Below the pieces are notes generated by a model that saw only the letters and a list, made by a program, of their open reading frames with translations, was not told where the DNA came from and made no database searches. From NCBI GenBank assembly GCA_964234715.1, contig OZ174290.1: DNA of 64,000 bases; one strand, written 5' to 3'. Made by a program: the position numbers and the translations under genes. The stretch is from Podarcis melisellensis (Eukaryota). The first letter of the stretch is position 1, and each line of letters starts with the position of its first letter. Below, in pieces: positions 1-64,000 of this stretch.

Positions 1-759
1 ATAGGGGACTTTAGCTATAAATACAGCAGCAAATTAAACACAGGTTTGAATATGACCAGCTTAAATGTTCAGGGTCAGACTGGATTCAAGTCATTCATTC
101 AATCTGGCAGCTCTAAAGAATTTAGCATGGTTTCAAGTTCTGCTTTAGCCTGTAGGCCTTGTCAAGCTATTGTCTGAATCAGTTGAAGAACAGCCTGTTA
201 GAAAGCACTTTGTTGCTTTTTTTTCAATCAGCCTGTTACACATAGCTTTTAGGATGTAATCCTATAGTGAACTTCATGGAAATTCTGAGTAGACATGCAT
301 AGAATTGCACTGTTCACCTGTTGCTGTTTTTCCATTTTTTTATTTACAGAGTTTAAAATATTACAATATTTAATATTCACAAGTAACAGCTCAAATTAGT
401 AGCTTGAAGTAAGCTACGCTTTCAGTATAAAGAGAATGAAATCCAGCTGGTTTATCTAAGCATGTGTCCTCAGAGTTGCAATAGTCAGAAAGGTTCTGCC
501 TGCTTTTGCTTCTTGTCACTCCCACCCCTGGGCATTTGGCTTCCAGGTGGTTGTCCAGAGGGGCATGTGGTGCTTGGACCAAAAAAGGTCCTCCATCTTG
601 GCCAAATTGAGCTTGGGTTTAAACCTTTAACTTTTCACTGTATCTGAGGCATGACTTGGGAGTTTCCCCTGGCAAAATCCCACTTGATGTTCCTCGCAGA
701 TTTAAAATTCCTGTCTTGTAAATCCTCCTGTGTCCATCTGATTGGCGCATACAGAGAGT

Positions 760-945
760 GTCTGACTAGGACCAGGGAGACCTGGGTTCAAATCTTCACT
801 CAGCCATGAAGCTCACTGGGTGACCCTGAATCAGTCACTGCCTCTCTGCCTAACCTACCTCACAAGGTAGTTGCCAGGATTAAATGAAAAGGAGGAGAAA
901 AATGTACGCTACCTTCAGTTCTTGGGAGAAACAGTGGGATATTAA
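760..945 (+). mobile_element. Old tRNA-derived (Squam3/MIR-like) SINE
   Basis: ctgggttcaaatc B-box, gccatgaagctcactgggtgacc, cctacctcaca core. Confidence 0.65.
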
Positions 946-1533
946 TTAAATAAAGTGCCAGGAGCATGATTCTCTTTTGGTTCATATGCAGCTTGTTTCT
1001 TTTGTATGTGACCAACCTGCCCCAAAACATTCCTCGATGCCTGATAAATTTTTATCTTTCCCATCCTGCGGTCTAATCCATGCATAGAGAGCCCTCTGCT
1101 CTGCCTGGACGGATAACAGGTAGCCTTTCTGAAAAAGCCACCTTGGAAGTTCTGGATTTCAACTTCCAACCTAGCAATCTTTTGCCAGACCATACATTTC
1201 CCCATGTCATGGGTTCCAGTGCAACAGCTTGCTGTTCCTCACCACTGCCTGCATGCCTATCTAGATGAAACTTGTGCACAGGAACAGAAGTTGTCATGCA
1301 GCCTACCTGTTAAGCTACAGAAGATGGAGGGAGGTGGCGTAAGCCTTTTTCCATCATAGCTTTCAAGGAACAATCCTCACAACTACAGTTGTTTGGCTGT
1401 CCGAAGTAGCTAGTCAGATGCCTTCAAGAGAATTACTAGTTGAGTAACAGCCCTCCCTTATTGTTTGTTCCCCAACAACTGCCATTACAAGTATAATGCT
1501 TCCAAACAAAGGACGATGAATCGGTGACAGTTA

Positions 1534-1783
1534 CAGTCGTACCTCGGAAGTCGAATGAAATCCGTTCCAGAAGTCCATTCGACTTCCGAAATGTTCGGAA
1601 ACCAAGCCACGGCTTCTGATTGGTTTCTAATTGCACAGGCTCACTGGAAACAATAGTGGAAGCTGCACCAGACATTTGGCTTCCAAAAAAAGTTCGAAAA
1701 CCAGAACACTCCCTTCTGGTTTTCAGTTGTTCAGTAGCTGAAATGTTCAATTCCCAAGGTGTTCGGGAGCCAAGGTATGACTG
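1534..1783. mobile_element. Tc1/mariner (Tigger-like) MITE
   Basis: TA-CAGTCGTACCT ... AGGTATGACTG-TA. Confidence 0.8.
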
Positions 1784-1998
1784 TACTGGTATTCAGAGAA
1801 GTAAGATGGCTAGAAAGTCTTGTTTTAGTAGATATTAAAAATGGTGGTGTATGAAAATAAGGGAATATATTGTTTATGTATATTTAACAATATACATTGT
1901 TTAGCGTTGACTCAGATCCCTGCCTATAAAATGGGCATAAGAGTAAACGGTCTCATGTGACCGCTGAGAGAGTGAAAATCATCGCCACTCTATAAATA

Positions 1999-2213
1999 CA
2001 GTGGTGCCTCTGGTTACCAACTTAATTTGTTCCAGAGGTCTGTTCTTAACCTGAAACAGTTATTAACCTGAGTAGCACTTTAGCTAATGGGGCCGCCGCA
2101 CTGCCACCACACAATTTCTGTTCTCACCCTGAAGTAAAGTTCTTAACGCGAGGTACTATTTATGGGTTAGTGGAGTCTGTAACCTGAAGTGTTTGTAACC
2201 CAAGGTACCACTG
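1999..2213. mobile_element. Tc1/mariner MITE
   Basis: TA-CAGTGGTGCCT ... AGGTACCACTG-TA; same family as 55505-55730. Confidence 0.8.
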
Positions 2214-2996
2214 TACTCTATAAATACTAGCTCGTAATGGAAATGTTAACTCTGTCAAACTGTTGTACCAAAACTTGCCATCAAAGTACTTGATCAATAT
2301 TGTGGCTTTGTGTGCTACTAAGACTTTACGCTACTGCCAAAACTGCAAGGGACTTTTGTCATCATTTCAGTGCAAATTGAGGTGTGGGGTTTGGGTTACT
2401 ATGTTTCAGCAAGTTTAAAAAGATTATTTCAACTGTTGATTGGTGGAATGAAAGCTGGAATGTTTGGAAAAGGAAGAAATCTCAGGATTCAGTTCCTTTT
2501 TGATTTGTACTAGCTGTTCTGTGTGATGACTTGCAGTGCTACTTTTCTTGCAGAGAACAGCCATCTGTTCAGGCAAGCAGCAGTAGTTTCCTCACTTGTA
2601 CAGTCTAGGGAACTGTTTTAGAAAAGCACTAGAAAAAAAAGTAGATGTATCTGATAAAGAGGATAGAATGAGGGACAAGCAAATGAATTTGGCACATGCC
2701 TTCTAACGCACAACATGTAGCAGATTTTGCCTTTGTATAGTGAGTGAGAATGGAGCAATTAGTCAAGTAAGTTAGTGTGGAGTTTGCATCTATGGTGGGT
2801 TCCACACAATAAAGGCATTCTCTAACTGTTGCTGTTCTTCGTTTTCTGGCTAAACCTAAGTAGCATCTCCAAAATACAGACTTCCTTTCCCTGGGATTGC
2901 TCTACCCTCAGACTCAAACTACATGTTCTGTAGAATTTCATGAGTCATGGCTCCATATTTTTCCTTTTAAAATTTGTAGTGACCTGAACAAGATTA

Positions 2997-3166
2997 CCAT
3001 ATTTTTGCATGTATAAGACTAGGTTTTTTTCCTTTAAAATAATGTCAAAATTTAGGGGGCGTCTTATATATGAATACATCTCCCCCCCCCCATTTTCTTA
3101 AATCTGAGTCCTCAAAAATAGGGGGTGTCTTATACATGGGGGCATCTTATAGACGGAAAAATACGG
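2997..3166. mobile_element. Tc2-like MITE
   Basis: TA-CCATATTTTT ... AAAAATACGG-TA. Confidence 0.75.
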
Positions 3167-3950
3167 TACATCTGAACAGAAGGCTGAAAAAGACTGCTTA
3201 ACTTTTTTACCTGTACAAGAATATCACACTCTCTAAGCTATTTACATCCTAAGGCTCTGGGTTGATGAGGAAATAGTGTTCTTGTATTTTCCCCATTTGT
3301 TCCCCATTACTTTTGAAAACCAAGGTACCATTGTACTAATATTAACACATTGTCATGTTTGAAACCTGGTGGGGGAAGCATGACCTACACATGTAGGTAG
3401 GCCCTTGGTGTGAAAGCTGGCATGTTCCCATTTTGAGTCTTTCTTTCAGGTATGAAATCTTACGTGGCTTTAGATAAACTACAATATCTCAGCTTTCTCT
3501 TTACTCCTTCTCCTGTCCTTCAAAAAGGGGTGATAATACTTAGAGGAGGGATGGAGAAGCTGTGCCCTTTCAGAGGTCTGCCCCAGCCAGCATGACTCGA
3601 TGGTCTGGGATCATATTAGACCTCTTTGCATATCTAGCAACCAACTGATTTTTTAAGTTTTATCCCTATAAGTCACTTTGGGTATAATTCATGACTGAAA
3701 AGATTTGCTGGTGGTAGTCATGATGGGAGTTGCAAGCTAACAACATCTGTGGGCCTACAGATTCCTTGTCCTTGTCTTACAGTGTTTTAAGAATTTCTGA
3801 AACAATGTGCGAAGTGCTTTGGACTTAGCATTGCTCTATGAATACTAGTAAATACCTGTGAAGTGCTTAACCTTCCCACCTGAGTTGTAAAATATTCTCC
3901 TTAGTAAAAATGCTACAGGAATTCTTGTCAATAAAATGGCTTATGTAAAA

Positions 3951-3994
3951 TTGGTATCTGATGAAGTGTGCATGCACACGAAAGCTCATACCAA
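3951..3994 (+). ncRNA. Minimal type I hammerhead ribozyme of Penelope-like-element origin
   Basis: Stem I TTGGTAT/ATACCAA; core CTGATGA; stem II GTGTG-CATG-CACAC; GAAA; palindromic AGCT stem III; UC cleavage site. Confidence 0.8.
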
Positions 3995-4270
3995 GAACAA
4001 ACTTAGTTGGTCCATAAGGTGACTTATGTAAGTTTCATAGAGCCGATCCAAATGTAGAGCGAGACGTGTGACCCAGTCCTGCGCAGGCTTTGCCACCTTT
4101 AAATTGTAGAGGCGCTACAGTGCCTTGCAGGACTATACTATGAATCAGTACTAACATTTAAATTGGCTCCTGTGTGGTGTCACCAGCATGCTCAGAAATA
4201 ATAATACTGAAAATGTAAGATAAGCAAGTACCTTCAGGAATAGATATTAGGAGTAACTAAAGTTCTTTAA

Positions 4271-4613
4271 AGGACGCAGGTGGTGCTGTGGTCTAAACCA
4301 CTGAGCCTCTTGGGCTTGCCAATCAGAAGGTCGGCGGTTCGAATCCCTGCGACAGGGTGAGCTCCTGTTGCTGGGTCCCAGCTTCTGCCAACATAGCAGT
4401 TCGAAAGCACGCCAGTGCTTCCGGCAGGAAGGTAAATGGTGTTTCTGTGTGCTGCTCTGGTTTTACCAGAAGCAGCTTAGTCATGCTGGCCACATGACCC
4501 GGAAAAACTGTCTGCGGACAAACGCCAGCTTCCTCGGCCTGTAAAGCAAGATGAGCGCTGCAACCCCAGAGTCATCTGCGACTGGACTTAACTGTCAGAG
4601 CCCTTTACCTTTT
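4271..4613 (+). mobile_element. Sauria SINE
   Basis: GGACGCAGGTGG head, tRNA-like ggttcgaatccc, CCTTTACCTTT tail. Confidence 0.85.
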
Positions 4614-5297
4614 AATGTTCTTTAAGTCTGAAAGTCACCTTTCAAGATCTTCATATGTTCAAGAGTTTCAAGAGGCATCCTGTTGTCTCACTTGTTGATT
4701 CTACCTGTCCTTCCACTTAACACCTTTCAACCATAGACACTAACCTTGCATCCCTGTCCTGTCCTGTGATTGCTTGCACATCCTTACTTTGAAACACCCT
4801 TGCACATGCTGATTCTTGCTCCTCCCACAATCCCTGTGTCCCATCATGTTCATTAACTTCTTCTCTTCACTTTCCTAAACTATTACAGTTGAGTTGATGT
4901 TTGAAGAGCCACATTGGGTCATCCTGTGGGTGTATGTAAAAATTTATCTTATATTGATTTATGTTGTCACTTAGTTCCCCTGTGTCTTCTGGTAGATGAA
5001 AATATGAGAAGTGCAAATTAAGCTCCAATGTATTAAAGGAGGTTTATGGATTTAGTGGATTTTAGTAAAGGCTAGAATCCTGATGAACAATCTTATGTTC
5101 ATTCATGCAGTGTTTTGATGCGAAACCTATAGCCTTAGTCAATATTCTACATAGTGTTCCCAGGGCTGGAAAACTCTTAGTGCCAGGAATTTATTATCCC
5201 CAGTACATTTCTTTTAGGGTTTGCTTGTTTAAAGCATTTTGTCCCACTATTTTGCCAAAAGGTTACTAGAGCAGCTTAAATTAGTAGTAGGACATAA

Positions 5298-6140
5298 AAT
5301 CATAGAATCATAGAGTTGGAAGTTCCCAAGGGTCATCTAGTCCAACGCTCTGCAATGCAGGAATCTCAGCTAAAGCATCCATGACAGATGGCCATCCAAC
5401 CTCTGCTTAAAAACCTCCAAGGAAGGAGAGTCCACCACCTCCCATGGGACCTGTTCCACTGCTGAACAGGTCTTACTGTCAGAAAGTTTTTTCAAATGTT
5501 TAGTTAGAATCTATTTTCTTGTAACTTGAAGCCATTGGTTCAAGTCCTCCCCTCCAGAGCAGGAGAAAACAAAATTGCTTCCTCTTCCATGTGACAGCCC
5601 TTAAGATATTTGAAGATGGCTATCATATGTTCTCTCAGGCTCCTCTTTTCCAGGCTAAACATACCCAGCTCCCTCAAGTACTCCTCATAAGGCTTAGTTT
5701 CTAGACCCTTTATCATCCTGGTTGCCCTCCTCTATGCATGTTCCAGCTTGTTAACAGTATTCCAGGTGTGGTGTGACCAAGGCAGAATAGAGTAGTGCTG
5801 TTACTTCCTTTGATCTGGACACTAGACTTCTGTTGATGCAGCCTAGAATAGTGTTAGCTTTTTTTTGCAGCTGTAGCACACTGTTGACTTATGTTAAGCT
5901 TGTGGTCCACTAAGACTCCTAGATCCTTTTCACATGTACTGCTAGTAAGCCAGGTGTCCCCCATCCTATATTTGTGCATCTGGTTCTTCCCGCCTAAGTG
6001 CAGAACCTTACATTTGCCCTATTGAAATTTGTTAGCTTGTGCCCAGTTCTCCAAGGTCATTTTGAATTCTGCTTCTGTCTTCTGCGGCATTAGCTACACC
6101 TCCCAGTTTGATGTCATCCTGCAAATTTGATGAGCCAGTC
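5298..6140 (-). mobile_element. CR1 LINE 3' fragment
   Basis: Reverse (ATTCTATG)n tail 'atcatagaatcatagagttggaag' plus typical CR1 RT 3' sequence. Confidence 0.85.
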
Positions 6141-6871
6141 TCTGTTCACAGACTTACAATCTAAAAGAAGGAAAAGAGGATGGGGAAAGAAGGAGAGAGA
6201 CACAAATTCAGGCACCAGCTGGGATGGAAACAGTTCAGAAAGCCTGATAGTATGGCTCTCATTGGGTGACAGTTGAGAGAGGACGAAAGCCAATTGATCT
6301 CTCTGCATAGGCAATGGAAATAACCTTGTTTCACTTATCTTCTTCTCTGCAAACAGGTATAAAATTGCAAGCAGGTGTACAGTTAATTCATATCAGGTTT
6401 ACTACAGAATATATTTGCTGTTACAAATTACAAGAGTCATTATCTCATGCTTATCTCTCTTAAACTGGTGAAAGGAATTACATGCTTTATACAGAGTCAG
6501 GCCACTGGTCTTTCGAGCTCAGTATTGTCTACAATGATTGACAGAGGTGCTCTAGCACTTCAGAAAGGATTTTTCTCAGGCCGCCCTGGAGATGCCTAGA
6601 ATTGAACCTGGAACCTTCTGCAGGCAGCACATGTTTTCTACCACTGAGCTATATAACCCAAAATACAGCTGATTATACATATCAAGCCAATTGTCTATCA
6701 TATTTTGGCAGAAACCAACCATAAACCTGAATTCTTGCATAAGTCAGCTTGTTTCCTGGCAGCATGGCAAGAGCAGTGAAGAAGTGAAGTGACTGTGATT
6801 TCAGCAGTGTGCACCTGTGCACTATGTGTTCACATTAAACACTAGTTTATTTTAACTACTGTATAGCTTTA

Positions 6872-7194
6872 GGGACGCGGGTGGCACAACTGGAAGGTCG
6901 GCAGTTTGAATCCCCGTGATGGGGTGAGCTCCCGTTGCTTGGTCCCTGCTCCTGCCCACCTAGCAGTTCGAAAGCGCATCAAAGTGCAAGTAGATAAATA
7001 GGTACCACTCCGGCGGGAAGGTAAATGGCGTTTCCATGCGCTGCTCTGGCTCGGCAGAAGCGGCTTAGTCATGCTGGCCACATGACCCGGAAGCTGTACG
7101 CCAGCTCCCTCGGCCAGTAAAGTGAGATGAGCGCCGCAACTTGTCGTCCGCAACTGGACCTAACGGTCAGGGGTCCCTTTATCTTTACCTACCT
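6872..7194 (+). mobile_element. Sauria SINE
   Basis: Same family; TSD TATAGCTTTA (6862-71 and 7195-204). Confidence 0.88.
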
Positions 7195-8049
7195 TATAGC
7201 TTTAATGTAATGTGTGAATGAGAAAGATGAGGATTGCTGAAGGGAGAGGCTAAGTTGCTTCCACGGCTAACTTTGAAACATAGCTGTGACACTATCGTGT
7301 CCCAAGGCTGAATTAAACAGTGGGGAACCAATGAAATTACTTGTTCGTAATCTTTAAGAGAGAAAAATTATATAAAAACTATGCATTAGTGCTGAGTTAC
7401 CCAGGACTTCAAAGCCTGTCAGTTTAGGATAATTAATTGGTTGATGTTCAGTTTTGGATAGGAAATAGAAAACCTGTTTGGGGTGCATATGTGTGTCCCA
7501 CATGGGAAAGATCCATATCTCTGTCACTTTTATATGCTGAATCTTTTATTGGTATTGAATCTCTATTGACAGCATTTTGTCATGTGTTTGTAAAGCCACC
7601 ATAGCAAATTCTTTTGAAATAGGCGTTGTAAATCCATTCAGTATGTAATTTAAGAAGGATGAGTATTTGATGTGATGAAATGTGATGCTTGCACTAGGAA
7701 TTTGAAATATTTGTTTAGCTATGTCTAGGGCTGCTGTCTTAAAAATATATATTTAAAAACTCTGATGATGGATTACAGGAATTTGTATCTGGTGCTTGGC
7801 ATTTGAAATTATTTTTTCCTGCCTTGAATATCCTCATGATGCATTTCGTACTTGTATTCAAAATATACTGCATGTTACGTTTCTTCAAACTCCATCTAGA
7901 TCTGAGCAATTTTCAGTATGGTCCTTAACTGATCATTCTCTCTCTTGTTGCCCAGGTTAGAGAAACCTTTGCTGAAATCCGATTATAAGATTTATTGGTC
8001 TTTGAAGGAACTCCCTTCTTAATGTTTGTGTGTTTCTGTCTCTCTCCAG

Positions 8050-8247
8050 CTGTCCCTTTCCCTCCTACGCAGCGGTTAACCCTGAAAGAAGTTTTTGAGG
8101 ATGGGAAACCCAGGCTGGAGGTCTTAAGAAACCACTTGGTGAAAGAAGGGCGTCTGGAGGAGGATGCAGCGCTGAAGATAATCAATGATGGAGCCTCCAT
8201 TCTGAGGCATGAGAAGACCATGATTGAAGTTGAGGCTCCAATCACAG
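8050..8247 (+). CDS. PPP3CC: Calcineurin A gamma, coding exon 2 ([11 protein letters not shown]...EAPIT)
   Basis: tctccag|CT acceptor, ACAG|gtcaga donor, 198 nt; translation matches the calcineurin A N-terminal catalytic region. Confidence 0.96.
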
Positions 8248-8546
8248 GTCAGAGAATGCTTTATTTTGTGGCTTGTTGTTTTCTGAGGCTCATCTGGAAT
8301 GACTGGCTGCTAAAGCCAGCAGGTTTCCTGTTGCATGTTCTTTCCACTGAAGTGTGCTCAAGATCAGAAAGCTTTCTATACCTCCAAGGGGAAGAAGTGT
8401 TTTTGTAGATTGGAGATTTGAGTACAGGAGTTCAGTATAATCCAACAATTTAGACTGAAGCAAAACCATGTTCCCTATTGGTTCTGTGACCTTTATCTTC
8501 TTAGCATGTAATCCTGTCCCTCTTTTTGCTGTCCTTCCTCCCCTAG

Positions 8547-8671
8547 TGTGTGGTGACATTCATGGGCAGTTCTTTGACCTGATGAAGTTGTTTGAAGTTG
8601 GAGGATCACCCAATAACACACGCTACCTCTTCCTGGGAGACTACGTGGACAGAGGCTACTTCAGTATAGAG
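8547..8671 (+). CDS. PPP3CC: PPP3CC exon 3 ([12 protein letters not shown]...[12 protein letters not shown])
   Basis: ccctag| and |gtgaca, 125 nt; PPP phosphatase GDIHG and GDYVDRG motifs. Confidence 0.97.
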
Positions 8672-11239
8672 GTGACAATTCAACTGAGCCTTTGGGGATT
8701 ACACTTTAAAGTTTGGGCTGAGCCTATGGAACCTTTTCTTCTTCCGCTTTGGTAGTTTATGCAGTCTAGTACAATTACAGAGAGTTAATATGCAACAAGG
8801 CTTATCTTTAAATCAGTACAAATTTATTTTTATGTTGGTCAGGAATCATGATGGCGAAGCGGCTAGATTGCAGTGCAGGACATTATGGGTTCAGGTCTGC
8901 CAAGCCTCATTCCAAATGCTACCATGTTCCTCCCCCTTCCCACAAATAAAAATAAATTATGATGCACAAGAGCAACTGACCTGTCAGTTTGCTAAGGACA
9001 AATAAAGTAGTCTGTGTTGAAACTTGTTGCTTTCTTTGCATGTTATTTCTATTAAAATATATAGGCCAATTTTCAACCAAAAGGTGTCCCAACTACAGAA
9101 TACAATAAAAATGATAAGCTGTAGACATCTGAATACCATTATGGACTGCTTCAGTTGTGTAAAAATGTGTGATAGCTAAACAAAATAAAAGTTTACCTCT
9201 TCTTTTCTCACCTGGACATCTTTATGAGCTCTAGTTGCCCTAATGCATCTTCAGGTTAATCTGGGCTTAAATACAGTTTATTAATATTTCACTGCCTAAA
9301 TGCTTCTGTGCTTTTTTGGGGTCCCACAGGCCAGACAACATATATTCAGAATTCATAGTTGACTCCAGTCTGCTAAAACAATCCTACAAAAATGGATAAT
9401 TAGCTAGGGAGGGGTGAGCAGAGGAGGAAACTCACTTATCATTCAGATGGAAATAATACTTCTGCTCTTACTACCAGCTGGCATTCTGAAGGGTTGTACA
9501 GGAATGGATCCTTAATTGCATTCAGACTGGCTCCTATTGGGTGGGAAATTGTGATAGCCAGGGAACTATGAGGGTGTCCTATTCAACAGAGGATCCCAAT
9601 GTGCCCAGATGCCTTGATCCACGTTTACAGTTTTTTAGCGTCATCTGAAGTCTGCTGTTTATCAGCTTGAATGCTGGGTCAGCTGTTCAGATGGCTGCTT
9701 GCCTTCTTTTAAAGTGGCATGTGTATGTTTGCTTTCATCCTTTGTGTTGTTCTTTTTTAAATTAAAGGGAAACATTTTTTAAAGTTGCAGAACTATTGGG
9801 AAGGAGTAGGGGGGGTCAGGTTAGTGAACTCCAGTAATGCTAGCCATATGACAGCATTTACAGCAAGTGTTTGCTGCAAGCTTGCAGAAACATTTTTTCC
9901 CTTCCAAAGCTTGGCCCAGAAGAGGAAAATACATGTTTTGTTTTAAATGTATTGAGGACGTTTCCAAACTCCCTCCCACTGCTCTACAATGATATCCCTC
10001 TTTTCACCTTAGCAATTGTGAGTGGTAAAATGAGTTAGGGGTATATTTGGGGTATTTGGTGATTGGAAAGAATTGGACTTGACCCTTAATTATTTTGGCT
10101 GCTAGCTTTCTGTTAAGTGGAGCCAGTGTGTGGCTACTACCATTGTGTGGGGTATTCCTGCCAGCTAGTATGATTAGTGGATGAGGAAATGTCTCCTACT
10201 AGTAAATGTTGCAGATCCCCTAAGTGGTTGTGATCTTTGGGTGAAATGAAGTTGGCAAGTACATGTAGGTCCCCCCCCCAAATGTTATAGTCTCTGCTGT
10301 GACACTTGAAAATTTCCAAAGGGGATACCACATGGCAGGGTTACATAGGCGTTGTTTCACAAAGGTAGAGGAATGGATTTCGGAAGCCATTTCAATTAAT
10401 GAAAGATGTAAAAGTGAAAGGGCACCAAATGGAACGGAATGGTCAGATCCAGAAAAACTGAGGAACTGGTGACAGTCTATGAAAGTCGCAGGAGAATGGA
10501 GTTTCAGTAATCCAGAGGAGGACGCAGTAAACTGTTTAACAAGGTAGCATAGTCACCTTTTCTGATTCCATCCAATGCTTTCTTTGTCACTTCTAGGGCT
10601 AGCCATGTTTGACTCTCACAGCAGAAATAGCAAAGTGTCTTGTGGGATTTTAATGCACAACTGGGATGGCAAAAGCTTTGTAGGCCCATGAAATCTGGTC
10701 CCTGAGTGTTTGATGGTACAATTAATTTGTTAGGCTGTAACCGTGCCACAAGACTCTGAGTTCTATGCATTCTGCATGAGGGAAACAGAGGATGAAGAAT
10801 TACAAGACATGATCACATGTTAAAGGCCGGGATTCTGAGCATGGACCTAGTGGACCACTGCTGTAGTGTTAATTCAGGAGTTATAGTGTGGAAAAATTGT
10901 GAGGGTAGAGAGGTTGCTACTTTCAGTTGTTAATAGGCTAATATTCATAATCTATCCCAACAACCTTTTGAGAAAGTTTCTCCTTTGTCGAGGAGGAATT
11001 CTGTGGAATCATGGCTCTGTTATGTTTTATGTTAATTTTTAGATTTCAGTTGCATAGTTTGAGCATTGAGAGAACAAGGATTAGCCTCCCTTGGCCACTT
11101 CTGCTATTGATACAGAGCACATCAATGAGCAAAGACAGCCACCTCCATGTGCCATCACTCAGAATAACAATTGGCAGCATCAAAGGGGGAGTACCAGCCC
11201 CCCACTTCCCATTTTGTATCATTTTAGTAATTACTTTAT

Positions 11240-11897
11240 GAAACCACAGAGCCTAGGACTTGCAGATCAGAAGGTCGGTGGTTCGAATCCCCGCGACAGG
11301 GTGAGTTCCCGTTGCTCGGTCCCTGCTCCTGCCAACCTAGCAGTTTGAAAGCACTTCAAAGTGCAAGTAGATAAATACCGTATTTTTCACTCTGTAGGAC
11401 GCACCGGACCATAGGAGGGGGAGAACAGGGGGGGAAATCTCCCCCTCTCTGCTCAGCGGCCCTTCAGCGAAGTGGCAGGAGAAACGGAGCCCATTCCATT
11501 TCTCCTCCCGCTTCGCTGAAGGGGCGCTGCGCAGAGAGGGAAAACTGTGCAGCGCCTCTCCAGCGAAGCGAAGCCTGGAGAGCAAGAGGGATCGGTGTGC
11601 ACCGACCCCTCTCATTCTCCAGGCTTTAGGCGGCTATCCGCAAGCCTTCGGAGCGCAGCCTTCATTTTTGGAGGGGAAAAAGTGTGTCCTATAGAGCAAA
11701 AAATACAGTAGGTACCGCTCCAGCGGGAAGGTAAACGGCGTTTCCGTGCGCTGCTCTGGTTCACTAGAAGCAGCTTAGTCATGCTGGCCACATGACCCGG
11801 AAGCTGTACACTGGCTCCCTCAGCCAATAAAGCGAGATGAGCGCCGCAACCCCAGAGTCGGCCACGACCGGACCTAAAGGTCAGGGGTCTCTTTACC
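11240..11897 (+). mobile_element. Sauria SINE interrupted by a Tc2-like MITE
   Basis: 15-bp TSD TAGTAATTACTTTAT; insert 11378-11708 at a TA within ataaaTAggtacc. Confidence 0.88.
11378..11708. mobile_element. Tc1/mariner (Tc2-like) MITE nested in a SINE
   Basis: TIRs CCGTATTTTT / AAAAATACAG, TA TSD. Confidence 0.8.
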
Positions 11898-12208
11898 TAG
11901 TAATTACTTTATACAACTTTGATGAGGATGGGATTTAGGCTAATTGTTAACTAGTTAATGATATATAATAACACTTAGAAAGCATCTGAAATTTTCTGTG
12001 CGATGGTCTTTATGACGCTTTACCTTCATAGGAAGCAAGAAATTCAGCTGCCTCAAAAGCTTGCTAACTTCTTTATGATCTCATAGTTGCATTTTTTATT
12101 TTGCAGCCTGCCTTTAGCATACTAATGGAAAAGTGAGGTGTACAGTTAATAAATATAAGAAGGTGATTGGTGACAGGCTACAGGCATTTAGCTTTATTCA
12201 TTTAAATA

Positions 12209-12448
12209 CAGTGGTACCTCAGTTCTCTAACGTACTCTGTTTTGGAAGACCGTTTGACTTCCAAAGCCGTCAAAAACTGAGGCGCAAAGAGCTGGCTGCA
12301 AGTTTAATTGGAAAAATGGAAAAACACGCAGTGGAAGCCGTTCAACTTCTGAGGAGCGTTCAAAATGGAAACAATTACTTCCGGGTTTTCGGCATTTGAA
12401 AACCGAAACGTTTGGTTTCCAAGATGCTCGAAAACCAAGGTACCACTG
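12209..12448. mobile_element. Tc1/mariner MITE
   Basis: TA-CAGTGGTACCT ... AGGTACCACTG-TA. Confidence 0.8.
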
Positions 12449-12878
12449 TATTTCTACTAGAGTTTTCCTCAATCAGCTCAAAAGGCTAATGAAACAATTT
12501 GAAGCAATTAACAATTTAGCAATTTTAAAAGTTACAGTAACAATGAACAACACCACTAAAGTAGTTGTTGGTTTGATATTTTCCTTCACTGAGCAATTAA
12601 ATCCAGCAGATGTCTGAAAAGTCTGAACACTGGTATCGTTGGAGTTTAAGATAAGTTCAAAATATTGGAAGAGCTGCTGTCATGTCCTTGACTCAAGTCA
12701 CAGGTGGACAGTCTGAAGTTCCTGACCTCATTTGATGGAGCCCCTGAGACAGCCCTGTTCTTCCATCCCATCAGAATTCCTACTTTCCTTTAGTTTCTTC
12801 CTCATTTTTCTTAGCTTTTTAAATAATCTCCCCTTTCTGTCTAGTTTCAGGATAATTGGAAGAGGCAGTATTATTATT

Positions 12879-12914
<36 letters not shown>

Positions 12915-14129
12915 CATCTGGCTGGGTTTCCCCAGCCACTCTATTTAATTTGATAAAATATGTGTTGCTTTTTTTAGAACTCTCCCTAGAGCTGTCTGTG
13001 AACAAATCAGTAGGCTTCTGCCATGTGTGTGTGCATATATCACACTGATGTCAGAAAGGAATTACTTTTACTTGCTTTCTAGAACCATAGCTGTATTGGT
13101 CTGTTGAACTAAAAAAATCCTGGTATATTTGAGAGTAATCCCATTTAATACGGTGATACTAACTCCTGAAGAGACCTGCATACGATTGGGAATTGCAGTC
13201 TGAGGTAACTATGGAAAAAATTGAGGCAAGGTGGTCTGTGTATCTGATTTAGTTAATTAGCAAGACATTTGCCTCCAACTCCATGAAGAATGCAGCCCTT
13301 CACAGAAAAAGATGTCCACTCTGTCGTAACTTTTAGCAACCTATAGTTTTGACTTACAGGTGTCTCCCCACTTATGCATATTCAACTTGTGTGTGATGCT
13401 GGGAAATAATTAAATAAATTGATTTAAACTCCAGAAAAGTGTGAAAATAGCAAAAATGGCCTAAAAAGAGCAGGAAAACATCTTGCCTTTGTGTTTGCAG
13501 TCCCATGAGGTTTGGAGGGAGTTTTAGGAGGATTTTTTTTTGAGATGACACCCAAACGCAAGGCATCACCATCTTCCCAGGCGCTGAGAAACCCAAGAAG
13601 CAACAAGTGATTTAGAGGGTGTTTACAGGCTATTTAGATCATGTTCCCACTAAGCACGATTTCACATATGTGCACGGTACCTGGGAACGTAACCCCCACC
13701 TGTACGCTTGCGCTTTGTTGAAATTAATGTACACTCTTCAGGCATTAGCAATCCAGTGTATGAAGAACATGAAGGAGGCCTTGAGGACAAGCAGGATAGC
13801 TCTGCTCTCAAGTCACAGAGGGCAACACTTTGAAGTGAGGAGTGTCTGGTATCCCTTGAGGCTACCTGCATGTTTTGGAACACTGATTTTCCAGAGTTTT
13901 AAAATGCACAGGGAAACTCCATGGATGGCAGGAAGCTTTCCTGGTGGCGCTTTCCACAAGTGAAGATTGATGGAAGAGACAACAGGACAGAGACAGTGCT
14001 ATCACACTTGTCCTCACTGACTTTCCTCAGAATTTCTCTCAGATCTCAGTTTTAGAATGTTGTATTATTTTATTGTTGTTAGCTGCCCTGAGCCCGGATT
14101 TGGCTGGGGAGGGTGGGATATAAATAAAA

Positions 14130-14171
<42 letters not shown>

Positions 14172-16803
14172 CATCATCATCATCATTTATTTGCCTCAAA
14201 TTTTGTTTTATGCACAATTTCATTGGCAACACCATTTGTGACTTTTAGAACTTTTTTTTTTAAAGAATTGAAAGCTGGAATTCTCAAGTTTCAAAGGGAG
14301 CTGTAGGCTTCACAAAGGTCCTCTGAGGAAACCTTCGTGTTTCCTACCTCTGTATTTAGTGAGAGAAGGTGGCTTTAAGGAGCTGCTAGGAACTTTGGAG
14401 GGGTGGTGGTGAGGGAGATAAAATTGTGCTGAGCTGTTGGGATTTGTGGAGGGGGTGGAGATGATTGTGCTGAGATGATTGTTTGAAGTGCCACTTGGAA
14501 ATTATATGCAGTATGGTACAAGGAAATATTACAGGGACATGCTGCACAAACTAGTATTTGGAATCCTTGGGAGTTGCTTGAAATCGCCATCCTTTGTACG
14601 CTGTCAGCATGCGGCCCTTTCATGCTATTCTTGGCCCTCCTCCTCCCCCCCAGCCCAGAATGGAGAGAGAGCTGTGAAAGGCTTGTTCCTTTTCTACCAA
14701 GCAGGTATTCATCTTTCACAAAGCAAGGTGGGCTTTGATTAGTACATGCGGGGGCTGCTCCAAATGTCACTTGATAAAATGGAATTGAGAAGCTTTACTT
14801 CACTTCTGTGCATGGAGATATGCCTTTTCCTCCTGCATCCTGCAAAATAACTTCTCTCTGCCTTGAATGAAAGATTTTCTGCTTAGGTGTGTTTAGCACT
14901 GGCTTCTAATATTGAGATGGAAGCCAGACAGTAGGCTTGGAAGAGAGAAAATGTATTGGCAACATTACCTAAGTATTTACAGTTTTTGTCAAGGCTTGTA
15001 ATAACAGGACCTAACTGCCTGAAAGAAAGAAAAGAAACTAGCTGGGGCAATCTCAGATATGGAAGAACCTCATTTTTGTGGACAGGCATGATCTCTTATC
15101 ACAGATTTTCAAGAGTTTCTGTTATACTTGGCTCCTGCTGTTGCTTGTTCCACTTTGCAACATGGGTGGTGTGTGAGAGAGAGCTTCCATGGGCCTTGGA
15201 TATCGCAGTTTGAGTTTGTACAACTGGGTTGGGGATATTAGGGAGCATCTGCCTGAGCAGTTGATGTTAATGACCAAACAAAATAAAACAGGATGTAATT
15301 TTTATAATTGCACCCTGATGCAGGCAGCCAGGAAGCAGGATGCAGAGCTGGGAGGGAGGGAGGGGCAAGACCAGTGTTGTCAATGCGAAGGAGTTACCTG
15401 CACTGCTATGAACATTTATAGTAGGGGTATCATGCTCTGATAGTTGGACTTGCACCTGGAGGACTCAGGTTCAAATCCCTCTTGGCCATGAACCTCTCTC
15501 GGTGGCCTTGGACCAGTGTCTCTGCCTTTGTTTGGCTTAACAATCAACTCTGTTGGCATGTATATTGTTCTGAACATATATGAGTGTATTAAGTGCTTTA
15601 TGCTTAGTCAGATCACTGGTCCATATACCCGTAATCTAGTATTGTTTACTTCATAGCCAGTACTAAACATAGACATACAACTTACAAATGAAGCATCTTA
15701 CCCAGTGGCCAAGGCAGCTGACTGCAGATATTCTGTTGCAGGTAGTTCAATGAAGCTGGGATGTATTTTTCAGCCTGTTTTGGATTGCCCACCCCTACCC
15801 TTCCAAAAGATCAGATTTGCAGCTTGAACATATTATTAGATCTGGCTCTGTCTTTGAATGCCCAAGTGATATCTGTGGCTTTCCATCAACATGACTCCTC
15901 CTGGACAGAAATAGTATAGCCACTTCTACCCCTTGCAGTGATCAGTGTCCAGTGGTGCCATCAGCAGAGGGGAGTGGGCAGAGGCCACCTGGTTGGAGCC
16001 AGCCAACCTCTGAGGGAGGCGGAAAGAGAAGGGGAAGCATAGAAAGTGGGGGAATAAAATAGGAGGGAGGGGAGGACAAAGGGGTAGTTGAACCTAGAGC
16101 AGAACATCTCACAAGCACCTCACAGGAAGGAAACCAAAACCAAACCTAAATAAATAAATAAATAAATAAGAGGAGGAAGCCAGAGAGGGAGGGAGGCAAA
16201 CAGCAAAGTGGAGCAAGGCGAGGGTGTGTGGAAACCTGGATAGGAGTGGCGGCAGCAGGTCAAGGCTCTTGCAGTGTCCACTGCGCTCTGGCTCAAAAAA
16301 GCACTGTGCACTCATTTCTACTTTTTTGTAGAGCAGGAGAACATGATGCCCCTAAATCGCTGCATCAATGGAATCCTGCGTTTTATTTTGTCTTCTGTGA
16401 GTAGCTGCCAAGGTTACTACTCTAAAGTGAGGTCATCAAAACTTCAAAATTAAACAGGAAATCTGGTCTGTAAACACGGTTGCCCTTTTCCCATTCAAAA
16501 CATGGCCAAAGAAGGGCCTCTCCACTATTTTGGAGGAAGTGTAAGATACTTTTCCCCTTTCCTGTTTCTGCCTGTGTTTTGTCCTCAAAGGCCCTGGAAC
16601 CCTAGCTTTCAGAATTCAGAATTCATCTTCTCCATTAATCTGTCTAAAACAGAGCAGATGTGCATAACCTCCATCAGGGACATCCTATTCAATTATTATT
16701 ATTATTCCATTATTTATACACCACCCACCTGACTGGGTTGCCCCAACCACTCTGGGTGGCTTCCAACATATATAAAAGCACAATAAAACATTAAACATTA
16801 AAA

Positions 16804-17820
16804 ATTTTCGCTCTATAACACGCACCTGACCATAACACGCACGTAGTTTTTAGAGGAGGAAAACAAGAAAAAATATTCTAAATGAAACAGTGGATGAATG
16901 ATTTTTGTGGTTCATGCTGTGGCCACAGACATGATCTGACGGTGAGTTTGGGGTAGCCCAATGTAAAAATCCTGAGGATCCATGTGGATCCATGCTTTGT
17001 AACCACGTTTTAAGTGGGGAGGGAAGGAAAAGCATTCAAGGGACAAGGAGCACGCATGGGGTGTGTGGAGAAGGATGCTGCTAATAATGCAGGCAAGGGG
17101 TTTAAGGGGAGAAGGAGCTCGGGTGGGGTGTGTGGAAAAGGAGCTTTTTGGCAAGCTGAGTGGGGAGGGGAGAGGGAAAGAGCACTGTTGCTTTAAAGGA
17201 GCCAACCGGACAGCAACCACTTACAGCAGTGTAAACAGCTCCTTTCCTCTCCTGCTTTGCTCCTTCTCTCCCTTTTTGCTGCTTTACGCAGCTAATGGCG
17301 AATCCCCTGCAACCCAAGTCCTGCTCAGCGGATAAGCTGAGACGCTGGGAGAATCGTAATTTCCCCCTCTCCCTCATCCCGTGCCCTCCTGTCCCCAGCA
17401 GCCTTTTAAAAAACTTTTTTACTGGTTTTCACTGCGCTTGTGGCTCAGAGCCCTCCTGTGCTCTGCCGTCCCTCTGCAGCCTCATTGCTCCGTTTAGAGA
17501 GCGCACGGACCTTTGCTAGCTGAGGCTGGCTACGCGGCGCTTTTTCCGGCTCGCTATGGCTCCCGTCTGTCCCTTCTCCCGTGTAAGCGGCTGCTGCCCG
17601 CTTTGCTGCCATGGCTCTCCTTCCCTCCCTCCTCCCCGGCTCCTCCCCCTCCTCCTGGCTGTAAAGCAAGCAAAGCTAGAGCGGGACAGGAGCCCTGCAA
17701 GCGGCTCCCGCTTTGCTTGACTGACGGCAGCCATGAGTGCTTTCGCTCCGTAACACGCACAGGCACGTTTCCTTACTTTCTAGGAGCAAAAGAGTGCGTG
17801 TTTTGGAGCGAAAATTACGG
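16804..17820. mobile_element. Tc2-like non-autonomous DNA transposon (left TIR truncated)
   Basis: Right TIR AAAATTACGG-TA; first about 230 bp homologous to 44362-44580. Confidence 0.7.
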
Positions 17821-18087
17821 TATCTCCTTAGCTCAGGAATCGCATAACTCCATACCCTCCAACATTTCTCCAATGAAAATTGGAATGTCCTAAGGAAAAG
17901 CAGGATATCCTGGGATCAAATCAGAAACCAGGATGGCTTCTGTAAATCTGGGACTGTCCCTGGAAAATAGGGACCAATGGAGGGTCTGAATGTGGACTGT
18001 AGTCCATACAGAGAGAACTCCATCTCTGATTATAAGAGGAGCAAAGTGGCCATTCCTGCTTCCAGTCCTTTAATGAAGCTGCATGCC

Positions 18088-18158
<71 letters not shown>
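18088..18158. repeat. (TTTC)n microsatellite
   Basis: About 17 perfect units. Confidence 0.95.
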
Positions 18159-21100
18159 TAGAGGGTCTGTTAAACTTGATAATCAGAACCCACCTATCTT
18201 TCGTTTACCATTACCCAAAAGTTGCCTGTACTCTTTATCTGCATTGGTGTCTGCATTCTAAGAGTTATGACAGAGAAGAAATATCTGTGGGTCATTGTTT
18301 GCAGCTATGTTTGATTCTAAAGAGATGTTGCTCAAGAGTTCCAGCAGCTTTTGTCCATTCCTTTACAAAATTGGGTTTTTACACCTTTACTTCCTAGATG
18401 TATAATAGAAGTGAACTTTTAAAGGAAGAAGTTTTTGGGTTTTGGTTATAAAATTAAGGAAAAAGAAAAGGAGACATCAGCTTTAAATCTGGTAACCTGA
18501 ATAGTCGCTGTTTGGGAATGGCAGTATCTAGTATCAATTCCATGCCACAAATCTTTAGAAAATCTGGATAAAGGATTTTTTTGCAGATCAGTAAGAACTG
18601 AATGTCACCCGCCTGTGAATGTCATTAAATCACTCTAGTTTTTCATCCCAGTCTCCTACCACAGATTGTCAAATTCTCCTTATTCCATGTTTTCCCTATC
18701 CTTTCCACCAACACATTTTCAGAGACTTGAGGAATCCTTTCAGAACAGAAACATCCCATGAGCTTGCTGATGTCACTGGAAACTTTGTTTCCAGATTTGA
18801 AGAATTTGTTTTTCGTATTTTGCTTATTTCCATAGAATCAAAGAATTGCAGAATTGGAAGAGATCCCAGGGGTCATCTAGTCCAACCCCCTACAGGAATT
18901 TTCTTACTCCCATTCTGTTAGTTTTGAATCAGTCAATGCAACAGAGGTGAAATTTAGTGGAAGGTAACACTCAAAACTATTTTTAAGATATTAACAGATT
19001 CTTACTAGATCATGAGCTTAATGCTCACTGACATGATCAACTTGCATATGGGTTGTGCCACTTCAGATTGAAAATGGGGGCAGACTTGGCTGAATGCTTC
19101 TCCTGCCCAGAAAAAGAAAAAACATTTAAAGCTAGACTAGAACTTTTCTCCCTGGCCTGCTGATTTTCTTTGTGGTTGAATTTGTGTATGCATGTGCACA
19201 TGCCTGTACATGGGTGTAGCAGTATTCAGTCATGCTAGTCCCCACCTGCAATCTAAAGTGTTACAGTCCAGACCCAGGTTGACCCTTAGTGAGACTTTTA
19301 TACTATTCTCATTTGAAAGGTCAGAGAAGCCCTGGCCTTGTGAGTCGTTCTCTGTCCATTCCATGGTGTTCATTGTCTTTCAGTCTGTACGTGACCTGAG
19401 AGCACTGCAAGTAGAGGAGAAGTGGGGGAAAGTATGAGAACTCTCTGGGTTTAAGAAGGTGGGAGAATAAAAACTCCAGTGGCAAGCTTGTTAAAAGTCT
19501 ATTTCACACTTGACTTTTTCAGATCCTTATTAATACTCATATCTTTATGTGTGCTGTATCTTTATATTGGAATAATAAATAATAATAATAATAAATTTTA
19601 TTTATATCCCGCCCTCCCCAGCCGAAGCCGGGCCCAGGGCGGCTAACAACAATAAAACAGGAACAGGAAATGGAACAAGTAAATGGAACAAGTAAAACAG
19701 ACACTTAATCTGTATTATACTCTTTGCCTGGTATGTGTATTGGAATGTGTATTGTTCAGTTGAAACCTATGAATGAATCTGCCTTATAGCCAGTTACCAC
19801 CAGGGGTGAGCGCCTGGGTGGGTTGGAGAATGGAGGTGAAAGAAGTTAAGTTGCTCAAAAGTCACAGACGGTTGACCCTGTGAGAGAGAGGGGGGCAGTG
19901 GGCAGCCCTAGATGTGAAATGGAGGAGGAGCTGTTGCTTGGACAAGCCTATGGTTCATTCCGTGGAAAGTTCCGTTTGTTTTTACCCAGATATTTATTGA
20001 AGTGGAAACTTTAATTGTTGTCCTCAGTGTACTTTAGCTTTGTTTGCTTTGTGATGGAGCTGTTAATTTTTTGTTGTTTATTGGACCTGTCTTTATGATG
20101 TTGTAATGTTTGTATATATATTTTCTGTACATCTTTTAGTATTCAATCTCCACTCTGGGATTGAAAATGCTCAATTAAGGGCAGGTTATAAATACTTTTA
20201 AAAAACCAGTTAGACTGTTGGTTCAACCAGTTCAGTATCGTTGACACTGATTGGCAGCCACTTACCAGGGCTACAGGCAGGGGATACTCCCAACTCCTCC
20301 TGGAGATGCTGTGGATTTAGCCTGAAATTTTGTGCATGCAAAGCAGGTGTTCTGCCACTGTTCTACAACCATTCTCCATGAATGAAAGAGATCTCTGGTT
20401 CTCTTAGTTTCCTCCTGGTGCTAAGGAAGGGGCTTATGGGGGTAGGGGCACATCTCCTGGAAATAAATCAAGAGTCTGCTTCTGCTTTGTTATGTTACCA
20501 ACCTGTACAAAAGGATGCATTTCTTATCCCTTCATGTGAGAACATGGCATGACTAATCTTATCCAGCACAAATTTTTTAAAGTGAGGGAAAGTCAGAACA
20601 GTACAGAACTTGAAAAATGTTTGAAAACATTCAGGTAGCTTCTACTGGAGGCTTTTATTTTTTTAGAGGTGGCCATCTCTGTGTTTGCATGGCTACTTTC
20701 CTGATTTCTAGTTTCACCTATTGTGCCTTGTTGATTCTGTTTGCCATACTACCACCATTCTATTTTGCTAAAATGTTCTTCAGAATAGCCCAGCTGAAAT
20801 TAACAGTGCCAAATTGAGAAGGTTGCTGCAAATTAAGCAAACTTGCAGGATTTAAGTGACCGTGAGCATTCTTTGTTTGTTTTTAAAAGTATGTGTTGGA
20901 TGTCCTCCCTGAAGCATGGATGCCACAGGTTAGCAGAGGCAGCAAGAGTTTGTGGCCTACCTGGGGGGGAGGATCGCTGGACTTGGCTTTGGCACAGTTA
21001 GATGTACAGTCCTGCTTGCCATTCCTGTGCTGCACTGCTGTGCCAACTTGGTGGCTCAGTGAATTAGGAGGACAGGCCACCCCAGGATATTGGAGGTGGG

Positions 21101-21623
21101 GACAAATCTGCATGGGCTGGAGCTAGAGGCAAAGCTGACTTAGGAGGACACTGTTATAGCTTGGTTGGCAGAACATTAGACTCTGAATCTCAGGGTCAGG
21201 GTTTCAAGCCTCACACTGGGCAAAATATTTGTGCATTGCAGGAGGTTGGGCCAGATGACCCTCGTGGTCCTTTCCAACTCTACAATACTGTGATTTTATG
21301 ATCTCTTGTTGGCACACTTGCCAAAAAAGGTGGCCATGCAGTTGGATATTGAAGGTCCTTGTTTCAGTCCCTGGTGTCTCCAGTTAGAAGGATCAGGTAG
21401 CCAGTGATATGAAGGACCTTTCTCTGAGACAAAGGTAAGTCTACCTGGCTAGATGGACAAAATGTCTGACCAGTATAAGGCAGCTTTCTATGTTTCCACT
21501 GTGAGCTCTTTGCAGCAGGACCTTGTGGAATCGAGCTCCTTGGGCTTATTTCCAGAAAGTTCCAAAGTGCAATTCTCTGCAAATGAATTTTCTAATATGC
21601 TACCTTCAATCACTCTCTTGTAG

Positions 21624-21773
<150 letters not shown>

Positions 21774-23130
21774 TAGGAAAAGCTATGGATGTTGGTGTGA
21801 AAGCATCCAGTATGTCCTTGCCCTCCTCTCCTTCAATATGCATGGAAGGGGAGTTTTAAATTCCACAGAGCAGAGAGGCTGTGAGCACTGTTCCTATGTC
21901 ACTGTCTCCCCAGCAGTCTGACTCCATGCAAGTTGTCCCTCCCACTCCCATCAATTTAGGGATCCAACATGCTGTAATTATAGCCAAGAGCTTTCAGTTC
22001 CAAATTGTGCAGCTGGAATCAGAGTTGGATGGAAATTGAGGGCTTTCCCTTTTTAACACAGATTGAGTGAAACCCAATCACCTCATGTAAGTGTGTGTGA
22101 AGTTAAATGGGCAGACCTTTGTTAGTTTTTTATAGACTGAATGGTGATGGTGCAAAGGGGAGACCTGGTCACTTTGCTTCTCAGTTTCAGAATGTCAGTG
22201 CTAAAAGTTAGTTTTTCTCCCTTCATTACAGTTCCTCTTCTCATTAAATATGTTGTGCTGGTTCTCTGACTGTCCGTATCAACTTCAAAGTCTGAGACTC
22301 TACATTTAAGGCCCTCATCCACCCACAACAGTATATCCTTTTTCTCTGTCATCCATTACTTGCCTTGTACCTCCTTATCACATTTGCCCTTTCTGCCTTG
22401 GAATACAAGTTCCCCTGTTTGAACTTCCCTGCTCCTTTTGGCTCCAGGCTTCCATCAGCTCCTGTCAAAGGAAAGAGGAAGGGGCAACTGGCAGACAGAT
22501 CAACAGCTGTTGTGTAGAACTTCTTGTTCATATTTCTTGTACTTGCTCTGTTCTCCCTTCTCTCTCCTAATACCATGCCACATCTGAGGTGCATGTTTGC
22601 TTTTAGCTTTTACCCAGTCCATGTACAGTTTGCCTTATTCCAGGAAAAGCTGGAAGTACAGTGGCCATATGTGCAAGAGAGCCTCATGTTTTGGAAGTAA
22701 TTGTAAAGATAGTCCATATTCTTATTTTAATCCTTCAGAAGCTTAATTTTCAAGAAGTAGTGCATTTTCTAAAAGGATGATGCCATAACCAAAAGATACA
22801 AGCCCAGGTATCTGGATTTGTATTGTCAATCACCATTATGCTTCTAGAGTATATACAAACTTTAATATATACATTATGCTGATTAGCCAGGTACTTTATG
22901 GGAAGAAATCTTTCTTTGTTTTGACAGCTGCCCTTGGCTTTAGTTGCCTTTCTGGGTCCTATAGTCTACAAAAGAGAGTAAACAACACTTTTAACACTAT
23001 TTATGATACCAATATATATTTCAAACAGTGAAAATCCAGACAAAAAAGTTGTTGAGCTTTTTTGGCAAATTCGCAAAAAAAGAGAGAAGCTTTTGAGCTA
23101 TCTTCAATCTCCAAAAAGGGCACTGCCAAC

Positions 23131-23247
23131 ATGGGTTGCCATATGTCTGGATTTTCCCGGACATTTTTGTGATTTCCACATGGACACAGCTTTCGACTAC
23201 AGTATTCCAGATGTGTTCAGGAATTTCCAGACGTATGGCAACCCTAC
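23131..23247. mobile_element. hAT (Tip100-like) MITE
   Basis: GGGTTGCCATATGTCTGGA / TCCAGACGTATGGCAACCC inverted repeats. Confidence 0.65.
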
Positions 23248-23401
23248 CAATATATTGATTTGTGTTATAAGAGCTGTAAGTTGAATAACTGGTGTCTGGA
23301 CTGACTTCAGTAAGTCACTTGGGAAGCCTCTGTGTCTAAATGTTTTAAATAAATTTGCAGTCTTTGCAAGGGCTGCTTTTCATGACAAATTTTAAAGATA
23401 C

Positions 23402-23855
23402 TGTCAGGGAACTGCCATCAGTGCCGGAGGAAGAGAGCAAAAGCCAGAGGGATTCCAGAGAGCGTCCAGGGATCGGGAGAGGCAGCCCATCTTCTGGGGA
23501 AGAGAATCAGCGTAGCACCAGTGGAGAGGGGGGCAGATGGGGGAAGCGGTGAGGCGGTCCCATGACTCCTTGCTGGGGACCAGCGGGGAGAGTAGGGGTC
23601 CTCCGCTGCCTACGCCCTCCTTGCGCAGAAGGCTTTCGCGCAGAGAGAGTAGGAGGAGACTAGGTGTCAAAGAGCTTTTTTGCTGGAAGAAGTTTAAAAA
23701 ACGCCCACTGACGGATTCTGCCAGCGATTGAGTCAGCCACGGGTGAGTGGCTGTCCGGACAGAAAAGGTTCACTTAGGCAACCCAGCCAGGTGTTTGCAC
23801 CCAGCCGGGGAGATAAGCACCGGCTTACGCACGAGCAACCCCTAGAACCATTACA
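23402..23855. mobile_element. Solo LTR (probably Gypsy-type)
   Basis: TGT...ACA termini, perfect 5-bp TSD GATAC (23397-401 and 23856-860). Confidence 0.8.
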
Positions 23856-24132
23856 GATACTAATTCACCTAATCAGTTGTATAAAGGTAATATGAGATGT
23901 ATAATACATATCTAACTTAGAGCAGGCCTAGAAAACCCTAACTACTTCCAGAGTCTTGCCATGTATAGTTGCTTTTTGCAGGAAAGCCTTGCTCAGGACA
24001 GTGGTTTTGAAATTGTTTCTTGGAAGCTCATCAGATGCTCCTCAGTGGGAGAATCAGTCCAGGTAAGCAGGTTTTCCTGGAAGATGGCTTGTCCCATCTT
24101 CTCCTGCAATGTGCAGAAGCAGGACTAGAGAG

Positions 24133-24256
24133 CATAGGAGCTAACACTTAGGGGTCAAGATCCCTTTGCCCACCCAGTAAAATGTTTGAGGGGGCCAGGC
24201 ACCCCCCCCCCAAGTTGATGGGCATTGCCATTCAAATGGTGTGTGTGTGCTGTATC

Positions 24257-24287
<31 letters not shown>

Positions 24288-24339
24288 ATGTGGGGCTTAC
24301 CTGCCCCCCCCAAATATTCTGTTCAAGTTGGTACCCGTG
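24133..24339. mobile_element. hAT-type MITE
   Basis: 8-bp TSD CTAGAGAG; imperfect TIRs CATAGGAGCTAAC / GTTGGTACCCGTG. Confidence 0.7.
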
Positions 24340-24750
24340 CTAGAGAGTACATTCTGTTGTTCACTCCCAGTTCGGAGTCCGAAATTTCCAGGACATACAG
24401 TTTTCTGTCTAGATATTCACTGTTTGAAATATAGCAACTCTATGGTGAAGCCTAGCCTAGATGGCTACAATTCTATGTGAACTACATGTACACCATAGAA
24501 CATGTCCAAGAATCTTCTGCAATGGACAAGGAGTCTACAGGCGATGTACTGCAGTTCCTTGGCAGACATGTTGGTGTGGAAAGTCTCTGAAGCAGGAAAG
24601 GAGGAAAAGTCCTGGCTTAGAGAGAGGAAGAGGCAAGGCAATTGTATTTCTTAAGTCCAGATGACTGGCAGTTTTCTGGGAGCCTTTTTATTTTTTATCT
24701 TTTATAGTTTGCATAAGTCCTTGCAGTTCTCTTGCTTCTGTTTCCTGCAG

Positions 24751-24896
24751 GTCGAATCAAGTACTCTGAGCGGGTGTACGATGCATGCATGGATACCTTT
24801 GACTGTCTTCCTCTTGCTGCCCTTTTGAACCAGCAGTTTCTGTGCGTGCATGGAGGGCTGTCTCCTGAAATCACATGTCTAGATGATATTAGGAAA
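24751..24896 (+). CDS. PPP3CC: PPP3CC exon 5 ([14 protein letters not shown]...[16 protein letters not shown])
   Basis: ctgcag| and |gtaagt, 146 nt; HGG motif. Confidence 0.97.
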
Positions 24897-25118
24897 GTAA
24901 GTGGTGCCTCTCCCCTCCATAAAACAGCACAGGTATCGTAGTTCCAGTCAGGGTCTTCTTGTAGGCTTACCTGCCCCCATTCTGACAAGGTTCCACTCCA
25001 GGGTATGTTTCCCCACCACCTTTTCTTTTAAGGCTACCTAAGACTTGTTGAAGGGGCTGCCAGGCATGAAGACATGTACACTTCTCTCTGATTCCAGGCT
25101 GAAGTTCTGTAGGGTTGA

Positions 25119-25430
25119 CAGTGGTGGAGGAAGGGGGTGGGTGGGGGCGGGCCACCCTGGGTGTCACCACTGAGGGGGTGACAAAATGCTGGGTGGCACT
25201 CACTGCGGGGCCTGCAGAATGCCCGAGCCACGCATCTCTCCTGGGAGAGATGCGGTGGCTTGGGCGCATGCAGGCTCTGCTCTGCCCAAACGGTCCGCCA
25301 GCTTCCCCCCCCCCAGCTGTAGGGTGGCTGAGTGGGAGGAGGCAGGCAGACTCTGGAGGCCCCATGGTGTGCCCCGCCCTGCCCCGTGGGCGGCTCACCC
25401 CAGGTGCCCGAGCGGCTTTTTCCGCCACTG
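25119..25430. mobile_element. GC-rich MITE
   Basis: TIRs CAGTGGTGGA / TCCGCCACTG, internal hairpin. Confidence 0.6.
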
Positions 25431-26357
25431 AGTCAAAAGAGGAAAGGTGCCAACAGGGAACTTGTGTGCGTTCGCGGCATTCGCCCTCCTTCCTGGCAAG
25501 CTGAGGCTTACTCTCTGGTTTTTTTTCCTCCATGCACCCTTTTTCATGCCCTGGTGAGATATATGCAGTTCTGTTATTTTCTGGTGTCTGCCTTATGTCC
25601 CGTCCCCGTCCCCCCTTCTATGTATAAAGCAAAGAAGGGTGTTACATAATGGGGAGATTCCTGAAGGTAGCAGAAGGAGACTTGCAGGGACTCGGGAAAG
25701 CAAAGTGCCAAGCCCTGGAGAAACAGTGAGGGAGGTGGTTTAATTTTCAGGATGAATTAAATAAAATTGCGGTCTTCGTAGAATTATATAATTGGAAGAG
25801 ACCCCGAGGGTCATTTAGTCCAACACTCTATTGTAGCCAGAATCCCAACTAAAGCATACACACTAATTCAATGTACTGATTTTGGGGGTGGGGGTGGGAA
25901 ATGATCACAATAAACATGAACAAACTTTAACAGTCACGGCCTTCTCGCCCTTATTATGCCCAAACCCCACTCCTTTGACAGTGTCTGTGAGCGTGACTTT
26001 CTCAGATGCTTGTGCATTTTAATTTATGCATTATATATGTCGTCTTTTATTAGCATGGTCAAGGCCAGAGGAGTGGGGGGGGCAGACCGCCCAGGGTGTC
26101 ATCGCTGAGGGGGGTGACATTCGGCATGACACACGCCATGACTCCCAAGCCTACCCCGAGCCATCGGTGGTGGTGGTCGGGGGTTTGACAAAAAAAAATG
26201 CACTTGGTACCACCTGACCTTGCTAGGCCTCTAAGGATTGAACTTCTTTGTGTATGCTGGTTTATGAACATCATAAAGATTTGGATTGGAACTTCTTTGT
26301 TCTCCTTCAAAGACAAATTAAGCAGTTGGAAAAAGAAATGTGTGTTGCCTTTAATCC

Positions 26358-26492
26358 AGGGTTTCTCAAACTTGAGTCTCCAGCTGTTTTTGGACTACAA
26401 CTCCCATCATCCCTAGCTAGCAGAACCAGTGGCCAGGGATGGTGGGAGTTGTAGTCTGGAAGCAGATGGAGGCCCAAGTTTGAGAAACATTG
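26358..26492. mobile_element. Palindromic hAT (URR1-like) MITE
   Basis: Long inverted arms gtttctcaaactt..ggactacaactcccatcatccct / agggatggtgggagttgtagtc..aagtttgagaaac; related copy at 41515-41633. Confidence 0.7.
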
Positions 26493-26769
26493 CTAATCCT
26501 TACAGAGATTGAATGATTAAAATTTTCTTATATCTTGAGGGGGGAAGTGGATTCCCTATTCGTAAGTCTTCCACACTTAGAAATCAGCGCTCATATAGGC
26601 AATGTTTGTTTCTGAGATGTGACATCATAAACTATGTTTATCTAGCACAGATGAATTGAGGGTTTTTTCTCATGCACTGTATTTTGGCATGCTCTTAATA
26701 ATGAGTTCCCTTAATTCTGTATATATCAATTATCTTTTTTTTTGGCTTTTCTGTGTGTGTGCCTTTCAG

Positions 26770-26909
26770 TTAGACAGGTTTAAGGAGCCTCCAGCCTTTG
26801 GTCCAATGTGTGACCTGCTGTGGTCTGATCCATCAGAGGATTATGGCAATGAGAAGACACTGGAACATTTTACCCACAACACTGTTCGAGGTTGCTCCTA
26901 TTTCTACAG
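26770..26909 (+). CDS. PPP3CC: PPP3CC exon 6 ([21 protein letters not shown]...RGCSYFY)
   Basis: tttcag| and |gtagga, 140 nt. Confidence 0.97.
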
Positions 26910-27397
26910 GTAGGAAACATTTCAAACATAACCCTTGGTTAAGTGAAAAGGTAGTAGTGTGAAGTCCCAGTTGCTGTGCTCAAACCACTCTGTTCCAGGG
27001 CTTTGAGTGGGACTCTGTCCCGCTTGTGATTGTTGCTGTCTTAAAAATACAACTTGTATTACTACTGAATTCCCTATGACTTTTCCCTCTTGTAAAACCG
27101 AAAAGCCATTCGTTTGTGGCTTTCTGAGTTGTTTACAAGGTCAAAGATGTGCCTGAAGGATTTCAGAAATACTAGAACAAGTTTGTGTGGACTTATCAGA
27201 ACTTTAAAACTTGCCAAGCAAGTTTTATTTAGCAAAGCAATATATCTTGAATCTGAATGTTATTTGCTTCACAAGTCCCTCTGAATGTTTATTTGGATGG
27301 CCTCAGGATCACCACAAATTCCCAGTATCCATAAATGTTAGTTTGATTTCTAGGTGCTTAGCAGCCCTAACAAGGAGTCAAGTTTTGTTGTAGCCCT

Positions 27398-27949
27398 AAT
27401 TTTTTCAATACAAACATCAACCACAAAAGACACATACACCAAAAACCATAATAACAATAATAACACAATTTGACAATTCAGATTTGAATACACTGATATA
27501 CCCATGACTACCCCTTTTTAAACAATATTTTCCCACCTCTCTCTCTCCTTCCCCCACTTCTCACCACTTATCGCCTTATCGCTTAAATATTTGTTCCAAA
27601 TTTCTTCATATTTATCCATTCTTATTTTGCGACGACATGCAATTTGTTCGTATGTCCATATTATCAATCCATGTGCTCAATGGAATCTTTTTGTGGCTCT
27701 TCCATTTCATCAAAACAAGTTTTTTTTTTGCTTCTGATATAGCACAGTACATCCATTTTTTTGACCCCTTGAAATCTCCCATGTTTCTGGAATATAATTT
27801 AGAATTAAATTCAGTTCCCCTAAATAACAATTTATTTTTATAACTCTTGCTATAAATATCCTCGCCTCGCACCAAAATGATCTTATTGGGCAGTTAATCA
27901 GAATATGTACTAAGTTCGCATCTCCAGCATTAAATTTTATTTTTTAAAA
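27398..27949 (-). mobile_element. 5'-truncated L1-clade LINE 3' fragment
   Basis: ORF2-like EAKKKLVLMKWKS..PLSTW; about 18-bp TSD AAGTTTTGTTG(T/C)AGCCCT. Confidence 0.65.
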
Positions 27950-28222
27950 AAGTTTTGTTGCAGCCCTCACCCTCCCTCAGGCTGTGTAGAAAGTTGGAGT
28001 TGGACTGTGGAGATGTAGGTTCAAATCCCTATTGAGCCACAACCTATCTTCAATTCTTTCAACCTAACCTATCTTTGCAAGGTGATTAGAATAATTTGGG
28101 GCAAAAGTGGAATATTCCTAACTTGTATATCCTCATCCCTCTTGGGAAAAAGACAGAAAACAAATGTGATGATGACTGCCTTCAGCATGTGTTAATATTG
28201 CTTTTTAAAACTTCTTTTTCAG

Positions 28223-28300
28223 TTACCCTGCAATTTGTGAATTTTTGCAAAATAATAATTTGTTATCTGTGATTCGAGCACATGAAGCCCAGGATGCTGG
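28223..28300 (+). CDS. PPP3CC: PPP3CC exon 7 ([26 protein letters not shown])
   Basis: ttttcag| and |gtaagt, 78 nt; RAHE motif. Confidence 0.97.
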
Positions 28301-28304
28301 GTAA

Positions 28305-28523
<219 letters not shown>

Positions 28524-28833
28524 TGAGGTTATTATGAATTCTTTCCTGATGTCTTGATGTGTCCACTTTTAATAGAATCTCTAGCTCTTGCTTACCTTAT
28601 CTTTTGCTTCTTAATACTTGGTTTCTTAAAATGGACGTGGTTTGTGCTTGGGCATTCTGCCAGAAATGTTGGGTCCCCACAGATTTGCAGGAACAATTCC
28701 ATGTAAGTGGGGTACAGAAGATGTGTCATCTGAGAGGGATGGTTGGGATTTGGAGCAGCGGTGTCTGCATTCAAATCATTGCTCATTCAGAAGTTTACTG
28801 TGTGGCTCAACCTTACTTAGCTATCTTACTATC

Positions 28834-30031
28834 TTTTTTCCCCAAATAATTTTTATTAAGTTTCCATATACCATACCAAAATCATATTCATTATTCCAAA
28901 TCATACCAATACAAATCATAAAATCCAAATCCAATTATTTTGCCAAATTATAAATTTTTGTGGGGGGTACCCATGCTTCGAGATCAGTAGAAGTCCAATC
29001 ATCTTATATTTTCTGCTGCTTTGATGTTCACAGTCCCATCCTCTCATCTCCTTGTTGTTACCCTTTTTCTTCTCAGTCATCTCCGAGTTATCTCCACAAG
29101 TGAGTTGAAAGAAACAGTCTTGTTTATATTTCTGTGTGAACTTTGTAATGCTCTCCCGTAATTCATCTCACATAGATCCAATAGTCCAGAAGTCCCATTC
29201 GAGCAGCCGTCGCCATCTTATTCAGTTCCGATGAAATACAGTCTAAATGTCCGCTCGTTAATTTTCTCAGACCCATTGTATCATAAATCAGTCTTTCCAG
29301 GAGGGTGATCGCCCTTTCGAATTTACGATCCAAACCTGACACCAAAACAGCGGCTCATCCTCCCTAAGACTACAAATCTTACAACGAGGTCTGCCTCTCA
29401 ATGGTGGATCACTTTTGTAACTACGCCACAAAGAAACCCTCTCTTCTTTCCAGATCTTTTCACGAAGTAAAACCTTTTATATTTTTTTCTTTCCCACACA
29501 GTTTATTTTTCATCTCATTTGCAAGTAGTTGTTGTGACGGTTCTTCTAAGGGGGAGGGTTGTTAGGTAATCATATTAAAAAAGAAGAAAGTTTTTCCCCC
29601 TTTCCGTTCCGTTTAACATACCGAAATGTCTGTAGTTCTTTGATGCTGTCTTCTGTTCCTTCCGTCCCATCATTCATCGTCTCAGTGGTAGAATTATTTA
29701 GCAGATAATACCCTCCTGACCTCGCTCGAAGCATGTGCGTTTACTTCTCCAATTTTTTTTCCTTTTAAGCAACGCAACCAGTTTTGCTCTTGAAAGCGGC
29801 ATCCGGGAGCTCTGAGCACGCACGAGAGCTATCCGCCCAGTGCCCCCACCCCCTGCTTCTTTCGAACTCAGGGGTGATTTATGGGCAATCGCGGGCGAGG
29901 CAGCATCTTCCCACCCCCTGGGAAGACGAGGGAGACTGATTTTACTCCCCATAATCAGCCTCTAATTACCTCGTGCGAGCCAGGTAGATGATATTGTCGG
30001 CCATCTTCCAAGGCGCCCCCAGCGGCCCCCC
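28834..30031 (-). mobile_element. About 1.2-kb non-autonomous L1-like retroelement
   Basis: 20-bp TSD TACTTAGCTATCTTACTATC; 5' GGGGG..AAGATGGCCG; 3' AATAAA plus A-tail. Confidence 0.75.
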
Positions 30032-31014
30032 TACTTAGCTATCTTACTATCAATGAGGAAACAATTCATGTAACCCTCAGCTCTTTGGAAGAAGAGTGGG
30101 TGTAAATGTGATAAATACAATCTTGGAAGGACTGAACCAGAATCAATTAAATGCAATTCCTCTGAAGCTTGTATGTTAGAAATAGTTTTTGTTCTAAAGT
30201 AGTTACTGACCTAGTTTGGATTTAACACTAACCCATAGTTTAGTGTAAAGTGCACGAGGCTGCTCCCCACTCCTCCAGTGGCCATGGGGAGGAGAGAGGA
30301 AGCACCTGCTTCCATTTTCAGCTAACTGCGGTTTGTCATCCAATAACTGCAGTTAGTTTAACATACCGTGACCCCCTAGAGTATAACCTCTATCAACCCT
30401 CAACACTGGCTGTGCTGTTCTACAGCATGTGGAAGCCCCAATCTGTCCAAGAAATGCAGACTTGTGGACCGTCGTCTGAATTGTGCTTGTTTCAGCAAAC
30501 CATAGTAATAATAATTATTATTATTTTCCCCAGCCACTCTGGGCAGCTTACAACATATCAAAAAAAATAATAAAAACATCAAGATCACACTAAACAGCTT
30601 GTCCTGCTTCAGATGAAATTACAAGCAAGCATTTGTTGACTACTGAAGGAAGTACTTCCAATCTATTGATCGCAGCTGTGCTGAGGGGAAGCGACAGTGT
30701 ATGAGTCTGAGGCCTTAAAGTCATGTGGCATTAAAGCATAGGCTAGTGTTAACTTAATAATAAAATAAATTTTATTTATATGATTTCTCCCCATCCTTCT
30801 TCAGAAGACTGCAGGATAGGTAACAACATTTAATACACATTCCAAAATTTAAAAACAACATATGAAATTCACTTTTAAAACTTTTATCAGAAGAAAAACA
30901 ACACTTGTAACAGTAAATTTCACCTGATGTCTGATGGATATTTTGACATTCCTTACTGCCTCTCTCATAGAGGGTGTCTGATTTTCATAGGGATTTCTTT
31001 ACACAGCTGTATAA

Positions 31015-31245
<231 letters not shown>

Positions 31246-31699
31246 TAAAATTATTGATAAGCAAAGCAATTATCAAAGGAGCAGGAAAACAGATCCTCCT
31301 GATGCAATAGGATTGACTAGGCTGGATGTAGCCTTGGGCGGTCTGTTGCTGCCATAAAGGAGAGACATTTGTGGATTTTGCTAGCTTGCTCACTCCTGAA
31401 GCAAAGAATTTAGAAAATTCTGCAAAATTTGGCCTTCAGGCACTCAACCTTCTATTTTTAAAATATATATATATATAATAAAAAATAAGCATGTTAGTGG
31501 CCATTATTTTGTCATAGGAAATTTTCAAAATATATTGTCTCAGGTTAAAAAATCAGGGTACTTGTGTGTTTACAGCATTTATGTACTGTTTTCAGCTTTA
31601 AAAATCCTTAAATCCCCATTCAGACATGAAGCTGACTAGGTAATCTTAGACCAGTTGTACTCTCTCCGGTTGTTGTGAAGATAGGCTTGGTGAAGAATT

Positions 31700-31900
31700 G
31701 ACGTTTTTATCCCCCCAAAAGTTTTTGATTTCAGTTTCCACTGAAAGGAGGCTGCATTTTAATGTTTTAATGTTGTATTTTAATCTTGTTTTTTAAGTTG
31801 TATTTCAATCAATTGTTTTATATCGGGTGTTAGCTGCCCTGAGCCCAGTCATGGCTGGGGAGGGCAGGGTATAAATAAAATTTATTATTATTATTATTAT
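31700..31900 (+). mobile_element. L2-like LINE 3' tail with (TTA)n (other copies near 14057, 16690, 19580)
   Basis: gttagctgccctgagccc..gggagggcagggtataaataaa(tta)n. Confidence 0.6.
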
Positions 31901-32806
31901 TAAAACGGAGGGCGCATGGTATGTGCTGCATCAGACTCCTTGGAACAAAGATTGAACAAAAATGTAATAAATAGTTTATGGTGAATATTAAAATCAATAA
32001 CAAAACAACAAAACAACTGCTTGGCTACCTTGGGAGGGAGGGGTATAATAAATAAAATATTTGAAAATCAGTTTATAAAATGCAAATAATGGGAGATAAA
32101 TCTGTGTAGATGTAGTTGTACATGCATAACCTTTGTTTCAGCTGAGAGGAGTAGAAGGATTAAGTAGCTGTTCTAACATTTGTTAGGTTTTATGTAACTG
32201 AAATTTAATTTCAGTTGAGTATTTTATATATGTGTGTGTTATGTGCTCCCCAGCCTGCATTTTTATACACGTAATGTCATATTGGCATGGTTCACACCTA
32301 ACACCAAACTGTATTGCTTTGTTTGCTGTGTAAGCAGTCCTGCTTGTACACTGTCTCTGGTTCTACTGTTCTCCAATAATGAATTGGGAATTGGGAGTTC
32401 TGATGGGGAAAATTATTTGTGGACTTTAGGTTGTAGCTTGAAGGAGTTTAAGAAGCACCATAACCAGAGAAAATGGTGTTCAGGGATAAAACAGAACTTT
32501 TTAAGCGCAAGGCCTAGTTTGCTTTCAGCATCTGAACCAGCAAACAGTGTATGTTTGCCCTCCAAGACAGCATTGCAAATAACAGTTTGAAGTTGGTTTC
32601 CAATCCTACTTTGGCAGGCATTGAAACAGAGCGTGTTTGAGGAATAGGAAGAATACAAGCACAAGGTTTGTTCACGTAATAATCCATGATGTATCATCAT
32701 ATGTGAACAAGCCCATTCACATGCTGTGGCAGATACAGATACACACATAAACACGCGCACACACAAAATCTCTAATCTCTTGCCCATTTCTCATTATTTC
32801 CTGCAG

Positions 32807-32884
32807 TTACAGAGATGCTGGTTAACATCCTTAACATCTGCTCTGATGATGAGCTCATTTCAGATGGAGATGAAGCGTTGGACG
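32807..32884 (+). CDS. PPP3CC: PPP3CC exon 10 (VTEMLVNILNICSDDELISDGDEALD)
   Basis: ctgcag| and |gtaaca, 78 nt, phase 1-1. Confidence 0.95.
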
Positions 32885-34278
32885 GTAACAAAACCTTTTT
32901 ACTTTTCCAGGGCGGGTTAGGTTGGGTTGCTTTCAAGCACTTTTGGATGAAATGACATTCAAAGCTGGATCTCATTCAAAGCTGCCTTGTTCTTAGCACC
33001 TTTTTGTTGCCATCTTTTTCATTCATAGTTTAAGCTCACTGTCTTTGGCTGTTTTACAGACAATTATTTCTCTAGCATAATAAGAGCCACTCTGCGCCCT
33101 CCCTCCCACCTCCCACTTGATCCAGCAGCAGCAGTAACTTGGTATTTGTTCAGATGGAATGAAGGAGGAAAGGAGAGTTAGGAAGAGGAAGCCTGACCAG
33201 CCTGAGCAGCTGCCTTGTTCAGTTTTCATTTACATCTGCTGCTGCTCCTTACGCCCCAATAGAGATGGATGGAGTTGTGAAATTGGCTTGTCCAGATATA
33301 ATAATCAACTTCCAGTCCACTCAGTTTCACTCCTGAAAGAAATTGCACATTTTTAACTGCATAAGTACATTTGTAGATATGCACCCATCTTTTATAAGAT
33401 TAAAAAAAAAATCCCTCAGTTCCAGAAATATTCTGAGCCTGTGGGTGGCGGAGCAGCTGATCATCATGGGCCCTCTTTCGTATGCATCTGTGACAGTTGC
33501 AACAAAATGTACACATGTATTTTTGCAAAACTACTGGTCATGCTTCTGGGGGCTTTTGGCTTTCCCAAGGTTCAGCCTGAAGTGCTCGAGAAACCCACAT
33601 AACTAGTTAATGCTGCGAGAGGGGGCACAAAGACTGAACAGGCAAGGGCATCTCTATGATGCCAACTCTCTGGAAGGCTACCCAACAGTGTGCAGTGTTC
33701 AACTAGTGACAACTAAGTATGCAGGAAAACTGAAGACTACTTTTCTGATATTATTACAATTATAGGAATTTTTGCTGTCTTCCTTTGCTGCTTAATTGTT
33801 TAAAAAATACTGGCATTTTGCACTGCTAGATCAGTTCTTTTGATCATTGGTCATTGGATTGGCCTTTCCATCCTTTGCACAATCTGCAGAAATAGATCCA
33901 ACCTCCTCCTTTTTGGCCCTTGCTAGTAGTTTATAGTATTGTAGAGTTGTAAAGGACCACGAGGGCCGTCTAGTCCACCCCCCTGCAATGCAGGAATCTT
34001 CTGCCCAGTGTGGGGCTCATACCTCTGCCCCGGAGATTAAGAGTCTTATGCATCTGAGAGACAGAAGGAAAATTGATTTGTCCGCCTGGAGTCTGACAGC
34101 CAAGTGAGCATGACACAGGTGCAGAAGAGAACTACCAGCTGACCCAGCGCTAACCTTCGTGTCCCATTGCACTTAAAAAAGAAATGTTATTCCCTCCCTC
34201 CCTCCCATGGAAATTTAAATTTGTTTCTTCTATCTCTGTCTTCATCTCCTTGTTACTTGGTGTCTCCTCTCCCTGAAG

Positions 34279-34305
34279 ATAACTACATTTCAAGCTATCC
34301 GAAAG
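34279..34305 (+). CDS. PPP3CC: PPP3CC alternative 27-nt microexon (DNYISSYPK)
   Basis: Long polypyrimidine tract, ccctgaag|ATAAC...CCGAAAG|gtaccc, frame-preserving phase 1-1. Resembles the DHYIPSYQK insert I recall from the long human PPP3CC isoform. Confidence 0.8.
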
Positions 34306-35263
34306 GTACCCAGCTAGAATTTGCTAAAAGCTTAATTCTCACTGCCTGTGCCACCAGATTTCCTTGGAGTGGATTTTGAATAGCTGACTAGTTGAACAGT
34401 CTCGCCATTTCCCCCTTCTTCCCCATCAGTTTTAACATGAACGTGGTGCATTTGGTTTTTGTTTCTTTTTTCCAACCCTGTTGTGTTCCACCAGGAACCA
34501 GAGCGATGGGGGTCACGTTTCTCTTTGACGTTTGAATGCAGCCACCTTGTGCATGGCTGATCCATTGGTGCATGTCAGTTCTCCAGTTTGGCTTGTCCTG
34601 TTCTTAATGCATAGTCGGGCAATTAAAAAAGAAGATCTTAGCTTAGAGGAGATGTATTTATCATTCAGTGTACAGTTGAGCTCCCAGAACCTCCATGCTT
34701 TTCAGTCCATGTTTGGTCTGTGTAGTAAAAGGGAGTGTACTTATCCCTAGCACATTGTATTCGTTGAGGACTCAAGCAAAACCACAAGATTCCAGCCATT
34801 CCTTTGTCTGCGTCTATGCCAAAGGTGGTGCTTGTGTGACCGCTCTCCCTTCTGCAAGCACAGCCCAGCATCCTGATGTCTTCACCCTCACTTGGGCTTG
34901 TAGTTGTGTTCTTGCCTTGCAAAACTGTGTCTCAATGGCTGAGTCATTCGTGTTACATCTCATGTGTACTGTGGTCAAACATGTCTGGGCAGGCAAAGAG
35001 GTCTGCTGCTCTGATCAACACTTGTCCTACTACTTCTGGTGCTCCTACTTCCCCCTGTTTGGACTTCATCTTTGTGTGTCATTCTGTCCATCACTTGCTG
35101 CCCCTTTCATTCAGTTCATTACCATTCTATGGAATTTAGCTGTAAAGTTGTAATCGGATTTCTCTTTCCTAGAGCCAAGCAGATGCTTCATACTGGCATT
35201 GCCTGAGCCTTAGTTGTTTTCCTCCCTCATTCTTTTAAACCCTTTTTGATTTTTTTTCCTAAG

Positions 35264-35345
35264 GAGGCACCACTGCCCGTAAAGAGATCATCAGGAATAA
35301 GATCAGAGCCATTGGGAAGATGGCACGAGTCTTTTCAGTTCTTCG
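35264..35345 (+). CDS. PPP3CC: PPP3CC exon 11, calmodulin-binding domain (GGTTARKEIIRNKIRAIGKMARVFSVLR)
   Basis: cctaag| and |gtaagt, 82 nt. Confidence 0.96.
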
Positions 35346-36612
35346 GTAAGTTTGCTCACTTTGGTGAATCTCAGCTTGAGAGAGAGGGAATATCATTTTG
35401 CCAGATTGCCCTGGCTGCTCCAGGGCAGAGAATGAAAGGTTGGCAAGTCTTGGACCAGTGCATGTTAAATGTTTAAAAGTCCACTGCTACAGGACTGATT
35501 CGTGTGGGACTATCACCTGGAATTTGCACTCTCCCGGCAGGGAGTCAATTCTGTGGGAAAGACCCTACACAGTGGTGGTCTTGTAAATGTTACAGCCAAG
35601 CTGCTCCCATTGCAGGGCTGTTGGAGATGTAAAGTGTCAGTAGGGATTGTTCAGGGATTTTTTTCTTAGTACATTCATATTCCACCTTCTATCATAATTG
35701 GGGAGGGGGTACAAGACCTTTGTGGACTTTGGGTGTTTGTTTTGATCAATAGATTCCAACCCCCCCCCAAAACCCCCCCAAGATTTGATTCTTAAGTGCT
35801 GTTTTACACATGATTGGAAGCTGCCTTGTACAGTGTAAAATTGTTTCTCTCTAGCCCAGTATTGTCTGTCCAGAGTCTCAAGGCAAAGGTCTTTCCCATC
35901 ATGTGAAATTGATTCTTTTAATTCAGAGGTGGGGAATATTTTTGGCCCAGTGGACCAGACTGTTATCTGTCCCTACCCTCATGGGCCAACTTCAACATAT
36001 TGGTGGGATTAACCCACCTGTCAGTCACCTGATTCAATTATGAAGATATAAGGACAGACGAAGGACAGGTGGATGTGCCTGCATACCTGTCAAAGGTCCC
36101 TTGCCCAGCATCTTCTGAGTGCCTGACAGCCAGCTCATTGTCGCGTGCTTGGGAAGGGCAGAGTGAAGCTGGCAAAGCTGCTTTATGCAGGGGTTGACTG
36201 TCTGATGGAGCTTCCCACAGAGAACTCAGTCATGGAACCGATTCAGCTGGGTCTCTTCCTGCTCTACACCTGTTGTCAGGTGTGGGACAGGTGGCTGAGG
36301 TTTGAGGAAAAAGGCCTTTGGGGCTAAATTGGGACCCAAGGTGAGCCAAACTTGGTCCACAGGCCAGAGGTTCCTCACTTCTGTTTTTATGGGCGATGCC
36401 AGAGATGGAATTGGGGACCTGCATGCAAATCATGCTCTGTTGCTGCCCTGTCTACAGGCCAGCAAATATGTGCTCAACAGGGAGGTGTATCCAATCCCAG
36501 ATCTAAATGCAGCTTTATGGCTCACATATTTACAAACGTAACAATTTCACGCACATTAAAATGTTTAGCAGTTCCCTAAAAAGATCTTGAGTGTGCAGCT
36601 GAGGAAACCTAA

Positions 36613-36928
<316 letters not shown>

Positions 36929-37124
36929 GTATATGTGCAGGATAAGACCAGGTGTGACGTGTTAAGGATCATCTAGGTTTTGTGGGGGAGTCACTGATAT
37001 TTCCACTGCTGCCTCCCCTTCCCCTTCCCCTTCACAGTATCTGCAGTTCTGTCACCAGAAAAGATGGGCTTTAGATGTCCCCATAAGCTTACAGGCCTTT
37101 AACTCTGGCACTGAATGGGGGGGG

Positions 37125-37282
37125 GGGGAGAAGCTCAGTTGGTGGAGCATGGGACTCTTAATCTCAGGGTTCTGTATTTGAGCCCCACGTTGGGCAAAAG
37201 ATCCCGGCATTGCAGGGGGTTGGACTAGATGACCCTTGTTATCCCTTCCAACTCTACAGTTCTTTTATTCTATTATTCTGTG
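37125..37282 (+). mobile_element. tRNA-head/CR1-tail SINE (related copies at about 21155-21300 +, 33935-34055 -, 53598-53738 -)
   Basis: agctcagttggtggagcat..ttaatctcaggg tRNA-like head plus cccttccaactctac CR1 tail. Confidence 0.7.
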
Positions 37283-37891
37283 AATGAAGCTTAGAGGAGA
37301 ATAATAGGAGAGGCTGAGAACACTTGGACTATTTAATAGAAACCTGGCAATGGGACTTGAGGGAAGGATTTCGTCCAAGGCATTTGTATGATGTTGTCAT
37401 AGCTGGTGATCTTGCTGGGAATAGAGACTTGAAACTTGCATAGTGTTCTGGAATCTGTTCTTTGAACAACTATTCAGATTTCATCTCTTTAACAGCAGTT
37501 GCCCTTTAGACTTCTGCTGCTGTGTAAGAGCATGTACAAATGCCATCAGCCTGCTTTTTTGTTCCCTCCTGTACTAAGCCCATCTGTTCTCAGTGCTCAC
37601 ATTGAAAACGAACAGCTGTGAGTTTGAGATTCTCTTTCTGGGTAGGTTTTTAATATGGACATTTATGCTGGTGTTTCAACTTGTGTGTCCTTCTCAGACA
37701 ACTTGGGCTGGGCCACAGGCACCCAGACCACTTTTTCCTTGGCTTTTTATGTCATTTCATTCTTGTCCTTCATGGACTGGAACTAATCTGTGCACAATTG
37801 CCAGCTCCATATACACCCATTGCAGTTTTGATGAAGAGAAAACAAAACTTAAGTTTACACTGTTGCACTGAGGCACTCTCATAGCTGTATA

Positions 37892-38238
37892 AAGGTAAAG
37901 GTAAAGGTACCCCTGCCCGTACGGGCCAGTCTTGACAGACTCTGGGGTTGTGCGCCCATCTCACTTAAGAGGCTAGGGGCCAGCGCTGTCCGGAGACACT
38001 TCCGGGTCACATGGCCAGCGTGACATCGCTGCTCTGGCGAGCCAGAGCTGCACACGGAAACGCCATTTACCTTCCCGCTGGTAAGCGGTCCCTATTTATC
38101 TACTTGCACCCGGAGGTGCTTTCGAACTGCTAGGTTGGCAGGCGCTGGGACCGAGCAGCGGGAGCGCACCCCGCAGCAGGGATTCGAACCGCAAGTCCTA
38201 GGCGCTGAGGCTTTAACCCACAGCGCCACCTGCATCCC
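37892..38238 (-). mobile_element. Sauria SINE
   Basis: Reverse (ACCTTT)n tail aaaggtaaaggt; TSD AGCTGTATA. Confidence 0.88.
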
Positions 38239-39433
38239 AGCTGTATACCAGATGTTAAAACTATTAAGCTGTTTCTGGTTGTAGATCATTCTTTCCTACC
38301 CTCTAGTATAGTGCCACAGCCAGGTTTAGCATCTACTGAAAGAGATAAACTGATGAAATTAGGTGGATGAGTGCAATAGGACAAATCCACAAACAACTAT
38401 TTAAAAAGAAAGAAAGAATCTAGGCAAGGGGTACGAGCAAATACCAGGAAGAGAAAGACATCACAAGACTTGGGTTGAGATTAATTAGCTCAGCATTTTA
38501 GGACTCTAGCACACGCACAGTTGATCTTAAACAGGCAACTTATGAGATGTGAATCTGAGATTCTGCTTGCAAGCAACCAGCCAGCCAGCTTTGGCCAAAT
38601 GTGTCTGCAAGGAGGCCCATGTGCACCATCAGGTCAGTGCAGCTTGGATAGTACTCCCAAATCCCTATATAGGCTTCCTGGTCAGACTTGCTCACAGGTC
38701 TGCCCAGTAGGAGATCCAGCTCTTACTGCTCTCTGTTGGCTTTGGGCTACAACTTCCTTGCTCTTGCTTGGCCTTTGCTTCATCCTGCCCTGAAACTGAC
38801 ATACAAGCTTATACCTCCTGAATTGAGGTAAAAGCATTTGTACACAAACACGTGTACAAATAGTGACTCATCATGTTGTGCAGTGTTGGAATTTGTCCCT
38901 TCCTTTTGTGAATATCCGTGGCAGATCATACAAGCAGCAACCCCAAAACCTACCAGTCTGGATGCATCTTTAGGGAGTCTTCTTCATGCATCATTGTTTG
39001 CCTGTACACACTTCCCCATAAGAAAAAGTTTTAGAGAAGGCCATTCTTTTTCAATGGCATTTAGTATTGTGACTGTCAATAGCTGATACAGTTCTGGGGT
39101 TTTTTCACACCTGCCAAAACCAAAGCAATCAAGAGATCCCAGCAAATCTAAGAACTCAGCTTTCTTAATGTTGAGATAAAATTGCACACCCAAAATCTGA
39201 AGTGTTGGGAAATTGTGAATATTTGCAAATATTTTTTCAGCTCCAGTGTATACTTCCTGTTTTGTCACATGTACACTCTTCCAGAACAGCACACTTGCTT
39301 TTTCCTACATTAAGGTGATATTGTGTTAAATTTTGTTAATCTACTGCAGATAGTACTGAAGGTCAAGCTTTGTGGGCAATCATGACTGGTTGTGAGGTCA
39401 GCAAATGAGTTATAGCAACATGTCTCTCTAGAG

Positions 39434-39670
39434 CAGGGGTCAGCAAACTTTTTCAGCAGGGGGGCCGGTCCACTGTCCCTCAGACCTTGTGGGGGGCCGG
39501 ACTATATTTTTTGGGGGGGGGAATTAATGAATTCCTATGCCCCACAAATAACCCAGAGATGCATTTTAAATAAAAGGACACATTCTACTCATGTAAAAAC
39601 ACGCCGATTCCCAGACCGTCCGTGGGCTGGATTTAGAAGGCGATTGGCCCAGGCCTTAGTTTGCCCACCC
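39434..39670. mobile_element. hAT-Charlie-like MITE
   Basis: CAGGGGTCAGCAAACT ... AGTTTGCCCACCC ends at a TCTAGAG site. Confidence 0.6.
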
Positions 39671-42600
39671 ATTCTCTGGGAACCCCGTGATCTAGCGTTT
39701 TAATCCTTTTCTGCTGCCAGCCTTCATGTTTGGCATTGAGCCAGGTGATTTTATTTCTCATCAATGTTGGATGACTTCCTGGTGTACTGGAAAGAGGCTT
39801 GCTTTGGCACTTGCTAGCCTAGATTTTAAATTTCTCACATGGAAGAATATTGTAGCAGAATCTTCCATGGTCAAAGGAGGTGGTGAGTTCCCTTCTTTCT
39901 TGCAGGGGAAGGCTAGACTTAATTTTCCAGATAGTTGAACATGTTTTTTCTCTCTAATGGAATAGGAAGTTGGCAGAGGAAGGTGTAGGTGTCAAGAACT
40001 CCCTTTCTTGAGCTCTGCAATAAATCAGGCTGAACCATGTGCTTTAAAAACTGACTAGGAGTCTAATAACTTGGCTGACTGTTTTTAACTATTGCTACAT
40101 CGGATTTTTAAACTTCATGGAAACCTCCAAACATAAGCATCTAAAAGCTTCCACTGAAGCGTCATCACACTGAAATTAAGCATATGAATTTTATGAGCAT
40201 TGTAACTTTACAGGATCTGTTTTGAGCTTCAGTAAAGAGAACACATTCTCCTGCTCATTTCCTCCTGTTTCTCTGTCACATTTAATCTTCACACATACTT
40301 TGTTTTCTGCATGCAGTTTCTCCTTCCTCATCTCCCAACCAATCCCTGGCTTTACATTTCCCTGCCTTTGTCCTCATTGCCTGAAAACTCTCCCTTTGTA
40401 CATCAGAGCATCAGCTCTACTCAGGCCCGTATCCGAGCCAGTTTCATACCTCCATTCATTCCACCTTTTTTTAAAAAATAGCTACTTAGCTAATATAAGC
40501 TAAATTATCTCCTTCTAGAATCTGAGACCAGTGTTCCATCAGTAACAATGTCTTAGCACACCTGTTTTTTAAGGTTGTGCTCTCCCATGCAAGCCTGAGG
40601 CTGAGAGCTGGCAACTTTAGCCAAGGCTGCATAGAGGGATTTGTGGATGGCTGAGCAGTGGTTTTCACTAAGGTCCAGCACTGTGTTCAGGGAGGCATCC
40701 AGTCTCCTTTAATGTGTCATTTGTTGCATGAAAAACAGGACTTGTTTCCTGGATCAGAGATCCTGAACTTTGTCTTGGTCTTCACAAACTTGCATGCTGT
40801 GGCTGTCAGGTAATGTTTTAATCCAGCTCCAGCCCAGCACAGAAACCAAGACCTCTTCGTTATGCCCCCCAAAATGAAGAGCCTCAACAGGGATGCTTTA
40901 TCACCAGCAGTTCCAGCACTGAGGTGCAACTCAGATCAATCCATGTATTTCATATCAGAGAGTTCCAGTATGAACTCTCAACACTTGAAAAAAACGTTTG
41001 ATGCCATCAAAGCCTTTGAAGATAGTGCCTGGATATGCCAGATCTTGAAAACATGGGAGCTGTGCTCTAGTCATGTATCAGAAAGGTCCCCACCATTACA
41101 TAGTGCATGTGTGCGCAACAGCCAGCCAGGAAGCATGGCCCTTTTGCCATGGTGTGCTTTCACCAAGGGCCTATTGTCACAGCTGTTGCATCACCCCAAA
41201 GCACCATTCTTTTTGAAGCGATACTGTGGCACCACCACAAATCTCTTTCCCAACAACTTAGGACTTCTGTTTCACATAGATTCGATAAAGGCCACATTCA
41301 ACTGAACTGGATTTTAACCAGTGCTCCATTGTGGTTTCATGATATTGATATATGTGTATGCTGTGGTTATCTGTTGTATGGTTATTTTGTTTAAATGGGA
41401 ATTTAGTACACACTTTTATACGCAATTTGGTCTTGTTAGTGGATGATCTGAGTTACTGGGACTCTCAGTGTGTTTAGAATTCTATCCATTGGCAATCTGT
41501 CATGTATCTTTGGACAGACATAGGCAAACCCGGCCCTCCAACTCCCATCATCCCTAGCTAACAGGACCAGTGGTCAGGAATGATGGGCATTGTAGTCCCA
41601 AAACATCTGGAGGGCTGAGTTTGCCTATGCCTGCTTTAGAAACTCCCAGGCAAAGTGAGAAGGTAACATGAATATATATTTAAAGAAACATGAACTGTCA
41701 TGGCAAAACACACTTTACAGTAGTCATCTCTGGCAGTTTGGAACCACACAGGCCAACATGCAAGAATGGCCCCCTGACATTGCTCAGACATGATCTGTTT
41801 TATTTATTTTAAAAGTTAATTTGTTGTATGTTGTGCTAGAATGCTCTGAAAATACAAATCAAAGCTAGAGCATCAAAGCTCAGCAAAATACATGTTGCTA
41901 AAGTGCTCCTAAATAAGAATTGTTCTGTATTGTTTCTGAAACAACTGCCGCAGATCTCTTTGCGGCTGTCTGAGGGCAGCTGGTTCCAAAGGCAGGGGCC
42001 ACAACCAAACCAGCTATTTGAAGGGGCATGCAGGAACACTGTGCAGATTAAAGTTTCTATTCTATAGAGAGCTGCTTGCCTTATTGGAAATCCCAGTGCA
42101 AAGGTAGAGTGGGTGCTTTTTGATGGCAAAAGCAGAGGATCTTTGTTCATAGGAAATGATATGACATAGTTATGAAACCATTTTGGGAGGTGGGATTGAT
42201 CTGGTGTTAAACAAAGCAGGTTAAGTCTGGGGCTGAAGCATGGAACAAGCAAGTATCCCTTCTATTATACTCTTTTCTGGGGAAAATATGTGTTGGTTCC
42301 AGCCATGTGCTGTTGATTGCAGCTGTGGCTATTAAATGCAGCTGTGTGCACCAATGGGGATATGTTGCTGCCTGGTCCTATCAGTCATGGAAGAAGCTAC
42401 CTCCACGACATCCGTTGGACTCCTGGTTTTGAAAAACCAGTCCTGCCATTCTCTGTTCTTTTTCCCCTTGGAGCTTGGGATAATTAGGTTTAAGGAAGAA
42501 AACTATAACTCCCCTCTGTCTCTCTGCCCTATTGCCACCATCCTCTTCCACTGGTTGTCTTCACAATCCTCCTCGGTTGGGACTGGGAGGGTTGTAGATC

Positions 42601-42682
42601 TCTAACAACCATGGTTATGTTAAAGTTCACTCACTCTTTTCTGTCTTCATTTTTGCATGCCACTGTTCCTTCTGTATTACAG

Positions 42683-42712
42683 CCACAGTAGAAGCGGTAG
42701 AGGCACGGGAAG
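42683..42712 (+). CDS. PPP3CC: PPP3CC 30-nt cassette exon 13 (ATVEAVEARE)
   Basis: ttacag| and |gtatgg; the known alternatively spliced 10-aa calcineurin A insert. Confidence 0.92.
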
Positions 42713-44361
42713 GTATGGCTAGAATCTTGCAAGAAGCGTGATGGTTTGTGTGTCTGCTGATCCCCCCCCCCCCGCCAAGAGCTTTATTCTCAGCAGCAGT
42801 ACGAACGCTTTTTACTCTTGCATCACCAGAAGGGAGAGAAGGGGAGAGGGACATGGCCTGGCACACCTCCCACCCCTGGGGTCCATCCACATGGGGAGGA
42901 TTCACAGAGGCATCCGTCAAACTCTCTACCCTGCTTCTATAATCTCTCCTACATGGTCTTCATCATAGCGTTAGAACTGGGTAGGCTCAAACAGCCATGG
43001 AGATATAATGCTCCATACTGTGACATTATTTTTATTTTAGATGAACAAAGCCTACCATTCTATGTTGGCTTCAGGGCTACGGTGTGGAATTGGACCCATC
43101 CCTTGAGACTTCTAGCTGTGCTGAGTTACAGCAAGAGTATTGCAGCTGGCTCAACCATGGTAGGCAGACTTGGCAGCTGCCTAGAGTGGCACAACTCCAG
43201 TGGGGCTCCTGCCTTGCCAGAAGCAGCATGCAAGTTGTGTTTTTGGTGTTCCTCTCGAAAGGTTTGTATCAGCGGCTGATGGAAGTTGTAATCTGAAACA
43301 TCTTGAGAGTAGCCAGTTTGTTGGGCAAGGCTGGCTTATCTGTCCTGCCCCGTCCATCTAGCCCAGTATTACCTTCTCAAACTGGCAATGGATCCAGTAT
43401 ATTTCACTCCAGCAATCGCCCCAGATCCTTTTCCTTGAGATGCCAGTGATTGAGCCCAGGACCTTTGGGCATGCAGAGCAGGCCCTCTCCAGCTGAGCTC
43501 TAGGAATGTGGTGCAGAATCCTCTGCACTCTCAAAATCACCACCATGAATAGGGCAGCAAAGTGCTTCCAACTGGTCCTGAACAAAGCCATAGAATGTGC
43601 ATCTTTGTGACTCTTCTTGCAGAGCATGAAGTTGTTCAGGACATATTGCTGTCCAGTAACCACCTTTGGCCTTCCCTGTGGGTAGGCTTGTCAGAGCTGT
43701 AATCGTCAAATGGCTCTGTCTCCTTACTTTCTCATTTACCACAGTCATGTGGCAAGTACCTCTGTGATCTGCAGACACAATTTTCCCCAATCTTTAAAGG
43801 AATTTGTGCTTTGCAGAAAAAATAACCATTCTAAATTCCTCTAGCTCTTTGCTTTTTCAGAAACAGTGTGCAAAAGGAAATGTGCTCTGCTCTGGAACTG
43901 ATGGAGAGAACAAGACTCTTCCACATGTGCGCCTTGTCACACTTGAGGCTTTTCTTGGCATTCCCTTCTTGGTCATGCAAGATTTAAAAAATATATCTAC
44001 TGCCTTTTTTATCCAAAGATTAGTTTCATTCTCCCATTCTTTGTTGTGTTGTGAGTGTGTGGTGTTGTACTGAAGTATGTGACTTTGATTTAGTCCTCAC
44101 TATTATTTTTGATTTTATGTTTTTCAGTTTTCAAAACTATGCTGCTGTTTCACTGCACTAATGCCTCGATTATTGAGCACATATCTGACTTGATTCTTTG
44201 TTTCTTCCAAGATTAGGCCAGGAATTGTACTGAGAAAAAAGCAATACTAATGAAAGTCCCTTACAGGGGTAATTTTGCCTAGGAGTTTAGGCTGGAGAGT
44301 CAGTTTTAAGAGCATTGAATGTTGTTTGAGAGGGCATCTGTTCCTACAGTGTATACATGTA

Positions 44362-45676
44362 CTGTATTTTTCACTCTATAACACGCACCTGACCATAACA
44401 CGCACATCGTTTTTAGAGGAGGAAAACAAGGGAAAAAACATTCTGAATGAAACAGTGGATGTATCAGTTTTGTGCTTCATGCTGTGGCCACAGACATGTG
44501 ATCTGATGGTGAATTTGGGGTGACCCAATGCAAAAATCCTGAGGATCCCTGTGGATCCATGCTTTGTAACCACGTTTTTGCACCATTGCAGCCCCAGGCA
44601 ACAGTGGGTGCGTGATTTTTTTGGTGCAGGCTGTAGCCATGGACATGCTATGTGATCTGATGGTGAATTTGGAGTGACCCAATGCAAAGATCGTGCTTTG
44701 TAACCACATTTTAAGTGGGGAGCTAAGGAAAAACAAAGAAGGGACATGAGAGGGGTGTGCAGAGAAGCAGCTGGCTAAGAATGCAGGAGAGGGATTTAAC
44801 GGGAGGGAGGAAAGAAAGGCAAAAGTTTCCCCCCACCCAAGCCAGCCATCTCTCTCTCTCTCCCTCCCCCCCTCTCTCTCTCCCTCCCCCCCTCTCTCCC
44901 CCCCCCACTCTCTCTCCCTCTCCCCCAGCAGTACCGGAGCACAGAGACACAGAGACGACCCTTTCCCCTCTGCTTGCCTGGAGGGGAGGAATGCAGGAGA
45001 GGGATTTAACAGGAGGGAGGAAAGAAAGNNNNNNNNNNNNNNNNNNNNNNNNNNNNNNNNNNNNNNNNNNNNNNNNNNNNNNNNNNNNNNNNNNNNNNNN
45101 NNNNNNNNNNNNNNNNNNNNNNNNNNNNNNNNNNNNNNNNNNNNNNNNNNNNNNNNNNNNNNNNNNNNNNNNNNNNNNNNNNNNNNNNNNNNNNNNNNNN
45201 NNNNNNNNNNNNNNNNNNNNNNNNNNNNNNNNNNNNNNNNNNNNNNNNNNNNNNNNNNNNNNNNNNNNNNNNNNNNNNNNNNNNNNNNNNNNNNNNNNNN
45301 NNNNNNNNNNNNNNNNNNNNNNNNNNNNNNNNNNNNNNNNNNNNNNNNNNNNNNNNNNNNNNNNCCCCAGCAGTACGGAGCACAGAGAGGACACTTTCCC
45401 CTCTGCTTGCCTGGAGGGGAGGGGCTTTCCCTGCTCTTTGTTCCGTTTCAGCAAACACAGCAACGAAACAGAGTGGGTGGGCAGTAAGACCCTGAGGCAG
45501 AATGCAGGAAAGCAGCCACTTCCTCTTTTCAGGTTTCCCTTCTCCGTGAAACGCGATTTGATTTTTGCCTGATTTTTCTGCTCCAGGGACCACACACTCG
45601 CTCTATAACATGCACAGACATTTCCCCTTCCTTTTTAGGAGAAAAAAATCTGCTTGTTATAGAGGGAAAAATACGG
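44362..45676. mobile_element. Tc2-like non-autonomous DNA transposon with internal tandem repeats
   Basis: TA-CTGTATTTTT ... AAAAATACGG-TA; spans the assembly gap. Confidence 0.75.
45029..45364. other. Assembly gap (336 N)
   Basis: N run within a tandem-repeated unit. Confidence 1.
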
Positions 45677-46067
45677 TATATATATTTTTGTCTCATTTTC
45701 ACGTCTACTCAAACAGATGCAGCAGGCTTTTGAAGCAGTGCAAAAACCAACTGAATGTGTTTTTGAACAGTGACCAGTGGAATGAATGTACACACTGTGA
45801 ACAGAAATCCTTCTTTCATAATATCTTCAGCTCTGAGAGGAAAATATTTCCAGCCTTACTTAAAGAGACGTCTTTTCACATCATGGGCATAATAGTTTGT
45901 CCTGTCCGGTGTAAAAAAAAACCCATACCACCTCCCCCAAGTCAGACGCATGCTCCATAGTCACAGCTCTGCATAGTAACTGCAGGATGGTATGTGTGCA
46001 CATTTGAGCAACCAGGCTTGGAAACTTGCTCTGATTCCTTTTTCTCGCTCTTTCTCCTCCACTCTAG

Positions 46068-46243
46068 CCATCCGTGGATTTTCGCCACAGCACAAGATCC
46101 GCAGCTTTGAAGAAGCAAGGGGACTGGACCGTGTCAATGAGCGCATGCCGCCACGCAAGGATTCCAAGCACCCCGACGGGCCGGTGAACTTAACCTCCAC
46201 AAACTCTGCGGAAAAGAACGGGATGGGGAAGAAAGCCCAGTAA
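46068..46243 (+). CDS. PPP3CC: PPP3CC terminal exon, autoinhibitory domain ([23 protein letters not shown]...KKAQ*)
   Basis: ctctag| acceptor, TAA at 46241-46243; IRSFEEARG and terminal GKKA are gamma-type. Confidence 0.96.
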
Positions 46244-49200
46244 CAGTTCAGGCGCCGCCCACTCTGTCTCACTAAAGGATCCAAAACTTAATGAATTCTA
46301 TTTATTTATTATGAAGGGGGAGGGCAAGGGGGGGGGGAGAAACCAACTTAGCCTGGAGGCACATCCATAATCCAGTTTGCATCCATTCTGTAAGAGAGGT
46401 GACCATTTTGTAAGTTTTTAAAATTTTATGTTCAATATATAAAAAGTCATCTTTTTTTAATTTAGGAATGGGTCTAAATACTAGTACATATATAAAGTGT
46501 TGTTTTGTACAGATTGCCTGTCCCTGCCAGGAGGGAAGGAGCCTGTGCGTGTGGCTGGGTGGGGTGGGAGGAAGGGAAGCAGAAACAACCCAGGGCAGCT
46601 CTGGGATCTGATTTTATAATGGAACCGTTTCAAGTTATCCTTGTTTTTTAAAAGTGGCAACTTTCATTTGAAAGCAACATTTTTCTCCTCCCAGATTTTG
46701 CTGTGTTTCTTCTATTTCACACTGCATCTGATGCTCCAGCAGTTGACTTCCATTAAAGGCATGTTGCATAGGGCAATTGGTAAACTTTTTCCTTTTTGGA
46801 ATCCTGTGTCACAAGGCAAATGTTGACATGCGCAGATCAGCTCCAGGTGAATGTCTGGAACTGGAGAATCCTAATCCTGCCTCTGCCCCTTCAGATGTTG
46901 CCATTGATTTCCCTTTCAGGAGAGAAATGAATTCTCTTGGAATAAACCAGTAGGTGGGCTTTGATGAATGTGATCTTGCAGTCTCCATTCATCTTGAGTT
47001 CACCCAGCTGGTTGCTCATGTCGTTCCATGAACATAACCATATTTGACATCACACAGGTGGGATTTATGTGATTTTCTCTGACAGGAAACTAACCTCCAC
47101 AGATTGTCATGGACTCATATTCTTAATGTAAAAAAACTGTACAAAATTAGTATTTTAGGAGTGAGATACTTTCCCTTCTTCCCACATAATATTCCTCTCC
47201 CACGCTCCATGATGTGAGCTCCAGCACAAAATCTCTCTGTGATATGTCCCCCAGGAACCCGCTTCATTTCCAATTCATGGCTTTAGCTCTACCTGGATAG
47301 TGTGGGAAACGTGAGGTGTAGGAGGAAAGGTAAAGTTGTGTGCAGAGTTCTGCACATCAGCAGCACTGCTTCCTTTGTCTTTGTGTATCCTATGTGGGAC
47401 AAGTAGAAAAACCCACAGTGGTTATAAATGGGTGCTCACTTGGGAGTCTCCCTTGAGGGGGGAATGGGCATAATGGGCACGTTTGGCTCCTGCGTACAAC
47501 TGGCAAAGCTCTCCTGAGCTGACTATAAAGGGCTTCTCGGTGATCTCAAGGGCACAGCCAGCAATGAACGGCTGATACTCCAGCCCCTGTAATTAGCGTC
47601 AAAGGGATGCTACAGCGTTTTGTGATCAACAGCGTTTTGGGCCAAATTTTCACAATCAAAGCATTTCCCATCAGCATTGGCTCATGGTTCTGGGAGTGCC
47701 TAATCCCACTCTTGTCTGGTCAATGCCAGGCTGTATTCAGTTTAATTCTGCTCAGAATAGACCCACTGAAATTAATGGACCTAAGTTAGTCATGTCCATT
47801 AATTTAAGTGGCTCTACTCATCGAGTGTGACTAGCTTAGGGTACAACCTCATTGTGCTCCTTTTAAGAGGCAGCATGAGTGAAGAGGCAGGTTGTTTCAG
47901 CTTTGTAACAGGAGACACTACTGCTTCCTTCTTCCTCATTACCCCAAAACCTTAAATGGGACGACCAAGGGTAGCTATATGTGGAAAGGGTGTTTGCAAG
48001 GAGGCTCACTCGTGGCCAGGAGCCCTGATGGGCCACAACACATGCTAGGGAGCTTCACGGTGCCCACCGGCCATCATAACTTTGTGTTTACTATGGAAAA
48101 TTCTGGCATACTTGTGGCAAGCACTTATGCCATGTAAAATGTGCAGCTCCCAGGTTTGCATCTGGAAACCCTAAACCTGTAATTTTTGCAAAGGGCAGGA
48201 GACCTTTGGGCAGATTCCTTAGCACTTCTCTTGAAGTATAATAATAACATGATTGATTGTTTGACAGAATGCGTCAGTCTTGTTCTCTGCCAAGTGTTGC
48301 AAAAACCACTGAGGGCTCTACAGATGTGTGCAAAATGTTTACTGCAAGCTGGATAGGTGACCTGTGAGTATAGGGGTAATGTACTGTGCCCGTTTTGTAA
48401 TGAAAGCAGTACGTTTTCTCATACTGCCAGAAAGGAAGTCACAGGCAGGTCGGCTTTACAGATTGGTGAGAGGGAGAAATCTTAAGAGAGAAGATGCAAT
48501 CCTTTTGGCTCTTTTTAGTGTGAGTGAATAGCCAAATTACATTGTATGGAGAAACTTCGGTAGAACTGAGTGGGGTTTTTGAGGAGAAACTGTTTAGTCA
48601 GCAGCTTGAGCCTGAGGTCTTCATTCTTTGAGGGATATTATTCAAGTCAGAGTTGGAAGCAAGGGGATTGTGTTCTAATGTGCCAAAGAATAGCAACCAA
48701 ACAGATGTGCTTGGAAGAAGGGAACCCTGTGTGTAGAATTGAGCCTGTTTAGTTTTTTTTATCCTGACTCTGATGGAAGCCAGGTGTTGGTGGCAATTGT
48801 ATTATTATTATTTAAGCCAAACTTGGTAATTCATTGGAAAGTGGTGCAGATACCTTCCTCCTGGAGTTCAGCCATTACCCTTCCAGGCACTGTTTGTGAA
48901 GCAGTCTTCCACAGGGCCATTCTTTCTTCTGCCCTCTTGTAACTTAGGGACTTAAGCAAATGACACAATCAGACAGCATAGAGGTGTTGCATAAAAGGAT
49001 GCCTCTTAATCACAGTGCTGCTGACTATTTTTCACTTTGAACATAGGCTTTCTCCGTTCATAATTATTTCACATCTTGGTTGAGAATTATGAAACGGCTT
49101 TGTTTGCATTTTGGAGCAGATGCAACTTTGGGATTATGTACTCATGACTATCCTTTTTACATGAATGGGTGCTTTGAAACAGTGCAAACATTTGTTCCTC

Positions 49201-52000
49201 TTGAAGATGAAGGGATTTTATTTATGTTAAAGCTATGCACACCTCTTATGGCTTCTGTTGGAGAAAACCATGGCACTTACTCTTTCAGAACAACACTGAT
49301 AGCAAACTCTTCTAGAGAGATCTCATGTTTGCTGCTTGGTAGGATGCAGACAATCTGGCTTTAAGTGGAGTGTCTTCAGTTTAAGAACTGCAGATTCTTA
49401 CGATTCAAAGGGAATTAACACCTTTGCATCTACCTGGCTTGACGTGGTTGTTGCTGCTGCTGGCTGCTCTCATGATGTTCCCAGGAACATACAAAAACTT
49501 CCACCCATGTGGTTGGGCTTCCTTGCATGTGTGCATATGATAGACCTTCCAAGCGAGGTGAGCATTACATACATGTTGAGTGAATATGCAAGCAAGCCCA
49601 GCTATGTGAACAGAAGTCTCTATATAGCCCAGGGAGCCATGTGGAAAGCACCGCTGGGAGCTCTGGTGTCACAGGACAATTTCTGGGCCCTTTGGTGTAA
49701 CAAGAATAAAGCTTGGCTAGCACAATCCTATCTCTCTCTCTTGGGAAGATAACAGCCATCATGCTTCTCCCATTCATCAGCTTTTGGAAGTTTAAATTCA
49801 TGGCAACAATACATGGCCCCTCTTCTCTCACTAGACACAGTTGAAATGTTGCGCTTGGACTGCTGATTTGTTAAAGCAAGAAATATTTGGGCCCTTCTCT
49901 TGGCTGATTCTTGCAAAATAGCCAGGTATGTCCTTCCTTCACTTCCTCCTGCATCTCTTTGTTCCCTGTTTTGATTTTTCTCCTCTCAGGTGAAATAATA
50001 GTCTTAAAAATATGTCCATTTGGTGCCCCTTATGCCCCCAGAGTTCTGACAGGATTCCATTTGCTCTTGGAGGAAAGGGAGGCTGCTGAAGCAGCCAGGC
50101 TGGGCAACTGTCCCAAGGAGGGGCAACTCTGAGGCAGGAGGGCCCACTTGGGGGTCTTTCCTGTTCCTTCAGGGTTGCTTTGACACTAAAGAAAAATGTA
50201 TTCCCTGTTCCATGTACAAAGACATGACTTGCTGGCTGTCAGGCCAAGCCTATGCTCTGGTTGCCAAGGGAACGCTGGCTCTGGGGCCTCTTTGCTTCCT
50301 CCTCACAGCATGCAGCGTTCAGGGGTGGGGAGCTGGAGGGGAGAGTGGGTGTTAATTTACCCCCCCCCCCACTAGCTCATGCGCCTTCTGTAACATGCTC
50401 TCAGCTAGCTTCCCCAAGTTTTCATGGAAAGAGTGAGCTAAATTCCTGGTACCCTGAAGACACAGACAGGCACAGTGTCTTGTGTGCTGAAATCCACCCT
50501 TTCTCCCCTGGAGATCCTTGCTGCTTCTTTTCCCCCCACCCCTGTGCTAGCAAACTAGAGTTTGAAATGCAGTGTGGAAAGCAGCACTGAAGCCTTGCGC
50601 TTCCCCTCTCTCCTCTTGACTTGGGAAAGGCTACCACCCCTTTCTGGCATGGACGTAGCACCAGCTTCTCTAAGGCCCAGTGCCAAGGAGACATTCCTTG
50701 ATCTCAGCCAGGGCTCCCTCTTAACCAAAAATGTGAAGTTGATGAGAACCCAGATGAGAACCATAATAAACGCTGGAGACCCACTTAACCCTTAAACCAA
50801 ATGTTCTTGGACCCCAGCTCCCATCAGTCCGTGGTAAGGAACAATAGGGCTTTTAAAATCCTAACATCATCAGGAGGGGCACAGGTTCTTCACCCCTGCC
50901 TTGAACTATGCATGTGAGGTGGCAAGTGGTTGAGAGGTAGGGAATGTTGCACCCACAGCACCCTTGGAGGTATCCGTGGTCAGAAGATGACAACCTAAGA
51001 AGCCATACTCTGAAAGGAGCAGCCATTAACCACATGAAAACGTGACGTCCCCGCAGGCAATTCCAGCTGTCCAGTGCTATAGCTTTACATGGGGGAGTGG
51101 GGATTACTGACCAGAGCAATGGTGGGTTGCAGGGCGGGAGGGGCGCTTAAATATGAGATGGCCCTCTCTAATTCCCCCCACACCCAAATACTGGGGAAAT
51201 GCTCCTGGGCCAGCTGCCCCATCCCACCTGAAAAACCAGCAGCGAATCTGTCTTAGAGCCGTGAATGCCTCAAGATGCCTTGCCTCTGCTCATCATCCCA
51301 CCCATTCTCCACCACTCCACTGTCATTGTTGTTTTGCTTTTTAATTTCAGGGACAATCATGAGCAACGAAAGCAGAAAAAGAAACATTTTAAAAGCCAAG
51401 AAAGCCCGCCAGCCCATGGGACTTCAGTGTATTAAAGGCTGTGTGTGCTGCCCCCTTACTGTGAGGTTGCCTATAAGCACCCTTTTTTAAAAAATAAAAA
51501 TTGTCTTGCATGATTTAAAAAAGCAAGAAAAAGCAAGGTGCATGTAACAAGGAGGGGAGTCTACAGTGGGTCTTCCAAACTTCAGGACAAAGGTGCTTTC
51601 ACCTGATTGAAGAGAACCTGCCCTGTCACGGTGCCGCAGCCTGCTTGCACCTCCCCAGTTTAGCTAATCTTGATTCTGCTACCAGAGCCTCGTGCCAGCT
51701 TGGCTCCATCCCAGAAAAGGTGGAATCACAAACCCCAGGAAAGGTGTGGGTGAGGACTGAGGTTCTTGATTCTGAAGTCGTGTTTGCCCATTGTCTGGAG
51801 GCTGACTCCTTTCTTTTCTTGCTCTTTTTTTAGTTGCGTTTAAAGAAGAATGGTGAAAAAATGTTATTTATTGGCAGAAATTATTAAATATAATTTCTCT
51901 TTTGTGAACAAGGAATGAATTTGTTAGAACTGTCTTACTGTAAATTGGAAAGTCATCTTTAAGGGGGGGAGTTAAAAATTAAATGACAGTTGTTTGGCTC
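46244..52000 (+). other. Putative PPP3CC 3' UTR with alternative polyA signals
   Basis: AU-rich element near 46300; AATAAA at about 46941, 50765 and 51493; ATTAAA at 51978-51983 followed by GU/U-rich sequence. Confidence 0.45.
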
Positions 52001-53417
52001 CGGTGTCCTTTTTGGGAGTTCTTGAGTGGCAGCGCACTTCAGACGTTTGCAAAGAAGGCTCTGAACCCTTTTTATATTTCTGACTTCTTCAGGGGTAGCA
52101 GGAATATCCTTTGATGGTACATGGCAGACTGCACTTCCTGCCTTGTTTTGAAGTTCTCTTTGTCTGGGTCACATAGTTAAAGTAGTAGTGGACCAGTTGA
52201 GAAATGAGGCACTAATTACCAAAACATAAAAAGTTCTACCCTCAGTCAACTTTGTAAAAATTGCAAATGCAGTTGGCACACCTGCTGAATAGATACCCAA
52301 ACCGTGGCTTGGTTTGTTTTGATGTCTTCTCAATGGAACACCCCTGCAAGAATTAGTAGGAACTCAGTACAAACCATGCTAAATTGATTCCCTTCTCCTC
52401 CCTCAAGACAGTCTACACCAGTCAGGGCTGAAAGGTGGATAGCAAATAGAATGTCTGGATGCAGCAGAATGCCTCCTTCTCGCCTGGGTGCCCATTTGAT
52501 TTCTCTGCTGAAGAACGCCTGTGCATTGCAAAGTGTTCTGGGGTATAATTCTAAGGGGGGCTGGCCTCACCACAGTCCTGTACAAATTAAAGTTGATGCC
52601 CTATGCATGTCTATTTGAGAATGTGTCTGGGTTCCACAAATTGCCCACAATTATTGAGAAAGGGTCACCATTTTATTATTATTTTTTCTTCTCATTGCAC
52701 CAGGAGTGCCAAACTGCCTTGGTTCGGCCCTGCTGGCCAGTAGAAGAGAATAAGCTTGATTGGCAGGCCTGAGACGTAAAATGGTGGTAATTGGTTAGGC
52801 CTGGGGTGGAGGTGAGAGCAGGTTAAAGGGTGAGACCTGTGAATTTTTAATGGATATTCATTTTAGATGAGAGAGTTTTTTCTTATTTTAAGTAGGTGGG
52901 GTGGGGAATGGCAACTTACCTTGCTTTTCTAGATGCAGGACAGCTAGCTAGGCTTTTTTGCTCTAGTAGTTGATTGACAGCCATAGACTCATGTCTTGGA
53001 TAAAGATTATCTCCATCTTCCAGCAGTGGACAGCAATGGTCTGATTTGCTCTGGACTAATGACCGCATCTGAAACTATATGTTCCAGAGAAGTAGCCAGG
53101 TTAGGCGGGGGTGGCGGCTGCTGCTGCTGCTGCAAAAGATGCCTTTGAGGATGCTGCATTTCTTACCATCCAACCTAACCAGTTCCTAAGAAGTTCCGTG
53201 CTGCAGGTTGTCGACTGCTCTTGCAGCAGTTTCTCAAGTGTTCCTGTCTGAAACCACAATTCAGATTCATTGCAGGGCTCCATAAAGACAAGGCATAGAT
53301 GATGAATGCTCAGTAAAGAGCCCCAAGAAGAGGGAGGGAGGCTGAATTGTTCTTGAAGGGCACTGCATGGTTAATTCACTGTGCCTGAAGGCAACAGATA
53401 CCTTTGGAGCCCACAGC

Positions 53418-53451
53418 AGCAATACTAAAATATCACCAGCAGGTGGCGGTG
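53418..53451 (+). promoter_or_regulatory. Candidate CTCF site downstream of PPP3CC
   Basis: CACCAGCAGGTGGCGGTG core match with an upstream AGCAATAC motif. Confidence 0.5.
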
Positions 53452-54085
53452 ATGCCTTGAAGATGAAGTGTGAGAAGAGCTAATCAATGGAGTGCATTTA
53501 AGGAAACAGAAGACAGAACAGGTGAGAGAAGGAAAGCCACTCCCTGTTGGACTAGGCTGCGCTAGGCTAGGCTACATGCTCAAAAAGGCAATCCCATAAT
53601 AGAATCGGGGAGTTGGAAGGGACCCCAACGGTCAACTAGTCCAACCTCCTGCAATGCAGGCATATGCAGGTGGCCCATATGGGGATTCCACCCACAACCT
53701 TGGTGTTATCAGTACCACACACTAGCCAACTGAGCTAACTGTCCACCCTGGCAGTGCTTCTCAGAACAAGTGTAAGACGTCTTCTTAGACCACGCGACCT
53801 GAGTGCTGGGCGCTTTTGCTTCTGAATTGCAGGTGCTGAGGAGCAGGGGGCCCAGGGCCCCTCACCAGTATTTCTGATGAAATGGATGAGCCTCCCCAGA
53901 GTTCTACATTGGCAAGCCACGGGCGGCCACACGTCAGCATGCCTTGCACCGTGCGCAAGTGATGTCAGCACACCTTGGAGCATGCTGGTGTCATGCGTGC
54001 CTGCTGTGGGGTGTGCTGAAGTTGCGTGGCTCTAGGCCCCCTCAATTGGGGGGGGCAAGGAGGCGCGCATGCTCTTAATAGTATA

Positions 54086-54580
54086 AAATGTTGGTGGCAT
54101 CCATCTGCCTCGGGAGACCATGGAGGAGTGCGCCATTCAGGATGAAGTCTAACTATTGGAAGGAGACAGGTTTTGCCTCACCTGGGGCAAAGGAGCGTGG
54201 CCGCTTGTGCTGCTGCAGAGGCACCATGGCATGTCTTCTCTCTGCGCTCATTCCTCTCCTGATCACTGCAGTGGAGACACGTCCTGATGGTCTGTCTCCA
54301 GGAATGCAGTTGTCTGCAGGGGATTCCACAAGGCGCATTGATGTTGAGCTGGACAAACCTAGTGGCAAGGCAGCTCCGGCAATGGCTGGCCTCTCCAGAA
54401 GGATGTGGGAGAATGGGATGCTAGGTCTAATCCCAAAAAGGAGGTCTCCCAGGCATGCTGCTTTGTGGAAGTGAGTCATGGGCAACTTACAACCATCAGG
54501 AGTGACACCTCTGTGCCTTCCACATGTGCTGCCTCAGAAAGATTTTGGGTATCACATGGCAGGACAGCAAGCATGAAACT
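54086..54580 (+). mobile_element. Degraded RTE-clade LINE fragment
   Basis: HMCCLRKILGITWQD-like RT remnant at about 54520-54570. Confidence 0.55.
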
Positions 54581-55504
54581 GCCATTTTAAAATGTTTTGT
54601 TGAAATATTTATCTTGGACCATTCACTTCAAAGGGGGGGGGATGGTGTTGGCATGTCAGGCCTGCAGAGGAAGATGTGGGAGAGCAGCGCGACATGCCCT
54701 TGGGGAGGGCACAGTACTTTTCTTTGGGGGGGGGTTGCCTCAAGTGGCAAAATGGCCCAGCACTGAAAAGAGGGGTGTTCGTATTATTCTTTTTGACACT
54801 GTTGATAGTTTTTAAAAAGTATCAAACTCCACACTTGTATACAGATTTTTAGCAATGAAGCAGCTTGGTCTGGGACTACTGAGAATACCATTGTATTATG
54901 GAACACCCTTGTTAAATACAGAGGGTTCTCACTGGCAAGGGAGGTGCACTCTGTACATGTCCATTCCCTTTATTTATGAGGCCCATAGTTCCTAATTACT
55001 TTTCTTGCACTATACCTCGTAAACTCCTTTTCTACCCATAGGCCTTTATTTACCATCCCCTGCACAGTCCCATTGACCCCGGGGCCAGAGGGACAACACT
55101 GACCACTTTGGGAGACCCTCTTTAGAGTGGAGCCTAGAATGGGGTGACCAGTGTGTGCCTCAGTAGCTTCCTCTGGTATGAGCAGAGCCTCTGAGCCCAC
55201 CCCTTGCTTACTGCCCCCTTTCTCATGAGGAGGTGAGGTTAGTCACCTTATTTCCCCACCAAGAAGGAGAGAGAGCTGAAGGAGTAAGAAGAGCAGCTTT
55301 CCTTCTGCTGCTTTCAGTTTTATGCCCTTTTTAAGGCTCTGTGCAGCATCTGAGCAGCTGTGAAGGGGAAGTAGGGGCTGAGAGGGTGGGAGAGGAAGGG
55401 AGATGGTCGTGGGGAGCCAGCAAAAGAGTCGTCTGTGCCCATGCATGTTCGTGTGCATGCACACACGCTCCTACACCCCTACATCTGATCCAGTGAAATA
55501 AATA

Positions 55505-55730
55505 CAGTGGTACCTCAGGTTAAGTACTTAATTCTTTCCGGAAGTCCGTACTTAACCTGAAACTGTTCTTAACCTGAAGCACCACTTTAGCTAATGGGGC
55601 CTCCCGCTGCCGCCACGCCGCTGGAGCACAATTTCTGTTCTCATCCTGAAGCAAAGTTCTTAACCCGAGGTACTATTTCTGGGTTAGCGGAGTCTGTAAC
55701 CTGAAGTGTCTGTAACCTGAGGTACCACTG
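55505..55730. mobile_element. Tc1/mariner MITE
   Basis: TA-CAGTGGTACCTCAGGTT ... CCTGAGGTACCACTG-TA. Confidence 0.85.
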
Positions 55731-56948
55731 TACTCCTTAACCTGCCTACTCTCCTTAAAAAACAAACTCAGACCACAGATTATATCTATCTCCTTCAAAT
55801 TAGTGGTAAACAATGAGAGATCCTGTGCTTTCTTGCATGGCTGTGCTGTAAAAGCAGAGATCCGAGACATGGATCCTTATTGATCCTCTTAACCTTTACA
55901 ACGGATTCCCTCACAACCACCATCAGGTGTGTTCTGTGATTTATTGGAGGTTTTATTGTCATTGCCTGGGCAAAAATCTTAAAGGTTAAAGTGGATCCTT
56001 TATTTGGATCCATGTTTTTCTGCTGCTGGCAAGTGCTGCCTCTGGGACGCCCCCTCCTTGCAGTCTACCAAGGTATGTTTTAATTTTATTGGGTGTGGGG
56101 TGTAAAAATCATACAAATTCAAGCAGATTCTATTTAATTCTATGGAATCTGACTTTTACCCAGATTCCATGGTTAAGAAATGAATATTGGGGGCAGGGGC
56201 GGGTATGTGTGTTTTTCTGCACACCTGCCTGCTTTCAGTGACCTTCTCCCCCTCCCTGGGAGAAGGAAGTCACCCGGGTGAACTCACCTAAAATTAGAAA
56301 CCTACCCAGGGTCCAAAAAACAATGGCACCCCCTGCACATTGCAAGGGAATGCTGACATTTTCTCATGGAAGCGCAGGGAGTTCTTCCACAGAAACTCCT
56401 GGACTTTTCAAGGAGACAGTTTGAGAAATCCATGGTTTATCACCAAACGGCAGAGAGTTTCCCCCCTTCTGTTGAGACATTCTCCTCCTTGCATCCCTGG
56501 GAAGCCTGTCTGAGGCCTCTCACAAAGGCAAAGCTTAACCCTGGAACTATTCCTGGCAAGAAGGCTTGACTAAAGTCCTTTCCTTTCCCCTTTTCTGCCT
56601 GTAGTTGGATCAGCCTTACCTAATTGACGCTGGCGTGGTTGGCAGTTTGTGTTTCAGACACAAAGGCTAAAGTCCATGTGAGTCATATTGCAAGTTCTAG
56701 GAAGCAAGCAGAAAACAAAAGGTTGCCGTGCCAGTGGAAGGAGGCAGGGATCTGCTTACAAGGTGGATGAAATGAGGACACCACCGTCCGCTGAGACTGC
56801 TGTGCTGCAGGCTTCCTATCAGTTTCAATGGGCCTTGCATCGGAAAGGTCCCCAGTGGATTGTCCTATGTTAAACAGCAATTTCTGTTTTTCAACCTGAC
56901 CAAAAAACCAAAAAGAAAACCTTTAGCCCAAAGGATATGGCAAGTTTT

Positions 56949-57947
56949 GGGTTAGAGTAACACCTAACTTTTCTTAACCTCTACGCTTGAAGACCGTATT
57001 TTATCCAGATGGTACAGAGCAATTCAAGACAAAATCCATTGCCCTCGAGAGCCTCAAAGTATGTGACGAAAATCACACATTCCAATTAATCAAGCAGCAG
57101 CACTATGACCACGAAAGACAGCACTTGTTACCTCATACTCCGAGATCTCGTTCTCCAGAGGCCTTAGGTTTCACAACACCCTACGGAACCTGTGCCAATT
57201 ATCTAAAGGATCTACTACTCCCTTCCCATCAAAGAGCCTTTATGCTTGCGAGGCTAAATGCTTTCCCCTCTCCAGTGACCAAAGGCAGATTCTCACACAT
57301 TCCATTTCAAGCCCGTTTGTGTGCCTGCAATCAAGAAGTACCCAATTCAATGGACCACATTCTCTTAATTGCCCTTTACACAGCAGACCTCGCCAACTGA
57401 TGCTGAGCAAAATCTTCGACATCTGGCCCACAGCTCCAAGAAGAAGCCAATTAAGGTTTCTCCTGGTAGATCGGTACCTCTAGATGCGAACTGGATCCAT
57501 TCCGGAGCCCCGTTCGCATCTAGAAGCAAATGTAACCAGTGACTGCACATCTGTGCACGCGCACGTCGCTTTTTGTCGCTTCTGCGCATGTGTGTGATGT
57601 CATTTTGACCATCTGCGCATGCGCAGGCCACGAAACCCAGAAGTAACACGCTCTGTTACTTCCAGGTTGCCTCGGAGCGCAACTTGAAAGCGCTCATCCC
57701 GAAGCACATTCAACCCGAGGTATGACTGTACTGCTTTAGTAGCTTCCTTTTTAGCCACAATTTTACTCAGCAGGGTTCCCAACGAACTATCCTTTCGGGA
57801 AATAGACTGGGCGTAGCAGAATATCCAAATGCACACGGCCGTAGCGTGACCTTATAACCCTTGATCGCTTCACCCTTGTCTTTTTAGTTATTTCAGTTAC
57901 TTGAAATGTTTTATGCTGTGAGGCCAATAAAGGTATTTGATTGATTG
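56949..57947 (+). mobile_element. Non-LTR retrotransposon 3' fragment (RTE-X-like) with a nested Tc1/mariner MITE
   Basis: C-terminal RAFMLARLN..GRFSHIPFQARLCAC..HILL; AATAAA plus (TTGA)n tail; 76-bp flanking direct repeats; MITE at about 57470-57728. Confidence 0.65.
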
Positions 57948-58227
57948 AACAGCAATTTCTATTTTTCAACCTGACCAACAAACCAAAAAGAAAACCTTTG
58001 GCCCAAAGGATATGGCAAGTTTTCAGTGCTTCCTTGCGTCATCTCTTTAGGTGTGCAAACTCAAAGGGAACTAATGTGGTTTATTTAACCCCTTAATCCA
58101 ACTCACATCTGCACCCTACATTTAAAGCACCCTGATACCACTTTAACAGTCATGGCATCTCCCCAAAGGATCCTGGGAAATGTAGTTTGTTAAGGGTGCT
58201 GGAAATTGCAGCTCTGTGAGAGGAGGG

Positions 58228-58555
58228 TGTTGGTTTCTGCTTTCTTCTCTGTGCAGCGAAGTGCTTGTCACAAGACAATGTTTACATTCCACAGGATGTA
58301 CTGTTGGAGGTTTTCCCACGGGAACGGGAGACTGGATGTGACGTACACTGGTTTCCTGTTTTTCACTGTTCTTTGCAGTTTCAGTTGTGATTCTCTCCGT
58401 GCTTTAGAGGAGAGATGACGCTTTCTCTGCTCCGGCAGAGGGAAAATGTTTTTCTGTAACTTACCAGCTTTGAACTGTAAATAAAGTAGTATAGAGCATG
58501 TTGGCTCATACTTTTCATCATTCCGCTGTGCACTGGACACTGCTTATCTCCAACA
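58228..58555 (+). repeat. 5' LTR (328 bp)
   Basis: TGTTGG...CCAACA inverted termini; contains AATAAA; 1 mismatch to the 3' LTR. Confidence 0.97.
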
Positions 58556-58558
58556 TAT

Positions 58559-58572
58559 GGTTTCGGGCCCAG
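58559..58572 (+). promoter_or_regulatory. Primer-binding site, half-tRNA(iMet) type
   Basis: GGTTTCGGGCCCAG, 12/14 match to GGTTATGGGCCCAG (complement of the tRNA-iMet anticodon arm, as used by Drosophila copia). Confidence 0.75.
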
Positions 58573-59024
58573 AAAAACGCAAAGCATCGGAACAGCGGCA
58601 GAGAGACGGAACGCACGGTATCTGCTCTGCGCGTCAAGATGATTGATGAAGGTATGTGATACTGCTCCGGGCAGCCTGCAAGCTTCTAATTAATGGCTTT
58701 AAGGCTGGACTTTGAACTTTTAAAGCCGTTTTCCACGGCACAAGCGTAGTGGCTTGGATGGCTGGGAAAGTGAAAGTAACTTTTACAAATGCTGCAGTTT
58801 CAAAGCAGCTGCAGACATGACGCAGCAAGAATTAAAGGGCAGTAGAGAAAGCACTTGAGAACTTTCGCTATTGAACTTGCCTTTTGGAATGCAGTTTGAA
58901 GCAGCTGCAGATAAGAAGAGCGGCACATGCTCATAGGCAGAGGCTGTTTTGATTTTGCTTTTGGATTGAAGCAGCTGTACACAAACGCAGCTTGTATAAA
59001 GCAGCTTGATTTAAAGCAGCATAG

Positions 59025-62000
59025 ATGACGCAAGAGGCAAATGCCAGAGTCATGATGGCTAGCTGCAGAAGGCTGGACAAGGAAAGTGGGGAATTTGATA
59101 CCACTGATCAGCCAAATGCTCAACTCACAGTAGCTTGTGATACTGCCATGATTCAGAATGAAGCGGATCGCCGCGGTGCTAGCTGCATCAACAAGGGGGA
59201 GACTTCACAGTCGTCATCCCATAGTGCAGTGGAACCACCAGATGGCGCCAAAGCTTTGAAGGCAGTGAAATGCTACTCGTGTGGACGTCTAGGCCATATG
59301 AAGAGGGAATGCAAATATCCCAGGGCCAAGACAGAGCAGCGCAGTGGAAGCTCATTGCGTGGAAAAGGCCAGAGCAAAGGCAAAGGTCCGGTGTCCAGGA
59401 CAACGCAGCACAAGGCAATGGTCTCACGCTACGCTCCAAAGGTTGCAGAGGTTGCAGAGGTCCAGAAGACGTCTAGATCTTTCTTCGTTGTTGATTCAGC
59501 GGCGACGCATCACATGTGCAACGATAAGAGACTGTTCGTGTCTTTTACACCGCAGGAAGGTGCAATTCACCAGGCGGATGACCACACTATCCCCAGTAAA
59601 GGCTACGGAACTGTTGTTCTTCACAGTTTGGACTTATCGATACAGGATGTTCTTTACGTGCCGGATGCGAAACATAATCTGCTCAGCGTTGGACAGCTGA
59701 TTGAGAAGAAGATTGACGTTTCCTTTAAAAACAATAGATGCATCATCACCAAGAAAAATGATTATCAATTGTATGCTGAATTTGTTGATCGTTTGTTTCT
59801 TTTGTATTATGATGATGTTGTGCAAGATGACACTTGTTGCATTGCAGGTTCTAACAAAAGTTTGCATGCAGAATGTATTCACGATTTTCATCGAAAATTT
59901 GGTCATTTGCATTTTGAGGCAGTATCTAAAATGCCTGCCTTGGTTGAAGGTATGACTATTAAACCCTGCAGGTACCACATGAAGTGCAAGGCATGCGCAG
60001 CAAACAAGGTGAAAATGGCTGCGAAAGGTAAGGTGTCTAGTAGGCAAGCTACAGAACCATACCAAATTATTCATGCTGATTTGGTTGGACCACTAGCGCC
60101 CTCTTTGGGTGGAAATAGGTACTTCATGGTTCTCATTGATGCATTTTCCAGATATATTTATGTGTACAATCTCAAGCAGAAATCAGAGGCTTTTCCTAGG
60201 TTCAAGGAATTCTGTGCTTGGTTAGGAAATGTGCATGGTAAGAAGATAAAGATTCTTTTCACTGACCGGGGGGGAGAATTCACTTCTCAGCAGTTTGAAG
60301 CTTTTCTGGCTGAGAAAGGAATTCAACACGATTTGTCTAGTCCTCGCTCGCCATGGCAGAATGGACTTGCGGAACGAGCAAATCAGACATTGCTTCAAGG
60401 GTTAAAGACCTTGCTGCATGATGCAAATCTTCCAGAGAGTTATTGGGCCGAAGCTCTCTCATGTTTCACTTACAGTTATAATCGCAGGTTATCTTCAGCG
60501 ATTGGTTGTACCCCCTATGAGAAGATGTTTGGCAAGAAGCCATACATCAAACACATGAAAATTTTTGGTTCTGACATGTGGGTTCACTCACCACAACACT
60601 CCAAGTTAGACAAGCGTGGTTTGCATGGTATCTTTCTAGGTTATCAGAAAGGGTCTTACAGAATAATGATGACTGACTCTAAGGAAATTAAGCTCACAAG
60701 AAGTGTTGAGTACAATGCCAAGTGGGGGGAGAATGTGGGAATTTTTCAATGTTATCCTGATGACAGTGATGAGACTGAGGATAGTCAAAAGCAACCGCAA
60801 CAACCCACACCCACTGATGAAGGTTCTGATTCTGAGTCTGAAACTGAATCGGGTGATTCAGAGGATTTCAAGAGTGCGAAAGCCTCTATGCGACCCTCTG
60901 AAAGCTCTGATCAAGAATTGGAGGAACCATTGTTCACAATAGGTCGTTTTTCTCCTAAGAAGGAAGAGGAGAGTGTTGAAGACTTAAGGCTAATTCGCAG
61001 GTCACAGAGAGCCACAAAAGGTAGACCTCCAAAGAGATTTGCTGATGAGTTTGCTAACATAGCAGTAACAGCTGTTAAAAGCTCCAAGAAGGTTTTTGAA
61101 CCTTCAAGTTTCCAAGAAATCCAGGATTTGGATTCAAAGGAAGCTGAGCCATGGTTAAATGCCATGAAGGCTGAGCTTGATTCCTTGGAAAGGAACAAAA
61201 CATGGGACCTAGTTCCAGTAGTTCCAGGAATGAAATTGCTTGGAAGCAAATGGGTCTTCAAAGCGAAGACTGATCAAAATGGCAAGATAGTCAGACACAA
61301 AGCCAGGTTGGTAGCCAGAGGTTTTGCACAGGTACCAGGTGAAGACTATCACGAGACCTACTCACCCACAGTGAGGTATGAGAGCATTAGGCTTATGCTC
61401 AAGCTAGCTGCAGAGGAAAATCTACACATTAGTCACCATGATGTGAATACAGCTTTTCTGTACGGATCTCTAGGTGAATCACTTTATATGCTTCCACCTG
61501 ATGGCATACAGGTAAAACAGGGATTTGTTTGTGCTCTGAAAAAGTCAATTTATGGTCTCAAACAAAGTGCACGGTGTTGGCACACAAAACTCACTGAAGT
61601 ATTGTATTCTCTAGGTTTTCAGCAAGGGAAATCTGATCCATGTGTATTTGTCAAAGAGGAGGGGCAAAAGAAACTGTATTGTTTGTTTTATGTTGATGAT
61701 CTTTTATTCGTTTGGAAGGATGTCACAATGTACAATAACGCCCTAGCTCAACTGAAAGAGCACTTTGACATGAAAGATCTTGGTGAGGTAAACAACTACC
61801 TATCTCTGGAAATAGAGAGAGATCAAGATGGTAACATTCTAGTACACCAGTCACGGAAAATTGCTGATGTGTTAAGCAAACTAAACCTGATGGATGCTAA
61901 CCCTGTGGATACACCGATGATAACAGGTTATCAGGTAGATGACACTGAAGAAGCATTTTCTGACACTACACTGTACAGAAGTGTGCTAGGCAAGCTAAAC

Positions 62001-62630
62001 TTCATAGCCAGATGTTCAAGACCAGACATTGCTGTTAGCTGTAATGTGCTAAGCAGACAAGTCAACAATCCTACTGTTAAGGATTGGAAAGCTCTGAAAC
62101 GCATAGCGCGGTATTTGAAAGGCACTATGCATTACAGACTGAGATTTAACAATCAGAAGTCTGGTGGTCTTGAGATATTTGCAGATGCAAGTTTTGGAAG
62201 TGACACTACAGACAGGAAAAGTACGTCTGGAGTTTGCTATAAGTACAATCAGGGTCTATTTGATTGGTCATGCAAGAAGCAAACAACAGTTAGCTTAAGT
62301 ACTTGTGAAGCTGAACTGAATGCACTGTCTCATTCACTTAAAGATTGTGAATGGTTGTTACAATTGTGCAAAGACATGAAAATTCCTGTCAAATGTCCAA
62401 TCCAGGTTTACCAGGACAACAAAGCATGTTTGGCTTTGCTGAATTCTGAAGGTTGTAAGCAAAGCACGAAGCACTTGCAATTGAAGTTGCAACATGCTAG
62501 GGAACGTATTCAGAAGGGACTCGTAACGGTGTCCTATATGCCAGGTAATGAAATTCCTGCTGATGTATTGTCCAAGATTGTATCAAGGGATCAACACTGT
62601 ACCTATGTGCAGAAGTTGGGTTTGTACTGA
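59025..62630 (+). CDS. Copia polyprotein: zinc knuckle, protease, integrase, RT, RNase H (1201 aa, no capsid domain evident)
   Basis: CYSCGRLGHMKREC; VVDSAAT; HRKFGH..CKAC; HADLVGP/TDRGGEF/NGLAER (DDE); DVNTAFL/YVDD; FADAS/EAE/QDN/PADVLSK. Confidence 0.95.
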   Translation: MTQEANARVMMASCRRLDKESGEFDTTDQPNAQLTVACDTAMIQNEADRRGASCINKGETSQSSSHSAVEPPDGAKALKAVKCYSCGRLGHMKRECKYPRAKTEQRSGSSLRGKGQSKGKGPVSRTTQHKAMVSRYAPKVAEVAEVQKTSRSFFVVDSAATHHMCNDKRLFVSFTPQEGAIHQADDHTIPSKGYGTVVLHSLDLSIQDVLYVPDAKHNLLSVGQLIEKKIDVSFKNNRCIITKKNDYQLYAEFVDRLFLLYYDDVVQDDTCCIAGSNKSLHAECIHDFHRKFGHLHFEAVSKMPALVEGMTIKPCRYHMKCKACAANKVKMAAKGKVSSRQATEPYQIIHADLVGPLAPSLGGNRYFMVLIDAFSRYIYVYNLKQKSEAFPRFKEFCAWLGNVHGKKIKILFTDRGGEFTSQQFEAFLAEKGIQHDLSSPRSPWQNGLAERANQTLLQGLKTLLHDANLPESYWAEALSCFTYSYNRRLSSAIGCTPYEKMFGKKPYIKHMKIFGSDMWVHSPQHSKLDKRGLHGIFLGYQKGSYRIMMTDSKEIKLTRSVEYNAKWGENVGIFQCYPDDSDETEDSQKQPQQPTPTDEGSDSESETESGDSEDFKSAKASMRPSESSDQELEEPLFTIGRFSPKKEEESVEDLRLIRRSQRATKGRPPKRFADEFANIAVTAVKSSKKVFEPSSFQEIQDLDSKEAEPWLNAMKAELDSLERNKTWDLVPVVPGMKLLGSKWVFKAKTDQNGKIVRHKARLVARGFAQVPGEDYHETYSPTVRYESIRLMLKLAAEENLHISHHDVNTAFLYGSLGESLYMLPPDGIQVKQGFVCALKKSIYGLKQSARCWHTKLTEVLYSLGFQQGKSDPCVFVKEEGQKKLYCLFYVDDLLFVWKDVTMYNNALAQLKEHFDMKDLGEVNNYLSLEIERDQDGNILVHQSRKIADVLSKLNLMDANPVDTPMITGYQVDDTEEAFSDTTLYRSVLGKLNFIARCSRPDIAVSCNVLSRQVNNPTVKDWKALKRIARYLKGTMHYRLRFNNQKSGGLEIFADASFGSDTTDRKSTSGVCYKYNQGLFDWSCKKQTTVSLSTCEAELNALSHSLKDCEWLLQLCKDMKIPVKCPIQVYQDNKACLALLNSEGCKQSTKHLQLKLQHARERIQKGLVTVSYMPGNEIPADVLSKIVSRDQHCTYVQKLGLY

Positions 62631-62675
62631 TATTGTACGAACACGCTGCCCAGAGGTTCACAGAAAGGGGGAGGA

Positions 62676-63003
62676 TGTTGGTTTCTGCTTTCTTCTCTGT
62701 GCAGCGAAGTGCTTGTCACAAGACAATGTTTACATTCCACAGGATGTACTGTTGGAGGTTTTCCCACGGGAACGGGAGACTGGATGTGACGAACACTGGT
62801 TTCCTGTTTTTCACTGTTCTTTGCAGTTTCAGTTGTGATTCTCTCCGTGCTTTAGAGGAGAGATGACGCTTTCTCTGCTCCGGCAGAGGGAAAATGTTTT
62901 TCTGTAACTTACCAGCTTTGAACTGTAAATAAAGTAGTATAGAGCATGTTGGCTCATACTTTTCATCATTCCGCTGTGCACTGGACACTGCTTATCTCCA
63001 ACA
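62676..63003 (+). repeat. 3' LTR (328 bp)
   Basis: Direct repeat of 58228-58555, preceded by the polypurine tract AGAAAGGGGGAGGA. Confidence 0.97.
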
Positions 63004-64000
63004 GAGGGGTCTCTAACTACTCTCAGCATTCTGTCCAAAGGGGGACAAGCCTTGCTTAAGGAGGTGGTGGCAGTTGGGGAGCCTGGGGCCACAGAGGCCG
63101 TGCCAGCAGGAGGGCGTTGGGCCAGCAGCATTTTATCCTTTGGACCGTCGGCCAGAATTGGGAGGAAGTAATGCTCCAGAAGCTTTCTTCTCGTGATGAG
63201 CATGCGCACAAAGGTGGTGGCTGCATTTGTAACAAAGAGCAGCAAAGTTGCCCCTGGCGGTGGTGACTCTCACAGTTCACCATCTCCTTAGGCTCCCTTC
63301 CATGCAGGCAACGGTTCAGCAAGCAGACTGGCAGCATGAGAGTGTGGTGCAAGACACCAGATTTCACAGCATGCTTAGACAGGTCCCAGATGGGCAAAAG
63401 GGGCATTCCCCTCAGGTGTGCTCAGGAGCCCTTTTAAAAAGAAATATGGCGGGGGGGGGGGACTCCGCAGGTGCCCAAAGGCACTAGAATGTTCATGGGC
63501 AAAAGAAGACAAGAGAACAGGGACGAGGCTGCGTGCAGGCTGCCTTCTCTTTCCTCTGGCCTGGTTACAGAGATCAGCTTTGTTCTTCAACCTGTTCTGT
63601 CTAGTTCCCAAACCTGCTGTGGGCTTTTCAGCTAAAAGGTTAAGCAAACACTCCTGGCAGCTTCTTTTGTTGGCCTAGATCACTGCCAGGCAGCCTTCTC
63701 ATCTTACCCTTGCCGTTTTGCTTCCTTTCTCTTCCAAGAACTGTTTGTTTCCTTCCCTTCCACCTTCCACCTTGCCCCCCCCCAACCTCTAAAGGTCGAC
63801 CCTCCAGTACAAACACCTTCATGGCTAAAAGGGAGCCAGTCCCTATTTGCTCTTCCATTTCACTTTCCCCTGTATCTTTTGCACAGGAAATGCAAGCCTG
63901 CCCAGGGCCTTGGCACCCCCCCCCCCAAATGGTCTCTGCTCTTGCTCAAAATTGCCATGAGCGGGGCCTGGCAGAATGGAGGGAAGCCTGACTGTCATTG

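Follow-up and report, generated by a model that had tools for sequence, protein, structure and literature searches.

The element and its open reading frame

The window, a 64,000-nucleotide stretch of Podarcis melisellensis contig OZ174290.1 (assembly GCA_964234715.1), holds at 58228-63003 a full-length Ty1/copia copy of this lacertid lizard; this and all features described below lie on the + strand. Two LTRs of 328 nt with TG...CA ends (5' LTR, 58228-58555; 3' LTR, 62676-63003) align to each other with one mismatch in 328 nt (58344 T versus 62792 A, ~0.3%), and the 5-bp target-site duplication GAGGG lies directly outside them at 58223-58227 and 63004-63008. By this single mismatch and the perfect duplication, both already recorded in the first-pass annotation, the insertion is young. 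A primer-binding-site-like 15-mer, TGGTTTCGGGCCCAG (58558-58572), starts two bases past the 5' LTR, and a polypurine tract, AGAAAGGGGGAGGA (62662-62675), adjoins the 3' LTR, which completes the terminal features of a Ty1/copia element. The PBS-like core, GGTTTCGGGCCCAG, has the same position in both elements from P. muralis, and a sibling copy from Podarcis lilfordi, L012, carries TGGTTATGGGCCCAG there, two bases different from the PBS of the element; the L012 LTR is ~85% identical to the 5' LTR. Next to the 3' LTR, P. muralis element A has GAAAGGGGGAGGA and the outer element B has GAAAAGGGGGAGGA.

A single ORF of 1201 aa (59025-62630) encodes a capsid-deleted Gag fused to PR-IN-RT-RNase H, with 58% amino acid identity to the relative P0001 and 63-66% to the P. 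muralis copies. An in-frame TAG stands immediately before its ATG and a TGA five codons further up, and only 82 aa precede the CCHC zinc knuckle of the nucleocapsid (59271-59312; PF00098, aa 82-97), which scores 25.7 bits against a zf-CCHC cut-off of 20.8. Pfam further matched the aspartic protease (Pol_BBD, PF22936; 59484-59711, aa 154-229, E = 1.9e-20), the zinc-binding HHCC, DDE core and SH3-like parts of the integrase at 59793-60716 (PF13976, PF00665 and PF25597; rve aa 343-443, SH3_retrovirus aa 502-564), and the reverse transcriptase (RVT_2, PF07727; 61194-61922, aa 724-966, E = 6e-70). The integrase keeps H289, H294, C321, C324, D352, D414 and E450, and the catalytic YVDD of the reverse transcriptase lies at 61689-61700. 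In the RNase H region (62172-62579), for which Pfam gave no separate match, a usual outcome with copia, the conserved columns D1054, E1095/E1097, D1131 and D1180 are kept. The protease active-site motif at 59493-59501 reads D-S-A in place of D-S-G; since D-S-A is shared with the sibling L012 (and with P0124), it is a family trait and not a lesion, D-S-G being found in P0001 and in a second deleted copy, L002. The first-pass annotation was right on the ORF start directly behind an in-frame TAG, on the 82 aa ahead of the knuckle and on the intact catalytic residues (the protease D, the integrase HHCC and DDE, the YVDD and the RNase H acidics).

The domain order, with integrase ahead of reverse transcriptase, is that of Ty1/copia; the copia-type capsid domain (Retrotran_gag_2/UBN2) is found neither in the ORF nor in any of the six leader frames. 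The Pfam run proposed at first pass as a check for a capsid gave no Retrotran_gag_2 match in the ORF or on any leader piece. A structure model, based on a shallow alignment, yielded no confident fold for aa 2-77, which are predicted to be disordered, and left the knuckle as the sole confidently predicted stretch within aa 1-150. The element derives from a copia by deletion and is itself non-autonomous.

In-frame loss of the capsid domain

The fate of the capsid is revealed by comparison with L012, which is 93.5% identical to the element at the nucleotide level from 59109 onward and whose capsid matches positions 30-168 of the 172 in the Retrotran_gag_2 profile (E = 3.8e-27); the L012 copy itself is broken by four frameshifts. 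The same domain is found in P0001 and P0002. L012 gag begins MTLKANARVMMA at 21127, similar to MTQEANARVMMA, the gag start and first 12 codons of the element (59025-59060), and the first 32 nt from the ATG are identical at 28 of 32 positions. Since the L012 leader is homologous as well, the element uses the authentic gag start, without 430 nt that follow in L012: from the ATG to a QP(N/T)AQLT anchor, L012 measures 514 nt versus 84 nt in the element, a difference of 430 nt of capsid coding or ~143 codons. Downstream, a capsid-domain tail, QPNAQLTVACDTAMIQNEADRR (59109-59174), is retained; it aligns to L012 QPTAQLTVDFVTAVILNEADRR, matches P0001 residues 180-248 by BLASTP (E = 7e-14) and covers roughly the final 25 of the 172 profile positions. 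Judged by these alignments, an in-frame deletion of ~143 codons is shown to have taken out nearly the whole capsid domain. Left in place were the authentic gag start codon and the 12 residues it opens, ~25 residues at the end of the capsid, the CCHC nucleocapsid knuckle, and PR-IN-RT-RNase H in full. The first-pass annotation had let the capsid decay into the leader; the alignment points instead to one clean internal deletion that kept the start and 12 codons.

The deletion probably occurred between two TCATGAT repeats. L012 has this heptamer at 21152 and 21582, 430 nt apart, which is the length missing in the element, and the element has it at 59050-59056, the probable joint. Between the joint and the renewed homology lies a 52-nt stretch (59057-59108, aa 12-28), present in L002 too, that is identical to the positionally equivalent L012 stretch at 15 of 52 nt and for which no other source was found; at 59109 identity to L012 jumps from 15/52 to 39/52. 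These 52 nt past the joint, unrelated to L012, count against the reading we prefer below, and leave the deletion event or its progenitor incompletely explained.

The 452-nt leader (58573-59024) is, on the evidence of its homology, a true 5' untranslated region and not decayed gag, with 58573-58837 aligning upstream of the L012 gag ATG. Between PBS and ATG there is no + strand ORF longer than 44 aa, in agreement with the first-pass description, and the upstream ATGs, ten in number, all open short uORFs (nine in the leader, the tenth, at 58557, in the LTR-PBS spacer). The "gag-like remnants" reported there could not be confirmed: Pfam matched nothing in any of the leader pieces, gag HMMs built in this analysis matched nothing in the six-frame leader, and tblastn with the gag of relatives gave no match upstream of 59112. 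The supposed remnant RVKMIDEGM falls in leader shared with the gag-bearing sibling, and the sum of 150 leader codons and 82 aa to the 230 aa expected ahead of a knuckle is a coincidence. The leader RNA folds with z = -2.7. One block, 58630-58735, is 89% identical to L012, versus only 63-69% in the flanking leader, and contains a splice-donor-like GGTATGTG at 58651-58658; a GGTA[TC]G motif recurs in the leaders of five out of five related elements examined. By its conservation, this block could be a cis signal, either for packaging or as a splice donor. A subfamily-specific expansion of degenerate repeats (58838-59000; repeat families D2, D4 and D9) is missing from L012 and partly present in L002, and five AAGCAGC motifs (58803, 58899, 58969, 58999 and 59014) are distributed over it, the first and last just outside.

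A related P. muralis family lacks the knuckle together with the second half of the capsid domain, and one of its copies has an intact 1366-aa ORF between identical 387-nt LTRs. This family lost the other half of the capsid independently. There are two cases of capsid loss, the first five-sixths in the lineage of the element and the second half plus knuckle in the P. muralis family.

Age of the deletion and selection on Pol

A second deleted copy, L002 (Logan run ERR14657708), covers 1080 nt and is ~91% identical to the element at the nucleotide level (~9% diverged; dS 0.16). Its ORF begins MTQKANAKVMMA at the same start codon, behind the same upstream stop; 124 nt or more of the leader and the peptide across the junction are likewise shared with the element. 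Since the same junction occurs at ~9% divergence, the deletion predates the present insertion, and comparison of the two copies shows the capsid deletion to be a lineage trait; the earlier proposal that capsid loss preceded this insertion is upheld by an independent sequencing run. The element is gag-defective, with LTRs, PBS, PPT and pol ORF intact, as in BARE-2 and Tos17; the defect is common to several copies (two were found, the element and L002); and transposition followed the defect, the LTRs being 1/328 nt apart versus the 9% split from L002. The first-pass term "Pol-only lineage" does not suit the family as a whole: because the close sibling L012 has a full capsid domain, we see here a deletion-derivative subfamily beside gag-bearing kin.

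The dN/dS analysis suggested at first pass gave 0.21 over 1165 codons for the element versus L012. With L012 as outgroup, synonymous and non-synonymous changes number 14 and 19 on the element branch and 9 each on the L002 branch. This is a synonymous excess with a combined P for the two branches of 0.0001 to 0.016, according to the neutral expectation chosen. Purifying selection acts on Pol, with the synonymous excess on both post-deletion branches. This constraint could instead stem from repeated recombination with co-packaged helper RNA.

Probable capsid supply in trans and known parallels

Given capsid loss before insertion and purifying selection on Pol, capsid supply in trans is the most economical reading, and we consider it likely that the element belongs to a non-autonomous, capsid-deleted copia lineage mobilised by the capsid of a putative helper. 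Lacking capsid, the element would be unable to make its own virus-like particle, so the lineage would spread by packaging of its RNA into particles built by the Gag of a gag-bearing relative; the conserved leader block shared with L012 could act as the packaging signal of both. That Pol has stayed under purifying selection since the deletion suggests that the lineage still uses its own enzymes, which would resemble the conserved pol of barley BARE-2 and the gag-pol fusion of mouse IAP I-delta-1, which acts in cis. Several points count against supply in trans. The deleted copies known number two, of which L002 spans a mere 1080 nt. The only gag-bearing sibling found, which has the conserved leader block, is from P. 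lilfordi, and that copy is frameshifted and differs in its PBS. Moreover, it is not obvious how a capsid-less polyprotein would enter the particle of a helper, and Pol would therefore be expected to be useless and decaying, whereas constraint is observed. For a Gag-only partner, the other arrangement proposed at first pass, we found no evidence.

A less probable account, to which we give roughly a one-in-five standing, makes the element a full parasite that receives helper Gag and Pol in trans, its own Pol ORF being kept by recombination with co-packaged helper RNA or by youth. It would remove the difficulty that a capsid-less polyprotein has no known particle entry. It also fits the gradient of synonymous divergence from L012 along the ORF (5' end, 0.22; 3' end, 0.09), with LTRs (~15% different) more diverged than the adjacent coding sequence, and the identity jump at 59109 is a mosaic of the recombination type. 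Against it stands the synonymous excess on both post-deletion branches; in addition, the deletion is in frame and keeps the start codon, which would be of no consequence unless the ORF behind it is translated, and IAP I-delta-1 demonstrates that a fusion protein of this sort is capable of cis action (PMC6466679).

Template switching by reverse transcriptase typically produces deletions between short direct repeats, and the repeat spacing fits exactly, so the copy might have been dead on arrival: deleted at TCATGAT during its single reverse transcription, in the particle of an autonomous parent, with no self-propagating lineage. The number of known deleted copies, two, is in keeping with this. 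However, L002 agrees with the element in junction, start codon and leader at a divergence far above the 0.3% of the LTRs, and the deletion must therefore be much older than the insertion and have been copied at least twice, which largely refutes this explanation and makes it improbable. Still more doubtful is a self-sufficient element, for which the 82-aa Gag stub and knuckle would be enough, or whose clade would have no need of a conventional capsid. The P. muralis family, with its intact ORF and identical LTRs despite lacking half the capsid and the knuckle, lends this some support, since capsid loss seems to be tolerated repeatedly in the clade; but reverse transcription in Ty1/copia is established to occur in Gag-built particles, residues 2-77 are predicted (from a shallow alignment) to be disordered, and the capsid domain is well conserved in close relatives, which argues that it is necessary somewhere in the system. 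The chance that the assembly is in error here, or that this copy alone is damaged, is negligible: no support for either was found, the same structure appears in the independent run that yielded L002, the element contains no N runs, and the ORF is open across the joint.

Several known systems resemble the lizard element in part. The Ty1 products p22 and p18 are N-terminally truncated Gag that restricts Ty1, p22 retaining the C-terminal domain of capsid and being inhibitory. The lizard stub is likewise a Gag minus an N-terminal part made by the element itself, but it lacks almost the entire capsid and is fused to Pol, and there is no evidence of a restriction role for it. BARE-2 retains gag sequence that it cannot express. 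This barley Ty1/copia element, described as having no Gag of its own and a kept pol, is mobilised with the capsid of BARE-1 (Tanskanen et al. 2007, as cited in PMC4350172). The lizard lineage is similarly a copia subfamily with retained pol, no own Gag and a close gag-bearing subfamily alongside; it differs in that its capsid coding is physically deleted in frame with start codon and knuckle kept, in that its host is a lizard and not a plant, and in that its helper is a presumed one.

Tos17 (RN304) of rice has LTRs, PBS, PPT and an open pol ORF, but neither a gag domain nor remnants of gag in its leader, and since it is active it is presumed to use the Gag of its relative Lullaby (PMC3977881). 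The lizard element shares this organisation, including the remnant-free leader, but retains the knuckle, the protease and the original gag start, whereas Tos17 also lacks the CCHC knuckle and its Pfam table comprises gag_pre-integrase, rve and RVT_2 with no protease (PMC3977881); the gag-bearing sibling is 93.5% identical in nucleotides for the lizard element (L012) versus 57% in DNA for Tos17 and Lullaby. The first-pass annotation knew of no such case in a vertebrate, and for the copia superfamily we found none; among endogenous retroviruses, however, mouse IAP I-delta-1, whose in-frame gag-pol deletion creates a need for proteins in trans, and ETn/MusD are precedents (PMC6466679). IAP I-delta-1, a class II ERV, is the most successful subtype though non-autonomous, and its fusion protein acts in cis (PMC6466679). 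Like the lizard element it is a vertebrate LTR element in which an in-frame internal deletion gives a fusion ORF and the proteins of full-length relatives are needed, but it belongs to a Retroviridae-like superfamily and lost part of gag and part of pol, where the lizard element lost capsid only and kept Pol complete. The biology of capsid-borrowing is already known in kind, from plants and from mouse endogenous retroviruses.

Among amniotes, copia flourishes in squamates alone, with many copies, all of the Mtanga clade, in a survey made by RT/RNase H only and silent on gag structure (PMC11889832). The closest named relatives of the lizard element are in Podarcis lizards, and by that survey's assignment of all squamate copia the element may belong to Mtanga (PMC11889832); in the literature searched we found no description of the gag structure of squamate copia. 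The present lineage adds a vertebrate copia example to the helper-parasite pairs of plants (BARE-1/BARE-2, Tos17) and of mouse ERVs (IAP I-delta-1, ETn/MusD). It also bears on annotation: capsid-deleted copies pass as "intact" in LTR-age and ORF-based pipelines, yet are non-autonomous, and gene predictors make spurious spliced genes of siblings (P0061 and P0124).

More tentatively, and with the odds against it, in-frame deletion may have stripped lacertid copia subfamilies of one or another part of the capsid on repeated occasions, with Pol kept under selection. These subfamilies would have spread as Pol-proficient parasites of gag-bearing kin, the capsid-less NC-Pol or Pol polyprotein still reaching the particle, for instance through cis binding to the RNA that encodes it. 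If true, vertebrate copia elements would have their first described partnership of this type, and the entry of Pol into a particle without capsid-capsid contacts could be studied in a natural system.

Structure and coding capacity of the element

The copia element lies on the + strand at 58228-63003, bounded by two 328-nt LTRs (58228-58555 and 62676-63003) that differ at one position (58344 T, 62792 A) and flanked by a perfect 5-bp target-site duplication, GAGGG. A PBS-like 15-mer (58558-58572) follows directly 3' of the 5' LTR, a polypurine tract (62662-62675) lies 5' of the 3' LTR, and a single + strand ORF, 59025-62630, codes for 1201 aa; on re-measurement, the coordinates and counts of the first-pass annotation were correct. 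Pfam identifies in this ORF, in copia order, a CCHC knuckle (aa 82-97), a protease barrel, an integrase core with an SH3-like domain, and RVT_2, with every catalytic residue kept, and gives no match to the Retrotran_gag_2 capsid domain. Polyproteins were aligned with MAFFT (40 sequences). In the protease motif, D-S-A stands in place of D-S-G; since the sibling copy L012 of Podarcis lilfordi (protein P0124) has the same change, it is a family trait and not a private lesion.

The window element cannot encode a capsid. No capsid-coding sequence is found in it in any frame, which rules out the spliced or frameshifted transcript considered at first pass as a way of restoring one; as read from the sequence, a splice from the donor-like position 58653 to the AGs directly 5' of the ATG leads to a stop or to the wrong frame. 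The first 82 aa were also checked for a capsid fold, and none was found: Pfam returned nothing there at a cutoff as loose as E = 10. In the AlphaFold2 model the pLDDT of aa 2-77 is under 50, which is weak evidence as its alignment had only 5 rows.

An exact look-up of the window ORF returned no record, the window gave no Rfam or tRNA hit, and scans of JGI metagenome and prokaryotic genome DNA with leader and PBS patterns yielded nothing or chance bacterial matches without copia coding. Elsewhere in the window (44723-45595), several frames are open on both strands (ORFs of 190-290 aa, without a Pfam match); this stretch is probably repetitive or of low complexity.

A lineage defined by one deletion

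In all of the nearest full-length relatives a capsid domain is present and about 230 residues lie ahead of the knuckle; among them are P0001, from an ENA contig and 58% identical in aa sequence to the window ORF, and P0002, both of them distant relatives. When the first 150 aa of the window ORF served as query in an exhaustive protein search, an already known sibling fragment was recovered together with P0124, a spliced gene model that engulfs the sibling copy L012 (20505-25490). L012 is 93.5% identical in nucleotide sequence to window 59109-62989 and about 85% identical in the LTRs. Its gag begins at 21127 with MTLKANARVMMA, compared with MTQEANARVMMA in the window, and runs into the Retrotran_gag_2 capsid domain (positions 30-168 of 172, E = 3.8e-27); from the ATG to the common QP(T/N)AQLT motif there are 514 nt in L012 versus 84 in the window. 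The matching starts and the difference in spacing show that the window ORF begins at the authentic gag start codon and that the capsid was lost by an internal deletion, 430 nt in L012 coordinates. Because L012 has its own one-base frameshift inside the capsid stretch, this deletion is in frame, and the open window ORF is direct proof of it. L012 has two copies of the heptamer TCATGAT, at 21152 and 21582, with a spacing of exactly 430 nt, and the window has one, at 59050; this is the pattern that a deletion between short direct repeats leaves behind. Such a deletion could stem, for example, from template switching in reverse transcription.

In the 52 nt after the joint (59057-59108), 15 of 52 positions match the positionally equivalent L012 stretch, a chance-level value, versus 28/32 and 39/52 in the flanks (75-88%); a search for a source of these 52 nt found none, and either the progenitor differed there or the joint was remodelled. 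The stretch encodes LD-ES, resembling SLDESY of P0001 and P0002. A placement of aa 2-29 on P0001 residues 146-178, seen in the MAFFT alignment, was discarded, as BLASTP gives it no support and L012 identifies aa 1-12 as the gag N-terminus.

A word search with the first 200 aa of the window ORF led to P0121, a protein on a 1080-nt Logan contig (L002, run ERR14657708), and word searches with the first 200 and 102 aa gave this copy as the only further sibling; the available sample comprises the two deleted copies plus L012, which bears gag but is frameshifted. At about 91% identity, L002 shares with the window its ATG, at least 124 nt of leader and the junction peptide; in L002 an in-frame TGA lies five codons ahead of this ATG, and 29 nt of the protease are deleted. 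Its divergence from the window element (dS 0.16) far exceeds the 0.3% between the window's two LTRs, so that the deletion is much older than the window insertion and has been through at least two rounds of copying, bearing out the earlier proposal that the capsid was lost long before this copy inserted. A dead-on-arrival copy is excluded by this age and by the repeated copying, and private damage or assembly error by the presence of the deletion in the diverged L002. The window element is thus a recent insertion belonging to a lineage defined by one deletion.

A nested pair of copia relatives, with 63-66% aa identity to the window ORF, occurs in Podarcis muralis (L003, OZ076972.1, 4932-14988). 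The inner element, A, has identical LTRs (5377-5763 and 10096-10482, 387/387), a CTGCT target-site duplication and an intact 1366-aa ORF (6001-10101); the outer element, B, has LTRs identical at 374 of 377 positions and carries A within its leader. In both, the capsid domain is cut down to its first half (Retrotran_gag_2 positions 1-88 of 172) and the CCHC cysteines are gone; homology resumes at PAQSLT, the boundary where the window's deletion ends. The pair represents a second, independent, young capsid-truncated family. P0124 and P0061 (P. muralis LOC144324910) are spliced models combining copia pieces with unrelated exons over 16-26 kb, the former taking in the untranslated leader as well; both are annotation artefacts, not host genes.

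Leader and primer-binding site

The leader had been interpreted as decayed gag, a reading that did not survive. No stop-free piece of it has a Pfam match, tblastn with the relatives' gag found nothing there (homology to the window begins only at 59112), and home-built profile HMMs, run unfiltered on all six frames of the leader (stops replaced by X), gave no match. Window 58573-58837 is instead homologous to the L012 leader and, since the L012 gag ATG corresponds to the window ATG, the leader is a genuine 5' UTR. Within it, the block 58630-58735 is 89% identical to L012, versus 63-69% in the surrounding leader, and is a candidate cis signal common to both.

A splice-donor-like G|GTA(T/C)G is present in the leaders of every related element (the window, L012, L003 A and B, and the further relatives L001 and L004), although these leaders are otherwise barely alignable between families. 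In the window it reads GGTATGTG (58651-58658); of the ten upstream ATGs, seven lie 3' of the exon-intron boundary 58652/58653, the one at 58654 overlapping the motif. In these elements the motif may mark a leader intron or act as a major splice donor of retroviral type. The motif AAGCAGC occurs five times within 220 nt on the + strand (58803-59020), whereas the remainder of the 64 kb has 22 copies, counting both strands; three of the five sit inside (A/G)AGCAGCTG, which contains an E-box-like CAGCTG, and the motifs form part of a leader expansion (58838-59000) that is missing from L012.

The PBS differs within the group. The window (58558-58572) and both P. muralis elements (L003 5769-5782) have GGTTTCGGGCCCAG, whereas that of L012 (about 20824-20838) is TGGTTATGGGCCCAG, with GGTTATGGGCCCAG as the L012 counterpart of GGTTTCGGGCCCAG; the two changes in GGTTTCGGGCCCAG fall at anticodon positions. 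We take TGGTTATGGGCCCAG to complement the anticodon arm of initiator tRNA-Met. Half-tRNA priming from this arm is the mode of Drosophila copia. The more distant L001 (about 500-511) has a classic 3'-end PBS, TGGTAGCAGAGG. A half-tRNA is mentioned in PMC5371799.

Selection on pol and proposed propagation in trans

The window ORF and L012 differ with dN/dS = 0.21 (1165 codons, dS 0.13), similar across every domain. With L012 as the reference, changes were polarised over the 850 nt common to the window, L002 and L012, giving 14 synonymous and 19 non-synonymous changes on the window branch and 9 of each on the L002 branch, against a neutral expectation of about 3.6 non-synonymous per synonymous change. 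The synonymous excess on both branches (combined P 0.0001-0.016, varying with the neutral expectation chosen) suggests that coding constraint persisted after the deletion. The same pattern would be expected from recombination with a helper RNA, a possibility kept alive by the window-L012 synonymous divergence, which drops along the ORF from 0.22 (5' end) to 0.09 (3' end). The breaks in L012 and L002 are given by position only.

Gag-bearing kin are present in the lizard genus of the window element's nearest relatives. We propose that its RNA would be packaged by Gag supplied in trans, with the leader block 58630-58735 as the candidate common cis signal. The in-frame deletion, which keeps the start codon, and the constraint on Pol suggest that its own NC-PR-IN-RT polyprotein may still be made and used; entry of this capsid-less polyprotein into particles is the weakest link of the mechanism.

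Barley BARE-2, without functional Gag, relies on that of BARE-1 (PMC4350172); rice Tos17 and RN304 lack gag altogether, and Tos17 nonetheless transposes (PMC3977881); mouse IAP I-delta-1 bears a gag-pol deletion that is in frame, depends on proteins supplied in trans and has a cis-acting fusion protein (PMC6466679). A 2025 survey, using RT/RNase H only, found most metazoan copia copies in squamates, all of the Mtanga clade (PMC11889832), and our incomplete literature search found no published description of gag-deleted copia in vertebrates. With trans supply, the lizard element would work like BARE-2, Tos17/RN304 and IAP I-delta-1, but it stands apart from those systems as a vertebrate copia element that has kept its knuckle, its protease and its original start codon.
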